Shown: positions 1-64,000 of the stretch, piece after piece
How positions within the stretch are numbered: the stretch's first letter is position 1
Layout of the letters: the number at the start of each line of letters is the position of its first letter
Assembly: GCA_029856125.1 (NCBI GenBank)
Contig: JAHQWJ010000014.1
Span: forward strand, 32,001-96,000
Direction: 5' to 3'
DNA from: Promethearchaeia archaeon
GTDB lineage: Archaea; Asgardarchaeota; Lokiarchaeia; Sigyniarchaeales; SOKP01
DNA length: 64,000 nucleotides
The notes under the pieces: model-generated
What the model was told of the DNA's origin: nothing
Databases searched by the model: none
Seen by the model: only the letters and a program-made list of their open reading frames with translations
Translations under genes and position numbers: made by a program

Positions 1-80
1 ATGGAATAGGATTAGGAGCCTTCTTTCTACTTGGTGGAGGCACTTTAGGATTAGTCGGTAGTATTCTACCTCGAGAATAA
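1..80 (+). CDS. 3' end of a membrane protein (partial)
   Basis: Frame from nt 3 reads GIGLGAFFLLGGGTLGLVGSILPRE* (TAA 78-80), followed by a T-tract. Confidence 0.6.
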   Translation, partial: GIGLGAFFLLGGGTLGLVGSILPRE

Positions 81-107
81 GAAATAATAACATTTCTTTT
101 TTTTTTA

Positions 108-776
108 TTAACTTTTGTTTAAGATGGACTCTAATATTTTAATATCTTCACGTTTGTTAATATTTTTAAATGACAAAAGGTTAGGATCTAATTTTTTAAT
201 GTCTTGTTCAATTGAGATGTAGTTAATTTTCCAATTTGGGGCAATAATCCTCGTCAATTTATAATGCTTTTTTTTTAAATTTCTTAACGAGGTTTCATAC
301 GCTTTTCCAATAGGATAGATTGCGAACAAAGGTTCTAAAAACTTGTTTTTCCATTTTGGGATACAGCAATCAAATCCATCGCAATGATTTATAATATTCT
401 CAATAACTTCGGATTTAACTAGAGGATTATCGCAAGAAAGCACAAAAACTTTTTTATAGCCTAATTTCTGGAGTTCTTTAAATGTAGTATAAAGTCCGAT
501 TAGTGGTGAGCTTATTTTTTGACTTATACTAATCTCGTAATCATCTACTATAAATGCTGATATGTCCGTGTAGTCAATTTCATTTAGATAATTTTGAACT
601 TGTTGTTGTGAATTAGCTATGAGGAAAATATCACGCTTAAAGCGAGATACCGTTTCTAATAGGTAAGAAATAAAAGATTTTCCTCGATAGATAAAGAGTC
701 CTTTATCCGAACCGAAACGTATACTCTTACCACCGATAAGTATAGCAAAAGCAAGATATTTATTTGTATCGTTAAT
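108..776 (-). CDS. mobA: Molybdenum cofactor guanylyltransferase (MobA-like NTP transferase)
   Basis: The track ORF 108..443 extends upstream in frame to LAFAILIGGKSIRFGSDKG, then SPLIGL, LSCDNP, EPLFAIY and FKNINK. Probable ATT start at 776. Confidence 0.85.
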   Translation of the reverse strand: MNDTNKYLAFAILIGGKSIRFGSDKGLFIYRGKSFISYLLETVSRFKRDIFLIANSQQQVQNYLNEIDYTDISAFIVDDYEISISQKISSPLIGLYTTFKELQKLGYKKVFVLSCDNPLVKSEVIENIINHCDGFDCCIPKWKNKFLEPLFAIYPIGKAYETSLRNLKKKHYKLTRIIAPNWKINYISIEQDIKKLDPNLLSFKNINKREDIKILESILNKS

Positions 777-901
777 TTCTTACCAACTTTCTTAAAAATT
801 CACTAATAATCTATTAAATCAAGTAATAAAAATAATAAATCATTTAAATTAATAGCAGATGAACTAGATTTTTAATTCTGATTATACCATATAGGAATAA
901 A

Positions 902-2425
902 ATGGCTCTTAATTGTAAAAAAAATCTTAAAATAGACAAGCCTATTGAACAATGTGCCGTATTTGGTGTTGCAAGCAAAGATAAAACTTTTACAATCTCA
1001 AGGCAGCTTTACCTTGGGCTTATTTCTCAACAACACCGCGGTCAAGAGTCCACTGGAATATCTATCCTGAAAACCGGTGGTTCAATTGTTACTTATAAAA
1101 ATAAAGGCTTAGTTTCTCAAGTATTAAATGATAAAGCTCTCTCTAAGTTGTGGGGAAATGTAGGGATTGCTCATAACCGCTACGCTACAACTGGAGCTCA
1201 AGAATACGATTCATTAGAGTATATTCAACCTTACCATTTTAAAAACGATGAAATCGAATTTTCATTAGCGTTCAACGGAACAATTCCAAACTACCATGAA
1301 TTGAAACAAGAGTTAGAGGCTCACGGTCGAATTTTCATAACTAACACTGATACAGAAGTTATCGCTCAATTAATAGCTTATACTGCAAATAAAACTGATA
1401 GCTGGCCCGAGATATTGAAAGAAATGAGTAAGTCTTTAGATGGGTCCTATTCACTCCTAATATTGACGAGTGAAAGCGATATTTATGCTATTAGAGATCC
1501 TTTAGGTTTTAAGCCTTTATGCATTGGAGAAATGATAACTAAAGAAAGAAAACATTACATAGTCTCCTCTGAATCCTGCGGCATTGATGTTGTCGGCGGT
1601 AATTTACTTAGGGATGTAAGGCCAGGAGAGATAATTCATTTAAGTAGTGAGAAGGGAATTCATTCAGAAATGGTTATAGAAAGCGAGAGAACTGCCCTTT
1701 GTCAGTTTGAATTCGTATATTTCGCTCGTCCTGATTCAATTATAGATGGAGTCTCTGTTGCTCAAACTAGGCTACAGTTAGGGATTAACCTTGCCAAAAA
1801 CGATCCAATTCTGGCTGATCCTCATTTTAGAGAAAATGCTATTGTGGTTCCAGTACCCGATTCTGGACGAAGTGTCGCCGTAGGTTACGCACAGGAAGCA
1901 AAATTACCTTACATGGAAGGGCTCATGAAAAATCGCTATGTGTGGCGCACGTTTATAATGCCTGGACAAAAAAAAAGAGAAGCGGCAGTTAAAGAGAAAT
2001 TAAACCCTATAAAAATTTTTGTTGAAGGGAAGAACGTAATTCTTTTGGACGACTCGATTGTAAGAGGTACTACAACAAAAAAGATTATATCCTTAATTAG
2101 AGAAGCTGGTGCCTTATCAGTAAATGTAAGGATAAGTTGTCCTCCTGTAATAAGACCGTGTTATATGGGTATCGATTTTCCTACAACCTCTGAGTTAATA
2201 GCTGGTCGTTTTAAAGAATTATACGGAAATGAAGCATATATCGATGAAATTAGGAAAAAAATCGGAGCAGATTCTCTGAGATATCAAACTATCGAGGATC
2301 TAATGAACGCAATAGGAAAAGGAAAAGACCAGCTATGTATGGCTTGCCTTACCGGAATTTATCCATTAAAATCTGTAAACAGGATTATAGAATTCGAAAA
2401 GGCTATATCGTCTAATAGAAACTAA
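902..2425 (+). CDS. purF: Amidophosphoribosyltransferase with propeptide, catalytic Cys and FeS Cys ligands
   Basis: EQCAVFG, QHRGQES, HNRYAT, LLDDSIVRGTT, SCPP, CYMGIDF, CMAC. Confidence 0.95.
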   Translation: MALNCKKNLKIDKPIEQCAVFGVASKDKTFTISRQLYLGLISQQHRGQESTGISILKTGGSIVTYKNKGLVSQVLNDKALSKLWGNVGIAHNRYATTGAQEYDSLEYIQPYHFKNDEIEFSLAFNGTIPNYHELKQELEAHGRIFITNTDTEVIAQLIAYTANKTDSWPEILKEMSKSLDGSYSLLILTSESDIYAIRDPLGFKPLCIGEMITKERKHYIVSSESCGIDVVGGNLLRDVRPGEIIHLSSEKGIHSEMVIESERTALCQFEFVYFARPDSIIDGVSVAQTRLQLGINLAKNDPILADPHFRENAIVVPVPDSGRSVAVGYAQEAKLPYMEGLMKNRYVWRTFIMPGQKKREAAVKEKLNPIKIFVEGKNVILLDDSIVRGTTTKKIISLIREAGALSVNVRISCPPVIRPCYMGIDFPTTSELIAGRFKELYGNEAYIDEIRKKIGADSLRYQTIEDLMNAIGKGKDQLCMACLTGIYPLKSVNRIIEFEKAISSNRN

Positions 2426-2444
2426 CTAATCTACCTAAAAAATG

Positions 2445-3842
2445 CTACTCTACTCCATCCCAACAATATGTGCATAGTTTTTCCTTTGGCAACCCAATAG
2501 CTTTAACTAAGTTTTCTAACTTCTGATATTTTAACGTCGTTAAATGCAACTTTTCGCGAATAACATTGACCATTGCCTTATAATTATCAGACTCTGGATT
2601 TGTATATTCTACTGGGTTCTCTAAATCTCTGCCGATTAAATCTTTAATGGCCCATCTTCCTGCTAAATCTAGCTCAGAACGAGATCGAGAGAAGTTTAAA
2701 AACTTACATCCGTAAACAAGTGGAGGACAAGCAGTTCTCATGTGTACTTCTTTTGCTCCTGATTCAAACAACCTTTCAACTTGTCTTCTCAATTGAGTAC
2801 CTCTCACGATCGAGTCTTCGCAAAAGAGAAGACGTTTATCCGCGATAAGCTCTTTAATTGGTATAAGTTTCATCTTTGCGACTGTATCTCTAATGGATTG
2901 TTCTTGAGGCATGAAACTTCGGGGCCATGTTGGCGTATATTTTACAAAGGGTCGAGCATAGGGAATTTGTGCTTCGTTAGCGTAACCTAATCCATGAGCT
3001 GTACCCGAATCTGGGATCCCTGCTACGAGATCAATCTCCAGATCATCTTCTCTTCGTAGATAAGCACCACATTTATACCGAACAGATTCAACATTTATAC
3101 CCTCATAACTAGAAGCAGGATATCCATAATAGACCCATAAGAAAGAACATATTTGCAATTTATTACTTGGTGCAACCTTTTGTTCGAAACCCTTTTCACC
3201 TAGAAAAACGATCTCTCCAGGTCCTAGATATTTTGTTATTTCAAAACCAAGATTAGGGAATGCACAAGTTTCCATTGCAACAGCATAAGAACCGGGCTTT
3301 TCAGCTATAACGAGAGGTGTTCTACCTAGTGAATCGCGCGCAGCGAATATCCCTTTATCAGTTAAGATAAGAAGGGTACACGAACCATCGATCAAACTTT
3401 GAACCTTTTGAATACCTTCTTCAAATGTCGCTGCTTGGCTAATTATTGTTGCTACCATTTCCGTAGGGTTGATTTCTCCTCCATGCATTTCTGAGAAATG
3501 AGTTCCATTTTGTAACGCTTCGCTTGCGAGTTCTTCTAGGTTATTAATTTTACCTACTGTTGAAATGGCAAAAACACCTAGTCGTGAATTTATTATTAAG
3601 GGTTGATCTTCGTAATCGCTTATTACTCCTATCCCTTTATTTCCATGCATTTTTTTGATATCTTTATCGAATTTAGATCTAAATTGGCTCTTCGTTATAT
3701 CCTTGATGAACCTTTGAAAGCCACCAGAGTTTTTTACAGCCAAACCACCTCTCTTAGTTCCTAAATGCGAATGATAATCAGTACCATAAAAAAGGTCTTC
3801 TACACAGTCCGTATTCGAGAAAACGCCAAATAATCCTCCCAT
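2445..3842 (-). CDS. purF: Amidophosphoribosyltransferase-like paralog lacking the N-terminal Cys
   Basis: N-terminus MGGLFGV; GIPDSG, EDSIVRGTQ, TACPP, LCTYCWDG. Confidence 0.85.
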   Translation of the reverse strand: MGGLFGVFSNTDCVEDLFYGTDYHSHLGTKRGGLAVKNSGGFQRFIKDITKSQFRSKFDKDIKKMHGNKGIGVISDYEDQPLIINSRLGVFAISTVGKINNLEELASEALQNGTHFSEMHGGEINPTEMVATIISQAATFEEGIQKVQSLIDGSCTLLILTDKGIFAARDSLGRTPLVIAEKPGSYAVAMETCAFPNLGFEITKYLGPGEIVFLGEKGFEQKVAPSNKLQICSFLWVYYGYPASSYEGINVESVRYKCGAYLRREDDLEIDLVAGIPDSGTAHGLGYANEAQIPYARPFVKYTPTWPRSFMPQEQSIRDTVAKMKLIPIKELIADKRLLFCEDSIVRGTQLRRQVERLFESGAKEVHMRTACPPLVYGCKFLNFSRSRSELDLAGRWAIKDLIGRDLENPVEYTNPESDNYKAMVNVIREKLHLTTLKYQKLENLVKAIGLPKEKLCTYCWDGVE

Positions 3843-3965
3843 CTTTTAAATCACATCCACTAAGTATTGTATTTTATTAGAATTATTAAAATGAATTATT
3901 AATATGATAAGATTTGACAGTATAGTATTTTTTTAAGATTATACATAAAAAAAAATTGAATAACA

Positions 3966-5048
3966 CTAAATCGCTCCAGGTATCATCTCTCTTTCAAATC
4001 GAACCATTGTAAGTGCTTTTTCCGGACAAGTGACTGCACATAATCCACATCCTATGCATTTATCTGGATTTATTTCGGCTTTATCGTTTATAGTGATTGC
4101 TTCAAATTTACAGCGCTCTAGACATGTCCCACAAGCAACACATAATTCTTCGTCGACTTTTGAGATAAAATTAGCTCGTGCTATAGCTCTGGGATTATCT
4201 AGCCTTGTTAATCCTTTTAACATACCACAGCAACATTCACAACATGCGCAAAGGATAGCTGTATTTTCTGCTCTATTATCCGTACAGTGAACTAATCCGA
4301 TTTCAGCAGCTTCTCTGGTTAAATTTTTAATTTCTTCCTTCGAAGCCTCTCGAATTATAGGATCATCCATTGCTAAAACCGCTTTAGCAATAGGCCCTAT
4401 AAGTATACAGTTATGAATAGGATATTTATCTGTACATTCTCTTATGCCTTCTAATCCTGCCCTCATCCTACAAGGACAAGGAATTACAGCAAAATCATCC
4501 CACTTGTCGATTACGCTATAAACTTCCTCAATAGGTAAAATTTCTCTTTCAGGTTCGATTTCCTCACTAACAGTCAGTACCCGCATTCTCGGAGTTCCCT
4601 TTCTACTGTTTTGCCAAGTTTTATAATAACCCTCTTTCTCATAGAAGTGATGACTAAGCTCTGCAAATTTTATAGCTTCTTCCTTATGGTCTTCGTAATT
4701 CTTTTTCAAGATAAAAGGCATATCATAGATGAATAATGGCATTGGTTGTGCATACTGTTTACCAATATTTATAACAAATCCTCTTTTTGCTGGTTCTTCT
4801 AACATTTCTGCTAGTTTGCTTTTATTAATGTTTACTTTTTTAGATAGTCTGACTATTGACATAGTTCCAGGAAAAACAGGTAGTTCTTTGACTATTTCAG
4901 CTATTTTAGGATTGTACATTAAGCTTAAGTATTCCAAATATGTTCCTGTTGGTTCTCCATTTTCGTCTTTAGGATAAGATTGAGAGGATCGTTCTAATTT
5001 TTTTGCAATTTTAATAAGATCTTCTTTATATTCTTCTGATGCTATCAT
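3966..5048 (-). CDS. 4Fe-4S dicluster domain iron-sulfur protein
   Basis: IPCPCR, CACCECCC and two C-terminal CxxCxxCxxxC motifs. Confidence 0.8.
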   Translation of the reverse strand: MIASEEYKEDLIKIAKKLERSSQSYPKDENGEPTGTYLEYLSLMYNPKIAEIVKELPVFPGTMSIVRLSKKVNINKSKLAEMLEEPAKRGFVINIGKQYAQPMPLFIYDMPFILKKNYEDHKEEAIKFAELSHHFYEKEGYYKTWQNSRKGTPRMRVLTVSEEIEPEREILPIEEVYSVIDKWDDFAVIPCPCRMRAGLEGIRECTDKYPIHNCILIGPIAKAVLAMDDPIIREASKEEIKNLTREAAEIGLVHCTDNRAENTAILCACCECCCGMLKGLTRLDNPRAIARANFISKVDEELCVACGTCLERCKFEAITINDKAEINPDKCIGCGLCAVTCPEKALTMVRFEREMIPGAI

Positions 5049-5118
5049 TTAAATTCATTTTAAAAGCTGGTTTTATAGTTAATAGTAATTTAAGATAACA
5101 GATAAAATTAATTAAAGT

Positions 5119-7515
5119 TTAAAGCGAATGCTTGAAAAGTCCACCAATTAATTGGCCTGTACTAACTCCGGCGTCTCCTGGAGGTATTTTATTGTGTTCT
5201 AAAAAGATCAATCCTTTTTTTAAAACTGTTTCTTTAATTGCATTTGAAAATAAATTGTTATAAGCTACTCCTCCAGTTAAACCAATTCTATCAATCTTAT
5301 TAAGATCAGCAATTAATATGGCTATATCTGCAAAAGCTTCTGCAAAAACCACGTGAAATTTTGCCGCTATATCATTTCGATTAACACTAGGATTTTCAAG
5401 GAGGGTTAAGACATTCATGACTAATTCTGAAGTATTTATGAAAAACATTCCATCTTTTTTGTAATATTTAATTTCTAAGTCAATTCTATCTGGATTCCCT
5501 TTTGAAGCAAATCCTTCAAGCTTCATAGCAGGTTCACCTCTATAGGTTTTAAGGCTTGCCGCTCCTAAGAGATAGCTTATCGTATCAAATATCCTTCCAG
5601 CGGAACTCGTTAATGGTATGTTTTTGCCTAACGACGATTTTGTATAATGCTCAAATTGAGAAATAATAGCATTTAATTCCACATTTTCGTACTCCAAGTC
5701 ACTTGCTAATCTAATTCTTTCAAAAATTCTTTTGCTTTCTTTGTGTTCAAGAGAATTTAAAATAATGGACGCTGCCATTCGAGCTGGAAATTTAGTACAG
5801 CGATCACCTCCAATCATAGGTTGGTATTGTAATTGACCTAATCGTTCGTAGCCTTCGTAACCACTTAAAAAAATCTCTCCTCCCCAGATATTTCCATCGT
5901 CTCCATACCCAACCCCATCAACGCTAATTCCAACGATCTTCTCGTCCAGATTTATGCTATTTTCTGCCATTAAACTTAAAATATGAGCATAATGATGTTG
6001 AATTTTATAGGTTTTAATATTGTACTGAGTAGATAGTTCTTGGGCTAGTTTGGTTGTTGTGAAGCTTGGGTGAGCGTCGCAAGCGATATAGTTTATCTCA
6101 GAATTTTTTATCTGTAGCAACTTTTTCATATGGTGTAGAGAGTCTTTTAAAAAATCGTAGGTCTCTAGGTGAGTTACGTTTCCAATATGCTGAGTAGGAA
6201 AGATTCGATTGTTTCGCAGTATAGCCCCTGTGACGGCTAATTCCGGGCCAGTTGATATGGCTGCTGGTGTTTCTACTTCAAATGGTAATGCAAAATACTC
6301 TGGAACATAACCTCGTGATCGCCTTATGAGTTTCACTTTATCGTTATGTATCCTTAAGACGCTATCGTCTGCTCTTTGGTATATGGGTCTATTATGAAGT
6401 AGGAAGAAATCGGCTAAATTGTTGAGTTGATCAAATATCTTTTCGTTTTCAATTGCCATAGGGATATTTGACTTGTTCCCACTCGTATAAACTAATGGCT
6501 GTTTTCCAATATGGTCAAAAAGTAAATAATGAATACCTGAATATGGGAGCATAATTCCTACATTGTTTAAACCAGGTGCCACGAATTCGCTAATATTAGA
6601 GTCACTGAAATTACTACTTTTCTCTAAGAGCACGATTGGTCTTCGAAAAGATGTAAGAAGTTCTCTTTCTTTATTTGAAATCTTTAAATAATCTTCAAGA
6701 ATGTTTAAATTCGGAACCATTAAAGCAAACGGTTTATTCTTACGCTTACCTTTCCTCCTGCGTAGTTTTAAGATTGTTTTGTCATCGTTAGCAAGACAAA
6801 CCAAATGGACTCCACCGATTCCCTTAATTGCTGCAACTTCTCCTTCTTCTATCCTTTTCGCAGTTATCTTTAATATTTCCTCAATCGAATCTGTTTTAAT
6901 GGCATTTTTTCCTTTATCGTAAAGTTGATAATTAGGACCGCAAACGGAACAAGCAAAAGTTTGAGCGTGGAATCTCCTGTTTTGAAAGTCAGAATATTCT
7001 GCTACACACGATTCTGGTTTTGCCTCTTTACAGAAAGGAAATTTTATCATTGTGCTCCTTTCTCTATCGTAAGGCAGTTCTTTTACTGTCGTAAATCGTG
7101 GTCCACAAACGGCACAAGCAATAAAGGGATAATTGCTATACTTTTGTAAATCTGGGTTTCGCATGTCTTTCAAGCAATTATTACATATTGCAACATCTGG
7201 AGGTAAAGTTAGACTAATACCCCTTCCTTCTTCGCTGGCTTCTATTCTTAAATCGGTAAATATATCGCTTATTTCGCTTTCTTTAACAATGAGTTTTTCA
7301 ATAAATGATATATTAGGTTTCTTCTTTTTCACGTTATCAATAAATTCCTCAAAATCTTCTCGATTTCCTTGTAAAGTAAGCCTAACACCCGCATTTCCTC
7401 GATTAAGGATAACACCCTTTAAATCGTGATATCGTGCTAAATTATAAAGAAAGGGACGAAATCCTACTCCTTGAACTATTCCTGTTATTTCCAGATTATA
7501 AGTTATATGCTTCAA
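5119..7515 (-). CDS. hypF: Carbamoyltransferase HypF
   Basis: GIVQGVGFRPF acylphosphatase domain, CxxC zinc fingers, KGIGG, QHHYAH, DGVGYGDDG.IWGGE, PPGDAGVS.GQ. Confidence 0.97.
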   Translation of the reverse strand: MKHITYNLEITGIVQGVGFRPFLYNLARYHDLKGVILNRGNAGVRLTLQGNREDFEEFIDNVKKKKPNISFIEKLIVKESEISDIFTDLRIEASEEGRGISLTLPPDVAICNNCLKDMRNPDLQKYSNYPFIACAVCGPRFTTVKELPYDRERSTMIKFPFCKEAKPESCVAEYSDFQNRRFHAQTFACSVCGPNYQLYDKGKNAIKTDSIEEILKITAKRIEEGEVAAIKGIGGVHLVCLANDDKTILKLRRRKGKRKNKPFALMVPNLNILEDYLKISNKERELLTSFRRPIVLLEKSSNFSDSNISEFVAPGLNNVGIMLPYSGIHYLLFDHIGKQPLVYTSGNKSNIPMAIENEKIFDQLNNLADFFLLHNRPIYQRADDSVLRIHNDKVKLIRRSRGYVPEYFALPFEVETPAAISTGPELAVTGAILRNNRIFPTQHIGNVTHLETYDFLKDSLHHMKKLLQIKNSEINYIACDAHPSFTTTKLAQELSTQYNIKTYKIQHHYAHILSLMAENSINLDEKIVGISVDGVGYGDDGNIWGGEIFLSGYEGYERLGQLQYQPMIGGDRCTKFPARMAASIILNSLEHKESKRIFERIRLASDLEYENVELNAIISQFEHYTKSSLGKNIPLTSSAGRIFDTISYLLGAASLKTYRGEPAMKLEGFASKGNPDRIDLEIKYYKKDGMFFINTSELVMNVLTLLENPSVNRNDIAAKFHVVFAEAFADIAILIADLNKIDRIGLTGGVAYNNLFSNAIKETVLKKGLIFLEHNKIPPGDAGVSTGQLIGGLFKHSL

Positions 7516-7653
7516 GTAGAACCGTTAAAATCCATCTATATTTTAAAACTAATCTAATAAAGTATCCCTCAAAAATAAAATTAATATTTTATTATGATAA
7601 GAAATATAGAACAAACATGTAATTTCTAAGTAACTACACATATTTGATTTACT

Positions 7654-8526
7654 ATGACAAATAACGATTTAAGATGGGATATCCCTTATCACAAAGCTTT
7701 TTTCAAAACTAGTCATAATTCTTTCAATATTTCTGTTCGAAAACAACTCAATCACGGTGTTAGAGGGCTTGAATACGACATACACGACGATAGGATTCAA
7801 GAAGTTGGCGATTTTGAAGTATATCACTTACCCAAACATGTTGACGCTGCACTTAATGTAGACGGAAATCCTGGAGACTTATTGCTATCTAATTGGCTCT
7901 TATTATTGAAAGACTGGTCAAATGATCAGAGTAACCAACACGCACCTATAACTCTTTTTATCGAATTGAAAGATTGTATTGTTGACGCAAATAACGAGCC
8001 AAGTGAATTATATGGCATTAAAAGGTTAAATAAAGTAATTCTTGATACATTATCACCTAAATACCTATATTCTCATAGCGATTTTAGAAAAAGCGAATAC
8101 CAATGGCCAACAGTAGGAGAATTAAAAGGATGCGTAATTATTGTATTAACCAGTTATTGGGGCGGTTATTGGGCTTCCAGTGAAGGGGGGTTCGAATCCC
8201 GTTTACAATATTTAGACAACTGTCTGAAAGGTGAAGATGACATTTGCTTCGTATCTTGGATCGAAGAAGATCGCGGAAAACAAAAATTATTTATGAAAGA
8301 GAAAGCAACATTTTGGAAATGTAGCATAGAGCTTAGCACTAAAAATTATGAAGAGAATGTGAAATTACAACGATCCACGAGAGTTGATTTTGATAAAATA
8401 AGAATGGGGCGTCATGTGAAAACGTATTACGAAAAAAATTATAAAAGTGGTTTTAGAGCAAATTTCATGGCGACTGATTCTTGGGCGACAACAGAATATG
8501 AAAACTCATATCCTTGGTCGATTTAA
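7654..8526 (+). CDS. PI-PLC X-domain-like phosphodiesterase
   Basis: SHNSF, QL..GVRGLEYDIH, VYH, HAPITLFIELKD, WPTVGELKG. Confidence 0.7.
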   Translation: MTNNDLRWDIPYHKAFFKTSHNSFNISVRKQLNHGVRGLEYDIHDDRIQEVGDFEVYHLPKHVDAALNVDGNPGDLLLSNWLLLLKDWSNDQSNQHAPITLFIELKDCIVDANNEPSELYGIKRLNKVILDTLSPKYLYSHSDFRKSEYQWPTVGELKGCVIIVLTSYWGGYWASSEGGFESRLQYLDNCLKGEDDICFVSWIEEDRGKQKLFMKEKATFWKCSIELSTKNYEENVKLQRSTRVDFDKIRMGRHVKTYYEKNYKSGFRANFMATDSWATTEYENSYPWSI

Positions 8527-8528
8527 AT

Positions 8529-9668
8529 TCATAATGAATTATATAACGCTTTTATGAGCTTCTCACTACGAGGATCACCAGTGAGCGTTGAAACCATCTT
8601 ATTCATTACATAGCAAATGCTCAATTTCGCATCGAGGTCAACCGCTATTACAGAACCGCCAAACCCTCCCCAGTAAAATACGTTTGGGTTCGGACCGATA
8701 GGTAGTTCCTTACTTTGAAGCCCCCAACCTAATCCGAAACGAATAGGAACGTTTAACACTAAGTCAGTACCATAAGACTGCTCTTCAATTGATTGCTTAA
8801 TAGTTTTTTGGGATAATAGACGGACACCATCAAGTTCCCCACCACAAGCTAATGCTGCCGTAATTCGTGAGACGGATCTCGCATTTCCGTGACCATTAGC
8901 ACCGGGAATCTCAGCACTCCTCCACTCTCTAGTTTTTGTAGCCAGAACATCAATAATTGGATTAGTCAAACTTCTCATTGCAACTGATTTTGGATCGATG
9001 TCACCAAAAGTACTCAAATCTATTGGAGGAGGAGGTATTAAATCAGCAACTCTATCATCATGTTCTTCGGACAAACCAATGTGAAAATCTGCTCCAAGAG
9101 GAACTGCGACTTCTTCTCGAAAAAAAGTCCCTAGTGACTTTTTGGTTATGCGTCTTACTAATTCACCTAAAAGATGTCCAAAAGTTATCGTGTGATATCC
9201 GCTTTTAGTTCCTGGCTCCCACCAAGGTTTTTGAGCTGCAAGGAGTTCAACCATTAAATCCCAATTGTAGAGCTTTTTACTCCGAAAATGTTTATCCCAA
9301 CCTGCTAAACCAGAAGTATGACTAAGGAGATACCGAACTGGTAGGTTTTCTTTGCCTGCTTGTGCAAACTCAGGCCAATATTTAGCAACTGGAGCATCTA
9401 AATCCAATAATCCGCGATCTATAAGTATGTGAATGCATATTGCTGTCATAACTTTAGTTGTGGAGTAAACATTTACGATTGTATTTTTTTTCCACTCTTT
9501 AGTTTTAGCGGCGTTAGCGTAACCACCCCAAAGATCAACTACATGCTTGCCGTTGAGAGTTACAGCAAAAGAAGCACCAACCTCTAAATTATCGTCAAAA
9601 TTAGATTGAAAAACTTCCTTTACGGACTTGAATCGCTCCTCACAAAAACCATCAATTACACTTGTCAT
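8529..9668 (-). CDS. Serine hydrolase/esterase, beta-lactamase-related family
   Basis: STTK (SxxK), LLSHTSGL, PWWEPG..SGYH, WGGFGG. Confidence 0.9.
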   Translation of the reverse strand: MTSVIDGFCEERFKSVKEVFQSNFDDNLEVGASFAVTLNGKHVVDLWGGYANAAKTKEWKKNTIVNVYSTTKVMTAICIHILIDRGLLDLDAPVAKYWPEFAQAGKENLPVRYLLSHTSGLAGWDKHFRSKKLYNWDLMVELLAAQKPWWEPGTKSGYHTITFGHLLGELVRRITKKSLGTFFREEVAVPLGADFHIGLSEEHDDRVADLIPPPPIDLSTFGDIDPKSVAMRSLTNPIIDVLATKTREWRSAEIPGANGHGNARSVSRITAALACGGELDGVRLLSQKTIKQSIEEQSYGTDLVLNVPIRFGLGWGLQSKELPIGPNPNVFYWGGFGGSVIAVDLDAKLSICYVMNKMVSTLTGDPRSEKLIKALYNSL

Positions 9669-9758
9669 AGTTACACTTCAATAAAAGTGTATATAAAATT
9701 ATGCTATAAAATAGTAAAAATTGATAACTTAATTACTACAATTAAAAATGAGCAATTG

Positions 9759-10847
9759 TTAGTGATATTTATAATATATACTACAAGTTCCCTCCATTGA
9801 AACCATGCAAGGCCCGATAGGATTAAGAGGAGTACAAGATTCTCTAAAAAGTTCACATTCAGTGGGATAAATTTTACCAACCATGACTAAGTGACAAGAA
9901 CATCCTGGAGGAATATCTTGCGATTTATTAATCTTTATATCAAATTTCTTATCAGCGTCAAATTCTTCGTATTTGTCTCGTATAGCCAATCCTCCGTCAA
10001 GAATTCGTCCAATTCCTCTCCAAGGACTTGATACTGATTGAAAAACATCGGCTATAATTCCCTGAGCAATTTTATTTCCCTCAGGTTTTACAACTCTCGA
10101 ATACTCGTTTAACGTTTCGAATTTTTTATTTTTTATTTGCTGGAGAAGCATTAAGATACCCAATAATACGTCGTTAGGTTCAAAACCGGCGATCACGTTA
10201 GGTACTTTATAAGCGTCTGAAAAGATCTTAAATGGTTGTAAACCTATAATTGTAGAAACGTGACCCGGTGATATAAATCCATCAATCCGAAGCTGCGATT
10301 GACTGATTAAAAGTTCCAAAGCCGCTGGAATTAATTTATAGGCACAAATTACAGAGAAATTAGAAGGAGGTCCGCTTTGAATTTCGTATCCTATCAGTGG
10401 AGCAGTGGTTTCAAAGCCAATAGCAAAAAATATTACTTCTTTATTTGGATTTTCTTTAGCGATTTTAACTGCGTCGTGCGGCCCGTAAACTATTCTTACA
10501 TCTGCACCTTTCGCCTTTGCTTGTGCTAAAGATAGGTTGGTAGCTGGAACGCGTATCATATCCCCAAAAGTAGTGATGATAGTGTCGTCTCGTTTCCCAA
10601 TCTCAATTGCCTTATCGATATCTGCAGCAGGACATACGCAAACAGGGCACCCCGGACCTGAAAGGATTTCGATCTCCTTAGGTAACAACGGTCTTAGCCC
10701 ATACTTCGAAAGAGTGTGTTCGTGAGTGCCACACACGTGCATAAACTTAACTGGTTTATTTATATCCTTTACAATTTTATTTATTGATTTAATTATTTTT
10801 TCAGTGAATTCTCTGCTTCTTAAAATTTTAATTCCTGGAATATCCAT
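9759..10847 (-). CDS. hypD: Hydrogenase maturation protein HypD
   Basis: CGTHE, GPGCPVC, GFETT, PGHVS, GPCMVSMEGTC. Confidence 0.97.
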   Translation of the reverse strand: MDIPGIKILRSREFTEKIIKSINKIVKDINKPVKFMHVCGTHEHTLSKYGLRPLLPKEIEILSGPGCPVCVCPAADIDKAIEIGKRDDTIITTFGDMIRVPATNLSLAQAKAKGADVRIVYGPHDAVKIAKENPNKEVIFFAIGFETTAPLIGYEIQSGPPSNFSVICAYKLIPAALELLISQSQLRIDGFISPGHVSTIIGLQPFKIFSDAYKVPNVIAGFEPNDVLLGILMLLQQIKNKKFETLNEYSRVVKPEGNKIAQGIIADVFQSVSSPWRGIGRILDGGLAIRDKYEEFDADKKFDIKINKSQDIPPGCSCHLVMVGKIYPTECELFRESCTPLNPIGPCMVSMEGTCSIYYKYH

Positions 10848-10862
10848 CTTTTTCAGTCTATT

Positions 10863-11531
10863 TTAATCAATAATGATGTGTTCTAAAATTTGACCCGAAG
10901 TATCAAAACACTTTATACTATCAGAACGATTGTAAGGATGGGCCAATAACATTGTAAATCTTCGTTTTTTAAAAATCTGGTTTAGTTTCTCATTCGTTGA
11001 GAGCGTGCCTGATGGGCGTGATATGAAAGTTCCTTCATATGAGAAATCTAATGGAATACTACAGGTTGGTCTGATTATCTCAAAATCTTTATCACTATCA
11101 GTACAAGCTCTTGATGATATTATATATTCAGATACAACTCCTTTGTGGACTCCCAATATCCCCTTCATTTTTTTAGGATGACCCTTTTGACACATATCAA
11201 CTAATCCCTCAAGAAAATCTTTTTTAATCATAATTTGATTTAATTTCATATTATCAATTAATAAAAGAATTTCATCAATTATTTCTAAAACGGAGTCTGT
11301 TGAATGTTTGTTCCAATTCCGTAATGAGGATACGATCCGACTGAGTTTAAATTGATCTGTTCTATTTTTAATTAAATAAGCTTTTAGTTTTTTTGGATAT
11401 CTTCTAAAATCGACTTCTAACGAAATTTCATTATTGATTTCAAAATGCAAAAGATAGTTATCTCCGCCAACTGAAATAGCACCTGGAAATTTCTCAAGAA
11501 CTTTTCGATATTCTTCCTTTCTTATATCCAT
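10863..11531 (-). CDS. UBC/UEV(RWD)-like domain fused to a degenerate MPN/JAMM domain
   Basis: N-terminal half has VDF..YP and L.NW...VLEII.EI. C-terminal half follows the archaeal JAMM pattern (HP, PLD.S..G, PSG, HPY, FD..G) without its metal ligands. Confidence 0.55.
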   Translation of the reverse strand: MDIRKEEYRKVLEKFPGAISVGGDNYLLHFEINNEISLEVDFRRYPKKLKAYLIKNRTDQFKLSRIVSSLRNWNKHSTDSVLEIIDEILLLIDNMKLNQIMIKKDFLEGLVDMCQKGHPKKMKGILGVHKGVVSEYIISSRACTDSDKDFEIIRPTCSIPLDFSYEGTFISRPSGTLSTNEKLNQIFKKRRFTMLLAHPYNRSDSIKCFDTSGQILEHIIID

Positions 11532-11594
11532 AGTTTTCTCAAATTGTTATGGTTTATTTTATTTACGATTAAAATTTAAATTTCTGTAGTTATC

Positions 11595-12647
11595 TTAACA
11601 AATTCTCGGTATTGGTTCCCCTAAAGGCATATCTACAAACCGTGTTCCCCCTACTATGGTGTTTAAAAGTACCCTTTTAGGATTGTCTGACTTGACTACG
11701 CCGATTATCTCTGCGTCTTTTCCAATTGATGTTGATAGTATTTTAGATAAGATTTTTTCCGCTCGATTTGGATCTACAGACATAAGAGCTCTCCCCTCAG
11801 AAGCAATCGCATAAGGATCTAATCCCAGCATTTCACATATGGCATTAACTTGCTTTTTGATTGGAATCTTGTCTTCTTCTAAAGTAATACTTACATTTGA
11901 TTTATTTGCCCAATCGTTGAGTGCCCCTGCTATCCCACCTCTTGTTGGGTCTTTCATTGCGTGGATGTGATTATTTTCAATTTCTTCTTTAAGAACGTTG
12001 TAAATCTCAAGTAAATGCGCTACATCAGAATTCAAGTCAGTTGAAATATTTAAGCCTTCACGGCTTCCAATTAGTGCGCTCCCATGGTCACCAATACTCC
12101 CCGTAACAATAATGGTATCTCCCGGTTTTAAGTTAGCATCCAAAACTTTTATGTTTTTATCCTTGATTCCAATCCCCGTTGTTGCCATTATCATTTCGTT
12201 CAGGGTCCCCTTAGGCATTACCTTGGTGTCTCCAGCGATAATCGCAACGTTCGCCTCTTTAGCTTTGTTATTAAATGAATTAAGGATTTTGTTTAGTTGA
12301 TCGAACTTAAAACCCTCCTCTATAATAACTATCGACGTTAATGCTATAGGTTGAGCACCCATCATTATTAAATCGTTTACCGTGCCACAAACGCTTAATG
12401 TCCCTAAATTGCCCCCCGGAAAAAAAAGTGGATAAACAGTGTGTCCATCGGCAGTAATTACAATTTCTTTTTCATACTCATCTAAAGGAATTGTTGCTCC
12501 ATCGTCAAGTTCTTGAACTCCTATACCTTTGTTTACATTTTTAAAGGTAATATTTCTCGTAACATACGAGATTAGTTCTTCTTGTAATTTGCCACCAGCA
12601 CCATGAGCTAACGTAATTATATTTGAGCTCACTTTTTTCATACTCAT
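11595..12647 (-). CDS. hypE: Carbamoyl dehydratase HypE
   Basis: HGAGG, PLFFPGG, GTVND, GDTKV, MKDPTRGG, C-terminal PRIC. Confidence 0.97.
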   Translation of the reverse strand: MSMKKVSSNIITLAHGAGGKLQEELISYVTRNITFKNVNKGIGVQELDDGATIPLDEYEKEIVITADGHTVYPLFFPGGNLGTLSVCGTVNDLIMMGAQPIALTSIVIIEEGFKFDQLNKILNSFNNKAKEANVAIIAGDTKVMPKGTLNEMIMATTGIGIKDKNIKVLDANLKPGDTIIVTGSIGDHGSALIGSREGLNISTDLNSDVAHLLEIYNVLKEEIENNHIHAMKDPTRGGIAGALNDWANKSNVSITLEEDKIPIKKQVNAICEMLGLDPYAIASEGRALMSVDPNRAEKILSKILSTSIGKDAEIIGVVKSDNPKRVLLNTIVGGTRFVDMPLGEPIPRIC

Positions 12648-12729
12648 ACTAGAGAATAAGAATTAAAAATTAAAAGTATTTAGAATTTAGAGTAGAAAAT
12701 CGTAGCATTCATACGAATTACGGATTACT

Positions 12730-14340
12730 TTATAGTTTTATTCCATAAGCGTCAATTATATCGGGAAATTTCTTGAGTTCATTTAGATCTTCGTTAGAGA
12801 CCGCTTCGTCTAGTGTGATAATTGAAATTGCAGTATTTCCCTTTTCCTTTCTTCCGCATTGTAGCCCGGCTATGTTGATTCCTTTATTTCCTAAGAAACT
12901 TCCAATATTCCCAATCACTCCGGGGACATCGTTGTTTCTTAAGGCAAGCATGTAGTTTGTGGGAGCAAAGTCGTAAATTAAGCCGTTTATCTCGACTATT
13001 CGAGGATTTTCCGAGAAAACTGTTCCTGCAATTTTTGTAATAGAACCATCTTCAGCCATAATTGAAATTTTAATGTAATTTTCGTAATTAATTGGTTTAC
13101 CGTACTTTTCTACAATCACGTTAATTTCATTTTCTTGTAAAATCTCTTCTAAATTAATATAGGTTATTATATCTACCAGCCTCCCATCAAATAAGGACTG
13201 CAATATCACAGCTTTAATTGGATCAAAGTTAGTAAATATCTCTCCTTTATACTTAATTTTCACACTAATAATTTTTGATAGGTTAAACTGAGTAATGAAC
13301 TTACTTAAAGAAGCCCCTAATTCGATATAAGGCCGATATAAATCTGCCATTTCTTCTGACATGTTAAAAGAAATATTAACAGCATCTACGAATATTTTAG
13401 AATTAAGAGCTTGGCCTATTCTTTCAGCTGCTAATTTCGCGACCTCAATCTGCGCCTCAAATGTGCTAGCACCTAAGTGAGGCGTTGTAATACAATTATC
13501 TAATCCAATAAAAGGTGCGTCCTTAGGATCAACTGGTTCTTTAGAATAAACATCAATACATGCTCCTCCAATTTTGTTGTTTTTTAGAGCGTCGTATAGT
13601 GCTTGTTCATTTACAACACCCCCTCGAGCAACATTAACAATAATCGCTGTAGATTTCATTTTTTCTATCTCAGCATAACTAATTAAATCTTTTGTTTGAG
13701 TTGTTAAAGGAACGTGAATCGTGATATAGTCTGATCGAGCTAAAAAATCGTCAAAATTATTTAATAACTCAACCCCCAAATCCTGACCTCGTTTTCTTGG
13801 AACGAAATTATCGAAAGCTATTGTATTCATGTCAAACGCTTGACATTTTTTTACAACAGCGGCCCCGATATTTCCTAATCCAATAATTCCGACTGTTTTA
13901 CCTTGTAATTCTGAACCTCTTAAGATTTTTTTATCCCATTTGCCTTCACGCATAGAAGAGTTTGCTTTATAAATATTTCGCGCAAAATTCAGCATAAGAC
14001 CAACTGTTAGCTCAACTACCGCATTAGTATTGCCTAATGGAGTTATCAAAACAACAATTCCATGTTTATTACATTCTTCAATATTAATGTTATCGTATCC
14101 GGTTCCAGCTCGAACAATAACTTTCAATTTTTTCCCTGCGTTAATTATATCCGGAGTGATTTTAGTAGCGCTCCTAACTATAATACCGTCAAAATGTTCT
14201 ATAATTTCAAGAAGTTCTTCTCTACTTGTTTTATTATTAATCGTAAGTTCAAAATTTTTAAACTTCTTTAATATCTCAACTCCCTCTTGAGCTAAACCGT
14301 CAGAAATCAAAAGTTTGTAATTTTTTAATTCCATAATCAT
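12730..14340 (-). CDS. serA: D-3-phosphoglycerate dehydrogenase with ASB and ACT domains
   Basis: VRSAT, RAGTGYDN, GLGNIG, NVARGG, TPHLGAST.EAQ, ACT NNDVPGVIG. Confidence 0.95.
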   Translation of the reverse strand: MIMELKNYKLLISDGLAQEGVEILKKFKNFELTINNKTSREELLEIIEHFDGIIVRSATKITPDIINAGKKLKVIVRAGTGYDNINIEECNKHGIVVLITPLGNTNAVVELTVGLMLNFARNIYKANSSMREGKWDKKILRGSELQGKTVGIIGLGNIGAAVVKKCQAFDMNTIAFDNFVPRKRGQDLGVELLNNFDDFLARSDYITIHVPLTTQTKDLISYAEIEKMKSTAIIVNVARGGVVNEQALYDALKNNKIGGACIDVYSKEPVDPKDAPFIGLDNCITTPHLGASTFEAQIEVAKLAAERIGQALNSKIFVDAVNISFNMSEEMADLYRPYIELGASLSKFITQFNLSKIISVKIKYKGEIFTNFDPIKAVILQSLFDGRLVDIITYINLEEILQENEINVIVEKYGKPINYENYIKISIMAEDGSITKIAGTVFSENPRIVEINGLIYDFAPTNYMLALRNNDVPGVIGNIGSFLGNKGINIAGLQCGRKEKGNTAISIITLDEAVSNEDLNELKKFPDIIDAYGIKL

Positions 14341-14557
14341 TCATACCGCAAAGTTAATCGTAATTAAATTTTAGTTAAACACTTAGTAGGAATAAATACC
14401 GTAAATTTATTATCTTTTCGAATTAGAAACCTAGTTTATTGAGACCTTGTCTAACTCAGCTTCTTATATAAACCCCAAAAAACATGAAGAAAATATCTAA
14501 GAATGCTTTAGAATAAAATAAAAGTTAAAAAATAAAAAGTTCAATAATAAAAAAATT

Positions 14558-15913
14558 TTAATAAAATTCACAATCTTCAAGTATCATAGACAAATCTATA
14601 ACCGGTAAATCAGGTTTGTTGCGACTGGCAGCTAAATGTAAATTATTTTTACAAAAGACACAAGCGCTAACTAAAACTTCGGCATCGGTTTCGATTGCTT
14701 CCTTTAAGCGGTCTTCGTTAATGTTCTCCCAGCATGCTACAGTTTCATCTAAACGATTATTAGCAATATCAAGTGAGATTTCTCCGTATAAGGCTCTTAC
14801 TCCGCCTCCCGCACCACAGCATAACGACATTTCTCGGTTGTGTCTCATTTCGATAAACTTAACGCCTTCAATCATGTTCATTAGCTCTCTTGGCTCGTCG
14901 TAAACTCCACAGTATCGTCCTAAGTGGCATGGATCGTGATATGTGATAACCATAGGGTCTTCTTTTGTACGTTTCGTGTACCTAATCTTAAGACCTTTTT
15001 GTTTTACGATTTTAGGAACAAATTGAACCAAGTGAGAAAGCTCAAACCCAAGATCTCCGCCAGCAAACTTAGTATATTCTGTTGTAAATGTAGAAAAACA
15101 GCCTGCACAAGAAAAAACGAGTTCGTTTACTCCTAACTTACGGACCATGTCAAGGTTATATTCAACTAATTGAAGAGCATCGTCTTCTAACCCAGTTCGG
15201 AACATAACCGAGCCACAACAATATTCATCAGGAAATAAAATGAACTTCACGCCTAGTTTTTCTAAAATTCGAGCAGTTGCCGTACTTAACTCGTTATTAC
15301 GATATGAGCTTGTACAACCAACGAAATAACCAACTAAATGCTCATCAATATCACTTGGTTTTAATTCTCCAGATTCTATTTGTCTAGTACGTTCTGTTCC
15401 ACGTTGTAAAGCCTCGTATCCTTCTTTACAGGTTTCCGAATCACACCAATTATATCTATCTGTTCCACTTTCGAGAAATGGATTTTTATTTGTCAGTATC
15501 GAGTTTTTTAAGATTCCTAATTTTTCAGGTAGAACACCTTTACGCACTGCAGTTCTTCTGTAATTTTGAAAGACTTCTAAAGTATCGATTCCTACTGGGC
15601 AAACGGTTCTACAATGGCCACAAAGCATACATTGAAATAACGCAGGCACGATTTCTTCTTTATCGAAATCAAGCTCTCTTTTAGATAAGGCTTTGAGGAT
15701 TCTATTACGTCCACCAGCATAGTCTCTTTCGGAAAAGGTTATGCTATATACTCTACAAACGTTACGGCAATAACCGCACTGTATGCATTTCTCGAAATCG
15801 TTGTCTGTTTTGCGTCCTGGATCAACTAAATTCTCTTGGTCTGGTGCAAAAAATCCTGAGACTGGAGAACCAGTCGTAATTACTTTTTTTACATCACTTA
15901 CTTTTTCATTCAT
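14558..15913 (-). CDS. 2x[4Fe-4S] plus two CCG-domain oxidoreductase (GlcF/HdrD-like)
   Basis: CIQCGYCRNVC, CMLCGHCRTVC, YFVGC..CCGS..SCAGC, YHDPC..CCGAGGG..SACVFC. Confidence 0.9.
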   Translation of the reverse strand: MNEKVSDVKKVITTGSPVSGFFAPDQENLVDPGRKTDNDFEKCIQCGYCRNVCRVYSITFSERDYAGGRNRILKALSKRELDFDKEEIVPALFQCMLCGHCRTVCPVGIDTLEVFQNYRRTAVRKGVLPEKLGILKNSILTNKNPFLESGTDRYNWCDSETCKEGYEALQRGTERTRQIESGELKPSDIDEHLVGYFVGCTSSYRNNELSTATARILEKLGVKFILFPDEYCCGSVMFRTGLEDDALQLVEYNLDMVRKLGVNELVFSCAGCFSTFTTEYTKFAGGDLGFELSHLVQFVPKIVKQKGLKIRYTKRTKEDPMVITYHDPCHLGRYCGVYDEPRELMNMIEGVKFIEMRHNREMSLCCGAGGGVRALYGEISLDIANNRLDETVACWENINEDRLKEAIETDAEVLVSACVFCKNNLHLAASRNKPDLPVIDLSMILEDCEFY

Positions 15914-15938
15914 TATTAATTTTACTCCATTTTTGTTT

Positions 15939-17411
15939 TTAGATTGTTTTCATTGTTTTAAAGAGTCGTTTTGCTATCCAAAATAGAAGTCCCATCCTCC
16001 AAGTTCTCATCTTTGCTTTCACCAATCTGTAAGAGTTAACGAGATCTTTTGGGTCTAATTTGTTTTTCATTGCTAGTAAGGCCGCTGCTTTTTCAGGATT
16101 GTATTTGAGAAAGTAGAACGTATTTACTACGCCTAAAGTGTATAAGCTGTCTCCATTTTCGTAGTTATTTTTAGTTATATCGTTAAAAACTGCTTTAATT
16201 CCGAAAAATTCTCGAGAGTCCTTAATATTAGAAAGACCAAACAGTTTAACTCTGTTCTCTCCTTTAGCTCCAGACATCATGTAGAATGCATGTCGATACT
16301 TTTCTTTAGAGGTTTCAGTATAAAAGTTGTAAAAATCTTCGATTCGACCGTCAGATACCATATATTCTTGAAAAATTAAGTTCTCGCACCAACGTCCAAC
16401 ATTTAATTCAGTATCAGCCATGTCTCTCCATTTTTCCTTTAGATACCATTCTTCAACGCTAAGTCCGTCTAACTTTGAAGCTGTTTCTTTCGCAAATGAA
16501 ACGCTTTGAGAGGTCGCACTAGGATCGTCAGAATATACCGCATAGACGAAATAATCTCGCGATGGAAAAGTCCAGTGAGCATATTTCTCAAAATGTTTGT
16601 CTGAAAGCGAAAGGAAAAGCGGTTTGCTTGCATCGCTATTTTTCAGCGTTCGAAAGAACTCAATTGCCATTTTAAATGTGTGAAAACTGTATCCTACCAT
16701 CTCTAATGAAGTCTTAAGAGACGTTACTTCCATTTCTACTTCAGCGACAGCACCGAATATTCCAAAAGAGCCTATAACATCATCAAGCGATAAATCTCCT
16801 TGAGATTCGCGAGTTATAGTTTCAGTAGAACCATCTGGTTTCACAAAAACAATAGATCGTAATATATCTTTCATTGATCCATTTTTTAAGACACCCACTC
16901 CTACTTTACCAGAAGTAGCAACAAATCCGCTAACACAACTAGCTCTATAGCTAGTAGGATAACATTTTGGAGCTAATCCATATTCGAGAAGTTCTTCCAT
17001 GAGTTTTTGCCAAGAAATTCCAGCGTCACACTTAACAACCATTTTCTCTTTGTCAATATTGTGAACTTTGTTCATTCGTCGAAAATCAATTATTACACCA
17101 CCTTTAGTAGGTGTAGAAGCTGAATAACACGAAGTTCCTGCGGCTCGTAGGGTCATAGGTAATGAATATTCATCACATTTTTGCATCAATTTAGAAAGTT
17201 CTTCGGTATTACCAGGACGGATTACGTGAGTAGCTCGATATTCTTCTTTAAACTTATAGTGATACTTCGATAACAATGAAAGATCACCAGAAGTTGCTTC
17301 AATCTCGTAGATATCAGTGCTTACGTGTGGAGAGGGCATGAATTCTTCTACATCTTTTGTAAATTGTGTCTTTCCAATTTCTTCTTTTTCATCAATTTTT
17401 GCTTCATTCAT
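15939..17411 (-). CDS. FAD-binding (PCMH) oxidoreductase, GlcD/D-lactate dehydrogenase-like
   Basis: RAAGTS, GGVIID..RMN, DAGISW, GSFGIFGAV, K.KLDP..L.N; lacks the usual C-terminal HG.G motif. Confidence 0.8.
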   Translation of the reverse strand: MNEAKIDEKEEIGKTQFTKDVEEFMPSPHVSTDIYEIEATSGDLSLLSKYHYKFKEEYRATHVIRPGNTEELSKLMQKCDEYSLPMTLRAAGTSCYSASTPTKGGVIIDFRRMNKVHNIDKEKMVVKCDAGISWQKLMEELLEYGLAPKCYPTSYRASCVSGFVATSGKVGVGVLKNGSMKDILRSIVFVKPDGSTETITRESQGDLSLDDVIGSFGIFGAVAEVEMEVTSLKTSLEMVGYSFHTFKMAIEFFRTLKNSDASKPLFLSLSDKHFEKYAHWTFPSRDYFVYAVYSDDPSATSQSVSFAKETASKLDGLSVEEWYLKEKWRDMADTELNVGRWCENLIFQEYMVSDGRIEDFYNFYTETSKEKYRHAFYMMSGAKGENRVKLFGLSNIKDSREFFGIKAVFNDITKNNYENGDSLYTLGVVNTFYFLKYNPEKAAALLAMKNKLDPKDLVNSYRLVKAKMRTWRMGLLFWIAKRLFKTMKTI

Positions 17412-17426
17412 CTTTTTTTCACCTCA

Positions 17427-18035
17427 TCAGTATATGGGAGGAATGGGTAGTTCTAATAAGAGCCCTAAAAGAAAGGCCCCCCACCATCCTGCTAACGTAA
17501 AGTATCCTGTCATTCTTGCGAGATTTCGTTGTCCAGAAGCCCCAAATAAGAAGCTTGCGACACCTGTCATTAATCCAAAGGCTCCAAGAATTATATGAAG
17601 CGTGTGGATCATTCCGGAATAGTTAAGTATTTCCGGTGGAGTCAAGAACATTAATAGAATAACGTTTATTATCGTTACAATCAATGCTCCTCCAGCAGCT
17701 AATCCGTGCCACATAACATATTTTGCCTCGTCATATAAGACAAGAATTGTGCCAACCGATAATGAAATTAAAGCTGGCAAACCTAGAATTAATCCTATAT
17801 GCCAACTACCAAAATCTGGGTCAAACCCAGGAGATTGATAATCACTTAGTCTAAGAGCAAATATTTCAATACCATCTAATACGATTATTACAGTCATCAA
17901 AACTCCGAATATCGTTGCCATAATCCAAATGAGAACTTTCTTTTGATCTCGTTTCCTAAAGTTCAATATTAGAATCAATGCTATAAATATTGCAACAGCT
18001 GCAACGGAAAGGATTATTTGTATTTCAGGTTCCAT
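17427..18035 (-). CDS. His-containing polytopic membrane protein, DUF420/cytochrome b-like
   Basis: About 6 TM; WHIG, WHGLAAG, IHTLHIILG, RNLARMTG; ends 15 nt before the FAD gene start. Confidence 0.5.
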   Translation of the reverse strand: MEPEIQIILSVAAVAIFIALILILNFRKRDQKKVLIWIMATIFGVLMTVIIVLDGIEIFALRLSDYQSPGFDPDFGSWHIGLILGLPALISLSVGTILVLYDEAKYVMWHGLAAGGALIVTIINVILLMFLTPPEILNYSGMIHTLHIILGAFGLMTGVASFLFGASGQRNLARMTGYFTLAGWWGAFLLGLLLELPIPPIY

Positions 18036-18135
18036 AATCTTTACCTTTTTTTTTTGTTTTGTTTAAATTTGTAGTTAAATTTTTGATATTTTTTATAATC
18101 ATTTATAATGCTAAATAAACCTTTTTATTCCATAA

Positions 18136-19020
18136 TCATCTTAGGATTACACCTAAAAAGACTAATAAAAATCCTAAGACCATGTAAAGTGAAGCGATCT
18201 TGAAGATTAGAAATGTAAGTTTATTCGTCGGTTTTATCAAACTTTTGATTGATAAAATTATAATAATTAACGACAATACACCCCAGATGATTCTGATAAT
18301 CCAGTTTGCGCCCAATAGCCTCGCAGCTTCGTATAGCGCTACGCTACTAAGAAACGCACTAATTGCTATTACGCGCATAGTTTGGGCTTGTGAACTTACA
18401 ATAGGCCACATAGGTACTTTTGCTTTTTTATACCCCTCAAAATTTCTAGGAATTAGCGCTATCGTAAGAATATGTACGGGTATCCAAGTAAGAATGAAGA
18501 TAAGCAATAAAAATCCAATCCAATCTAAGCTCCCGGTTATTGCAACTCTACCTGCCCAAGCAGGGAGCCCACCAGCTATCCCTCCGAAGATAATACTATA
18601 TTTAGTTCTCCTTTTCAACCAAATACTATAAATAACGACATCAAAAAAGAATCCTAAAAATACGATTAAAGCTGCTAACCAGTTGAGAGTCAAAAACGCA
18701 AGGAAAATCCCTAAAACAGTGAATATGGTTCCAAATGTAAGCACTGCGGAGGCCGTAACCTTTCCGCTCGGTAATGGTCGATCTTTTGTACGCTCCATGA
18801 TTGCGTCGATATCCCTATCTATGTACATGTTTAGTATAGTAGTACCCGATACTGCAAGATACAAAGAAATTGCTAAATGGAGTAAATTAAACCAGTTAAT
18901 TTCTACTGCTAAACTTGCAACAGTAATCAAATAAGTAAAAACGCCAGTGTAAACTAAAAGTATCGTCTGTCTCGCTTTAATAAGTTCTCCAAAGAGCGTT
19001 AATACATTTTTCAAATTCAA
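18136..19020 (-). CDS. cyoE: Protoheme IX farnesyltransferase (heme O synthase)
   Basis: NMYIDRDIDAIMERTKDRPLPSG, Y..WLKRRT, GGIAG, WIPVH, P..P. Confidence 0.92.
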   Translation of the reverse strand: MNLKNVLTLFGELIKARQTILLVYTGVFTYLITVASLAVEINWFNLLHLAISLYLAVSGTTILNMYIDRDIDAIMERTKDRPLPSGKVTASAVLTFGTIFTVLGIFLAFLTLNWLAALIVFLGFFFDVVIYSIWLKRRTKYSIIFGGIAGGLPAWAGRVAITGSLDWIGFLLLIFILTWIPVHILTIALIPRNFEGYKKAKVPMWPIVSSQAQTMRVIAISAFLSSVALYEAARLLGANWIIRIIWGVLSLIIIILSIKSLIKPTNKLTFLIFKIASLYMVLGFLLVFLGVILR

Positions 19021-19132
19021 GAATATCCCCGAGCGTTAGCAATTAATATTCAGTTTATAAATGAAAGAAATACCAAATAAAAGTTGAATAGTGAAATTAA
19101 GAATGCTTAATAAAATTTTATTTCGATAAATA

Positions 19133-19200
19133 TAAGATTAAATTAGAAAAAATAAGATTAGAAAATAGTAAGAATAGAAAAAAATAAGATTAGAAAAAAA
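19133..19200. repeat. Degenerate tandem TAAGA(T/A)TAGAAAA units, U-rich on the minus strand (terminator-like)
   Basis: Four imperfect copies immediately downstream of the 19205..20740 stop. Confidence 0.5.
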
Positions 19201-19204
19201 AATT

Positions 19205-20740
19205 TTAAACGGTTTTTTCAGTAAGAATCAGAGGTTTAGAACCACTTGATCCGTGAGCCGGTGGTGGGATAGTTTTTACGTTTTTCCCAAGCGCGTATAA
19301 TCCAATGACAAAGCCTGTTAAGAGAAACCATACTCCTATAAATGTTATGGTTCGAAAGCCATCGAAATTTTCCAATGGTAGCGGACGTACCATATGTATC
19401 ATTGCGAAAGGAAACGTTAAATTAACTCCGATAAAAAATATCCAACCCAGAATTTGTTTCATCCTTCCTTTAACCTTAAAAAAGTCAATAGCATGTATCA
19501 TCAGAGCCACAGCGATCATCACTGCCAATTGGTGCCAGTGAGCAACGTTAAAATTATATTCCAGCATTACCATATCATGCAATCTATAATAACCGTCTGT
19601 AGTAAGACCAACATAGATTTGAGGGAAAACTAAAATTTCTGCAATGAAAAGAAGGTAATAATACGACAACTTTACAGGTTCCTTAAACAATGCTTTGAGC
19701 CTTGTCCCACGCGATGCGTCTCGGAAATCGTCTCCTAAATGTTCTTTAATAGTGGTCTTCATGCCAACTATTGACATAATAATCGTGACGAGGATCAATA
19801 TCCCTGCTCCCACCCATATTATGTAATGGTTTAGGACCCAAGCACCATAAGACAATGTTATAACGCCAATCGGAGTAATCGCTAAAAGATATGTATAAAG
19901 TTTACCTGACAATTTACTCGTACGGAAGGCGACCAACATTACCATAGCAGCTGATTGAGCAAGCTGTATGTGAAGGTGACCAACTATCATGTCTTGGACG
20001 ATATCATGATGTCCCCCGAATGTTATACCTTTTCTAATGATTGCTTCTGCTAAAAAGGCGATAGGTTCGCGATCTAACCCCCAAATAGTACCAGTAAAGT
20101 TTTCAATAGCGGAGAGAGCGCCATATATTGCCGAAACCATAATGCATATCGCTAAAATTACGAGATTAAAATATTCCAAATTCAACCCACGGAACGTAGA
20201 TCCATCTGGATTACTTTTTGGAAATCTACCTTTCACTGGCCAAGCGGCTATAAGAAATACTATTCCACCGACAAAGCAGAGCAGCATACCGAACGTGAAA
20301 AGCTCGTGGAAAAATCTTAGACGTGTATAGGCAAAAATCATTCCGTTTATACCTACAAGAAATGCACTAGGTATAAAAAGAATTTTTAAAGTTGGTAGCC
20401 ACTTCTGACGGATTTCGTAGTGTTCTAATATCCAGAATACGTTCGCGATAAAAAATGGTAAAGCTAACGAGTGATATATCATGACAAGTCGAGCTGTTCT
20501 TGATATTACGTCGTCGTTAAGCATCCAAGGCCAGATCGGTTCTCCACCAATTAGAACGGTTAAAGGTTCAGAGAAGGTCATATAGAACATTACTTGTATG
20601 AAGACAAATGCAAACATGATAAAGTGTATCTTCTTAAAATGCGTTTCTGGGTCAATTCTCATCTCCTGCGTTTCCATTGAAGTTTCTGCACCAGTTTCCA
20701 TTGGGACTGTTTCCGTTATTTCTGTTTCTATTTTTAACAC
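19205..20740 (-). CDS. 12-TM heme-copper-oxidase-fold homolog, copy 1 (non-canonical)
   Basis: Twelve hydrophobic segments; His in TM2 (YHS), TM6 (GHLH) and TM10 (AHWH), plus FHE and NHY. Confidence 0.6.
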   Translation of the reverse strand: MLKIETEITETVPMETGAETSMETQEMRIDPETHFKKIHFIMFAFVFIQVMFYMTFSEPLTVLIGGEPIWPWMLNDDVISRTARLVMIYHSLALPFFIANVFWILEHYEIRQKWLPTLKILFIPSAFLVGINGMIFAYTRLRFFHELFTFGMLLCFVGGIVFLIAAWPVKGRFPKSNPDGSTFRGLNLEYFNLVILAICIMVSAIYGALSAIENFTGTIWGLDREPIAFLAEAIIRKGITFGGHHDIVQDMIVGHLHIQLAQSAAMVMLVAFRTSKLSGKLYTYLLAITPIGVITLSYGAWVLNHYIIWVGAGILILVTIIMSIVGMKTTIKEHLGDDFRDASRGTRLKALFKEPVKLSYYYLLFIAEILVFPQIYVGLTTDGYYRLHDMVMLEYNFNVAHWHQLAVMIAVALMIHAIDFFKVKGRMKQILGWIFFIGVNLTFPFAMIHMVRPLPLENFDGFRTITFIGVWFLLTGFVIGLYALGKNVKTIPPPAHGSSGSKPLILTEKTV

Positions 20741-21089
20741 CTTAATTTGTAATATAGATTAAAAAAGTATTTTTTTACTAATTAAATAATTATTGATTAA
20801 TATATCTTTTGTTTACCTTACTTTGTAATTTCCTTGAGCTTAGCGTAAAAGAATACGTAATTCAGAAAATAATTTTTATTAACTGCTTATAGAAAAATGG
20901 TAGAATAAAAATTTTTGATAAATTGATGCGTTTTAATCCCTAACATTTTGAATGAATTGAGTTTTATTAGTTCAATTTCATGTTTAGGATGAAGTAACCT
21001 GTAGTTCAAAAAGAAAATTAGTAGATGTCAACAAAAAAAATAAAAAGAAAAAAAAATTTATTGCAAAAATGCTTATTTATAGATTTAAT

Positions 21090-21860
21090 TTAGTCTTCTA
21101 ATTCAATACCCGGAATATTAAAGCCCCATCTTTTAGGAACAAAAGTTCCCCAAGCAAAGAATAGAACAGCTAACAGGTAAATGAATGGAAACGCTGCTAA
21201 GACTATGAATAGATATCCTTCCTCTAGAGGCGCCGCCATTTCAACAAGGGTTGCACCAGCTAATAGAACTCCAACGAGACCCATTAGAACACCTGCTATT
21301 GGGAATGCAAGCGCTGCTTTTCCGTTTTCATCTCTCGTTTGTAATGGAAGCCAAATTATTAAAATTGCACTAGGAACGTGTAAGGCCATTACTAAAATCG
21401 GTACAAGGTATGAGGGAGTGCCAAGAACTATAATCATGTTTTCATTTTTAAAGAATCCTATTACGAGGGACATAACAATTACGTAGTATAAAAGGTAATT
21501 ACCAATTTTATCCTTTTCAGGTTTCACATTTTTCCATAGACCTACGGCAAACAGTCCTACCGTTAATGCAAAAAAGACCGAGTTTACAGGATCAGTAAAA
21601 GTCCAGAAACCGGCGAGTCGGGTAATTGACATGGATCGTACGTCGACAGCAACATAGGTTATAGCGAGATGAGTATTTATCCAAAGCAAAGCGAAAGAGA
21701 TTCCCCAATAGAGATGCTCAGGTTTCCTAGTATTAAGATAGGAAGACAAAAGAAATAACGCAAAAATAACAGAGATAATTGCTGCTATCCATAAGACAAT
21801 CTCAATTGCTTGACCCCATTCATAGAACGAGAATTCCCAGGGAGTTGCAAATAACACCAT
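21090..21860 (-). CDS. Stand-alone 7-TM membrane protein (HisKA_7TM-like)
   Basis: About 7 TM; Y...RKPEHLYWGISF pattern; no cytoplasmic output domain. Confidence 0.5.
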   Translation of the reverse strand: MVLFATPWEFSFYEWGQAIEIVLWIAAIISVIFALFLLSSYLNTRKPEHLYWGISFALLWINTHLAITYVAVDVRSMSITRLAGFWTFTDPVNSVFFALTVGLFAVGLWKNVKPEKDKIGNYLLYYVIVMSLVIGFFKNENMIIVLGTPSYLVPILVMALHVPSAILIIWLPLQTRDENGKAALAFPIAGVLMGLVGVLLAGATLVEMAAPLEEGYLFIVLAAFPFIYLLAVLFFAWGTFVPKRWGFNIPGIELED

Positions 21861-22117
21861 TTTATTTCATCACTTATTTGTTTTTTTTTTAATTTAATTT
21901 TATATTTATTTAAAAAAATTGTTTTTGATGTATTTTTTAAATAATAGTTAATATTAGAAAGAAGGTTCTATATAAAAGTTTGTGATTGAAAGAGCTACTG
22001 AATGATAATTCAAAATAAGAATAAATCTTTAAATAGTAGTTGACATCCTACTATATACTAATAGAAATTTATCTATTAGTTTAAAAAATATACAAAAAAA
22101 ATATATTAAAAAAATAG

Positions 22118-22888
22118 TTGGTGTTTAAAACGCGGATAAAACGATCTGATTTGATATTTAATTTAATAATATTAGCTCTTTTTGCGGTTGTTGCGGCTAC
22201 TCAGCTTTTAAGTGCTTATGGTGCGATATGTGTAGTGTGGGATATTCCTTCAGGTATGCCTTCTCCACCGTTTCCAGCAGACCATACATATTGGGATATG
22301 TTTTCATATGCAGGTACTTTTAGTTGGATTTATCAACCTTCGAATATAATAACCTGGATTATAGCATTTGCTTATGGCTTTTTGATTTACTCGTATTTTA
22401 CAAAAATGCCTTGGAAGCGTTTCTTTATAATTGCTATGGTTGTCGCCTTCTTAGGATTTATTACTGGACTTCTCCCCGCACTTGTCTCAGATACTGCTGG
22501 ATTCAGTGAAGCTTTTGACTTTGGTTCACCAAATTGGGGACGAACAATAGGAAATGCATTAATGTTAGTTGTACTTCTAGCGATGAACTTTGTGCCAAGG
22601 TTAAAGGTAGCAACCAAAAGTTTTATCGAAGAACGAAGTGTAGCTGGACAATATGTAAAACAATTAATTTTAATGTCCTTGTTTTTCTTCTGGTTAGGAG
22701 CTGCCTCATTCCTCGGAACAACTTTTATGGCAAATGCACATGTTGTTGGTGGAATCAATGTTTGGACAACTGTTGATATTCAATTTGTTGGTGGTGTAGT
22801 TACGTCACTCATCGGGGCTTCAATGTTGTCAACCGCCCTGATTTACAATCAAATTCGACCATCTTCAGCACTCATAACAACAAAGTAA
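22118..22888 (+). CDS. Hypothetical polytopic membrane protein
   Basis: About 6 hydrophobic segments, protein-like composition, flanked by a promoter-like AT region and a terminator. Confidence 0.6.
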   Translation: MVFKTRIKRSDLIFNLIILALFAVVAATQLLSAYGAICVVWDIPSGMPSPPFPADHTYWDMFSYAGTFSWIYQPSNIITWIIAFAYGFLIYSYFTKMPWKRFFIIAMVVAFLGFITGLLPALVSDTAGFSEAFDFGSPNWGRTIGNALMLVVLLAMNFVPRLKVATKSFIEERSVAGQYVKQLILMSLFFFWLGAASFLGTTFMANAHVVGGINVWTTVDIQFVGGVVTSLIGASMLSTALIYNQIRPSSALITTK

Positions 22889-22921
22889 ACGCAGTAACAA
22901 AAGAGATATTATTAATAATGT

Positions 22922-23005
22922 AGCATTCCGCAAGTGATTGGAGTGTTTAATTTTTTTTTCTTTTTTTATTTTTTTATTTTTTTATTTTTTCTCATATTTT
23001 TTTTC
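22922..23005 (+). terminator. Hairpin followed by a long T-tract
   Basis: AGCATTCC (22922-29) pairs with GGAGTGTT (22940-47) allowing G-U; about 50 nt of T-rich sequence follows. Confidence 0.6.
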
Positions 23006-23613
23006 AGATGTTTTCTATTCGCCGTTTATTGACTTAAACTATCTATCCAACTATCGAAAAAGAATTGCCTTTTAATTTAATAGCAAGAATATAAAATATT
23101 GGGTCTAAGACGTGTTATTTATTAGTGGTTTTTACATTTTTCAAATACTTCTTTTTATTACATTTAACAATTTCATTATAGTTATAATCTCTTCCTTAGA
23201 GCAATTAATCATACCGAAAATGATTAAATAAGTTTTAAAAATGACTATAATCCATGTTATCTTAACAATTTTTGGATATTGTATCATTCATTAAAAGAAT
23301 TCAAGATAGTTTCTTCTAAAAGAAAATTAGAACAAAGAATTTGAAAAATGGTTGAAAATGTTGTTAATCAATATAGTATTGATGATATTGTATTGGTAAT
23401 TGACTATTCATATGTTAAATCGTAAAATTTGACCTTAATTTTCTCTTTTAACTATAGAAAAGATGGATTATTTGATGATTTATATAAAGAATTATATTTC
23501 GTATTAAAACAAGAGGGAAAAAATTGTGGTATTATGTAAAATTCTAAAACTAATTGTAAGTAAAAAAGTAAGAAAATAAAACAGGTAAAAAAATTTGTTT
23601 ATTTTTAATTTGT

Positions 23614-24297
23614 TTAATGTTTGCCTTTTACTTCTAATTTTGGCGCGTTTTTTTGACCTAACTTCGGTAAGGTAAAAAGTAACACAAGTACTATGATCGT
23701 CGAGACAGTTGCAGGAATTGCAGCTTCAGCGAAGGTTAGATGTGGGTTATAGTATGGTAGTCCAACGTAATAATGCTCTGTTAGGACTCCCCCGAGGGAA
23801 CAAGTAGCAGATAGAGTAATATTAGTCCGACCTTCACCTAGATATGGTACCACTAATCCGGTATTTTTGTCTATCGGTGCATCCTCTACCACTTCTCCGG
23901 TTTTCTGGAGTCCTGGAAGATTAAGGTAATAACGAGCTATTGTGTGTGAGACTGTAATTTCAGTTATATCGGTTGGTTGTTCAGTGTAGACAAACGTATA
24001 ATTAGGCGCTACTGAAGGAAGTACAGCAAGAGCATAATTATCCTGATCATCGTAATATGTGTTATGATCGTGATCTTCCCACACTTGTGTGATATTAACC
24101 CACACTTCGATTGTTATTATATAATGATAATGAGGATCCGAAACTCCGTGGGTATATTGAACGCTAAGTAGTTCCGTATTAGTATCGTATTCCATATCTA
24201 TGTTTATAGGAGGATGCGCTCTCACGTTGAGAACGCTCATCGTAACACCGAGGATTAAAAAAACGGACAAAACATAAAATATTTTTTTTTTTGACAT
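23614..24297 (-). CDS. Exported, C-terminally anchored His-rich metal-binding protein (SOR-like pattern)
   Basis: Signal peptide ending VRA|HPP; YTHGVSDPHYHYI; DHDH; ATCSLGG; C-terminal TM and basic tail. Confidence 0.6.
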   Translation of the reverse strand: MSKKKIFYVLSVFLILGVTMSVLNVRAHPPINIDMEYDTNTELLSVQYTHGVSDPHYHYIITIEVWVNITQVWEDHDHNTYYDDQDNYALAVLPSVAPNYTFVYTEQPTDITEITVSHTIARYYLNLPGLQKTGEVVEDAPIDKNTGLVVPYLGEGRTNITLSATCSLGGVLTEHYYVGLPYYNPHLTFAEAAIPATVSTIIVLVLLFTLPKLGQKNAPKLEVKGKH

Positions 24298-24468
24298 CTT
24301 AATTCGGGTTTTTTTTTAAATTATAAATTTATGAATTGTTAAAATAGTTTAGCAATTTAATATTTTACTTTTTTCAAACCTACTCGACGCTTTAATCACA
24401 TATAAACAATATTTGGTCGTTGAGCAAAAAAAAAAGAAAAGAAAACTGAGTAACACTTTTTAGTATCG

Positions 24469-25881
24469 TTATTCTATAACGAGAGGAATAATATTTTCAG
24501 AGAATTTTTCCCGTTTAAATATTGCCTGGTATACGATTAAGCCTAAGAACAGTAGTACATCAAAAAAGAGAAGGAATAGGCCTCCCAGAATTATGGATTT
24601 TAAAACTAATTCGCCAGCGGCATCGGTTGGTGATCTTAAAAAATAAAAAGCTGCTGCGGGAAAAGCGAGCAACATGCTTGCAAACAATGACCATCCTATG
24701 ATCTTCCGTAATATGTTTTTAGGGATTAAGTTGTGGATTATTAGGCAAAAAACTACGATTGCTCCGAGAGTAATAAGAATGTGGGGGTGTCCAGTAGCAA
24801 AATTGCGTTCAACTACGTAATTAGATAGGTCGCGATAAGTTTCAAGGTCTGCTACGATAACCATGCCAGGTATTACCACAATTATGCCGGCTAAGAAAAA
24901 TGGAACGAACATGCTTAATCTCAATGGGTTTTTTAAAACTGCTGTAATTTTAGAGCTAAGAGAGGAAGAATTATATCCCGAACCGATCTCTTCTTTCGCT
25001 ACTTCTCTCCACCCGTAAACAGCAATTATCACGCCTGTAAACAAAATTAACGCTCGAGCTGGCATTAGAATGGCATTTGCAGCTTTACCCATAACAAGCA
25101 CGAGGAAGTAACCTACTGTCATAGCAATTACACCAGGCAAAAGTAACCAAAGACCAATCTTAGCTAATCTACCTTTAACTCCCGTATATCTAAAAATCAG
25201 AATTAAGACTCCAGTTAACAATAACGCATTCATTAACCGCATGTGGAAACTGGCGAGTTCTTGAAACAATTCCTTGGGAGTCACTCGATCTAAATATGCT
25301 ATTTCCACTAGGAAAAATTGTTCGTCGATTTCCAGCATTATGATTGCAGCGACAGCTCCAAATATTGCAAATACTATCATGCTTCCGATGACAATTACGG
25401 CACTTAAGTGTAGGATATTGAAACCAGCAATTTTAGGAATGTCCCGATAATATTCACTTTCTTTTACTTCTTTTCCAGGAATTAAACCGTAAACCAACAA
25501 CACAGCACAGGCAAATAAGAGGCTAAGACCAACTAAGAACACATGATGTAAAAGAAAATTATCAGAATATGCCCAAAAAATAGCACCAATACCCCCACAA
25601 ATTCCACCTATAGCAGCCATGTACTTAATTGGTTTAATTACCCTCGATCGCATTTCGATTACGTCTAAAAATAAAAGCGTTACAATTCCAATGAACGGCG
25701 TTGACATGGAGTGGTAGGTCATAATTACTCTATGGGCTTTGTGATGCACAACTGGCGTGTAGTAAAAAGGCCAAGCGCTATAAAGCATATGATACGAAAA
25801 CGCAATAGAAAGGTTAATTACGATAATAACTGATAATAGTAAGATAAGTAATTTATTGGAAAATTTCCATTTAATTTCGAT
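24469..25881 (-). CDS. 12-TM heme-copper-oxidase-fold homolog, copy 2 (paralog of 19205..20740)
   Basis: MTYHSMSTP vs MIYHSLALP; LLHHVF; FHMR; ERNFATGHPHIL vs EYNFNVAHWHQL. The frame is open upstream of 25788 and adds TM1; probable ATC start 25881 (or ATT 25875) after AAGGTGA. Confidence 0.6.
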   Translation of the reverse strand: MEIKWKFSNKLLILLLSVIIVINLSIAFSYHMLYSAWPFYYTPVVHHKAHRVIMTYHSMSTPFIGIVTLLFLDVIEMRSRVIKPIKYMAAIGGICGGIGAIFWAYSDNFLLHHVFLVGLSLLFACAVLLVYGLIPGKEVKESEYYRDIPKIAGFNILHLSAVIVIGSMIVFAIFGAVAAIIMLEIDEQFFLVEIAYLDRVTPKELFQELASFHMRLMNALLLTGVLILIFRYTGVKGRLAKIGLWLLLPGVIAMTVGYFLVLVMGKAANAILMPARALILFTGVIIAVYGWREVAKEEIGSGYNSSSLSSKITAVLKNPLRLSMFVPFFLAGIIVVIPGMVIVADLETYRDLSNYVVERNFATGHPHILITLGAIVVFCLIIHNLIPKNILRKIIGWSLFASMLLAFPAAAFYFLRSPTDAAGELVLKSIILGGLFLLFFDVLLFLGLIVYQAIFKREKFSENIIPLVIE

Positions 25882-26143
25882 TGTATTTCACCTTAGTTTT
25901 GATTAATTTATTCATATTTGGTATATCCTACTTTATCTCATTTGATTTATAAAACTAGTTTTAAAATTTTATAAATAGAAGATTTTAATATGAAAAAAAA
26001 AGATCAAGAAGCCCTTACATTACATTTAGTTTATATTTTAGATATTTTTAAATTGCAAGCAAATTGGATAGAAATTTCATTTATTTCTAAAAAATGAACC
26101 AAAATGTAAAAAGACCTTTAGTGATCAATATTAATTACTCTCT

Positions 26144-26590
26144 TTACACTATATGAATTTTCGCATTATACTCTTTATTAATTTGGTTTACAATTTCCCT
26201 TGAGAGTTCTACTTCAGGAAGAAAAAACACGGGACACTCTTGGAGGATTGCTAAGGAAATTGAGTAGCAGTCCGAAATGGCGATTGGATATCTACATTTA
26301 ATATTGGCTGCTTTTTTGAATAACCATGTGTCACCTATAGTGTTCATTATGCTCTCTGTCTTTTTTAAAACCATCTCAGCTTCAGTCATAGATATTTCGC
26401 GACAAGTTATGTAGAATAGTTCTGATTTGATTAAATTATGCCCATAGAGTACTATCTTTGATTCTTGAGTAAAAAGATACTCCTCTAATAAAGAATTAAT
26501 ATCGCGTGCTTCACTTATGAAATAACCAAGTAAAACACTGGTGTCCAAAACTAGATTAGGGGTATTGATTAGAATTTGTCTAATACTCAT
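26144..26590 (-). CDS. vapC: PIN-domain (VapC-like) toxin
   Basis: LVLDTSVL, KSELFY, AISDCY; downstream of a small antitoxin-like gene. Confidence 0.8.
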   Translation of the reverse strand: MSIRQILINTPNLVLDTSVLLGYFISEARDINSLLEEYLFTQESKIVLYGHNLIKSELFYITCREISMTEAEMVLKKTESIMNTIGDTWLFKKAANIKCRYPIAISDCYSISLAILQECPVFFLPEVELSREIVNQINKEYNAKIHIV

Positions 26591-26604
26591 TGAATCACTT
26601 CTGT

Positions 26605-26877
26605 TTATTCTTTAAATGGGGCAAGGTTTTCTTCTTGTTTCAAATCTTTCTTTTTTTCATCTATATAAGACTTCTTTGCGGATTTTGGTAATATTCCTTT
26701 CAAGCTTCTGAATTGTTGTAAATTAGATTTTCTAATCAGGTTCGATGGTTGGCTTTCTATGAGATATCCAATAAGATCGTTATATGTTATAGCTTCCCCT
26801 TTTTGTTCCTCTAATCTTAATTTGATCCTAAATAATAATTTCTTGGTTTCGTCGTCAATTTGAATTGTGGTAGTCAT
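26605..26877 (-). CDS. VapB-like antitoxin
   Basis: MTTTIQIDDETK..L, TYNDLI; 14 nt upstream of the PIN gene. Confidence 0.7.
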   Translation of the reverse strand: MTTTIQIDDETKKLLFRIKLRLEEQKGEAITYNDLIGYLIESQPSNLIRKSNLQQFRSLKGILPKSAKKSYIDEKKKDLKQEENLAPFKE

Positions 26878-27061
26878 ATCATTTTATTTCTATAGAGTTA
26901 TAATAAAAATAGGTCTATAGAATATTTAACTTTAACTATTAATTATCTTTTTAAAATCATTTAAAATCATCAATAGAATCAGCTCTCTTTTTTTCAATAA
27001 AAAAAAAGATTTCAAGTATAATTTAAGAAGGTCACACAAAAGGAAAAAATGTAAAATGAAA

Positions 27062-28300
27062 TTAATCATTTTTAAGATATTTCAAAAGCACTACGAAAAC
27101 AATAGCCATGATTAAGGGAACGATGATTCCTAATGCCAAAGTTAATTGGGCATTAAAAACTTCGTAAACATGAGTCGAAATTGGCGCTCCAATGGCTACT
27201 CCAGCAACTATCAGAGCATAGAATGTTCCTGTTGCTATACCGCTCTCAGAACCCTTGGTTTTCTCTTTAACAGCACCTGCTGAAGAAGGAAAAATCAATC
27301 CATGTCCTAAACCAAGGAAGACCATACCAATCATAGGTATATACATAGGTATTGGTTTTTCTGGGGATATCATGAAAACTCCAAATGCAGATGCTATCAA
27401 CAATAATCCAATTAACATTACTTTGGTGTATCCTATTTTGTCGCTCAATATACCTGCGGGATAATGAATTAGTATCGAAAAGATAACCATTATGCTAAGT
27501 ATCATTCCTGTTTGACCAGCGGTAAAATCTGCGGACTCCAGTATAACCGTATAAGCCGCCGTAACAATTCCCATATTAAACATCATTGCTAACATCGAAA
27601 AGTAAGGACTTATCATAGATTTTCTAAAGACGACTTTTCTAAATTTTTTGATTTCTTTGCGGAAGTTTAATTTCTCTTTAGAGGGTTGATAAATCTCAGG
27701 AAGGAGTAGCGAGGTAAATGACATGATGAATAAAACAATTGCTATTATGAAAAACAAATTGCTTGCTCCAATTATTTGAGCAACTAATCCACCTAACATG
27801 AATCCTACCAAATTTGAAAATCCGATGGACATTCCATATAGTGCCATCCCCCTTCCGCTCCGTTTCTCGGAAGTAGCGTCTGAGATATAAGACATTGTGG
27901 CAGGTCCTCCAAAACCACCCCCTATTCCGTGAATTATTCTTCCAAATAAAAGGAAAAAAGGGTCTTGAGCTAACGCATATAGAAGCATTGATACGCCATC
28001 TAAAAATACTCCGAAAGCTATTAATTTTTTTCTACCGAATTTGTCAACTAACCTTCCAAAGATTAAATTTGAGGGAATATGGACCATAGAGTAAATTCCT
28101 ACAATAAATCCCATGAATAGTAACGAGGCTCCTAAATCTAACGAATACGTAGCAATTATCGGAATTGCTGCGTTGCTGTCGAAATTGACTAAAAATGACA
28201 ACGTAAGTGCTAAAAAAATATGTTTTTTTTCAATTATTAGATTTTTTTGGCTTTTCCCTTCTGCAACATCTAAAGAGGCATGTGAAATCTGTTTTCTCAC
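27062..28300 (-). CDS. MFS transporter
   Basis: GRLVDKFGRKK motif A, GRIIHGIG, GILSDKIG, 12 TM. Confidence 0.93.
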   Translation of the reverse strand: MRKQISHASLDVAEGKSQKNLIIEKKHIFLALTLSFLVNFDSNAAIPIIATYSLDLGASLLFMGFIVGIYSMVHIPSNLIFGRLVDKFGRKKLIAFGVFLDGVSMLLYALAQDPFFLLFGRIIHGIGGGFGGPATMSYISDATSEKRSGRGMALYGMSIGFSNLVGFMLGGLVAQIIGASNLFFIIAIVLFIMSFTSLLLPEIYQPSKEKLNFRKEIKKFRKVVFRKSMISPYFSMLAMMFNMGIVTAAYTVILESADFTAGQTGMILSIMVIFSILIHYPAGILSDKIGYTKVMLIGLLLIASAFGVFMISPEKPIPMYIPMIGMVFLGLGHGLIFPSSAGAVKEKTKGSESGIATGTFYALIVAGVAIGAPISTHVYEVFNAQLTLALGIIVPLIMAIVFVVLLKYLKND

Positions 28301-28416
28301 CAGAAGTATTTTTTTTATTTATTTTCCCGTTAACATTCTGAAATTTCACATCAAAATTAAAATTTTTTATGATAAATCAAATTATTTTATATGTTAGTTT
28401 TTATTATGTTAAGTGA

Positions 28417-28758
28417 ATGAACATGACACCTTCTAATAAGCGCTTAAAACAAGAATACAAAACAATTAAAACTATGATTCGAATGTATTGTAAAAAGGTT
28501 CATGACTGTGAAGAAGGTTTATGTCAAGAATGCTCTGATCTTCTCAATTACGCTGAAGAACGATTAAATAATTGTAAATATGGTGAAGATAAACCCACAT
28601 GTGATACGTGCTCAATTCATTGTTATAAGCCTGATATGAGGGAGAAAATACGAGAGGCTATGCGTTATGCCGGCCCGCGGATGATTTACACGCATCCTAT
28701 TATGGGATTTCGGCACTTGTTTAAAAAAATGAAAAAAAAAGAAAATTTAGTAGACTAA
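28417..28758 (+). CDS. YgbA / nitrous-oxide-stimulated promoter family protein
   Basis: MIRMYC..H, LC.EC, RL..C.YG..KPTC..C..HCYKP, MRYAGPRM. Confidence 0.88.
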   Translation: MNMTPSNKRLKQEYKTIKTMIRMYCKKVHDCEEGLCQECSDLLNYAEERLNNCKYGEDKPTCDTCSIHCYKPDMREKIREAMRYAGPRMIYTHPIMGFRHLFKKMKKKENLVD

Positions 28759-28782
28759 GAATTCCAGAGTTTTGTTTGAATT

Positions 28783-29604
28783 TTAATTATAAATTATTTT
28801 AGTCAGTTCACTTTCTTGTCCTTTAAGATAATTTTTGAGGACACCCTTCTTCTTCATCGAGAGAATAACTACTTCAAGTCCTTCTTGTATTTTATCCTTA
28901 ATAGAAGCCAGTGAAAGCAATTTACCTCGCATTTTGCCAGAGGCATCATCATTAGCTGTTTCGTTCGATTTGTGAACCAATTGCTCAATCTCATTGATAT
29001 TTATCTCTCTAAGCATTTGTGCATGTGCTTCTAATTTTGGGTCTTTATCGAATACACCAGGCACATCTGTTGCAAATATCAGTTGTTTAGCGTCTACTAC
29101 GCGCGAAAGAACTACAGCCAATTGATCTCCGCCACAAACGCTAAACCCCATACTAGAGTCGTACATCATGTCTCCTCCTATCAGGGGGACCATCCCCAAA
29201 GATAAAAAGCCTTTTAAAGAGTTAAATGCGTAATCAGTTATTACCATCTTACTGCCCACAACCATCGAAGAGGCGTGCATTAAGTTAATAGGAATTCTTT
29301 CTTCCAGAAATGTAGTAGCAATTGTTTTTCGAAACCCATTCACGATTTGTTGCGTTTTTGACATAGAAATTAATTGATCTTTGTTTCTAAATCCCTTATG
29401 AAGGTTGTATTTTAGCACGGGTGGATGACCGAAAGAACCTACCCCGTGGACAATCACAAGATTTTTGATTAATCCTAAATCAATACATTCTTTTATTTCT
29501 ACTGCGACCGCTTTTATAACTTCCTCTCTAAGTTTATATGGCGTTGATTTGTTCGTAAGCAATGAACCGCCAAGCTTTAAAACAATTGGATCTTCTACTG
29601 TCAT
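28783..29604 (-). CDS. ipk: Isopentenyl phosphate kinase
   Basis: KLGGSLLT.K, VHGVGSFGH signature, GD, TDV.GV, D.SG.M.GK. Confidence 0.88.
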   Translation of the reverse strand: MTVEDPIVLKLGGSLLTNKSTPYKLREEVIKAVAVEIKECIDLGLIKNLVIVHGVGSFGHPPVLKYNLHKGFRNKDQLISMSKTQQIVNGFRKTIATTFLEERIPINLMHASSMVVGSKMVITDYAFNSLKGFLSLGMVPLIGGDMMYDSSMGFSVCGGDQLAVVLSRVVDAKQLIFATDVPGVFDKDPKLEAHAQMLREININEIEQLVHKSNETANDDASGKMRGKLLSLASIKDKIQEGLEVVILSMKKKGVLKNYLKGQESELTKIIYN

Positions 29605-29624
29605 TTGTACTCCTAGATATTATA

Positions 29625-30425
29625 TTAGAAACTAAAAGAATAAGGCCAAAAGGTTGGAAATGCGAATTCAAGTATCAAGATAACGATTACAACCGCCAGA
29701 AAAATTGTGAAATTATCAGTGCCCTTAGGTGATACCGCTTCTACTATCGTAGCAACTATACTAACAACTATTATCGGTAAAATTAGTATGAGTATATCAA
29801 ACTGTGGAACTTCTAAAGAAAAAATCAACACGAGAATAGAGCTTACTAATATCGATCCAACTAGCATACCTATACTTCCTACTATAGTTTTCTCGCTCCC
29901 TTTGAGTCCAATCTTTTTTTTACCAAATTTACGCCCTATTATATCTGCTAACCCATCTCCACCGGAAATACATCCAATTATAAGTAGAGCGGTAGGATTT
30001 GCGTTACTTATCCCGGTAGATGGTACGTAAAACCAAAACCAAGTCATTAATACCATAACAATCGCATAGTAGAGCGTTCCTTGAAGAAGTTCCCGAGGGT
30101 CTCCCGATCTCGACATAGATGCCACAAAACTTTCGTTCTTTATAACACCCATACCGATAGTAATGAATTGTAATACGAATAACAATGGTACTATTACAGC
30201 TACATAATGACTAACGATCTCACCTGAGAAGAGCATCCACGTAACTACGAACACGGGGCCCGCAAAAATATGCACAAATTTTCTCGTAATAATTTGCGAA
30301 ACTTTTCCCTTTTTCTGCATATATGCGTTAATCTGAACTAAAGCCAATAGTATTACTATGGATATAACAGTCGCAATTAAATCCCAAACAAAAACTAAAT
30401 TACTTCCTAACGGATTAAATACCAT
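29625..30425 (-). CDS. CTP-dependent prenyl-alcohol (phytol/farnesol/dolichol) kinase
   Basis: RKFVHI, SMSRSGDPRELLQGTLYY, GDGLADIIG, KT..GS, DN. Confidence 0.85.
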   Translation of the reverse strand: MVFNPLGSNLVFVWDLIATVISIVILLALVQINAYMQKKGKVSQIITRKFVHIFAGPVFVVTWMLFSGEIVSHYVAVIVPLLFVLQFITIGMGVIKNESFVASMSRSGDPRELLQGTLYYAIVMVLMTWFWFYVPSTGISNANPTALLIIGCISGGDGLADIIGRKFGKKKIGLKGSEKTIVGSIGMLVGSILVSSILVLIFSLEVPQFDILILILPIIVVSIVATIVEAVSPKGTDNFTIFLAVVIVILILEFAFPTFWPYSFSF

Positions 30426-30580
30426 AATTTATCACTATTCACATTATATTATTATTTTATAATAGAATTAACTCCTAAAAATCTTAGAAGATATAAAATT
30501 CATTTGGTTTGCGTTCAAATAAAAAATATAAAAAAAAATATATAAAAAAAAATTGAATTTAGCTTCTTGAAATTTCTGGA

Positions 30581-30880
30581 TTACATATTGATAATGGAAT
30601 CGTTCTCAAAAATTAAGTCAATTACCTCATCAGAAGCAACCAGCCTGATTTTATCAGAAATAAACTTATTGAGTCCCCGAATATCTATGTGTTCTTTACA
30701 CGCAAAAACAGTTTTCTTTTGATTAAGCGCTTGTGAAACCGCTTTATTAGATTTATTTGCAAAATAGACCGCGTTTTGAAGTAAAAGGATTGTAACGTCG
30801 TCGTCATCTGTGTGTTCCATTGCAAGCTCTACGCCTGTAATATCTTCACTCGTTATAAAATATAATACTTTTTTTCCCAT
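30581..30880 (-). CDS. DsrH/TusB family protein
   Basis: LLLQNAVY, IRGL; last gene of a DsrE/F/H trio. Confidence 0.8.
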   Translation of the reverse strand: MGKKVLYFITSEDITGVELAMEHTDDDDVTILLLQNAVYFANKSNKAVSQALNQKKTVFACKEHIDIRGLNKFISDKIRLVASDEVIDLIFENDSIINM

Positions 30881-30895
30881 TTTTTTTCAATCCTC

Positions 30896-31240
30896 CTAGA
30901 ATGGTATGGTTACGGTTGAATCCGCAATCATTTTTAATATTTCTCCATGCTCTTTTACTTGAACTTTATCGATGAGATCGTCTTTAGTTAAGCCGCGCTC
31001 ATCAAGCGATTTCTTGTCAACAAATATATCTAAATCAATGTTTGTAATAAATTCTATGTGCATAGCGTACATTGTTTTATCGACATCCTTTGTAAAGGTG
31101 TAAACAGCGTCGTTAATCGCAATTGTAATCGGATCGAAATCAGCACTAACAGCAACCGTCATTCTTAATCCTTCAACGGGATATAGAGTTCCGTGAGGAG
31201 GCTGCCGTAAAAGTATAACTACATTTTTTTCTTCTGCCAT
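30896..31240 (-). CDS. DsrF/TusC family protein
   Basis: PPHGT...EGLR, DAVY, SLDERGL, C-terminal IPF. Confidence 0.82.
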   Translation of the reverse strand: MAEEKNVVILLRQPPHGTLYPVEGLRMTVAVSADFDPITIAINDAVYTFTKDVDKTMYAMHIEFITNIDLDIFVDKKSLDERGLTKDDLIDKVQVKEHGEILKMIADSTVTIPF

Positions 31241-31251
31241 TTTTTATCACC

Positions 31252-31614
31252 TTAACAAATTACTACAAGTTTATCGGTTTCTTCTATTATTTTAGCAAGA
31301 TCGGGAGTTCCTGCCCGTTTCACATCGCCGCACTCCTTTTTTAAACAATTTTTCATAGTTCCTCTAACTAAGAGACAAAGATTACACAATCTTATCGTAG
31401 CTCCCTTATTTAGAATTTCTCTGAAACCCTCTTCAATATTGAAAATTCCTTCAATTTTTTTCTGATTCTCTAAGAGCGCATTTACGGCATCCATATAACA
31501 AAAGATACGAACTTCGTGTCCTTTGTCTAAGGCAGCATCAGCTAGTTTCACTACTGTTTCAGAGGCTTGTGTTTGATAGGGTCCATCAAAAAAAAGAATT
31601 CCTAATCGAGCCAT
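31252..31614 (-). CDS. DsrE/TusD family protein
   Basis: GPY, AAL.KGH.V.IF.Y.DAV, CNLCLLVRG. Confidence 0.85.
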   Translation of the reverse strand: MARLGILFFDGPYQTQASETVVKLADAALDKGHEVRIFCYMDAVNALLENQKKIEGIFNIEEGFREILNKGATIRLCNLCLLVRGTMKNCLKKECGDVKRAGTPDLAKIIEETDKLVVIC

Positions 31615-31636
31615 TTTATTTTGTCAACTCCATCTC

Positions 31637-32680
31637 TTAATCTGATTTTCTCATGAAGAGAAGATAAGCCATTATCCAGGATCCAAACATAATGCAAGCG
31701 CCAGTTATAATGCTGTGTAGTGAAAGTTGTGGAACGCCGCCTAAGATGTTCGTAATATTACATCCCATTGCTGTTACTGCGCCAAATCCCATTAAAATTC
31801 CGCCAAAGAATTGCTTCAATAATGTAAAAGCGTCTTTTGGAACTCTTAATTTAAATTCACCACTAATAACAGCAGCAATAAGCGATCCGAGGATAGCACC
31901 AACGATTATAAAGCCTGGCCACGCCATAGGATCGTTTAAAGTAAGCCATTTGCTTATATCCATCCAGCCGCCAGTAATACCTAGTACTCCCCCACCGGCA
32001 ACATATCCGATGATTCCAACTATTCCAATAACGATTCCAGTAACCCACCAAGGATATCCTTTTTTAAAGATGGATTCAAAAGCGTTATCAAATTTGACTA
32101 AGGCTCCCTTATCAGCTTCCTTTCTCTTTTTAAGCGCTGGCCATGCCCAGAAATAGAACATTAATGCCATACCGACTAAACCTAGAATAAGCATAAAAAT
32201 CGGTGTGAGTTCTCCAGCTGCTCCGAAAAGTGTAAGAGGTGTAGCTTGTGCAATTGGTGTAGCCATTTGTAAAGCATTTTTTAAATCAGTTAAAACACCA
32301 CCTGCTGTCATTAAAGCTCCTGTAGTCAACCCAAAGGCTGCTACAACAGATCCCATCATACCTTCTCCAACTCGGTAAGTAGTTCCACTCGCACATCCGG
32401 CTGCAAGAACCATTCCAATACCGAATACTAGACCGCCAACAATTGCCCCCCATATTTTTAAGGGTTTTGGAGTGAGATTTATTATTCCACTCAAAGCAAA
32501 AATAGCGAATCCTACCATCAAAACTGCCAATGCAACAACGACTGCTTTTGCCAACTTAAACTCTTTTAAGAGTATAATGTCTCTAAAAGCAGAGTTCATG
32601 CAAAATCTTCCGCGTTGCAAGACGAAGCCAAAAAGAGCCCCGACTATAAGTCCAACAATTAATGCATACATAAATTCCAT
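31637..32680 (-). CDS. YeeE/YedE (thiosulfate transporter family) membrane protein
   Basis: LQRGRFC, FGIGMVLAAGCASG, GGILMGFG...MGCN. Confidence 0.92.
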   Translation of the reverse strand: MEFMYALIVGLIVGALFGFVLQRGRFCMNSAFRDIILLKEFKLAKAVVVALAVLMVGFAIFALSGIINLTPKPLKIWGAIVGGLVFGIGMVLAAGCASGTTYRVGEGMMGSVVAAFGLTTGALMTAGGVLTDLKNALQMATPIAQATPLTLFGAAGELTPIFMLILGLVGMALMFYFWAWPALKKRKEADKGALVKFDNAFESIFKKGYPWWVTGIVIGIVGIIGYVAGGGVLGITGGWMDISKWLTLNDPMAWPGFIIVGAILGSLIAAVISGEFKLRVPKDAFTLLKQFFGGILMGFGAVTAMGCNITNILGGVPQLSLHSIITGACIMFGSWIMAYLLFMRKSD

Positions 32681-32695
32681 ATTTGTTTTTTCACC

Positions 32696-32929
32696 TTATT
32701 TTATTTTTATCAGGATTTTCCATGCAGATTTCCCAGTCTTTTCCGACGAGATAACTTCATGACCTAGAGATTCCATAGTTTCAGGAATCCTCTCAGCAGA
32801 GAGAGGATAATCAACTATAATCTCTAAAATTTCTCCTGACTTCATTTTCTTAACTTTTCTTTTACTTTTTACGTCTGGATATGGGCATACTTCGCCCGAA
32901 CAATCCAATGTTTCAGTTATGTCAACCAT
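32696..32929 (-). CDS. tusA: TusA/SirA family sulfur carrier
   Basis: LDCSGEVCPYP motif, 77 aa. Confidence 0.9.
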   Translation of the reverse strand: MVDITETLDCSGEVCPYPDVKSKRKVKKMKSGEILEIIVDYPLSAERIPETMESLGHEVISSEKTGKSAWKILIKIK

Positions 32930-33024
32930 TTTTTATAAACCAAGTTGTTTTATATTATTTTTTTGAATATCTATTCAATTAAAATAGATAAGTGTTAGTA
33001 CATTCAAATACATTTAAAATTTAT

Positions 33025-33155
33025 TAATAATCATTCAAATGAAACATTAAATTTACGAAAAACGGTTCCCTTTCCGTCGAATTTGATAATAATCATCATT
33101 CAAAAAAACCATCACATTTACGAAAAACTATTTCTCTTCAGTTAGTTTTAATAGT
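33025..33155. repeat. Degenerate ~65-bp tandem duplication in the divergent tusA/mvhG promoter region
   Basis: ATTTACGAAAAAC occurs exactly at 33051-63 and 33116-28, each preceded by TAATAATCAT..CAAA. Confidence 0.6.
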
Positions 33156-33412
33156 TTAACAATTTTGTTCAAGCAAATGTCAAAATTTAAATTGAAATCC
33201 AGAAGATTAAGAATAATTATTCAAAAAATATTAACCCAAACAAGGAGAGTTTTGTTATCATACATTTTTTTAACTACTGTAATTTGAAACTTTATCGCAA
33301 CATCTATTTGCAAAAGGAGAAGTTTTTTATTAAATTATGATTAAATTAACACAACTAATTGTAATAATCAAATTAGCTAATTTTAAAAATCAAATAAAAA
33401 AAACAAAAATAG

Positions 33413-34738
33413 ATGATTAAAATGGCAGTAAAAGTAGCTTTTATGCAGAGTAGTGATTGCTGGGGATGTCATCAATCCTTATTGAACGCACATTTAGGAT
33501 TGTTGCCAGTTCTTCCAGCGCTCGAATTTGTGTATTGGCCAGCAGTTGTAGATTTCAAACTTGATTCACTAAAAGCGCGACCAGACGGTGATATTCTAGT
33601 AGGCTTCGTAGAAGGAAGTATGAGAACAAAAGCAGATGTAGAAAACGCCAAACTCATGAGGGCTAAGTGCCAACTCATAATAGCTTTTGGTAGTTGTTCT
33701 TGCTACGGCAATGTTCACGGATTAGCTAATGAGTGGGATATTGAAGAAGCTATCAAACGAAAGTATACGCAAGTAGAGTCGATTACTAACGAATCTCCGC
33801 ACGAACCAAAAGAACATATGCCGGGATTTACAGGAAAAATCGTTCCATTGGACGAAGTCATAAGCGTTGACGTATTTATGGCAGGTTGTCCTCCGAAACC
33901 AGAAGCTATCATAAGCGCAGTTCAATTTTTGCTTGGTCAAAAGCCACAGCCAATGGCAGATTTGTCTTTTTGTAACGATTGTTCGTTAAATAACGAAAAT
34001 TGTTTACTTGAAAAATACGAATTATGTTTTGGTCCCATTACTAGTATTGGTTGTACTTTAAAATGTACTGATAATGGAAGCCCATGCGTCGGCTGTCTCG
34101 GACCAGCAAAAACGGTCTCAGCAAGAGCAGAAAAATTGAAAACAATGACACAAAATATGCATCAGCTTAGCTCCGGCGACAAGAAGAATTTACACGAGTT
34201 CTTAACCTTGTTTTTAAATGTACCGTTAATGTCAGGATTTGATTTAGCGGGGGATATCTTAAAACAAGTAAGAAAAACGGGTGAGGCTCAAACCGCTTTA
34301 GCTAACGTACCTGTTGACACGGGAGATATATATGCAAACATCCTGAAATATCTAAAGAACAATAGAGAGTTCATAAGTATTTCAAATGTGTGCGACCAGT
34401 GCGACCTTGAGATCGGAAGTAAATCTCGAATGACGAAAGTTAAACGCGATTACGAAGGACTTCCAAATTCAACCGATTGTTTAATAGAACAAGGTTACCT
34501 ATGTGCAGGTCCGATAACAAGAGCAGGATGTGGTGGTTTGTGTATGAAAGTAAACACACCTTGTTCAGGTTGCTTTGGTCAAACAGCTTGGAATGTTGAT
34601 CAAGCTGAACGCTTTGCTGATGTAGTAACGAAGGGCTTCAATGTGGCTTTATCAAAAGAAGAATTGCTTGCGCAAGTTAAGGATAAGCTCGGCTTCATGG
34701 AAAAGTTTACATTAGCTACAAACAAAAATTATAGGTAG
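33413..34738 (+). CDS. mvhG: F420-non-reducing [NiFe] hydrogenase small subunit (MvhG/VhuG-like), extended
   Basis: CWGC, VEGS, GSCSCYG, GCPP and two copies of the distal/medial cluster module. Confidence 0.88.
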   Translation: MIKMAVKVAFMQSSDCWGCHQSLLNAHLGLLPVLPALEFVYWPAVVDFKLDSLKARPDGDILVGFVEGSMRTKADVENAKLMRAKCQLIIAFGSCSCYGNVHGLANEWDIEEAIKRKYTQVESITNESPHEPKEHMPGFTGKIVPLDEVISVDVFMAGCPPKPEAIISAVQFLLGQKPQPMADLSFCNDCSLNNENCLLEKYELCFGPITSIGCTLKCTDNGSPCVGCLGPAKTVSARAEKLKTMTQNMHQLSSGDKKNLHEFLTLFLNVPLMSGFDLAGDILKQVRKTGEAQTALANVPVDTGDIYANILKYLKNNREFISISNVCDQCDLEIGSKSRMTKVKRDYEGLPNSTDCLIEQGYLCAGPITRAGCGGLCMKVNTPCSGCFGQTAWNVDQAERFADVVTKGFNVALSKEELLAQVKDKLGFMEKFTLATNKNYR

Positions 34739-34749
34739 GTGAAAAAAAG

Positions 34750-36054
34750 ATGGTAAAAGAAATAACAGTAGAACCAGTCACTCGATTAGAGGGACATGGT
34801 GGATTAAGAATTGTCATTGGAGATGACGGTAAGGTAAAAGATGCTCAGTTTAACATAACTTCGACACGATTTTTCGAGAAATTTCTTGAAGGACGTTATT
34901 GCGAACACATACCTAGAATCACGCCTAGAATTTGCGGAATTTGTCCAATCCCACATCATTTAACTCCCACAAAAGCTGTAGAAGACGCTTGGGGCGTTTC
35001 TATTCCAGAACCAGCTCGAAAATTGCGAATTTTGTTACAGAACGCGAAACAATATTCTAGTCATACGTTACATTTCTACGCACTCGCAGCACCTGATTTC
35101 TTATTAGGTCCGTTTGCGGATCCTGCGTTAAGGAATGTCGTTCATGTAATTAACAAAATGCCAGATGTTGGAGCAATGGCTTTGAAAATGATGGATTTCG
35201 GTCAAAAACTCTGTGCGGAGATTGGAGGAAAATCTGTTCATCCTGTTTCTGCGATAGTTGGAGGCATGAAAAAGCCAATGAGCGAAGCTGCTCGGGATAA
35301 GTTTTTGAAAATGATTCCTGAACAAGTCGAATTTGCAAAGAAGACTGTTGAGATCGGATTAAAAGTCGTCACCGATTATTGGGATGTCGTTGCTAATGTA
35401 GGTGTTGTTCCTACTTATTACTTAGGCATGACCAATAAAGGTGTCCATGATATTTACGAAGGAGATATTCGAATTGTTACACCTGATGGAAAGAAGATTG
35501 ATTACGATGTTCATAACTACTTAGACGCACTTGGTGAACATATTCCAGAGCATTCTTATGCGACACACATGTATTACAAGCCTGCAGGATATCCTGAGGG
35601 TATTTATCGTTCTAACACGTTAGCAATGATAAATTGTGCCGATAAAATGGCAACTCCTTTGGCAGATGGCGCACTTAAAGACATGAGAGATAAACTTGGA
35701 CCAATTTCCCATCACACCTTTGCTTATCACTGGGCTCGATTAATTGAATTAGTTGAGTCGATTGAGATGGTTGCGACACTATTACAGGATCCTGACATTG
35801 TAAATCCTGATTGTAAAACATTAGATGTCCAACCAAGAGAAGGAGAGGGTATAGGTATGACCGAAGCCCCGCGGGGCAATTTATTGTACCACATTTGGTC
35901 TGATGCTGATGGTATATGTAAGAAAGCAAATCTCTTAGTAGCGACAAATCATAACATTGCTGGAATTGAGAAAACACTTATGCACGTAGCAAAGCAGGTG
36001 TTTGAAGATAAGGCGTTAGAAGGATTAAAATTACCAGACCCTTGGATTGATTAA
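34750..36054 (+). CDS. mvhA: [NiFe(Se)] hydrogenase large subunit lacking the C-terminal L2 motif (VhuA-type)
   Basis: TRLEGHG, RFFEKFLEGR, RICGIC, EAPRG; ends DPWID with no DPCxxC. Confidence 0.92.
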   Translation: MVKEITVEPVTRLEGHGGLRIVIGDDGKVKDAQFNITSTRFFEKFLEGRYCEHIPRITPRICGICPIPHHLTPTKAVEDAWGVSIPEPARKLRILLQNAKQYSSHTLHFYALAAPDFLLGPFADPALRNVVHVINKMPDVGAMALKMMDFGQKLCAEIGGKSVHPVSAIVGGMKKPMSEAARDKFLKMIPEQVEFAKKTVEIGLKVVTDYWDVVANVGVVPTYYLGMTNKGVHDIYEGDIRIVTPDGKKIDYDVHNYLDALGEHIPEHSYATHMYYKPAGYPEGIYRSNTLAMINCADKMATPLADGALKDMRDKLGPISHHTFAYHWARLIELVESIEMVATLLQDPDIVNPDCKTLDVQPREGEGIGMTEAPRGNLLYHIWSDADGICKKANLLVATNHNIAGIEKTLMHVAKQVFEDKALEGLKLPDPWID

Positions 36055-36080
36055 AAAAAAGAGGAAACCGTGATTAAAAA

Positions 36081-36233
36081 ATGAGCGAAGAAATACCGGA
36101 AGGAGTAGTAAACCTTTTAGAAATGATTGTGCGTTGCTTCGATTGTTGACTATCGTGCGCAGCCCACATAACCGTTGTTAAAGAAAACGGTGAAGAGGTT
36201 TACTCTCGCAAGTTGAACGTTGGCTTAGGATGA
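36081..36233 (+). CDS. vhuU: VhuU-like selenopeptide subunit (50 aa, Sec at TGA 36147-36149)
   Basis: MSEEIPEGVVNLLEMIVRCFDC-U-LSCAAHITVVKENGEEVYSRKLNVGLG*; supplies the L2 motif missing from the upstream subunit. Confidence 0.9.
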
Positions 36234-36290
36234 ATATCCAATAAAAACAATAGATTGGATATAACGCCCCCTGCCCGGGGTAAAAGCCAA
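36220..36290 (+). promoter_or_regulatory. Candidate SECIS / structured RNA at the 3' end of vhuU
   Basis: ATATCCAAT (36234-42)/ATTGGATAT (36254-62) stem with an A-rich loop; CCCC/GGGG hairpin; TTGGCTT/AAGCCAA closing helix. Confidence 0.55.
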
Positions 36291-36329
36291 TAAATATAAA
36301 ATAAATGGAAATGAAAAATTGGAAAAGAC

Positions 36330-36845
36330 GTGAAAAAAATGACAGTAGATTTTGAATTTCGAAAACAAGTTATGGATTATCATATCGGGTCTGATTTAAT
36401 TAAGTATTGTTATCAATGTAGTCGTTGTGCAGATAACTGTCCAATTACTAACGTAACGACAGACTTCTATACGACTACAGGATACAATCCAAGAAGCAAC
36501 ATTCTTAATGCTTTGTTAGGATATAAGGAAGCAATATTTTCATCTGATGCCTTGACCATTTGGGGTTGTACCGTTTGTGATACATGTGATGAGGTTTGTC
36601 CTCAGAATATCGAATTAACTGAGATTTTTACACTATTAAAAAATCAAAGTGTAGCAAACGGAGATGCGCCTGATTTTATCTACTCGCAAGCAAAAGCAAT
36701 TTTTGATAGTGCGAAAGCGATCCCATCTCAACCTGCTATAGAGCGTAGACGAGAACAATTGGGTCTACCCCCTGTTGCAATGCCGGACATTAGTGAACTC
36801 CAAACTTTATTAAAAAATATTGGAGTAGAAAAAAAGCTAAAATAA
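36330..36845 (+). CDS. hdrC: Heterodisulfide reductase subunit C
   Basis: CYQCSRCADNCP and WGCTVCDTCDEVCPQ; directly upstream of hdrB. Confidence 0.9.
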   Translation: MKKMTVDFEFRKQVMDYHIGSDLIKYCYQCSRCADNCPITNVTTDFYTTTGYNPRSNILNALLGYKEAIFSSDALTIWGCTVCDTCDEVCPQNIELTEIFTLLKNQSVANGDAPDFIYSQAKAIFDSAKAIPSQPAIERRREQLGLPPVAMPDISELQTLLKNIGVEKKLK

Positions 36846-36850
36846 GAGGA

Positions 36851-37735
36851 ATGATGAGAAAAATGACAGACTATAAAATGTTTGAAGGTTGTACTATCGG
36901 AAACCGTATTCCTTTCATTGAAGCGGCATCCAGAAAAGTTTTTGATAAAGTTGGAATTGAGACTTCACAAACGAACTTTACTTGTTGTCCAGATCCCACC
37001 GGCATGAAATCGTTTGATAACGACGCTTGGCTAGCCATTGGTGCGAGAAATCTATGTTTAGCGGAAGCTGAAGGAAAAGACATAATTTCTCTATGTAATG
37101 GTTGTACTAATACGCTTCGAGGAGTCCAACATCAATTAAAACACGATTCATGGAAAATGGATAAGGTCAATAAAGAGCTCGCTAAGATCGGAAAAGAATA
37201 CAAAGGCACAATAGATATTAAGCATTTCGTTGATGTGCTGAGCGATAAATTAGACAAAGTCAAAGAAGCAATAACTAAACCACTTGACGGTCTAAAAGTC
37301 GCAGTCCATCCTGGGTGTCACTATATGCGACCTGCAGAATGGATGGAATCCGACGATCCTATGAGGCCAACTACGCTAAAGAAACTCGTAGAAGCAAGTG
37401 GAGCGACAGTTGTTGATTACGGGGAGGAAATATTGTGCTGCGGAAGTGCTGTGACTAACGCTTACGAAGAACACGGGTTTGCAAACTTAAAGATTAAGAT
37501 GGACGCTATCAAAAAATCGGGCGCAGATGTGATTGCTGTAAATTGTCCAGCGTGTTATCAACAGTTCGATACGAGACAACGAGATTTAGGTAAGGCATAC
37601 GAGACCGAATACGCAACTCCCGTGTTATATATCACAGAGCTTTACGCATTAGCAATGGGCTTCACTCCAGACGACATCGGCTTAAAATTTCACAGAGTTC
37701 GATTGAAATCCACGTTAGAAAAACTTGGTTTATAA
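36851..37735 (+). CDS. hdrB: Heterodisulfide reductase subunit B
   Basis: GC..TCCP..CNGC and HPGCH..CCG..CPAC..QFD (two CCG domains). Confidence 0.93.
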   Translation: MMRKMTDYKMFEGCTIGNRIPFIEAASRKVFDKVGIETSQTNFTCCPDPTGMKSFDNDAWLAIGARNLCLAEAEGKDIISLCNGCTNTLRGVQHQLKHDSWKMDKVNKELAKIGKEYKGTIDIKHFVDVLSDKLDKVKEAITKPLDGLKVAVHPGCHYMRPAEWMESDDPMRPTTLKKLVEASGATVVDYGEEILCCGSAVTNAYEEHGFANLKIKMDAIKKSGADVIAVNCPACYQQFDTRQRDLGKAYETEYATPVLYITELYALAMGFTPDDIGLKFHRVRLKSTLEKLGL

Positions 37736-37938
37736 CTAATCAAATTTATAACTTTATTTTTTTATTTTTTTTCTCTTGAGTAGATTACATCAAAAATGAG
37801 AAAGATAAATACAAAAGAGAAAGTGATTGAAAATGAATGAAAAAGAAGAAATAGAATTTTTTAAAGAGGTATTTTATGAAGAGCTTATTTCCGAAATAAA
37901 CATGCGTTTAATTCTTAATGATTCTATTCTAAAATTGT

Positions 37939-38370
37939 TTATTGGCTTACTATGAGTTTTTTCTTATCAAAGTCTTCTGGATCCCCGCCTTCTTCTAGGA
38001 AATCTACAAAATTCTTTAAACATTTTAAAGTCAGCTCTCCAACCTTCTCATAGCCTTTTGCCAATTTTTCGCTATCCATATCAGCCCATAAGGTTGTTTC
38101 GACGATATCTCCTTTAGGTTGTAAAACATATCCCAAAGAATTCATGGTGCTATTCTTCATATGCCAAGTTGCGCTTTCATTTTCAACCTGTTCCCAACCT
38201 ACAATTAAAATATCTCCTATAGAAGATTTTAAAAAGAATTCTTCTCCTTCCTTTTTTTCTGTTATTTCATTAACACCAGGATTCCATTTTGTAATAATTT
38301 CAGCATCAATAAGAATATCATATATTCTTTTTGGACTAGATTTAATTTCAATTTTTTTTTCCATTCTCAT
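37939..38370 (-). CDS. SRPBCC/START-like protein
   Basis: IEIKSSP.RIY..L.D....KWNP pattern. Confidence 0.65.
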   Translation of the reverse strand: MRMEKKIEIKSSPKRIYDILIDAEIITKWNPGVNEITEKKEGEEFFLKSSIGDILIVGWEQVENESATWHMKNSTMNSLGYVLQPKGDIVETTLWADMDSEKLAKGYEKVGELTLKCLKNFVDFLEEGGDPEDFDKKKLIVSQ

Positions 38371-38615
38371 TTTAACATTACCTCTATTTGATTTTAGATA
38401 AAAGTGAGGTCAACATAATTTTTATACATTTGTGTTGTTATTTTGAAAATAGATTGAAGAAGATATTTTTAATTTTGAATATGTTATACATCAAAAAATA
38501 ATTAGGGTAAGAATTATAGTATCAATTAGTAATTTTTAAAATAGCAGATTTTTTATTTGAAAATTGAATTGCTGCTAATAAGTATAAGAGAATAGTTTTT
38601 TAGTGTGATTTACGA

Positions 38616-39599
38616 ATGCAAAAATTTATTTCAGACTACGATGATGATGATACAACTGTTTCTTCGAAGTATAATGGCCCGAAATTTGATGCCCATGTTC
38701 ATTTAGGGAGCATGAAAGGCATTCCTAATTTAATTAAGTACAGAGAAGAATTTAATATAAAAAGATCGGTCGGTATTGTCTGGGACGATAAGACTGATGT
38801 ATACGAGAAAAGATTTCCAGATAAGTTTGTGCTGGCAAAGTATTTTAGAAGTAAGCATATGTTTGCTGCAAATCCGGATTCTAAATTGTTAACAGATGAG
38901 ATAGAGAAAATTTACCAACAAGGATTTCCAATTGTCAAATTCTGGTTTGGACCGAGAGTGAGAGACTACGTAAAAGAATACTTCAAATTAGAACCAAAAA
39001 CAATTCATTTATCTGATCCCATTTTTAAATCCATATTCGCTAAGATGGAAGAATTGGGACTCTATTTATTAATTCACGTTAGCGATCCTGATCAATGGTA
39101 TGAGAAAGTGTATCAACCGGTTAGCCGATATGGTACAAAGAAAGAACATTTAGACGATTTTGAGGAGGTTTTGTCAAGTTTTCCAAATTTAAAAGTGCTC
39201 CAAGCACACTTTGGGAGTCAACCAGAAGATCTAGACCATTTATCGAGGTGGTTTGAGTCATATCCAAATTACTATGTAGATATGTCTTCAGCAAGATGGA
39301 TGGCACGAGAGCTTGGGAAGTATCCAGAAAAAGCACGGGAATTTTTCATTAAATATTCAGATAGGATTCTTTTTGGGTCCGATCTTGTACAGGATCGAAA
39401 CAAACCAGTTTCCAGCTATTATCGAACTCGTTATTTTACGTTTCAAGCAATTTTAGAGACTTCGGTCAGAGATTTACCTTTACCTTTTCCAGATCCTGAA
39501 AATAATAATGAAACAAAGATTAATGGGTTGGATCTTCCCTTAGATATCTTAAAGAAAATTTATTGGGAAAATGCGAATAAATTCTTAAAACTCTCATGA
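38616..39599 (+). CDS. Amidohydrolase_2 family protein
   Basis: DAHVH, IHVSDP, QAHFG, RILFGSD, KIY.ENA. Confidence 0.88.
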   Translation: MQKFISDYDDDDTTVSSKYNGPKFDAHVHLGSMKGIPNLIKYREEFNIKRSVGIVWDDKTDVYEKRFPDKFVLAKYFRSKHMFAANPDSKLLTDEIEKIYQQGFPIVKFWFGPRVRDYVKEYFKLEPKTIHLSDPIFKSIFAKMEELGLYLLIHVSDPDQWYEKVYQPVSRYGTKKEHLDDFEEVLSSFPNLKVLQAHFGSQPEDLDHLSRWFESYPNYYVDMSSARWMARELGKYPEKAREFFIKYSDRILFGSDLVQDRNKPVSSYYRTRYFTFQAILETSVRDLPLPFPDPENNNETKINGLDLPLDILKKIYWENANKFLKLS

Positions 39600-39609
39600 A
39601 CCTTTAGAT

Positions 39610-41319
39610 TTAGAGAAAAATCTCCATTCCAGGCGGAAGCCACGGTTTATAAATTCGCATATGATCTGTAAAGAAATTTGAGAAGCCGTTTTTTAAACAT
39701 AAATCTAACCAATGAAATACTACTTCTTGCCCATGTTTTTCTTTAGAAATTTTTCCGAACATATTACTCAAATAACTTCCGATTGTATTTTTATCCTCTG
39801 AAGGTATATCTGTTGCTTGGATATTTACTAAGATGTTTTCAAGTTGCACCATGTAAGATTTAAAATTTGTTAAGAGTTCTAATATTTTAGCTCTATCTTG
39901 AGGATAATCCTTGGGTTTATTGGTTAATTTACTAAACTTCCCAAGATTTTTCATAAGACCTTTAATGTTGTCTAAAAAGTGTGGTATATTTAACTTGACT
40001 AAATCTTGTTCCAGGTTCCTAGTTATAAAGGTATTCATTGTTATTTTATTGTAAAAATAAATAACTGGTAAAGAGATTGTTTTGTCAAACTGTTTAATTA
40101 ACGGAATTCCCATTGTATAATATCTTGCCTCACCAGTACCTGCAATATGTATTGCTGGTTTGATAGTTTTTGAAACTAAATATTGGCGTGATTCAACTCT
40201 GGGAGTAAAAAAAGTAACATGTTCAGATAGATCGGGGTTATTCTTTTCGAGACAAAAATCTATTAAATTTCCGCAATTATCGCACTCACACTTAACGTGG
40301 ATCATTGAGGTATAATCTTGCCCGGTTAATTCCAATCTTCTGCAGTTACACTGTTCATTCGCGCATTCATAAAAAAAGGGGACAAAATCAGGTCTAATCT
40401 CTCTTAAGGGAGGGCGAATATTATGCTCCATAAATTGATTTTTCAAATTGATATAAGTATCAACATACCGGCTTTGATTCTCTAATAGAGTTTCATAAAA
40501 TGGTGTTAATAGTTTCTTATATTCTATATCTGAAGCAGAAATGAAAAGATATCCTTGGTCAAAGATAACATTGGAAATTGTCCCAATTATGTTGATGAAC
40601 CAATCTGTATAGTTCTCTGCGTTATTGTGGGCTAACTTGATTAATCGAAGCGCTTCTTCTAACCGTTCTTCTAATAGCTTTTTATGCCAATTATCTTCTA
40701 TGCTGGAATTAATGGAATTACTGTATTTTTTTCTAATTTCTTGAAATTGCTCCATGAGATAAGACACAGATGGTAGCGGCAGATTTCTAATTCTCATACC
40801 AAGAAATTCCTTTTCTATTTCAGGTTTTATTGAAATTGAAAATCCATTAGGAGAATCGCTTTGCGAAAATTTAGTTTTTATTAATTCTGAATGGACCTTA
40901 TCATAATCAGCAACGTAAAAAATTGGAATTACGCTAGTATCAAGATTGGCGAAAGCTGCTCCGCAAGCAATTTTGTTAAAAAGAAACCTTTCACCACCTA
41001 AAAATTTTGGTTGATGCGAAACTTCTAAACTCAGACTATTATTATCGGTAAGAAAATTTTTCAAATGTCTCTTAGCTTTGTCAGTTAGTAGATTATATTT
41101 CTTATTTGTGTTTTCAAATATTTTCCCCATTGCTCCTTTTATTTCATCGCTATTTGGATCTTTTTTCGTTTCTCTGTTTACTTTCTTGGCAAGGAAAATG
41201 GCATCGCTCATAGATTGGGGTATAAGATCGTTCATTCCTTCAGAAATCCAAGATTTCTGTCCTTCTAAGGCATATAAGAGGTAATATTTTAATGGGTCTT
41301 CGAATTTATCGTTTGACAT
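39610..41319 (-). CDS. bshC: BshC-like putative cysteine ligase
   Basis: SHQP.FLGG, PIFYVADYD, YETLL, PFFY, GTGEARY; adjacent to bshB1. Confidence 0.6.
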   Translation of the reverse strand: MSNDKFEDPLKYYLLYALEGQKSWISEGMNDLIPQSMSDAIFLAKKVNRETKKDPNSDEIKGAMGKIFENTNKKYNLLTDKAKRHLKNFLTDNNSLSLEVSHQPKFLGGERFLFNKIACGAAFANLDTSVIPIFYVADYDKVHSELIKTKFSQSDSPNGFSISIKPEIEKEFLGMRIRNLPLPSVSYLMEQFQEIRKKYSNSINSSIEDNWHKKLLEERLEEALRLIKLAHNNAENYTDWFINIIGTISNVIFDQGYLFISASDIEYKKLLTPFYETLLENQSRYVDTYINLKNQFMEHNIRPPLREIRPDFVPFFYECANEQCNCRRLELTGQDYTSMIHVKCECDNCGNLIDFCLEKNNPDLSEHVTFFTPRVESRQYLVSKTIKPAIHIAGTGEARYYTMGIPLIKQFDKTISLPVIYFYNKITMNTFITRNLEQDLVKLNIPHFLDNIKGLMKNLGKFSKLTNKPKDYPQDRAKILELLTNFKSYMVQLENILVNIQATDIPSEDKNTIGSYLSNMFGKISKEKHGQEVVFHWLDLCLKNGFSNFFTDHMRIYKPWLPPGMEIFL

Positions 41320-41330
41320 CTTTATTTTAC

Positions 41331-42026
41331 CTACAATTTCAAGTTTTCAAAATCCACCATTAAATGTTCAAGGCTAATAAATCCTTCGGCGTATTTTACC
41401 CCAATTTGATATCCCAAATATCCAGCACGTTCCTTTATATAATCAAAAATTCTTAAATGCTTTTTATTATCAACGAACTGTGATTTATAGGCTTTAAGCG
41501 CATTTATTTTTTCTTCGATAGAATCAGAGATATCGATTAAAAAGTCCAGTTTTCGATTCTTGTCCATTAAATGTGAATGATCAAAATAAAATACATATTT
41601 AGGGTAATGTTCCGGATATTCGGATTCGGTTTTTGTTAGTTTTGCTTGAAATTTAGCGGCGTTTACAATCTGATGGCAAGCAATGTGGTCTGGGTGCCAA
41701 TCATTAGGGGGGTGGGTAATAAGAATATTGGGTTTATATTTTCTAATCACTTCAGAAACTTTTTTTCTATTCTCTATAGTATTTTCAATATATCTATTTG
41801 TCATGTCGAGAGTAATTCTTAGATCTAGATTTAAAATTTCAGAAGCTGCTTTAGCCTCGGCCTTTCTTTTTTCAACAGTACCGAATGGTGTGGGTTCCCC
41901 ATTTGATAAGTCTAAAACCCCAACTCTTTTACCTCTTTTCTTGTAATGGGCAATTGTTCCTCCACATCCAATTTCTGCGTCATCAGGATGGGCCCCTATT
42001 ACTAAAATATCTAACTCTGGCTTCAT
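41331..42026 (-). CDS. bshB1: PIG-L family deacetylase, BshB1-like
   Basis: Probable start MKPELDIL at 42026; GAHPDDAEIGCGGTI, LSNGE, HPDH, AYKSQF, YAEGF. Confidence 0.85.
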   Translation of the reverse strand: MKPELDILVIGAHPDDAEIGCGGTIAHYKKRGKRVGVLDLSNGEPTPFGTVEKRKAEAKAASEILNLDLRITLDMTNRYIENTIENRKKVSEVIRKYKPNILITHPPNDWHPDHIACHQIVNAAKFQAKLTKTESEYPEHYPKYVFYFDHSHLMDKNRKLDFLIDISDSIEEKINALKAYKSQFVDNKKHLRIFDYIKERAGYLGYQIGVKYAEGFISLEHLMVDFENLKL

Positions 42027-42036
42027 TTTAATCCTA

Positions 42037-42939
42037 CTAAGTTTCCAGTTCTCTAATTTGTGTAAATATTGCTTCTTGTATTTTTTTAAAGTTATATTTA
42101 TTAATATCATCCACACTATTGAAGTAATTTGAAAAAATTGACTTAAAAACATTAATATCTGTTTTTAAAGGAGCTTTGATGAGTGATTCAATTAACTGAA
42201 TATACTTTTCAATTCTTTCTTCTCCTTTCTTAAACAAAAAGCTATCTTTTGCATTTTTTAAAATTGCATCTCTATCTTTATATATTACTGGAACCCCTTT
42301 TTCAACAATTTTATATCCTTTTTTCTTTGCTTTAATCCAGATTTCGATGGGTATTTCGTAACCATTTACTATTAAATCCAAATCATTAATCGCACTACAT
42401 TCATATGCTTTTAGTCCACAAAAAGCATCTGAAATAGAAAATCCGAGTGTATTGAGAATTCCCGTGATGATCGCGTTTACAAGAAATCTATCTTTCCACG
42501 GTTTTTGCCAGTAATGGTTTGAATTTTTATATCTTGAACCAGAGATTATTTGCTCTGGTGGATTTTCAAGAATTAAATCAATAAACTTGTATAAACACTC
42601 TGGTTCGTGTTGACCATCCATATCGAACGATATAATCCACGGAAAATTCATTTCTTTAGCGTAACTAAAACCTCTTATGAGTGTATAACCATAACCTTTA
42701 TTTTCTTTAAAGTTAACAATATTAAAAAGGGAATCGTGATTGTTCTTATTTAAAATTTGCATGGTTCCATCAGTAGAACCATCATTAATGATAAGGATTT
42801 TCAAATTGAATTCGTTTCTTTTTTGCGAATTTTGTTTTACACGACGGAGATGTTCTAATATATCTTCAATGTTTTCCTCTTCGTTAAAACACGGGATTAG
42901 TAAAAGAATGTCAACTATTTTTTCAGAAATATCGAACAA
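42037..42939 (-). CDS. Glycosyltransferase family 2 (DPM1-like)
   Basis: IPCFNEE, INDGSTD, NKGYG, DMDGQH, SGSRY, DAFCGLKAY. Confidence 0.92.
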   Translation of the reverse strand: MFDISEKIVDILLLIPCFNEEENIEDILEHLRRVKQNSQKRNEFNLKILIINDGSTDGTMQILNKNNHDSLFNIVNFKENKGYGYTLIRGFSYAKEMNFPWIISFDMDGQHEPECLYKFIDLILENPPEQIISGSRYKNSNHYWQKPWKDRFLVNAIITGILNTLGFSISDAFCGLKAYECSAINDLDLIVNGYEIPIEIWIKAKKKGYKIVEKGVPVIYKDRDAILKNAKDSFLFKKGEERIEKYIQLIESLIKAPLKTDINVFKSIFSNYFNSVDDINKYNFKKIQEAIFTQIRELET

Positions 42940-43099
42940 CCAATCATACTTTATAAATCTTCATTGAAATAATACATCAAAATTTTTAGAATTGTTGATT
43001 TTAAGTTATAAAAATAATGAAAAAATTCAAAATTAGCGAGTAATTCACGCTGAAGTTGAAAGATAAATATTAAAAATTAAAGCGCCATTTTATCTCACT

Positions 43100-43609
43100 A
43101 TGAAATATTCAAAACAACATGCAGCAGTCTGTGGTCTTTATTGCCCGGCTTGTTCGATATTTATTGGAACTCAAGAAGATCCTCAGAGGCTTGAGTATAT
43201 TGCGAAACGGTCTAACAGCACTCCGGAAGAGATAAAATGTTATGGATGTCGTTCTGAGAAGAGATATATTTTTTGTGAGCAAGACTGCAAAATGTTTCCG
43301 TGCGCTCAGGAAAAGGGAATTGATTTTTGTGGAGAATGTGAAGATTACCCCTGTGAAGATATAAAAGAATTTCAGGCTAAAATGCCCCACCGATTGGAAC
43401 TATGGGAGGCTCAAGAACAAATCAAAAAGGTAGGATACGAGCAGTGGTTAAAAGAAATGGAAACGCATTACGCTTGTTCTGAATGTGGAACCATCAATTC
43501 TACTTACGATCCGAGATGTCGATCCTGTGGTCATCAACCGTGCAATCAGTATAATGCAATTCATGGAAAGGAGATATTAGAGTTCTTCAAAAAACCCAAC
43601 TCAAAGTAG
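43100..43609 (+). CDS. DUF3795-like Cys-rich protein
   Basis: CGLYC.AC, C.GC, C...KGIDFCGEC..YPC, C-terminal CxxC pairs. Confidence 0.8.
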   Translation: MKYSKQHAAVCGLYCPACSIFIGTQEDPQRLEYIAKRSNSTPEEIKCYGCRSEKRYIFCEQDCKMFPCAQEKGIDFCGECEDYPCEDIKEFQAKMPHRLELWEAQEQIKKVGYEQWLKEMETHYACSECGTINSTYDPRCRSCGHQPCNQYNAIHGKEILEFFKKPNSK

Positions 43610-43641
43610 CGGAAAGGTACCCTTTTTCTTTATTATAATCT

Positions 43642-44331
43642 TCATTTAGATTTGATCAAAAATCCTTTAAGGACTAAGAGGGCTCCAATATCTATAATAA
43701 TTAACGCTAGAATCTCCATCACAATTAACGAGAGCAATCCCCCTGTTAAATTGATAACAAGTCCAAATAAAAATATAATTACTCCTAATGAAAACCATTT
43801 TATTCTTTTTTTGGTTTCGCCTTCTATTTTTCTGTTAATTACGATATATCTATAAACAGCATATATGGCTATTAATATCCGAATGGTATTCACAAAAATT
43901 AACAAACCGGGAGGAGTATGGGTATTGACTATACCAAGAGCGTAATCACTCATATCTAAATACGGAGGTAAGATAAAATATCCAATGCTCATGATAAAGA
44001 ATAAAATTAGCATGGTTCCTAAATACTTCAAGCTCATGGCAATCTTGGTGTGCTTTTCTAACACGAAGAGTGTCATCGGGAGGGAAATTGAGTTAAAATT
44101 AAAAAAGATATGGGCTGTTATCATGAGCGGAATAATAATATCCGAATTATTTAAAATTAAATGGTAAATCGCATAAATTAAAAATCCTAAGGATGAGGAT
44201 ATAAAGTATAAGGCAAACCATTTGTTCAACAAATCACTTTTGTTTAAAAAAAGAACCCGTAATCCAATAATTAGTGCGATAGCGGCTGTGATTATTGTCG
44301 TGATTATTTTTAGTAGATTTAATAGATCCAA
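43642..44331 (-). CDS. Stand-alone 7-TM membrane protein (HisKA_7TM-like)
   Basis: LN.WF.LYF pattern, about 7 TM, no output domain. Confidence 0.55.
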   Translation of the reverse strand: MDLLNLLKIITTIITAAIALIIGLRVLFLNKSDLLNKWFALYFISSSLGFLIYAIYHLILNNSDIIIPLMITAHIFFNFNSISLPMTLFVLEKHTKIAMSLKYLGTMLILFFIMSIGYFILPPYLDMSDYALGIVNTHTPPGLLIFVNTIRILIAIYAVYRYIVINRKIEGETKKRIKWFSLGVIIFLFGLVINLTGGLLSLIVMEILALIIIDIGALLVLKGFLIKSK

Positions 44332-44464
44332 ATTATGCAGACTTTATAATTAATTAATTAATTTATTTTTTTTATTGTTATTAGGCATTATATCCTATAT
44401 ATAATTACCTTTTCGATTATCAAGTAATTATAAATGTGGTAAAATTTTTAGTTAAAATCAAGGA

Positions 44465-44486
44465 TTTAAAACGCAAAAATTAAAAA
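44465..44486 (+). repeat. 22-bp direct repeat, copy 1 (BRE/TATA-like)
   Basis: TTTAAAACGCAAAAATTAAAAA; 21/22 identical to 45943-45964. Confidence 0.5.
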
Positions 44487-44624
44487 ACCTACCGGTAAAA
44501 ATAAGAATTTACTGGTTAATTTCAGTGCAATTTTTATATAATAATTTTACTAATGGATATTTAATCATTATCGCTGATTAGATTTGATAATGAAATTTGA
44601 GAGAAAATCAGAAGGTGACTGAAA

Positions 44625-45869
44625 ATGCGAAGAAAAATAGTTAATATGAAATCAAATGCAAAATCAAAAATAATAGTTTTTATGATTTTAGGAATTCTAT
44701 TCACTTTATCGCCAATAATGAATAGTAATTTTAGTTTTATAGCGGGTAATAACACCAAAAGTTTGGAATATAGCGATGCTATTGCTTTTGACAACGAAAA
44801 TTTGAAAACATCAAAAGTATCGGGGAAAATTTCTATTAACGGTAATTCTGGCTGGGCTAGTTTTAAAGCAACGGGAAATTGTACGGGCGAAGGGACTTAT
44901 TCAAATCCGTATGTTATTGAAGATTTAGAAATAGTTGGCGGAGGTTCGGGAAGTGGCATATCGATTACAAATTCTGACGTGTATTTTAAGATAAAAAATT
45001 GTACGATTTCTGGTTTTAGTAATGGAATCTCCTTATACTATACTAATAATGGAACTTTAATTGAGAACAACTGTTCAGATAACTATTATGGACTACACAC
45101 AGGTTTCTCTGATAATAACACTATTATAGGAAACATTGCGAGTGATAATACAAATAGTGGAATATTTTTAGATAATAGCACTACTCATATAGTTTCAGGG
45201 AATGATTGCAGTAGAAATACCGAAATAGGGTTATATATACAGAAATCTACTAATAATACTTTCTTAGAAAATATTGTATTCGACAATGGTTGGGTTGGAG
45301 TATATTGTGATGGTAATAGTAACACCATTTCTAAAAATACTGTAAATTATAATACTGAATGTGGAATATATTTAGCATTGTGTGATAGGAACGTCATTAC
45401 GGGAAATACTGCAAGCTTCAATGAAGAAAATGGAATAAGATTATATGAATGCCATTATACCAACATATCAGACAATAGCGCTTGGAATAATATAGATAAT
45501 GGTATTAATTTAGCGAATTCTAATCACAATACTGTTTCGGGAAACACCGCGAATAACAATACTGGGTCTGGGATACTCTTATCTTGGAGTACTGATAACA
45601 TTGTTTCGGAAAACGCCGCTAAACTAAATCTAGTAGGAATTACTTTAGAAGGGAGTAACTACAATACAATTTCGAAAAATAATTTAATTGGAAATAGCGA
45701 TTGTATTATTGAAATTGATTGTGAAGGTAATATTTTACAAAATAACGATTGTGTTGCTGACGATGGAATTCCTATCGAAATGATCATTTTAATTTCGAGT
45801 ATTAGCGGAGGAGCAGTGATAGGTGTAACAGCCATACTGTTAATTATCCGTAAAAGGAAAAGAATCTAA
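44625..45869 (+). CDS. Surface right-handed beta-helix (NosD/CASH) protein with a C-terminal anchor
   Basis: N-terminal hydrophobic segment, GT..NPY.IE, repeated N.I..N....N..GI.L units, C-terminal TM plus RKRKR; start may be ATG 44646. Confidence 0.88.
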   Translation: MRRKIVNMKSNAKSKIIVFMILGILFTLSPIMNSNFSFIAGNNTKSLEYSDAIAFDNENLKTSKVSGKISINGNSGWASFKATGNCTGEGTYSNPYVIEDLEIVGGGSGSGISITNSDVYFKIKNCTISGFSNGISLYYTNNGTLIENNCSDNYYGLHTGFSDNNTIIGNIASDNTNSGIFLDNSTTHIVSGNDCSRNTEIGLYIQKSTNNTFLENIVFDNGWVGVYCDGNSNTISKNTVNYNTECGIYLALCDRNVITGNTASFNEENGIRLYECHYTNISDNSAWNNIDNGINLANSNHNTVSGNTANNNTGSGILLSWSTDNIVSENAAKLNLVGITLEGSNYNTISKNNLIGNSDCIIEIDCEGNILQNNDCVADDGIPIEMIILISSISGGAVIGVTAILLIIRKRKRI

Positions 45870-45942
45870 TATTAAAAATTTCTTTCTATTTTTTTTTATT
45901 ATTTTTAAATAATTGATGCTCTTTTTTAGTGTCTGTCATAGG

Positions 45943-45964
45943 TTTAAATCGCAAAAATTAAAAA
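45943..45964 (+). repeat. 22-bp direct repeat, copy 2
   Basis: TTTAAATCGCAAAAATTAAAAA. Confidence 0.5.
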
Positions 45965-46075
45965 GATTGATGGCGATTTATTATGTGTAATTTATTTCTT
46001 CGAGTGAAGAAGTATAAATTAGGTATAATATATATATAGATCATCTTAATGAGATATATTAGGAGTAGAGCTTAA

Positions 46076-46858
46076 ATGATATCGTTTGAAGCAGAGAGAA
46101 ATCCGCCGTGGTTTTTTCAATATATTGAGAATTATTCGCATTTATTGTTGGATTTGAGATTTAAGACAGAGGACATCCCAGTGGAGATGTTAAACTTCTC
46201 GTTCGATTTAGAGATCCAAGGGTTTGAGGGTTTGATTTTTTACATTTACAAACCATCGTTTAATAGAATTGACTTCGACATTCTTGACCATAGAAACGAA
46301 ATGATTCACACCATAAAAGATCTATATATCAATGTGAAAGATTATTCTTCTTCTGACTCGTTAGATTTTATAATCATTCCATTTGGACGTTTTAAAGAAG
46401 ACCATAAATTTATTCCCGTGATTCGTAGTGGAAATGTCGTATCAAACTTTCAAACATTTACCTGGACTCCTTCGCTACTATTTAAAAATATTAAATCTGT
46501 TATTAAAATCTCTAATAAATACGAGGAAATAATCCCAAGAGAGTATTTTGATAGGTATTATTACCAATTTGATAGTTCCTTTAAAGGAAACAAAACGGAA
46601 TTTTTATTCAGCCTTATTAATCTTCTCGTTCACCTCGAGGAAATCCCTGATGTAGAACCCTTGGTTACTAAAATTAAAATGGTAATATCGAAAACAAACG
46701 AGCTATTGTTTGAATTAATCGAAAGATCGATTCCCTTAGAGATGATAAATCTCCTTAAGGAGATTGAAAGATTGAAATTTAACCTCGATAACTTATCAAA
46801 AGAAGAAATCTTTAACTGGTTGGATGATTTATTAACCTCGTACAGTGAGAAGATCTAG
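46076..46858 (+). CDS. Hypothetical protein
   Basis: 260-aa ORF with AGGAG upstream; no recognised motif. Confidence 0.65.
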   Translation: MISFEAERNPPWFFQYIENYSHLLLDLRFKTEDIPVEMLNFSFDLEIQGFEGLIFYIYKPSFNRIDFDILDHRNEMIHTIKDLYINVKDYSSSDSLDFIIIPFGRFKEDHKFIPVIRSGNVVSNFQTFTWTPSLLFKNIKSVIKISNKYEEIIPREYFDRYYYQFDSSFKGNKTEFLFSLINLLVHLEEIPDVEPLVTKIKMVISKTNELLFELIERSIPLEMINLLKEIERLKFNLDNLSKEEIFNWLDDLLTSYSEKI

Positions 46859-46925
46859 CTGGTTTTAAAACTCAGGGGCAAATTTTACTAATTAGATTAA
46901 AAGAAAAAAAGATAATTTATTGCAT

Positions 46926-47471
46926 CTATTTTTTAAATCGTTTAATTAAGGTAAGGACTAAAACAACTAAGAAGAAGATTGCCCCTACCAATAGAAAACC
47001 AAATTTTATAAATGCTGTTATCGAAGCGGTCAAGGGTACGAAAGATGCAAAGTTAGGAGTATCGTTAAGCATGATAAGGAGGTTGATATTTTCTACTAAG
47101 TCGAAAATTCCTGCGACCAAAGGCGTAAGGCTCATGTAAAGACCAATATCTACTATTTTACCACTTAATTTACGAGTAAACAGTAAAATTAACGCAAAGA
47201 GAGGCACAGAGTATCCTATGATATAGAGAAAGTCCCAGTACACTCCGTTAGCTTGTAAAATAATTCCGCTGCTGTCCCAATCTGCAAAAATAACTAAAAT
47301 TTGATCTTTATTCCAGGCGAATTCGAAATCAAGTATTCCATAGACAAAACCTGAATTTGCTAAGGGTTCAAAAACGAGCATATTAATAACTAGAAGAATA
47401 ATGATGCCGATTGCCGCTATTATTAATAAAATTAAATCGCTTGGAGTTTTTTTTAATTTTTCTAATATCAT
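46926..47471 (-). CDS. 4-TM membrane protein
   Basis: I.DFEFA, D..YI..Y, AG.FD..EN, IKF. Confidence 0.7.
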   Translation of the reverse strand: MILEKLKKTPSDLILLIIAAIGIIILLVINMLVFEPLANSGFVYGILDFEFAWNKDQILVIFADWDSSGIILQANGVYWDFLYIIGYSVPLFALILLFTRKLSGKIVDIGLYMSLTPLVAGIFDLVENINLLIMLNDTPNFASFVPLTASITAFIKFGFLLVGAIFFLVVLVLTLIKRFKK

Positions 47472-47653
47472 TCTAATTTCTCATGTTGTTGTAATATTAA
47501 ATTTAACTGTTTAATGTATTATTTACTGTAAGCAATATAAAGAATTCGCGAATGATTTAATGATTTAAAGAGGAACTAATCGAGTTATAATCATTAAATT
47601 TTATTAGACTCTAATATTACATAATGTAGTTAAATCGCTCCGTTAAATTACTC

Positions 47654-47896
47654 ATGTGTCTCGCAATTCCAGGTAAAATTGTAAGTATTGATGGGAATAG
47701 TGCTATAGTCGATTTCGATGGAATAAAACAAGAAGTCATTATAGCATTGGTATTAAACCCAGAAGTAGGTAAGTACGTTATTATTCACGCTGGTTACGCA
47801 ATTGAACAAATGGACGAGAAAGACGCTATGGAGGCAATTGAAATGTGGAAAGAAATCTCTGAGGATCAGAGCCTCGATTTATCCGACATGTTATGA
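47654..47896 (+). CDS. hypC: Hydrogenase chaperone HypC
   Basis: MCLAIPG, VDFDG, YVIIHAGYAI. Confidence 0.97.
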   Translation: MCLAIPGKIVSIDGNSAIVDFDGIKQEVIIALVLNPEVGKYVIIHAGYAIEQMDEKDAMEAIEMWKEISEDQSLDLSDML

Positions 47897-47919
47897 TAAC
47901 AGAAACTTGTCTAAAAGAA

Positions 47920-48105
47920 CTACTTCTTCTTCTTATCTATGGTTGATAGTACTAAGTATTTTGCGTTTGAAATTATAGCAACACCAATGAAAAGTAAGAT
48001 TATCACATCAAGAAGTATATTCGCATTCCCAAACATCTCAACGACAAACGCAGTTATCAAACAGAACATTCCTAAGACAAGTAGATTCTCTTTTTTTTTA
48101 ACCAT
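47920..48105 (-). CDS. Small 2-TM membrane protein
   Basis: Two hydrophobic segments with basic termini; GGGATGAG upstream on the minus strand. Confidence 0.55.
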   Translation of the reverse strand: MVKKKENLLVLGMFCLITAFVVEMFGNANILLDVIILLFIGVAIISNAKYLVLSTIDKKKK

Positions 48106-48255
48106 CTTGATCTCATCCCTCCTTTTAGTAATTTTAATAATTTTTGGATTACTCCAATCAAGAGGGTCAAAATTACTTATTTATTGATTTCATATATAGA
48201 CTATATATGTTACAAAATTGGGAGAAACAAGGAACGCAAAGAACCTTATTTTCGT

Positions 48256-49059
48256 CTATAAATCAAATAGTTCTAGTTTGAGTTTCTTTAATTTATCGTA
48301 AAGCCTTCCGATTGATTGAATCGCTCCTGATTTATCATTATGATCTAAAGGTGAAGTACCCTTTAAATCTGCTTTTCCGATTTCATGATCAAAAGGAATA
48401 AAATGATATAGCGGGATTTCCCAGTTTTTAATTCTCTCGTTAATTGTAGCTAATTGAGAATCGTCAAACACTTTATTGGCAATAAGAAATATGTTGACAA
48501 CTCCTAACTTTTTGGAAAGGTCGATTATTTTATTACATAGGTCCAATGATTTTTGAGAGGGTTCGGTAACTACGAGCATAACATCGATTCCTTTAGCAGT
48601 TCCGCGACCTAAATGCTCCAGTCCCGCTTCGAAATCAACAACAATTACTTCATTTCTTTTTACAAGCAAATTAAATAGCAAGGTTCTGATGAGCGCGTTT
48701 TCTGGACATAAACATCCTGATGCTGGTTCTTCGATACCCCCTAAAACTAGAAGCTGTAAGTTGTCTGGACCAGTAACTTTAAATCTGTCTGGAATGTCCG
48801 CTACTTCAGGGTTAATGTTATAAACACCGGCGCCAGCTCCCTTCACAGACGTCCGTTCTTCAATCATAGCCGTCATTTCAGAAATTGGGACAATCTTCGA
48901 TTTTACTTCGTCTTCGATCCCTAGAGTGTAACTTAAATTCATTGCCGAGTCGTTGTCTATCGCTAAAACATCAAATCCATCTTTAGCAAAAAGTCGAGCA
49001 ATCGTTCCAGCGACTAATGTTTTCCCAACCCCGCCCTTTCCAGATATTGCGATTTTTAT
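48256..49059 (-). CDS. cooC: CooC/AcsF-type nickel-insertion ATPase
   Basis: The frame upstream of the track start reads (ATA)KIAISGKGGVGKT...VLAIDND; then SGCLCPEN, DFEAGLEHLGRG, ANK. Confidence 0.9.
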   Translation of the reverse strand: MKIAISGKGGVGKTLVAGTIARLFAKDGFDVLAIDNDSAMNLSYTLGIEDEVKSKIVPISEMTAMIEERTSVKGAGAGVYNINPEVADIPDRFKVTGPDNLQLLVLGGIEEPASGCLCPENALIRTLLFNLLVKRNEVIVVDFEAGLEHLGRGTAKGIDVMLVVTEPSQKSLDLCNKIIDLSKKLGVVNIFLIANKVFDDSQLATINERIKNWEIPLYHFIPFDHEIGKADLKGTSPLDHNDKSGAIQSIGRLYDKLKKLKLELFDL

Positions 49060-49228
49060 TATTTTTCCCCTTCTAATAATTGTGAACTTATTGTACTAAT
49101 TTGGTTATACTTATAAAAGCTTGAGATTTAATTCTGTAAATGTCTAATAAGAATAGTTTAACATTAATAAGAAATTTTACAAATAATTAATATATTATTA
49201 GCACGGAAGGTTAAAGGCGTTATTATGG

Positions 49229-49489
49229 CTAACAAGTTTTACCCATCGATTGCATTCTTTTTGAGATTCTCATCATCTCATTGAAAATTTTAGAGTTTTC
49301 TTTCGAATCTTTACATATAATTAATTTATCATTCAGATTCTTAATTTTCATGGTTAATTCTGTGAATTCTTTGGGAGGATTGATCTGATAATGGTAAATT
49401 AAAGTTCCATTATCGTTGCACTCGATGAATACCCATTGTTGGTCTTTTTGAGACCAGTTCCATCTATTCTGACTTAACTTTCGTGTCAT
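49229..49489 (-). CDS. Hypothetical protein
   Basis: 86-aa ORF filling the gap; no recognised motif. Confidence 0.6.
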   Translation of the reverse strand: MTRKLSQNRWNWSQKDQQWVFIECNDNGTLIYHYQINPPKEFTELTMKIKNLNDKLIICKDSKENSKIFNEMMRISKRMQSMGKTC

Positions 49490-49626
49490 ATCGAATAAAC
49501 TTTCATGAATTAATTAATGCTGAGAAATGAAAATGCAAAGCTTAAACCTGTGTATTATTTATTGTTTTATTCGAACTGCTATTTATTTTTTTTAGAAATA
49601 ACATATTAACGAGGAAATATGACATT

Positions 49627-51096
49627 TTAAGATTGCTTTATTTCCGAAAGCATGCTAATTGCAGCTTCTCGAACATCGATATCCTTATCCTCTAGCAACT
49701 TCTTTAATAATGGGATTGTGTCAGCTTCGTTAAAGTTCCGAAATGCTTTAATAAGATACAGTTTTACGATCCAGTCATCGTCATTAATTATATCTTTTAA
49801 TACTTCGAAGACGCGATTGCCTTTAATAACGCTTAATACTTTTATAGCGTATGTTCTGAAATCCCTTATTTCACTATTTAAATCGTCGATTAATTGGTTA
49901 ACAACTGTAGTTTTATCATCTTCGCTTAAAAGTCTATACATTTTAAAGAAAAGATTGGGAGGTAAGTCCTCATAAACAATTCTTTTAGAAGAGCTTTCGA
50001 ACTCTATGTTCTCACCCTTTTGATCTTCTTGTACTTTTAATTCGACGATTAAATCACTTAGTTGTTTGTTAGCATTCTCAATCTTCTGTAATGTAAGAGT
50101 TACTTTGTTTAATTCTTCGTCCCTTTCTAAAATTTTATCCTGCAAATCACTGATTTTTTGATCTTCAAAAGTAGCTTTTTCTCCTAATTCTTTTTCCATT
50201 TCGATATTTCTTTGTTTTAAATTCTCTATCGTAGAACTATTAGTTTTAACGAGGCTTTTCAAATAGTTATTCTCATCTTCTACTTCAAATAAGATTTTAT
50301 CTAAATTTTCAACCTCATTGCTATCTCTATTGTCTTTAGGTAAATTTTCTTGAAGTTTTATTATTTCTTCTAATTTTTGTTGCATATAATTTACCTTTTC
50401 GTGATATTGATCGTTATCGTACGTTAATTGGTCTACCATTTTATTTGTTTCAATTAACTCGCGTGAGAATTGATTTTTTAAAGCTTTGGTCTCTTGATTT
50501 TGCTTCTTTTGAATTTCTATCTCTTGTTTCAATGTTTCAATTTGAACGCGATGGATACCATTTTCTTCAGTAAATTTGATTATTAGCTTTTTAGCGTCTA
50601 ATAAATCTGAGTTTTCCTCGTCTGGAGCTTCTTTATAATCATTTGAATCTAATTCTTTCTGGAGATTTGTCAATGCTTTATTTAGTTCTTCAACTTCTAT
50701 ACGAAAATTTTCGTTTTCTTCTGTTAATTGGACAATTTCTTTATTAGCATAGATTAATTCTTCGTTTTCCTCTTCAAATTTTTGAACTTTTTCTAATTCC
50801 ACAGTAATTTCTGCAATCGTGTGTTGAAGAATTTCGACATCTTTATCTTTTTTTATAATGTCTTGTCTTTGTTGCGTGACCAATTCTTTTAGCACAGAAA
50901 CATCTTTGGGTATATTATCGCTTTGAATATTAGAAAGCTTTGATTTTTGGTCTTCAATTATTCTTCTCTGTTCATCGATAGTAAAGTTTAACCGTTGGAC
51001 ATCTTCTTTAAGACCTCTAATCGTTATTTCTAAGTCAGATTGAGCTTTATTAGCCGAATCGACCGAATCAATAAAATCCTTTAGTTCTTTACTCAT
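49627..51096 (-). CDS. Long coiled-coil protein with C-terminal HEAT repeats
   Basis: About 360 aa rich in E/K/Q/L heptads, then R..AI..L, D.DW.VK and D.D.DVREAAI. Confidence 0.8.
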   Translation of the reverse strand: MSKELKDFIDSVDSANKAQSDLEITIRGLKEDVQRLNFTIDEQRRIIEDQKSKLSNIQSDNIPKDVSVLKELVTQQRQDIIKKDKDVEILQHTIAEITVELEKVQKFEEENEELIYANKEIVQLTEENENFRIEVEELNKALTNLQKELDSNDYKEAPDEENSDLLDAKKLIIKFTEENGIHRVQIETLKQEIEIQKKQNQETKALKNQFSRELIETNKMVDQLTYDNDQYHEKVNYMQQKLEEIIKLQENLPKDNRDSNEVENLDKILFEVEDENNYLKSLVKTNSSTIENLKQRNIEMEKELGEKATFEDQKISDLQDKILERDEELNKVTLTLQKIENANKQLSDLIVELKVQEDQKGENIEFESSSKRIVYEDLPPNLFFKMYRLLSEDDKTTVVNQLIDDLNSEIRDFRTYAIKVLSVIKGNRVFEVLKDIINDDDWIVKLYLIKAFRNFNEADTIPLLKKLLEDKDIDVREAAISMLSEIKQS

Positions 51097-51265
51097 TTTA
51101 ACCGCAATTTATTGTTCTAATTTGAATTATTAATAAGGGCATTAGCTAATAAATTTACTGATCGTAAATTTTAAAACACATTCAAGATTTGTATTTTAAA
51201 TAATACTCTACTATTTAACAACGATAATTAAAATTATATAAGCGTTCAAAAAGGAGGTTTGTTAT

Positions 51266-51421
51266 ATGGGAGATGGAAATTTGTCTAATGTGTGTAAAGA
51301 CAAAGAAGAACAAGATGAGATTAACGATTACGATGATGACGATGATGACGATGACGATCTCTACGATGATGACGAAGATGTTGATGACTACAACGACGGA
51401 GAATGGGATGAAGAGGATTAG
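51266..51421 (+). CDS. 51-aa hyperacidic microprotein
   Basis: AGGAGGT at 51252-58 and ATG at 51266; MGDGNLSNVCKDKEEQDEINDYDDDDDDDDDLYDDDEDVDDYNDGEWDEED*. Confidence 0.75.
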   Translation: MGDGNLSNVCKDKEEQDEINDYDDDDDDDDDLYDDDEDVDDYNDGEWDEED

Positions 51422-51473
51422 TAAAATAAAAAATAAATAAAAAAGCCTGTTAGTTTCAGCTTACTTCTTAAGT

Positions 51474-51950
51474 TTATACAATCTCAATTACTTTTATTTT
51501 ATCTCCTTGTTCAATCTTGTTAACTACGTCTTGATCTCCAGAACTTACTACTTCTCCAAAGATCGTGTGCTTGTTGTTTAAGTGAGGAGTAGGGATGTGA
51601 GTTATGAAAAATTGCGAACCATTCGTACGAGGTCCAGCATTTGCCATCGCTAAAATACCTGCTTTATTGAAAACTTTTCCCGATTGAAATTCGTCTGCGT
51701 AAGGATAAGACACGTCTTTTCCTTGGAAGGGGAAAGATTTTACACCTACTGCGCCCGGACCACCAGTACCGTTTCCAAGAGGATCGCCCCCTTGAATCAT
51801 AAAATTAGCGATTACTCGATGAAATTTTATTCCGTTATAGAAACCTTTATTTACTAAAAACAAGAAACTTGAAACAGTCATGGGAGCATCCTCGTCGAAT
51901 AAGGTAATATTAATATCTCCTTTAGTTGTTATCATTTTTACAATTGTCAT
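51474..51950 (-). CDS. Cyclophilin-type peptidyl-prolyl isomerase
   Basis: [39 protein letters not shown]. Confidence 0.96.
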
Positions 51951-52137
51951 AATACTTGTCTAATGTGGTATTGTAAAAAAGTATTTTTTTTTTATTTTAA
52001 AAAATTTACATTAATATATTTCAACTATTTACTCCAAAATCCAATTTCAAATCATCGCTACAAAATCTAAAAGCTTTTAATTTATTTCAAACAGTTACTC
52101 TAGAATACATTATAAGTTCAAAAACTCCCCAATTACT

Positions 52138-54303
52138 ATGGTAGAAAATAACGATATTTCTTATTTCTTTGATCCTAAAAGCATTGCAATCATAGGTGCG
52201 AGCTCAAAACCTGGAAAAGTAGGATATAATGTATTAAGAAATATCGTTGAATCAAAGTATCAGGGCAAATTATTTCCTATCAATCCGAAAGCAGAAGAAA
52301 TCCTTGGATACAAGTCATATAAAAGCGTCCTTGATGTTCCAGAAAAAATTGAGATAGCCATATTTGTAGTTCCCAGTGAGATCGTTAATCCTATAGCAGA
52401 AGAGTGTGGAAAGAAAAGGATAAAGGGGTTAATTATTATTACTGCAGGGTTCAAAGAAATCGGTGGACTGGGAATTACTCGAGAACAAGAATTAGTGCAA
52501 ATTGCTAAGAAATATGATATGAGAGTCATTGGGCCCAATTGTTTAGGTTTGATAGGTTTAAACTATAATGGCTCTTTTGCTGCTAATACTCCTAAAAATG
52601 GGGGAATAGCCATGATTTCTCAGTCGGGTGCCATGTTAACGGGAATGATGGATTTTTCTATGGATCAAGCATTCGGATTTTCATGTAATATAAGCTTGGG
52701 TAATAAAGCGGATATGGACGAAGTTGATTTTATTGAATACCTTGCTAACGATCCAAATACAAAAGTAATTCTGTGCTATTTAGAAAGCATTGAGGACGGA
52801 GAAAAATTTCTTCGAGTTGTTCCTGAAGCTGCATATAAAAAACCGATAATTATTTTAAAATCAGGAGTTAGTGCAGCAGGTGCTCGAGCTGCTTCAAGCC
52901 ATACTGGAGCTTTGGCAGGATTAGACATCGCTTACGATTTAGCTTTCAAAAAGTGTGGAATATTAAGAGCAATCTCAATTGCAGATCTTTTTGATTATGG
53001 AGAAATCTTTTTATATCAACCTATACCAAAAAAAAATTCCTTTGCTATTGTCACTAACGCTGGGGGCCCAGGAATTGTAGCAGTTGATTCATTTGAGAGA
53101 GAAGGATTAAAATTTGCTCAGTTTTCCGAACCAGTTTTACATTTGTTAAGAGAGAATTTACCCGCTGAGGCTGCAATATTTAATCCAATAGATATAATTG
53201 GTGATGCATCACCTAAACGTTATGAATTTACTATTAAAACAATTTTTGGATTAAACGAAAGAGCCCAAGGCTATATCGAAGAAGATGATATTACGACCTA
53301 TGGTGCTCTAATTATTATGAGCCCCCAAGCTCAAACTAAACCAGCTGATGTTGCTAAACTAATTTATGAAATAGTTTCGAAATCTTTATCTGATAAACCG
53401 ATTGTGTGTGCACTCATAGGTGGAGTCTCTATGGCGGAAGCTACCAAATATTTAAAACAGCACCATATACCCTGTTATCGATTTCCCGAAAGTGGGGCTA
53501 AATCGCTTAAAGCTATGGTAACATATAATGACTTTCTAAATAGGCAAAGTGTAAAAGATTTAGATGTAGCAAAATTTAAAGTAGATAAAGAAAAGGTAGC
53601 AGAAATATTCAAAAAAGTCAGAGCTGATGAGAGAACAGTTTTGTTAAGCCATGAAACGAGTGAAATTTTCGATATTTATGGAATTATCTCACCGAAATCA
53701 AAATTAGCAGCAACACCAGCAGAAGCGCGAAAATTGCAAAATGAAATAGGAAAATCTGTTTTAAAAATAGTTAGCCCAAATATTATACATAAAACTGATG
53801 TAGGGGGAATAATCTTAAATATTGAAACCGAACAAGAAGCTTTCGAAGCGTATGTACAAATCATTGAAAATGCTAAGAAATATGGACCCCAAAACGCGCG
53901 TATTTATGGAGTAGAGGTCCAAGAAATGATAGATTTTAAAGAAGAACTAAAAGTGAATGAAATTATTATCGGAATGTCTAGAGATCCACAATTTGGACCT
54001 CTATTGATGTTTGGGACAGGAGGAATCTATGCTAATTTCATGAAAGACGTATCTTTTGCGTTGTCATATAAGTTCACTAAGGAAAGTGCTAAGGATTTAA
54101 TCGAAAACACTAAAATCTATAATTTACTACAAGGAGTTAGGGGAGAACCCGCTTCTGATATTAATGCGATAATAGAAGTTTTGTTAAGACTATCCCAACT
54201 TGTAAACGAATTTCCAGAGATTGTGGAACTAGATATCAATCCCCTGCTTTCATTTGTTAAAGGGTATAGTGCAGTTGACATTAAAATTACGATTTCACGT
54301 TAA
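52138..54303 (+). CDS. ADP-forming acetate/acyl-CoA ligase, fused alpha-beta
   Basis: AIIGAS, GPNCLG, SQSGA, SHTGALAG (phospho-His), NPIDI.GDA, HKTDVGG, ELDINP. Confidence 0.92.
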   Translation: MVENNDISYFFDPKSIAIIGASSKPGKVGYNVLRNIVESKYQGKLFPINPKAEEILGYKSYKSVLDVPEKIEIAIFVVPSEIVNPIAEECGKKRIKGLIIITAGFKEIGGLGITREQELVQIAKKYDMRVIGPNCLGLIGLNYNGSFAANTPKNGGIAMISQSGAMLTGMMDFSMDQAFGFSCNISLGNKADMDEVDFIEYLANDPNTKVILCYLESIEDGEKFLRVVPEAAYKKPIIILKSGVSAAGARAASSHTGALAGLDIAYDLAFKKCGILRAISIADLFDYGEIFLYQPIPKKNSFAIVTNAGGPGIVAVDSFEREGLKFAQFSEPVLHLLRENLPAEAAIFNPIDIIGDASPKRYEFTIKTIFGLNERAQGYIEEDDITTYGALIIMSPQAQTKPADVAKLIYEIVSKSLSDKPIVCALIGGVSMAEATKYLKQHHIPCYRFPESGAKSLKAMVTYNDFLNRQSVKDLDVAKFKVDKEKVAEIFKKVRADERTVLLSHETSEIFDIYGIISPKSKLAATPAEARKLQNEIGKSVLKIVSPNIIHKTDVGGIILNIETEQEAFEAYVQIIENAKKYGPQNARIYGVEVQEMIDFKEELKVNEIIIGMSRDPQFGPLLMFGTGGIYANFMKDVSFALSYKFTKESAKDLIENTKIYNLLQGVRGEPASDINAIIEVLLRLSQLVNEFPEIVELDINPLLSFVKGYSAVDIKITISR

Positions 54304-54345
54304 ATTACATTATAATAATACTAATAAAAAAAAAATTAAAAAGAA

Positions 54346-55419
54346 GTGAAGAAAGTGGTAAAAGCATTTTATTTGTGCTCTTTAACAGAAAGAGCGGGAA
54401 AGAGCTTTCTTTCCATTGGTTTTATTCAAAAATTACAAAAAGAAGGGAAAAGATTTGCGTACTTTAAACCGATTGGGTGCCCACGAGGGGCTTATAGTTC
54501 TAAGGCAGACAAAGATATTGAATTCATTTTACAAAATGTCTATAAAGATCGAAGCCCTTACGATTTAGTTTGTCCCGTTTCTATTCCTGATTCATATTAC
54601 ATTGACTTAATTGATTCAAGTAAAAAAACAGAGTATTTAGAAAAGATAAAGTCGGCGTACGACAAAATCGTTAAGGATGTTGATTACGTAATTATAGAAG
54701 GAGCGCCTTCAATTCGTAAATTTGTGAGAGTGGGAATCGATGACGTTAGCATCGCAAAAGCTTTAGGTATCACTGACTTAATCTATGTCTCTCCCGAATC
54801 CTCAGATGATTGCATTGATAATATATTTTTTACGAAAAATTACTTTGAATTCAGGAACGTTAGGATATCTGGAGTTATTTTTAATAAAATAGACCTAGAA
54901 TACATAGCAAGAATCAAAGAGCTTCAAAAAGACCATATTATTCAGTATAACTTACCGGTATTAGGTATAATAGAAAGGAGCATTGCATTATTTTCTCCCC
55001 GTGTGAACGAAGTGATGGAGGCAATAGGAGGAGAATTCATCAACGAAATAGCGTCAACAGGCTTAAATAATACTGTCGAGACTTTTATCATCGGAGCTAT
55101 GAATGCCCAAGCTGCTCTTAAATATTTAAGACAAGTTAAAAAAGCGGCTGTAATCACAGGCGGAGATCGCGCAGATCTTGCGTTAGCAGCGTTAAACGAG
55201 GATGTATCGATGCTTATTTTAACTGGTTTTATACAACCCGATGCGAAAGTGATTGCTGTAGCAAATGATAAAAATATTCCTATAATTCTAAGCCCTTCTG
55301 ACACTTATACAACGATGAGAAATCTTGAGAAATTAAAGCCAGGAATTCAGGAAGATGAAATTCAAATAGTTTTAGATTTAATGGAAAGCGAAATCGACTG
55401 GGATTTTTTACTAAAATAA
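54346..55419 (+). CDS. Pta N-terminal-like protein (BioD-like P-loop plus DRTGG domain)
   Basis: AGKS, YFKPIG, IIEG, ITGGDRAD, LILTG. Confidence 0.85.
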   Translation: MKKVVKAFYLCSLTERAGKSFLSIGFIQKLQKEGKRFAYFKPIGCPRGAYSSKADKDIEFILQNVYKDRSPYDLVCPVSIPDSYYIDLIDSSKKTEYLEKIKSAYDKIVKDVDYVIIEGAPSIRKFVRVGIDDVSIAKALGITDLIYVSPESSDDCIDNIFFTKNYFEFRNVRISGVIFNKIDLEYIARIKELQKDHIIQYNLPVLGIIERSIALFSPRVNEVMEAIGGEFINEIASTGLNNTVETFIIGAMNAQAALKYLRQVKKAAVITGGDRADLALAALNEDVSMLILTGFIQPDAKVIAVANDKNIPIILSPSDTYTTMRNLEKLKPGIQEDEIQIVLDLMESEIDWDFLLK

Positions 55420-55456
55420 AAAAAAGAAAAAGATTTAAATATAGATTTAAGATCCG

Positions 55457-55741
55457 TTATAAAGAGCTAAGAATCGCACCAAGTCCTAAAAGAATTAACA
55501 GAACTGCTAACAATGGTAGTATAAAAAGAATAAATACTATACCGAGAATTCCTAAAATAAGACCCGCAATTGCCATTCCCTTACTTTCATCAGCAATAAT
55601 CCCGATAATTCCAAAAACGATGGCCGCTCCTGGTACGTAGTAAATACCATAAGGGAGAGTCGCTAACAAAATCCATGCAAAGAAACCTAATATCCCACAA
55701 ATTAAAGCAATAATCCCAAAAACTTTTCCCATATTATTCAC
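55457..55741 (-). CDS. Small membrane protein (DUF4190-like)
   Basis: AIVFGIIG...KGMAIAGLILG. Confidence 0.6.
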   Translation of the reverse strand: MNNMGKVFGIIALICGILGFFAWILLATLPYGIYYVPGAAIVFGIIGIIADESKGMAIAGLILGILGIVFILFILPLLAVLLILLGLGAILSSL

Positions 55742-55862
55742 TAAATTTAGTTTTATTAATTTCTATTTAGAGTTTATTGATCTTTAATGAGTGTAAGATC
55801 TATAAAAATCTTAGTATAAAAAAAAGGTTGAAATTGTTAAATTTTAGCTTAAATCTATAAAT

Positions 55863-56555
55863 TTACTGTTCTGATCCACAACTTGGGCAAAATTTTGCTT
55901 CAAACGACATTTTTGTACCACAGTGTGCGCAAAATTGCGGTCTTGAACTATACGCATCTTCTTGTTTTTGGACACTTGTGAGTTCCTTCATTACTTCTGG
56001 AGATTTGATTGATGACTTAACCGAACTAGAAAAATTTTCTTTAATCCTAGAAACATCTTCAACAAGTTGTACAGCACTTTTTCTTTTTTTCGAAAAGCTA
56101 TTAGTTAATACCCAAAAGATAATCATAGCTGGTAGAAGAAATATTATAAAAATTATTGAAAAGATCATGGTGAAAATTGAACCAAACATACCCATATACC
56201 CATAATCTACGGTAAAAATACCTAAAGAATATAAAATTGCTACAACAAACCCAATTGTAACTAAAATAGCAGAAACTAACGATACATAATACATCCAATC
56301 ATTTGACCCTTCTAACATGTTTTCTTCTGTGTTTCTCGATTGGTTAATAACGTAGTTGATCCTTACTTTATTTCCTGTAGTTGTAGATCCAATTACAACA
56401 ATTTTATCTGACGGGCTTAGAGCTGGTCTTTTTTTTGTTGAAAAACAATAATGTAAGTTATTTTGCGAGTCTTCTAACATAAAAGATAAATTACCCGAAT
56501 ACGATTTTGTGAAACTTTTAACTATTCCTTCCAAAACAATTGTCTGTTCAGACAT
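55863..56555 (-). CDS. 2-TM protein with a C-terminal zinc ribbon
   Basis: FCAHCG...AKFCPSCG. Confidence 0.75.
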   Translation of the reverse strand: MSEQTIVLEGIVKSFTKSYSGNLSFMLEDSQNNLHYCFSTKKRPALSPSDKIVVIGSTTTGNKVRINYVINQSRNTEENMLEGSNDWMYYVSLVSAILVTIGFVVAILYSLGIFTVDYGYMGMFGSIFTMIFSIIFIIFLLPAMIIFWVLTNSFSKKRKSAVQLVEDVSRIKENFSSSVKSSIKSPEVMKELTSVQKQEDAYSSRPQFCAHCGTKMSFEAKFCPSCGSEQ

Positions 56556-56693
56556 TTTCCTTAATCAACTCGAGATTAATATTGAATAAAAGTAAATTAA
56601 TATTTCGTATGGTCTTCATTTATAAGAAATCTTAACTGATATTTAATTTTTACAACTTAAAGTAAGATGTGTTGGAGTAATCATTGTGGATTC

Positions 56694-57269
56694 TTAACTC
56701 TTCCTCTCTCGAAAACCATGTTCGTATAATTTATCTCTAATATTTTTCATTCCGGGACAATCGTCCCAATTTCCTTGATAGTCACATTTACTACAATCCT
56801 TTTTAATGCGGTTTGCTCGAATATAGGCTATTGCTCCAACTAAAAAATTAATTTCTAACAATGTAAGAATTTTTACGATTAATGGGAAAGGTAGCAGAAA
56901 TACGGAAACGAGATGTAATCCTACTCCTATTCCGTTAGAGGCTTTAGAGAATATCTTTAAGAATCGGTACTTGGTTAAACCTATAACACTGAGAATTATA
57001 GGTATAAAAAAGATAAAAGAAATGAGATACATAATGATCAAATTATATATATTTGGTTCTACAAACAATAATGTAAGAATTATAGTGATTATTATCACGG
57101 GGTAGAATGTAAAGCAACCAATACAAAGGCTTCGTTTTCCTACGTGATACACATGGGCTGAGAATTTGTCGCAATTTGGATGGTGGGATAACATCATCGG
57201 TTTAAAATCTGATAAAAGCAAACGGAAACGAGAAAATTTCAACCTTATCTTTTCAAAAAACTCCACCAT
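56694..57269 (-). CDS. Membrane protein with Cys/His motifs (DUF2085-like)
   Basis: SHHP.C, LCIGC, 4 TM, C..C...W..CPG. Confidence 0.6.
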   Translation of the reverse strand: MVEFFEKIRLKFSRFRLLLSDFKPMMLSHHPNCDKFSAHVYHVGKRSLCIGCFTFYPVIIITIILTLLFVEPNIYNLIIMYLISFIFFIPIILSVIGLTKYRFLKIFSKASNGIGVGLHLVSVFLLPFPLIVKILTLLEINFLVGAIAYIRANRIKKDCSKCDYQGNWDDCPGMKNIRDKLYEHGFRERKS

Positions 57270-57370
57270 AGTTTGTAAAGTATCCTCAATATTTTTTCAG
57301 AAAATAAAATTACTTGAATCCAATCAAAATAAAAAAAAAAAAAATAGATTTTTATAAATAATATTCTAAT

Positions 57371-57583
57371 TTAATCTCTAACTACTAAATAGACGATGCA
57401 GCCTATACATCCTGTCAGCAAAACAATTAATAACCAGACCGCTGCATTCATGTCTCTCTTCTTAGCGTCCTTATATACCCAAATTGCGATAATTACCGCA
57501 ATAATATAAAAAACCGCAACAAGTATTAATGGTAAGAGCAGTAAAAATCCTAATGCCCCAAAATCCGGAATTGTAAATAACAT
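57371..57583 (-). CDS. Small membrane protein (PLDc_N-like)
   Basis: WVYKDA.KR....W.LIVL...IG..VYL..R. Confidence 0.7.
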   Translation of the reverse strand: MLFTIPDFGALGFLLLLPLILVAVFYIIAVIIAIWVYKDAKKRDMNAAVWLLIVLLTGCIGCIVYLVVRD

Positions 57584-57813
57584 TTTTTTCTGCCTCAGTT
57601 TTGTTTTTTAATACAAATTTTTAAAATTTGTTGTTAATAACATAGTTATTGTGTTATTTAAAGATCTTTATTTCCCAGCAATAACCCATTATTAAACTAA
57701 TTACAATTCTTGAGTTAATAGCAATTATTGCACGTAATTTCTCTTTGATAATATTTTTTTTTAGATTTACCAAAAAAAACTTAAGTATAGAGATGTAATT
57801 AAAGAACAATAAT

Positions 57814-59364
57814 ATGAGAATTAGAAACAATTATTCATTTCGAATCGCGCTACATCTAATTCTAATACTATTCCAGCTACTATTTTGGAATTTCACCATA
57901 GACGATGCGTTTATCTCGTTTAGATACGCTAAAAACCTTTTTCTAAATCAAGAAATGGTATTCAATACAGGTGAAGCTCCTGTTGAAGGCTATTCGAATT
58001 TCTTATGGGTAATATGGATGACGTTAAGTTTCGTATTTAACATAGAAGTTGTCTTTTTTTCCAAAATTTCGGGATTGATATTGTGTCACTTGAGTGTTCT
58101 ACTCCTTTACAAATTAGCTTTTCGAATAAGTAAATCAAAAGATTTAAGTTGTTTAGTAATTCTTTTTTATGTTTTAACTCCAAACATAGCTTTATGGTCT
58201 ATTGGTGGGTTGGAGACTTCATTATTCTCCTGTCTTTTACTTGTATCCGTCTACTTTTTTATTCTAGATGTATCTGTTAGGAAAAATCGTATGATTAAAC
58301 TGTCGCCTTTTTCTTTTCTCTTGTTAAGTTTAACACGCCACGAAGGAGCAGTCTTATTTGCTCTCACATTGATTTTCTTTCTATATTTACTTATCAAGAG
58401 TAATGAAATTAATATAAATAGACGAATACTTCTTCTTTTTTGTTATGGTGGAACATTTATACTTACTTACGCTCCCTATTTTCTATGGAGAATCGCTTAT
58501 TATGATAACATTCTCCCTCATACATTCGTAGCAAAGCAAACGGGTTTTGATTTGCTGTTGTTTACACAGCGAATAATTTTCTATTTACCGTTAATAATCT
58601 TTTTATTACCTACTTTATTAATAATTATGTTTTACTATATTAAACGTTCCGATTATCGGATTAAGGACGTGATTCACCAGTACATTATTCTACTTACGCT
58701 CTCGTTATCGATTATACTACTATTCTTAACGGCCTGGATGCCAGGATTTAGATTTAGCGTACCTGTGATTCCATTAGTCTATTTATTACTACTGAAACCG
58801 CTTAATTTCCTAGAAACTACTTATAGAAATAAATTTAAACTCAACATTTTGTCTAAAAATTTCAATTATATAACTGTTACAATAATCTGCCTCTTGAATT
58901 TCTCACAGGTATTTATGTTCTATCCTTTCGTTGATTTATATGGAGCTGGAATCAAGGAATGTAATATTGTTTTAGGAAAGTGGATTAACGAGAATTCCTT
59001 TAGTAATTCATCACTCGCTATTTGGGATGCCGGAGCTATTCCATTTTATTCTAATATTCGCACAATCGATATATACTCCAATAGTTTACAAGATTTACAC
59101 TTGTATAATAATCCAGAAGATGCAGATTACATTTTAGAGCAAAATGTAACTTTTCTTATATTGAATGACGAATATTTTAGTTACATTAAAGCAGATGTTC
59201 GCTTCCTCAATAATTATCACTTGATCTTATACGCTCAGTTTTATTATGCTGACATCTTCTATAGAAGAGATTATGTCTACCAAATGTATTTATTCAATAA
59301 TTTTAATGTCTCCGAATCAGCAATTAATGATTTGATTAACACTTCTGATAGATTTTATATTTGA
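57814..59364 (+). CDS. GT-C superfamily membrane glycosyltransferase
   Basis: DDAFISFRYA.N, FN.GE.PVEGYSN.LW, GLET, TR.EG, DAGAIPFYS. Confidence 0.82.
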   Translation: MRIRNNYSFRIALHLILILFQLLFWNFTIDDAFISFRYAKNLFLNQEMVFNTGEAPVEGYSNFLWVIWMTLSFVFNIEVVFFSKISGLILCHLSVLLLYKLAFRISKSKDLSCLVILFYVLTPNIALWSIGGLETSLFSCLLLVSVYFFILDVSVRKNRMIKLSPFSFLLLSLTRHEGAVLFALTLIFFLYLLIKSNEININRRILLLFCYGGTFILTYAPYFLWRIAYYDNILPHTFVAKQTGFDLLLFTQRIIFYLPLIIFLLPTLLIIMFYYIKRSDYRIKDVIHQYIILLTLSLSIILLFLTAWMPGFRFSVPVIPLVYLLLLKPLNFLETTYRNKFKLNILSKNFNYITVTIICLLNFSQVFMFYPFVDLYGAGIKECNIVLGKWINENSFSNSSLAIWDAGAIPFYSNIRTIDIYSNSLQDLHLYNNPEDADYILEQNVTFLILNDEYFSYIKADVRFLNNYHLILYAQFYYADIFYRRDYVYQMYLFNNFNVSESAINDLINTSDRFYI

Positions 59365-59370
59365 AGTAAT

Positions 59371-60183
59371 TTAATCTAATTTTAATCCTTTAATCGGTTT
59401 TCGCGATCGGGGAGGCGCTCGTTTGAAGGTTATATTAGGATAACCAATTATGAAAGCCCCCAAACGCTTGCCTCTAACACCAGCTAATTTCATTATTTTC
59501 TTGTTGTGCTGAGATGCCATCTGAATATAACCGATCCAACACGTACCTAGGCCTAAAGATTGTGCTGCGAGTCTACCGTATGTAATAATAATTCCAATGT
59601 TATGATCCGCAAGTCGCATATCCAGCATGGAAGAAACAATTATCACATGGGGGGCGTCATAGAATAGGGGAATTTCATACTTCTTTTTCAGAGCTATAAA
59701 TGATTTTTCATATTGTGCACCCATGCCAAGAGTATTTAGGATCGTGTCAATTACCATATCTGATAAACTTTTGAGTTTTTCTCGATCAGATACAACCGTG
59801 TACTTTTCATACCTGAGATTGCTGCCTGTTGGAGCATATTGCATCATATCCGTGACTTTTTTCAAAGTGTCTTTCGGGACTTCTTTCTTTTTATAATGTC
59901 TTATAGAACGGTGACCTCTTAGAAATTTATACAGAGTATCAAAAGGTACGATTGAATCGAGTTTTTCAATCCCTTCAAATGTGAACGCTTCATCTCCAAA
60001 ATCTTCGTAAATTATTGCATCTGGCGGACAGACTGCGATACAATGCCCACAAAGGCTACACATATTGTCTAAATCCTCAAAAAGGACCTTCTTCTTGGCT
60101 TCGTCAAAGATAAAAAATCGACACTCTTTAATACATAATCGGCAACCATTACATTTGTCATAATCTATTCCCACAATCGGCAT
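59371..60183 (-). CDS. Ferredoxin-nitroreductase fusion
   Basis: CNGCRLC..EC, CSLCGHCIAVCP, RSIRHY, APTGSN, GLGTCWIG. Confidence 0.92.
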   Translation of the reverse strand: MPIVGIDYDKCNGCRLCIKECRFFIFDEAKKKVLFEDLDNMCSLCGHCIAVCPPDAIIYEDFGDEAFTFEGIEKLDSIVPFDTLYKFLRGHRSIRHYKKKEVPKDTLKKVTDMMQYAPTGSNLRYEKYTVVSDREKLKSLSDMVIDTILNTLGMGAQYEKSFIALKKKYEIPLFYDAPHVIIVSSMLDMRLADHNIGIIITYGRLAAQSLGLGTCWIGYIQMASQHNKKIMKLAGVRGKRLGAFIIGYPNITFKRAPPRSRKPIKGLKLD

Positions 60184-60385
60184 AATTTTCCTTTTTTTGT
60201 ATTTTTATAGAATTGATTAAAGAATAGAATTTCTTAAAATTTTCGGATTAATTATCCAAGTAGTTTGAAATTATAGAGGAAAATCTAAACAAAACTATTT
60301 TTTTTCTTTCATACTATATTCACTAATAAAACTTTTAACTGAATTTTCTCTTTTATTTTTTATTAAATTATAATTTCGCAGAGAT

Positions 60386-61375
60386 ATGACTAAAGAGGAA
60401 GATACTCCTCCTAATCAAATTGGAAGGATTTTAAGCATAGACGTATTTAAAGGGCTAACAATTCTTCTAATGGTTTTTATTAACACTTTTCAGCCTTATG
60501 ATGATGTTCCCGCTTGGTCTAAGCACGCTGGGGAATATGGCTTAACTTATATTGATTTGGTGGCACCTTTTTTTGTATTTATGCTAGCGCTTAATATGAA
60601 AATCTCATATAAACGGCGTGTTGAAAAATTTGGGAAGAAAAGAGCAGCGTTAAGATTTATTCGCAGATTTTTAATTTTCATTGGGATAGGCTTAGTATTA
60701 ACAATATATGTCGATTATAACAGTTTTTATTTTCAATGGGGTACCCTTCAAGTTCTAGGGTTTTCAGGATTAATGGTATTACCTCTACTAGATTTAAAAC
60801 CATTTGTGAAGCTAACCTTTGCCACCATTTTTATGGTTTTACATCAGTTAATTCTTCTTACGCCTGCAAGCGTAATAATTTACGAATCAGTAGAAGGAGG
60901 TATTTTAGCAGTACTTTCATGGGGCTCCATGATGATTTTATCTTCGTTTTTAGCTGAGGGTGTAGGGAATGGTAAGGAACAGGTAAAGCACTATTTCTTG
61001 TATGGCGGGTTCATTTCTCTATTAATTGGGATTGGAACTGGTTTCGTTTTGGGTGTAAGTAGACCCTATATTTCGTTGCCGTATATTTTAATTAGCGTAG
61101 GAGTAGCGTCGTTGCTATATTATCTCTTGTATTTTATATTTGAAGAATGGAAAGTAAATTATAATTTCATTAAAAAAGAGAGGATTTTCAGCGTTGTGGG
61201 GAAGAATGCGTTTATGTTTTATTTAATCCATATATTGATCGCATACACGATTTATTCGATATTCCCTTTCGATACGCCTAGCATCATTATCTTCCCTTTA
61301 GCCATTGTTCATACTGCTTTCATCTGGCTTATGGCGTATTACATGAACAAACTGGAAATGTTTATCGTTATATGA
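60386..61375 (+). CDS. HGSNAT-like membrane acyltransferase
   Basis: RILSIDVFKGLTI.LM..IN, H, DLV.P.F.F, G.LQ. Confidence 0.78.
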   Translation: MTKEEDTPPNQIGRILSIDVFKGLTILLMVFINTFQPYDDVPAWSKHAGEYGLTYIDLVAPFFVFMLALNMKISYKRRVEKFGKKRAALRFIRRFLIFIGIGLVLTIYVDYNSFYFQWGTLQVLGFSGLMVLPLLDLKPFVKLTFATIFMVLHQLILLTPASVIIYESVEGGILAVLSWGSMMILSSFLAEGVGNGKEQVKHYFLYGGFISLLIGIGTGFVLGVSRPYISLPYILISVGVASLLYYLLYFIFEEWKVNYNFIKKERIFSVVGKNAFMFYLIHILIAYTIYSIFPFDTPSIIIFPLAIVHTAFIWLMAYYMNKLEMFIVI

Positions 61376-61480
61376 TTTGAATATCTTCTCAAAATGTTCA
61401 ATTATATCATAAAGCTTATAAAAAAGAATTGCATAATTGTTATTTGCACTTTTCTTTACATTTACTTCACGGGAAATAAT

Positions 61481-61786
61481 ATGACTATTTTAGAGGAACA
61501 ATTTCTATTGTTTGAAATAGATGAGGAAAAAGAAGATTTTATAGAAATTGAAGTTGAAGATAGTCCTCTATATATGTATTTAGACGCTTCCTCAATCTTC
61601 ATAATTGTAGACCCTATAGATAAAAAGGTCTGGATATTTCATGGCGAGAAAGTTAGTATCAGACAGAAATTTATCGCTGCTCAGAAAGCGCCAAATATTC
61701 GAGATAGATATGGAATCGATTTTAAAATTGTAGCGGTTGATGAGGGAAGCGAACCGCCTGAATTTAAGGAAATCGTAGGTTTATAA
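61481..61786 (+). CDS. Single-domain gelsolin-like protein
   Basis: LD....FII.D....VWIFHG..........A...A.....VDEGSEP.EF; ATG 61481 preferred over 61394. Confidence 0.78.
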   Translation: MTILEEQFLLFEIDEEKEDFIEIEVEDSPLYMYLDASSIFIIVDPIDKKVWIFHGEKVSIRQKFIAAQKAPNIRDRYGIDFKIVAVDEGSEPPEFKEIVGL

Positions 61787-61879
61787 CAATTTCTTTTCTC
61801 AAAAATTTTCAATAAATTTCTTAATTGTAAGAATCTTAATATGTAGATGTTCTCCTAGTAGTATGGTTGTATGAACTAA

Positions 61880-61945
61880 TTAGCGCGAAAAACAATAGAT
61901 GAAGGAGACGAACCACCCGAATTTAAAGAGATCGTGGGTTCATGA
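61880..61945 (+). pseudogene. 3' remnant of a second gelsolin-like gene
   Basis: IDEGDEPPEFKEIVGS* vs VDEGSEPPEFKEIVGL*; in-frame TAA at 61877 upstream. Confidence 0.7.
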
Positions 61946-62003
61946 TAAAATCGCTTCAAAATACAATAGTATTAAATGTTTACTGGAATTAATTTCCATT
62001 TAG

Positions 62004-63149
62004 GTGGTTGCTATTAAGAAAAGTTACAAAGTAAGTGTTATTGTTATTATAGCTATAAGTTTGATTTTAGTAATTATGATCTCCCTAATAGTTCTAAATC
62101 TATCGCAAAAGCCTAGCTTTAATCAAATCATGATAGATAATAACTATCAAGAAGCCGGGCGAATTTTTGGGGCTGATGTCGATAACGATGGAGATATTGA
62201 CGTGATTTCAGCATCTCATGGATTAAATCAAATCGCTTGGTGGGAAAATACAGATATGAGTTTTACAAAACATCTTATCGCGAATAGTTTTACTAACGCT
62301 TTCTTCATTAATATCGGTGATGTTGATAAAGACGGTGATATAGATGTTCTAGGAGTAAGCGATTCTGGTGATGAACTTGCGTGGTGGGAAAACAATTACA
62401 CCGTTTTCATTAAACACACATTAGCGTTATCTTATGAGACGCCTACAGGTATAAATTGTTTTGATGTAGATCTTGACAACGATATTGATATTATAAGCAC
62501 TGGTGCCCAAGAAGTTACGTGGTGGGAGAATAATGGTAATCAAACCTTTACAGAACACGAAATTTCGCTAGGATACCCAGAAATTTCTGATGAAGGGCAC
62601 GCTTCAGTTTTCGCAGCTGACTTAGATAATGATAACGATGTAGACATCGTAACAGGGTCTTCGTCTTCAGTTCAAATAGGTGAACTTTGTTGTTGGGAAA
62701 ATAATGGAACTGAAGGCTTTTCAAAACAACAACTTTCAGTAAATTACGGAAGAATTCACGAGCTTTACTCCGTTGATGTTGATAAGGATGGAGATCTTGA
62801 TATTGTTAGCAATTCCGCTACCTTAGATACCGTTGATTGGTTTGAAAACTTGGGAAACTTAACATTTACTAAGCACTTAATATCTTCTAATTTTGGTGGA
62901 CCAAATAGTGCGTTTCCAATTGACATTGACAACGATGGAGATGTCGATATTATTGGTGCAGCTCTGTTAGCCGATAAAATCAGCTGGTTTGAGAATAACG
63001 GATTTCAAGAATTTACTGAACATATTCTAACTAGCAGTTTTAATGGTGCTTCAAGTTGTTCTGCAATAGATCTCAATGGGGATTCGAAAATAGATATTTT
63101 AACAACAGCTTGGAGTGCTTCTGAAGTCGTAGCTTGGATACAATCCTAA
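62004..63149 (+). CDS. FG-GAP/VCBS repeat beta-propeller with an N-terminal membrane anchor
   Basis: Seven D.D.DGD.D repeats, most followed by a W.EN motif. Confidence 0.9.
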   Translation: MVAIKKSYKVSVIVIIAISLILVIMISLIVLNLSQKPSFNQIMIDNNYQEAGRIFGADVDNDGDIDVISASHGLNQIAWWENTDMSFTKHLIANSFTNAFFINIGDVDKDGDIDVLGVSDSGDELAWWENNYTVFIKHTLALSYETPTGINCFDVDLDNDIDIISTGAQEVTWWENNGNQTFTEHEISLGYPEISDEGHASVFAADLDNDNDVDIVTGSSSSVQIGELCCWENNGTEGFSKQQLSVNYGRIHELYSVDVDKDGDLDIVSNSATLDTVDWFENLGNLTFTKHLISSNFGGPNSAFPIDIDNDGDVDIIGAALLADKISWFENNGFQEFTEHILTSSFNGASSCSAIDLNGDSKIDILTTAWSASEVVAWIQS

Positions 63150-63187
63150 AAAAAAATTCGTGAAATTAATCTTTCACGATCATGATA

Positions 63188-64000
63188 TTATAGATCATTC
63201 TGTAATGCATCATAAAGCGATTTCGCTATAGTATAGAAGGCATGTTCAACATTTTCACCAGTTTTTGCGCTGGTTTCAATGTATCCTAAATTAAGGTAAC
63301 TCGCAAGATCAGATCCTTTTTCAGATACACTCTCGGTAGATTGGCCAATATCCTTTTTATTTCCAATTATATACCCCGTTAAAGCTGGTCTATCTTTTAA
63401 TTGATTTTGAATATCGAAATGCCAACTTGTAACGCTTTCTAATGAGCTTGGTTTTGATAAATCAAATATAAGGAATAAACCATCAGAACCTAAATAGAAT
63501 TGTTGTCTCATAGTTTGGAACTTTTGCTGACCAGCTATGTCCCAAATAACTAATTGTATGTAAGATTCTTCAATTTGAAATATCTTATCCGAGACGTGGA
63601 CTCCCAGTGTTGGAATATAATGCCTTCGAAACGCGTTATTTGTAAATCTTAATATTAGTGAAGATTTACCAACGGAGGGATCGCCACAAATTATGATTTT
63701 AAATTTATAATTAATTAAATTAGCTTCTTTTATTTTCTGATCAGGAAAAGCTTTCGCATTTTCCTCAGCAATCTCGTTATTTTTGAATTCGTTTAAGATT
63801 TGATTAATAATGAGGGAGAGATTATTTAAAACATCCATAAAATTCTCTCTTGGAGCTTTTGATTTTTGTAAGTGTGCAATTTTTTCAGCCACTTCTTTAA
63901 ATGGAGAATCAAAATGATTCAAATATTTATAAAAGATAACATCGTTAGATTCTTTAAATAATAAAGTAATCGCTCCTTGTCCAATTCCACCTCGTCTCTC
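63188..64000 (-). CDS. Rab/Ras-like small GTPase with an N-terminal extension (5'-partial)
   Basis: GDPSVGKSS, YIPTLG, WDIAGQ, GNKKD, ETSAK; the frame stays open from 63922 to the window edge. Confidence 0.9.
   Translation of the reverse strand, partial: ERRGGIGQGAITLLFKESNDVIFYKYLNHFDSPFKEVAEKIAHLQKSKAPRENFMDVLNNLSLIINQILNEFKNNEIAEENAKAFPDQKIKEANLINYKFKIIICGDPSVGKSSLILRFTNNAFRRHYIPTLGVHVSDKIFQIEESYIQLVIWDIAGQQKFQTMRQQFYLGSDGLFLIFDLSKPSSLESVTSWHFDIQNQLKDRPALTGYIIGNKKDIGQSTESVSEKGSDLASYLNLGYIETSAKTGENVEHAFYTIAKSLYDALQNDL

What the first reader, a model, noticed from the sequence alone, without database searches (positions are those of the whole stretch)
14558..25881. Candidate undescribed prenyl-heme membrane redox system: heme O synthase, two non-canonical HCO-fold proteins, an exported His protein and a flavin/FeS dehydrogenase
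Seen: eight of nine genes lie on the minus strand in the order HCO-like copy 2, exported His-rich protein, (one plus-strand membrane gene), 7TM protein, HCO-like copy 1, heme O synthase, His-rich DUF420/cytochrome-b-like protein, FAD oxidoreductase, FeS-CCG protein. Established: the recognised clients of CyoE/CtaB prenyl-hemes are heme-copper oxidase superfamily enzymes. No CuA subunit II, subunit III or canonical CoxI is present in this window, and characterised Lokiarchaeia are anaerobes. Inference: the 12-TM paralogs are the heme O clients. They would form a membrane electron-transfer or O2/NO-handling module fed by the neighbouring dehydrogenase.
Basis: partly seen in the sequence, partly recalled or inferred. 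Interest (0 to 1): 0.92.

Follow-up and report, generated by a model that had tools for sequence, protein, structure and literature searches.

The report
Copper-less oxidase-fold heme O system
An anaerobic Asgard archaeon that seems unable to make heme and has no ordinary respiratory oxidase keeps a conserved gene cluster for a heme-O-making enzyme and an unannotated protein shaped like a respiratory oxidase core, which probably marks an undescribed heme O membrane redox enzyme in relatives of eukaryotes and in many anaerobic bacteria.

Summary
Copy 1 (19205-20740) folds like heme-copper oxidase (HCO) subunit I: pLDDT 91, top ten matches all HCO/NOR, Z 21.9. It keeps the heme histidines, lacks the helix-VII His-His pair and cross-linking Tyr, and adds His145/His255.

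The genome (Lokiarchaeia, 99% complete) has no CoxI, CtaA, bd oxidase, hemA, hemB, hemC or hemH. Among 251 Asgard genomes, all 43 carriers have heme O synthase, and 33 of them lack COX1. The pair recurs in Anaerolineae and other bacteria, and the linked synthases group apart from coxAB-linked ones.

Corrections: the system normally has one copy, and copy 2 is a rare degenerate paralog. The DUF420 label is not supported.

Best reading (0.42): the protein is the heme O client, built on scavenged heme, and removes NO or O2. Rivals are a pure electron conduit and a heme-maturation protein; chemistry is untested. This scan found the same family before on other DNA (22 notes, at least 18 genomes). 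Overlap with the HCOH families of Pei et al. 2014 could not be checked.

The parts
19205..20740 (-). Core: 12-TM HCO-fold protein, copy 1 (511 aa). Family-wide H90, H145, H255, H257, H305, H401, H403, plus R84, Y138, E232, W301, E394
   Evidence: AF2 pLDDT 91; VIA Z 21.9 to cbb3 CcoN 3mk7 and 20.7 to cNOR 4xyd; conservation; three internal repeats
18136..19020 (-). Core: heme O synthase of a lineage that travels with the HCO-fold protein
   Evidence: TIGR01473 217/210.3 bits; only copy in the genome; tree
21090..21860 (-). 7-TM protein with nearly invariant H161; often directly upstream of the HCO-fold gene in Asgard archaea and bacteria; function unknown
   Evidence: 9 of 21 Asgard loci, about 33 of 80 genome loci, alignment; only weak Pfam leads
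22118..22888 (+). 6-TM protein with conserved Cys, PSxxR and His motifs; cross-domain neighbour of the core pair
   Evidence: 11 of 21 Asgard loci; 19 of 80 genome loci
17427..18035 (-). Membrane protein with four invariant His (79, 110, 144, 147) in a four-helix bundle; candidate heme-b anchor or wire; Lokiarchaeia only
   Evidence: DUF420/b561 only a weak lead
15939..17411 (-). FAD-linked oxidoreductase (PCMH/GlcD-like N-terminal domain; no FAD-oxidase_C hit; C-terminal EHG motif absent, so substrate unknown)
   Evidence: linked in 10 of 10 Loki loci
14558..15913 (-). 2x[4Fe-4S] plus 2xCCG protein (GlcF/HdrD-like), likely partner of the FAD protein
   Evidence: 10 of 10 Loki loci
23614..24297 (-). 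Exported protein with signal peptide and C-terminal anchor; invariant H50, H58, C166; weak superoxide-reductase-fold lead; normally directly upstream of the HCO-fold gene in Loki
   Evidence: (Desulfoferrodox E 0.0036, 2 of 10 members); a paralog lies on contig C140
24469..25881 (-). HCO-fold copy 2: rare, divergent paralog keeping the equivalents of H90, H145, H255, H401 and H403 but not H257 or H305; probable non-standard start
28783..29604 (-).
   Evidence: NF040647 167/120 bits; 7 of 10 Loki loci; next to cyoE in MK-D1
29625..30425 (-).
   Evidence: A phytol-kinase gene sits next to cyoE in MK-D1 (DSAG12_02984); close homologs in 11 of 13 Loki carriers and 1 of 47 non-carriers of the two Loki families

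Best explanation
The 12-TM protein is itself the client of the neighbouring heme O synthase and is a copper-less, HCO-fold membrane redox enzyme that removes a reactive gas (NO and/or O2) for protection rather than for growth. SHOWN: HCO fold; retained heme-ligand His in helices II and X; no helix-VII His-His and no helix-VI Tyr; co-occurrence with a separate synthase lineage; no other HCO and no de novo heme pathway found in the genome. INFERRED: (1) heme b is taken from the environment or from partner cells. (2) CyoE prenylates it, in Loki with prenyl diphosphate supplied by the prenol kinase and IPK paralog. (3) A low-spin heme sits between H90 and H403 and the prenyl heme on H401, faced by H257 and H305. 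H255 and H145 form an extra heme or metal site in the pore that is empty in canonical HCOs. (4) In Lokiarchaeia electrons come from the FAD/FeS-CCG dehydrogenase through the four-His membrane protein, and the exported His/Cys protein stands where subunit II would (an FGE-type lipoprotein does so in bacteria). Step odds: fold about 0.97, binds heme about 0.9, is the heme O client about 0.7, NO/O2 is the substrate about 0.4.
For: Fold: the ten best of 48,161 chains are all HCO/NOR catalytic subunits, Z 14.6-21.9, next row 9.6; Foldseek agrees, weakly by E-value. Profile alignment puts H401/H403 on the helix-X HFH and R452 near the heme-propionate arginines, though weakly (45%, E 2e-4). 43 of 43 Asgard carriers have cyoE; among 233 genomes without COX1, 36 have cyoE and 33 of these have the protein. 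The synthase is within 6 kb in 55 of 80 further genome loci, mostly bacterial, and elsewhere in the genome in 22 of 24 of the rest tested. 15 of 50 bacterial carriers lack any COX1 family member, including one from a single chromosome record. Linked synthases form one side of a branch (100/99) apart from coxAB-linked ones, and G036 keeps both kinds. Bacterial neighbours point to NO or oxidative stress: gNOR in 10, CRP/FNR in 25, FGE-sulfatase (NirV-like by my knowledge) in 38, DUF438-hemerythrin-PAS in 13 of 80 loci. In P. syntrophicum MK-D1 the operon adjoins a flavodiiron protein, glutaredoxin and ferredoxin-thioredoxin reductase. One relative is fused to the FGE domain.
Against: O2 reduction in HCOs needs a redox-active Tyr (PMC11214002); helix VI has none, and the helix-VII Tyr298 is conserved only in the Loki clade. 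The three-His FeB site of NO reductases is incomplete. The dehydrogenase is linked only in Loki, so the electron source elsewhere is unknown. Promethearchaeales disappeared from cultures exposed to low oxygen (10.1101/2025.02.26.640444), so any O2 protection is weak. His-to-pore assignments rest on HCO geometry from my own knowledge, not on measured distances, and hhalign puts H90 in register with the second His of the HxH motifs. Related genomes are not independent samples.
Confidence: 0.42

Rival explanations
1. Electron conduit without gas chemistry: with CuB gone, H257 ligates the heme on H401 directly and H145 that on H255, giving a two- or three-heme, all bis-His cytochrome. It passes electrons from the dehydrogenase across the membrane to an exported partner or to multiheme cytochromes, with the prenyl tail tuning or anchoring a heme.
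For: His counts pair up three ways across the three repeats. Multiheme cytochrome c and ccmE/ccmF genes are neighbours in one Asgard family (f23), in Anaerolineae-type loci and in Pyrolobus. Neither a Tyr nor a full FeB site is kept.
Against: This genome has no ccmF homolog and only two ORFs with two CxxCH motifs. It does not explain the NO-related neighbours in bacteria. Conserved Y138, W301 and E232 look like more than bis-His packing.
Confidence: 0.24
2. Heme-handling protein: it imports, stores or further modifies heme (for example as an O2-independent stand-in for heme A synthase) together with CyoE, and the real client is another protein (gNOR or CoxI where present, otherwise the 7-TM or four-His protein).
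For: 37 of 43 Asgard carriers lack hemB, as do 32 of 50 bacterial carriers. One bacterial subfamily lies directly behind gNOR, and L140 reads gNOR, HCO-fold gene, FGE, cyoE. The genome has no CtaA. Heme A synthase genes are usually syntenic with heme O synthase (PMC12808453).
Against: 33 Asgard and 15 bacterial carriers have no COX1-family client. 18 of 50 bacterial carriers have hemB. The fold is that of the oxidase, not of CtaA.
Confidence: 0.22
3. Non-respiratory heme enzyme acting on a lipid or isoprenoid substrate, as styrene oxide isomerase does with the same repeat unit (proximal His in helix 2, Tyr in helix 3). The H255/Y138/H145 pore would be the active site, and the kinases and FAD enzyme would belong to an isoprenoid route.
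For: The first repeat matches styrene oxide isomerase (Z 9.0), a trimer with heme b at the subunit interfaces that does Lewis-acid chemistry (PMC11374702). Prenol kinase and IPK track the Loki cluster. The FAD protein's best PDB match is alkyl-DHAP synthase.
Against: The kinases and FAD enzyme are not linked in the non-Loki loci examined. Z 9 is within the range of common helical bundles. The only constant partner is heme O synthase.
Confidence: 0.08

Closest known systems
C-family (cbb3) oxygen reductase subunit CcoN, PDB 3mk7_A
   Same: 12-TM three-repeat fold (Z 21.9, rmsd 3.8 over 397 residues); His in helix II, helix VI and HxH in helix X
   Different: 9% identity; no helix-VII His-His; no family-wide cross-linking Tyr; extra H255 and H145; no CcoO/CcoP; cbb3 uses heme b and needs no heme O synthase (own knowledge)
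cNOR NorB (PDB 4xyd_A), qNOR and the eNOR/sNOR/gNOR/nNOR families (PMC11214002)
   Same: Fold (Z 20.7 and 14.6-15.8); no active-site Tyr; eNOR uses a prenylated heme As; gNOR genes are neighbours in 10 of 80 loci
   Different: All these hit Pfam COX1, whereas this family does not; the helix-VII His pair, kept even in the neighbouring gNOR, is missing; no NorC or cupredoxin subunit
HCO-homology (HCOH) proteins incl. NnrS (Pei et al. 2014, PMID 24931479; paper not readable here, content from memory)
   Same: Three repeat units, reduced ligand set, nitrosative-stress gene neighbourhood (DUF2249, hemerythrin)
   Different: No NnrS or DUF2871 Pfam hit at E up to 1 in 26 divergent members; seven conserved His rather than the two recalled for most three-unit HCOH; tight link to a heme O synthase. 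Whether this family is among Pei's groups is unchecked.
Styrene oxide isomerase (PDB 8pnu)
   Same: One repeat unit superposes (Z 9.0); His in helix 2 and Tyr in helix 3; shows that the interfaces of this architecture can all hold heme
   Different: Homotrimer of four-helix units, heme b, no redox partner
E. coli cyoABCDE (bo3 oxidase with its heme O synthase)
   Same: Oxidase-fold gene co-encoded with heme O synthase; best Foldseek row (6wti, E 3.5e-3, TM 0.52)
   Different: No subunits II-IV, no CuB site, different synthase lineage, host without a heme pathway

Membership tests
HCO O2 reductases (A/B/C) | 12-TM three-repeat subunit I fold | tested here: met
HCO O2 reductases (A/B/C) | Heme ligands: His in helix II and HxH in helix X | tested here: met
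   H90 in 102/102, H401 98/101, H403 97/101; H401/H403 align with HFH. The role of H90 is inferred from its helix.
HCO O2 reductases (A/B/C) | Three CuB His (one in helix VI, His-His in helix VII) | tested here: not met
   H257 present; only a single His (H305) after helix VII in all members
HCO O2 reductases (A/B/C) | Cross-linked active-site Tyr | tested here: not met
   No Tyr four residues after H257; Y298 conserved in Loki but not family-wide
HCO O2 reductases (A/B/C) | CuA or cytochrome c subunit II | tested here: not met
   CyoA and an Asgard CoxB gave no hit at E 1e-4 in the genome; none in the window
HCO O2 reductases (A/B/C) | Pfam COX1 (PF00115) above cut-off | tested here: not met
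HCO NO reductases | Non-heme metal site of three His (or Asp plus His-His in gNOR) | tested here: not met
   Two His only; helix-VII pair absent, present in neighbouring gNORs
HCO NO reductases | NO to N2O activity | not testable with these tools
   needs purified protein
HCOH proteins / NnrS | Three homologous four-helix units with a reduced His set | tested here: met
   Repeat 2 vs 3 probability 97%, 1 vs 3 94%, 1 vs 2 40%
HCOH proteins / NnrS | Match to the NnrS or DUF2871 profile | tested here: not met
   No such hit
HCOH proteins / NnrS | Listed among the families of Pei et al. 2014 | not testable with these tools
   paper not held
Heme O synthase (CyoE/CtaB) | TIGR01473 above cut-off with catalytic motifs | tested here: met
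   217 vs 210.3 bits; motifs. The margin is thin, and several orthologs score just under the cut-off.
Heme O synthase (CyoE/CtaB) | Prenylates heme b; chain length | not testable with these tools
   needs LC-MS
DUF420/CtaM or cytochrome b561 (202-aa protein) | Profile or fold match | tested here: inconclusive
   No Pfam hit; Atlas 0.82 and 0.77 leads; only generic bundles
Superoxide reductase (227-aa protein) | His4-Cys iron site and Desulfoferrodox profile | tested here: inconclusive
   E 0.0036 in 2 of 10 members; up to three His plus Cys, the His after Cys replaced by Gly; only a local match to the genome's own SOR
GlcD/D-lactate dehydrogenase (490-aa protein) | FAD-oxidase_C domain with EHG metal motif | tested here: not met
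   Only FAD_binding_4; far below the glcD cut-off; the motif (from my knowledge) is absent in the sequence

The most novel reading that the evidence does not exclude
A previously unrecognised, copper-free class of terminal oxidase or NO reductase with three heme sites, inherited from early Asgard archaea. Heme-auxotrophic, nominally strict anaerobes assemble it from heme taken from partner cells and prenylated by a dedicated synthase, and in Lokiarchaeia wire it directly to a flavin/FeS dehydrogenase. It would be a heme O client outside the canonical HCO families and would give gas-reducing heme chemistry to lineages thought to have none.
Probability: 0.22. Interest if true: 0.92.

Novelty: new variant of a known kind. 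Interest (0 to 1): 0.74.

Why it matters
Whether the archaeal ancestor of eukaryotes could deal with O2 is argued from gene lists that see terminal oxidases only in Heimdallarchaeia (10.1101/2025.02.26.640444; 10.1101/2024.07.04.601786). The second paper notes heme o biosynthesis genes in all Heimdallarchaeia lineages. Here most Asgard heme O synthases (43 of 53 genomes) go with this unannotated protein and not with CoxI, so cyoE cannot be read as a marker of aerobic respiration. An HCO-fold heme system also exists in Lokiarchaeia, including the cultured P. syntrophicum MK-D1 (DSAG12_01126), where it can be tested. It would widen the known active-site chemistry of the HCO fold, imply heme cross-feeding in Asgard syntrophy, and name a family with at least 584 matching stretches in GTDB genomes.

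Tried and rejected
Pfam, NCBIfam and PDB sequence searches do not recognise either 12-TM protein. Pei et al. 2014 could not be read. A complex prediction of copy 1 with the 7-TM protein and three hemes returned no answer (score 0.00) and is used neither way. MK-D1 RPKM values for the operon (236-291) are like those of almost all neighbouring genes and are uninformative. A paired role for the two paralogs was rejected. Contamination as the source was rejected: syntenic orthologs occur in many Loki genomes and in MK-D1. A canonical oxidase, heme A synthase, bd oxidase, cytochrome b, hemA, hemB, hemC, hemH or ChdC in the genome: none found. The fold search of the 202-aa protein gave only generic bundles. 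The cyoE tree has thin outgroup sampling (E. coli CyoE is a very long branch; no UbiA root was found), and the family tree is a quick FastTree without clade tests, so no donor or order of events is claimed. AhbC/AhbD and heme importers were not searched.


Full report
Observation. The nine ORFs lie as described. The genome is a Lokiarchaeia bin: the closest homologs are named Ca. Lokiarchaeota/Promethearchaeota, and it is 99% complete with 6% contamination. The 294-aa protein passes the heme O synthase cut-off and keeps its motifs. The 490-aa and 451-aa proteins are an FAD_binding_4 oxidoreductase and a Fer4/CCG protein, one of about ten such pairs in the genome. The two 12-TM proteins are 24% identical and match no curated family.

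Fold and site. An AlphaFold2 model of copy 1 from 115 sequences has pLDDT 91 and twelve membrane helices. Against 48,161 solved chains the ten best matches are all HCO or NOR catalytic subunits, led by cbb3 CcoN (Z 21.9) and cNOR (Z 20.7); the next row scores 9.6. Foldseek gives the same family with TM about 0.5 and weak E-values. The three four-helix repeats align with each other. Family-wide residues are H90 (helix II), H255-x-H257 (VI), H401-x-H403 (X), H145 and H305 (starts of IV and VIII), Y138, W301, E232 and E394. A weak profile alignment places H401/H403 on the helix-X HFH of COX1. The helix-VII His-His and the cross-linking Tyr are absent. From HCO geometry (my knowledge, not measured here) this gives a low-spin site H90/H403, a high-spin site on H401 faced by H257 and H305, and a possible third site H255/H145/Y138 in the pore that canonical HCOs leave empty. 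Styrene oxide isomerase, which matches one repeat (Z 9.0), binds heme at its trimer interfaces through a helix-2 His. Copy 2 lacks H257 and H305, occurs in 2 of 154 genomes of the order and sits on a long branch; it is a local paralog, not a second subunit.

Genome context. No COX1, CtaA, bd oxidase, cytochrome b, hemA, hemB, hemC, ferrochelatase or ChdC was found. The synthase therefore has no known client and no home-made substrate.

Distribution. In 251 Asgard genomes the protein occurs in 43 (one broken fragment set aside), cyoE in 53, COX1 in 18 and hemB in 16. All 43 carriers have cyoE; 33 lack COX1 and 37 lack hemB; of ten cyoE-only genomes seven have COX1. The two genes are within a few kb in 20 of 21 loci examined. 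Kin are not independent, but the link also holds in bacteria. A GTDB scan gave at least 584 relatives, the best mainly Anaerolineae, Aminicenantes and Symbiobacterium. cyoE is nearby in 55 of 80 loci and elsewhere in 22 of 24 further carriers; 15 of 50 carriers have no COX1-family gene and 18 have hemB. Linked synthases from both domains form one side of a branch (100/99), apart from coxAB-linked Asgard enzymes and E. coli CyoE (thin outgroups). Distant relatives occur in Pyrolobus and Infirmifilum.

Accessory genes differ by lineage. Lokiarchaeia: exported His/Cys protein, four-His membrane protein, FAD and CCG proteins in 9-10 of 10 loci, and a prenol-kinase/IPK pair in 7. In MK-D1 the operon is DSAG12_01127-01123 beside a flavodiiron protein, while its cyoE lies elsewhere with those two kinases. 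The kinase is in 11 of 13 Loki carriers and 1 of 47 non-carriers, though it is common in family f8 (probably Thorarchaeia) without the system. Other Asgard: 7-TM, 6-TM and an HxlR regulator, with ccmE/ccmF and multiheme cytochromes in family f23. Bacteria: CRP/FNR, 7-TM, an FGE-type lipoprotein (once fused), 6-TM, DUF438-hemerythrin-PAS, DUF2249/DUF1858, peroxiredoxin, and in 10 loci a gNOR, identified by Asp in place of the helix-VI His and a subunit II without CuA cysteines. The 7-TM and 6-TM genes, not the dehydrogenase, are the cross-domain partners.

Mechanism. The simplest account of a synthase kept without any canonical oxidase is that the HCO-fold protein holds the prenyl heme (about 0.7). 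The neighbourhoods favour NO or O2 removal, but the site fits neither known O2 reductases, which need a Tyr, nor known NORs, so I put that chemistry at 0.42. A bis-His electron conduit (0.24), a heme import or maturation role (0.22) and non-redox chemistry (0.08) remain open.

Known versus new. It is built like HCO subunit I but fails the membership tests for O2 and NO reductases. It fits the general description of HCOH proteins without matching NnrS or DUF2871; I could not read Pei et al. 2014 to see whether it was listed there. The ESM Atlas labels one related cluster as a cytochrome oxidase subunit I profile domain protein, so the distant homology is partly visible to automatic annotation. 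My literature searches found no description of the family or of its link to heme O synthase. Earlier notes of this scan reach the same reading on other genomes; they are not independent support. Verdict: a real, conserved and experimentally accessible new variant of the HCO fold with its own heme O synthase; interest 0.74.

Noticed in passing
window:28783-30425: IPK paralog and phytol-kinase-like gene track the cluster in Lokiarchaeia and sit beside cyoE when it is moved away (MK-D1, G089, G094): probable prenol salvage feeding the synthase.
   Followed up: yes
window:25881-25900: Copy 2 has no ATG/GTG/TTG before its first conserved helix; an ATC lies six bases after a GGTGA, suggesting a non-standard start. 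The G371 ortholog also shows no Met there.
   Followed up: partly
window:5119-12647 and 33413-36054: The cluster is flanked by hydrogenase maturation genes (hypF, hypD, hypE) and an F420-non-reducing [NiFe] hydrogenase operon, which are O2/NO-sensitive targets.
   Followed up: partly
window:30899-32680: YeeE/TsuA-type sulfur transporter followed by small DsrE/TusD-like genes, also next to the cluster in G071.
   Followed up: no
window:26144-26877: PIN-domain-like gene and small antitoxin-like gene between copy 2 and the MFS transporter; may mark the insertion that brought copy 2.
   Followed up: no
L063, L064, L066, L067, L073, L074, L095, L127, L140: Anaerolineae gNOR operons directly upstream of one subfamily of the HCO-fold gene, often with DUF438-hemerythrin-PAS and DUF166.
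   Followed up: partly
L154-L159, L166: Asgard family f21 has a divergent member (SHEH in helix VI, grouping with Pyrolobus-like sequences) and a cyoE at a separate locus, with no COX1.
   Followed up: partly
L153 (G025): An Asgard genome with cyoE but neither COX1 nor a detected HCO-fold gene: a remaining orphan synthase.
   Followed up: no
proteins P0208 and P0213: Distant relatives fused to a C-terminal PD40 beta-propeller; another (P0133) is fused to the FGE domain.
   Followed up: no
L147 (G000 contig C140:41807-42301): Second copy of the exported His/Cys protein, between a short-chain-dehydrogenase-like gene and a gene that resembles a ZIP metal transporter (not tested), hinting at a metal role.
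   Followed up: no

Follow-up and report, generated by a model that had tools for sequence, protein, structure and literature searches.

The window, by which we mean the whole stretch of 64,000 nucleotides that was analyzed, contains a tight hydrogenase operon on its plus strand with the gene order vhuG-vhuA-vhuU-hdrC-hdrB (Table 1). The small subunit encoded by vhuG is unusually long. It exceeds a typical MvhG by about 130 amino acids, and additional Cys-rich modules follow its Oxidored_q6 domain.

Table 1. Features of the vhu operon (positions are counted from the first nucleotide of the window)
Feature	Position	Strand	Basis
vhuG/mvhG, hydrogenase small subunit, 441 aa	33413..34738	+	Pfam Oxidored_q6 (PF01058), 78.9 bits, residues 16-170
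vhuA, large subunit, 434 aa	34750..36054	+	Pfam NiFeSe_Hases, 94.8 bits
vhuU, predicted 50-codon selenoprotein gene	36081..36233	+	homology to MvhA C-terminus and solved VhuU; conserved in 77/80 related loci
Predicted Sec codon UGA, vhuU codon 23	36147..36149	+	aligns with first Cys of MvhA DPCxxC and with X (Sec) of 9sfi_M
lokiSECIS	36230..36264	+	predicted hairpin; shows all lokiSECIS features given in PMC4989117
hdrC-like 4Fe-4S dicluster protein, next operon gene	36330..36845	+	Pfam Fer4_8 and related families
hdrB-like protein, two CCG domains	36851..37735	+	Pfam CCG (PF02754), 100.2 bits, 2 stretches

The large subunit VhuA contains the N-terminal Ni motif (L1), RICGICPIPHH. Its C-terminus reads ...LKLPDPWID, followed by TAA, and lacks the C-terminal Ni-binding motif DPCxxCxxH. 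The translation of 34750-36054 thus bears out what the original prediction had claimed, that MvhA/VhuA ends at DPWID without the L2 motif. We also considered whether the Glu after Cys51 (GRYCEH) of VhuA is the residue that forms a hydrogen bond with the Sec/Cys ligand in [NiFe] hydrogenases. This assignment was dropped; we take the known Glu to be located in the N-terminal RxEGH motif.

A second open reading frame (ORF) begins with an ATG at 36081, 26 nt downstream of the vhuA stop. The frame reads MSEEIPEGVVNLLEMIVRCFDC, then TGA (36147-36149), LSCAAH, 21 further residues and a stop TGA at 36231-36233. It had been described beforehand as RCFDC-TGA-LSCAAH plus a tail of 21 amino acids, with the second TGA as the real stop. 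This description is exact: all its sequence statements hold, and the frame does end at the second TGA. With the first TGA read as Sec, vhuU supplies U-x-x-C-x-x-H (Sec23, Cys26, His29) and the tail.

The vhuU peptide matches the part that VhuA lacks. With Cys in place of Sec, it aligns to residues 425-456 of the MvhA chain 5odc_F (E 6e-5), and it also matches the C-termini of the solved MvhA chains 7t2r_D and 9sw2_F. The match to the VhuU chain 9sfi_M covers all 27 amino acids of that chain (E 9e-4 to 4e-3). This chain reads ...LRAYDP-X-YSCAAH, and X falls in the column of the vhuU TGA. Hence U23-L-S-C26-A-A-H29 corresponds column for column to C-L-S-C-A-T-H and X-Y-S-C-A-A-H. Judged from its sequence, the ORF at 36081-36233 far exceeds what chance would produce. 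The best solved relative of VhuA is likewise a split chain, 9sfi_g (418 aa, 412 bits), which aligns end to end with it (residues 4-418 to 3-417). Therefore the large subunit is divided at the loop where the solved methanococcal-type enzyme is split as well. The alignments to 9sfi_M and 5odc_F support the earlier view of a large subunit divided into VhuA and VhuU, with Sec at the position of the first Cys of L2.

We compared the locus with 80 loci that encode a large subunit at 83-97% identity. According to their record titles, these are mostly Promethearchaeota/Promethearchaeia metagenome-assembled genomes (MAGs), with some Odin-, Hod-, Hermod- and Thorarchaeota; nineteen records bear no title beyond 'uncultured archaeon', and the labels of two are non-Asgard. 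In 77 of the 80 loci, the gene for the large subunit is followed by a vhuU ORF that has TGA in frame at the identical codon, and the remaining three loci end before the ORF. The Sec codon is TGA in every one of the 77 loci with the ORF, and a Cys codon (TGY) is found in none. These orthologous ORFs come from different species-level genomes that were assembled independently.

In principle, the TGA could be an ordinary Cys codon that was misread in sequencing or assembly, and the original prediction had named a sequencing error as something that would overturn it. Nothing beyond the general error rate of MAGs speaks for this explanation. The same TGA is kept in 77 independent assemblies. Furthermore, the exact nucleotide pattern for D-C-U-L-S-C-A-A-H, with TGA as the codon for U, occurs in 138 of 400 genomes of the Asgard phylum (29 of 85 genera) and in 107 of 134 genomes of the window's own family, and the reversed control yields 0 matches. 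We consider a sequencing error refuted, with a probability that is practically nil.

Alternatively, the UGA at 36147 may be a true stop. The large subunit would then be without its former C-terminal Ni ligands, and the frame after the UGA would be the decaying remnant of an mvhA that was once fused. A decaying frame, however, should not be under purifying selection. Summed over sites, nucleotide diversity downstream of the UGA is 3.21, 0.87 and 11.23 for codon positions 1, 2 and 3, respectively, and the vhuU tail ...EIYSRKLNVGLG is conserved across the 77 loci. Most of the variation thus falls on third codon positions, and this pattern, together with the conserved tail, is what a translated frame would show. 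In addition, a covarying SECIS follows the frame (see below), and we found no second gene copy in the genome that could supply the L2 motif. Against these observations stand two points in favor of a true stop: under translation table 11 the ORF ends after 22 codons, and EFsec was not found in the assembly. On balance, a true stop is extremely improbable.

One of the related loci (L033) has a premature stop within the vhuU tail.

The end of vhuU overlaps a predicted SECIS hairpin. Published lokiSECIS elements consist of AUGA 5' of a 9-bp stem, an 11-nt loop and GA after the stem, or AA in the case of VhuU (PMC4989117). In Lokiarchaeota VhuU.1, the stop codon is contained in the AUGA of the SECIS (Mariotti et al. 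2016, PMC4989117). Here, AUGA occupies 36230-36233 and its UGA doubles as the vhuU stop. The stem is a perfect 9-bp helix (36234-36242 paired with 36254-36262) and is followed by AA at 36263-36264. The apical loop has 11 nt (36243-36253), AAAAACAAUAG (AAAAA...AG); its first five bases are A-rich, and its last base is G, preceded by A.

The stem is maintained among the related loci. Across 66 distinct sequences, 95.5% of cells are paired, compared to 20-46% in slid controls. Six of the nine pairs show compensatory changes on both sides, and the covariation score was reached by 0 of 500 shuffles. An Rfam scan of the window at the gathering threshold gave no matches, so no lokiSECIS model fires here.

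Two further observations concern the surroundings of the hairpin. In three loci (L051, L054 and L089) vhuU ends one codon early at UAG, and the AUGA is moved 3' by a small insertion. Directly after the SECIS, at 36265-36281 (+), two elements are conserved across the 66 aligned loci: the box (A/G)ACUGCCC and a short hairpin of G+C, CCCCC...GGGG. This region may act as a lower SECIS helix, as a terminator or as a site of processing between vhuU and hdrC.

Decoding UGA as Sec requires dedicated machinery, and the original prediction suggested looking for tRNA-Sec, SelB, SelD, PSTK and SepSecS in the genome (3.69 Mb on 153 contigs, 32.7% G+C). All of these are present except for SelB/EFsec, which was not found in the assembly. 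A genome devoid of Sec machinery, which the original prediction had named as a refutation, is therefore not what we observe. SepSecS is identified by a profile match of 351.7 bits. A PSTK-like gene matches over its full length (1-248 of 249) with 168.6 bits, which is below the TIGR cut-off, and is the sole match. SelD is encoded by two genes (190 and 169 bits), and both contain a single in-frame TGA (Sec).

The tRNA-Sec gene lies at C101:1260-1406(-), directly upstream of SepSecS on a contig of 3.6 kb. It was located by blastn, using the intron-less tRNA-Sec of a congener as probe. The probe itself scores 57.7 bits against RF01852 and lies about 4 kb from the EFsec gene of that congener. The gene in our genome contains two introns, one of 27 nt after the anticodon loop and one of 30 nt in the T-loop. 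A T-loop intron in a Loki tRNA-Sec has been published (PMC4989117). The spliced 90-mer has a 9/4 cloverleaf as its minimum free energy fold (-50.2 kcal/mol), the anticodon UCA, a long variable arm and the discriminator G. It is identical to the tRNA-Sec of the congener at 76 of 89 positions; the differences are mostly in stems, where several are matched by a change on the opposite strand.

Because of the two introns, standard searches miss this gene. On the whole genome, RF01852 produced only four matches of about 30 bits, below the cut-off, and ARAGORN, run with and without introns, reported 17 tRNAs and no tRNA-Sec. A descriptor search for the D-arm and the anticodon-arm returned nothing credible, because an intron sits right after the anticodon loop. 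A 96-nt 'tRNA-?' reported by ARAGORN on contig C2 was rejected as tRNA-Sec; it is an intron-containing ordinary tRNA.

EFsec, the SelB homologue, was not found in the 153-contig assembly with TIGR00475, PF00009 or PF21208. The SelB model matches only aEF1A, aIF2-gamma and a degenerate EF-Tu-like protein in this genome, and a tblastn search of the assembly with the EFsec of a congener returned paralogues only. The degenerate protein (374 aa, C32:34478-35599 (+), corresponding to L016:1291-2412) is the third-best match to the SelB model (72.6 bits). It has domain 2, but its G domain is degenerate and without a P-loop, and it was rejected as EFsec. EFsec is present in five of eight sampled congeners (231-245 bits), and tRNA-Sec lies on a contig of only 3.6 kb. 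Therefore we read the absence of EFsec as a likely assembly gap, caused by the fragmentation of the MAG.

In another alternative, the UGA is read through as an amino acid other than Sec, for example, as Cys or Trp, either because a near-cognate tRNA decodes it or because UGA is reassigned in general. Two points speak for this: EFsec was not found here, and Cys would be a chemically suitable Ni ligand in place of Sec, as in MvhA. However, the presence of tRNA-Sec, SepSecS, PSTK and SelD as well as the EFsec genes of the congeners argue against this explanation. UGY never occurs in the 77 orthologues, which is unexpected if Cys is the product. UGA also ends vhuU, inside a dedicated SECIS, and hence is not a general sense codon. 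We consider readthrough without Sec very unlikely, yet less so than a true stop.

At least six recognizable selenoprotein genes besides vhuU carry the same SECIS. A genome-wide scan with the SECIS descriptor yields 17 sites. Among them are sites 3' of HdrA (C129), of four VhuD-like genes with two Sec each (C112, C124, C142 and C82) and of a Prx-like gene (C112), all with in-frame UGA.

Two ORFs that are followed by a SECIS have uncommon arrangements of UGA. The Prx-like ORF on C112 (168 aa) ends about 26 nt before the SECIS at 46880 (-) and contains the redox motif W-U-H-Y-U. Both positions of its CxxC-type motif would be UGA/Sec. On C122, an ORF of 95 amino acids ends about 26 nt before a perfect lokiSECIS at 12086 (-) and contains two adjacent in-frame UGAs (...HAD-U-U-ADN...). 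It is a possible candidate selenoprotein.

To explain these observations, we propose that the ORF at 36081-36233 is vhuU and that it encodes, as a separate piece, the large-subunit C-terminus of a Lokiarchaeial (Promethearchaeota) group-3c (Mvh/Vhu-type) [NiFeSe] hydrogenase. We hold this explanation with high confidence; selenium insertion, nickel ligation and cleavage of the tail are the steps that we infer. The UGA at 36147 would be decoded as selenocysteine by Sec-tRNA(Sec). Decoding would be directed by the eukaryote-like lokiSECIS hairpin, which starts 83 nt downstream and whose AUGA would also provide the real stop. Together with Cys62 and Cys65 of VhuA, Sec23 and Cys26 of VhuU would then coordinate the Ni-Fe site, as its ligands three and four. 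Once the metal is inserted, a HycI-type endopeptidase probably cuts off the 21 residues that follow His29, and the mature VhuU of about 29 residues would stay bound to VhuA. Such processing of the tail had already been suggested, and a gene for a HycI-family endopeptidase in the genome (C56:18192-18497, 46.9 bits) is consistent with it.

The motif around the Sec codon differs from that of the solved enzymes. In vhuU, R-C-F-D-C-U creates C-x-x-C-U-x-x-C, whereas all solved relatives have R-A-Y-D-P-(C/U). In place of the canonical Asp-Pro before the Sec/Cys ligand, vhuU has Asp-Cys. This variant is common among related genomes. R-C-[FY]-D-C-U is found in 76 of the 77 related loci (the exception, L068, has D-F-U), and the canonical D-P-U-x-S-C-A-x-H occurs in only one of 151 Asgard genomes of high completeness. 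On the evidence of these counts, D-C-U is a lineage-wide variant and gives no reason to exclude the gene from VhuU. RCFDCU had been called unusual here. It does differ from all solved relatives, but it is standard across Asgard VhuU and not specific to the window.

The only D-P-U-L-S-C-A-A-H among the 151 Asgard genomes lies at G143:C11:166582-166608 (-), in a genus without a D-C-U match. This genome would be useful to polarize the change between Pro and Cys.

The additional thiols of Asgard VhuU might form a reversible selenenylsulfide or disulfide, which could shield the Ni-Fe site from oxidation or act in maturation, or they might provide a fifth ligand. We consider these ideas rather improbable. 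If a redox bond or a fifth ligand did exist, the Asgard enzyme would have a chemically distinct [NiFeSe] site. A vicinal Cys-Sec pair also exists in the GCUG motif of thioredoxin reductase. The lineage-wide adjacency of Cys and Sec poses a cheap and testable biochemical question but does not amount to a novel type of system.

In annotation, vhuU is either shortened or missed by standard gene callers. When it is missing, the Asgard Mvh/Vhu-Hdr hydrogenase looks catalytically dead, and so conclusions on the H2 metabolism of these eukaryote relatives can go wrong. The gene is also one more clean case of a eukaryote-like SECIS in a polycistronic archaeal operon.

Most of what we describe agrees with existing literature. 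Lokiarchaeota VhuU, its SECIS and the UGA stop within AUGA have already been published (PMC4989117; PMC11227280). The FrhA/MvhA/VhuU selenoprotein family is found in 68.3% of Sec-using Asgard archaea (PMC11227280). The statement that Lokiarchaeia encode VhuU selenoproteins is in line with both of these papers. The main texts of PMC4989117, PMC11227280 and PMC11291895, which the comparison covered, do not mention the Cys-Sec adjacency. The original prediction, made from sequence alone, correctly rediscovers a selenoprotein and a recoding signal that were already published. It is of value to annotation and ordinary for the field, and the only residual novelty is the lineage-wide CxxCUxxC motif.

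The closest known system is Lokiarchaeota VhuU.1, which is also a single-Sec peptide of about 50 amino acids after vhuA. Nothing of substance differs, and the gene described here is another orthologue. The SECIS is the same as well: AUGA that serves as stop, a 9-bp stem, an 11-nt A-rich loop that ends in AG, and AA instead of GA.

The loop at which the large subunit is divided is shared with the solved Vhu enzyme of Methanococcales (PDB 9sfi/9t1s; chain M of 27 aa and chain g of 418 aa). The two VhuU peptides align over residues 5-30, with Sec at the position of the first Cys of L2, followed by SCAAH. In contrast to the methanococcal R-A-Y-D-P-U-Y-S-C, however, the vhuU described here encodes R-C-F-D-C-U-L-S-C, which has Cys at two additional positions. 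Its SECIS is Loki- or eukaryote-like, unlike the methanogen GAA_A SECIS, and the VhuA described here has about 15 extra C-terminal residues.

The unsplit MvhA of Methanothermobacter and Methanothermococcus (5odc_F, 9sw2_F) likewise belongs to a group-3c enzyme that is partnered with Hdr. It shares the C-terminal helix ...EM[IV][IV]R-x-[YF]-D-x-C-L-S-C-A-x-H with the protein described here. Unlike the latter, it is a single polypeptide, with Cys instead of Sec and Pro before that Cys.
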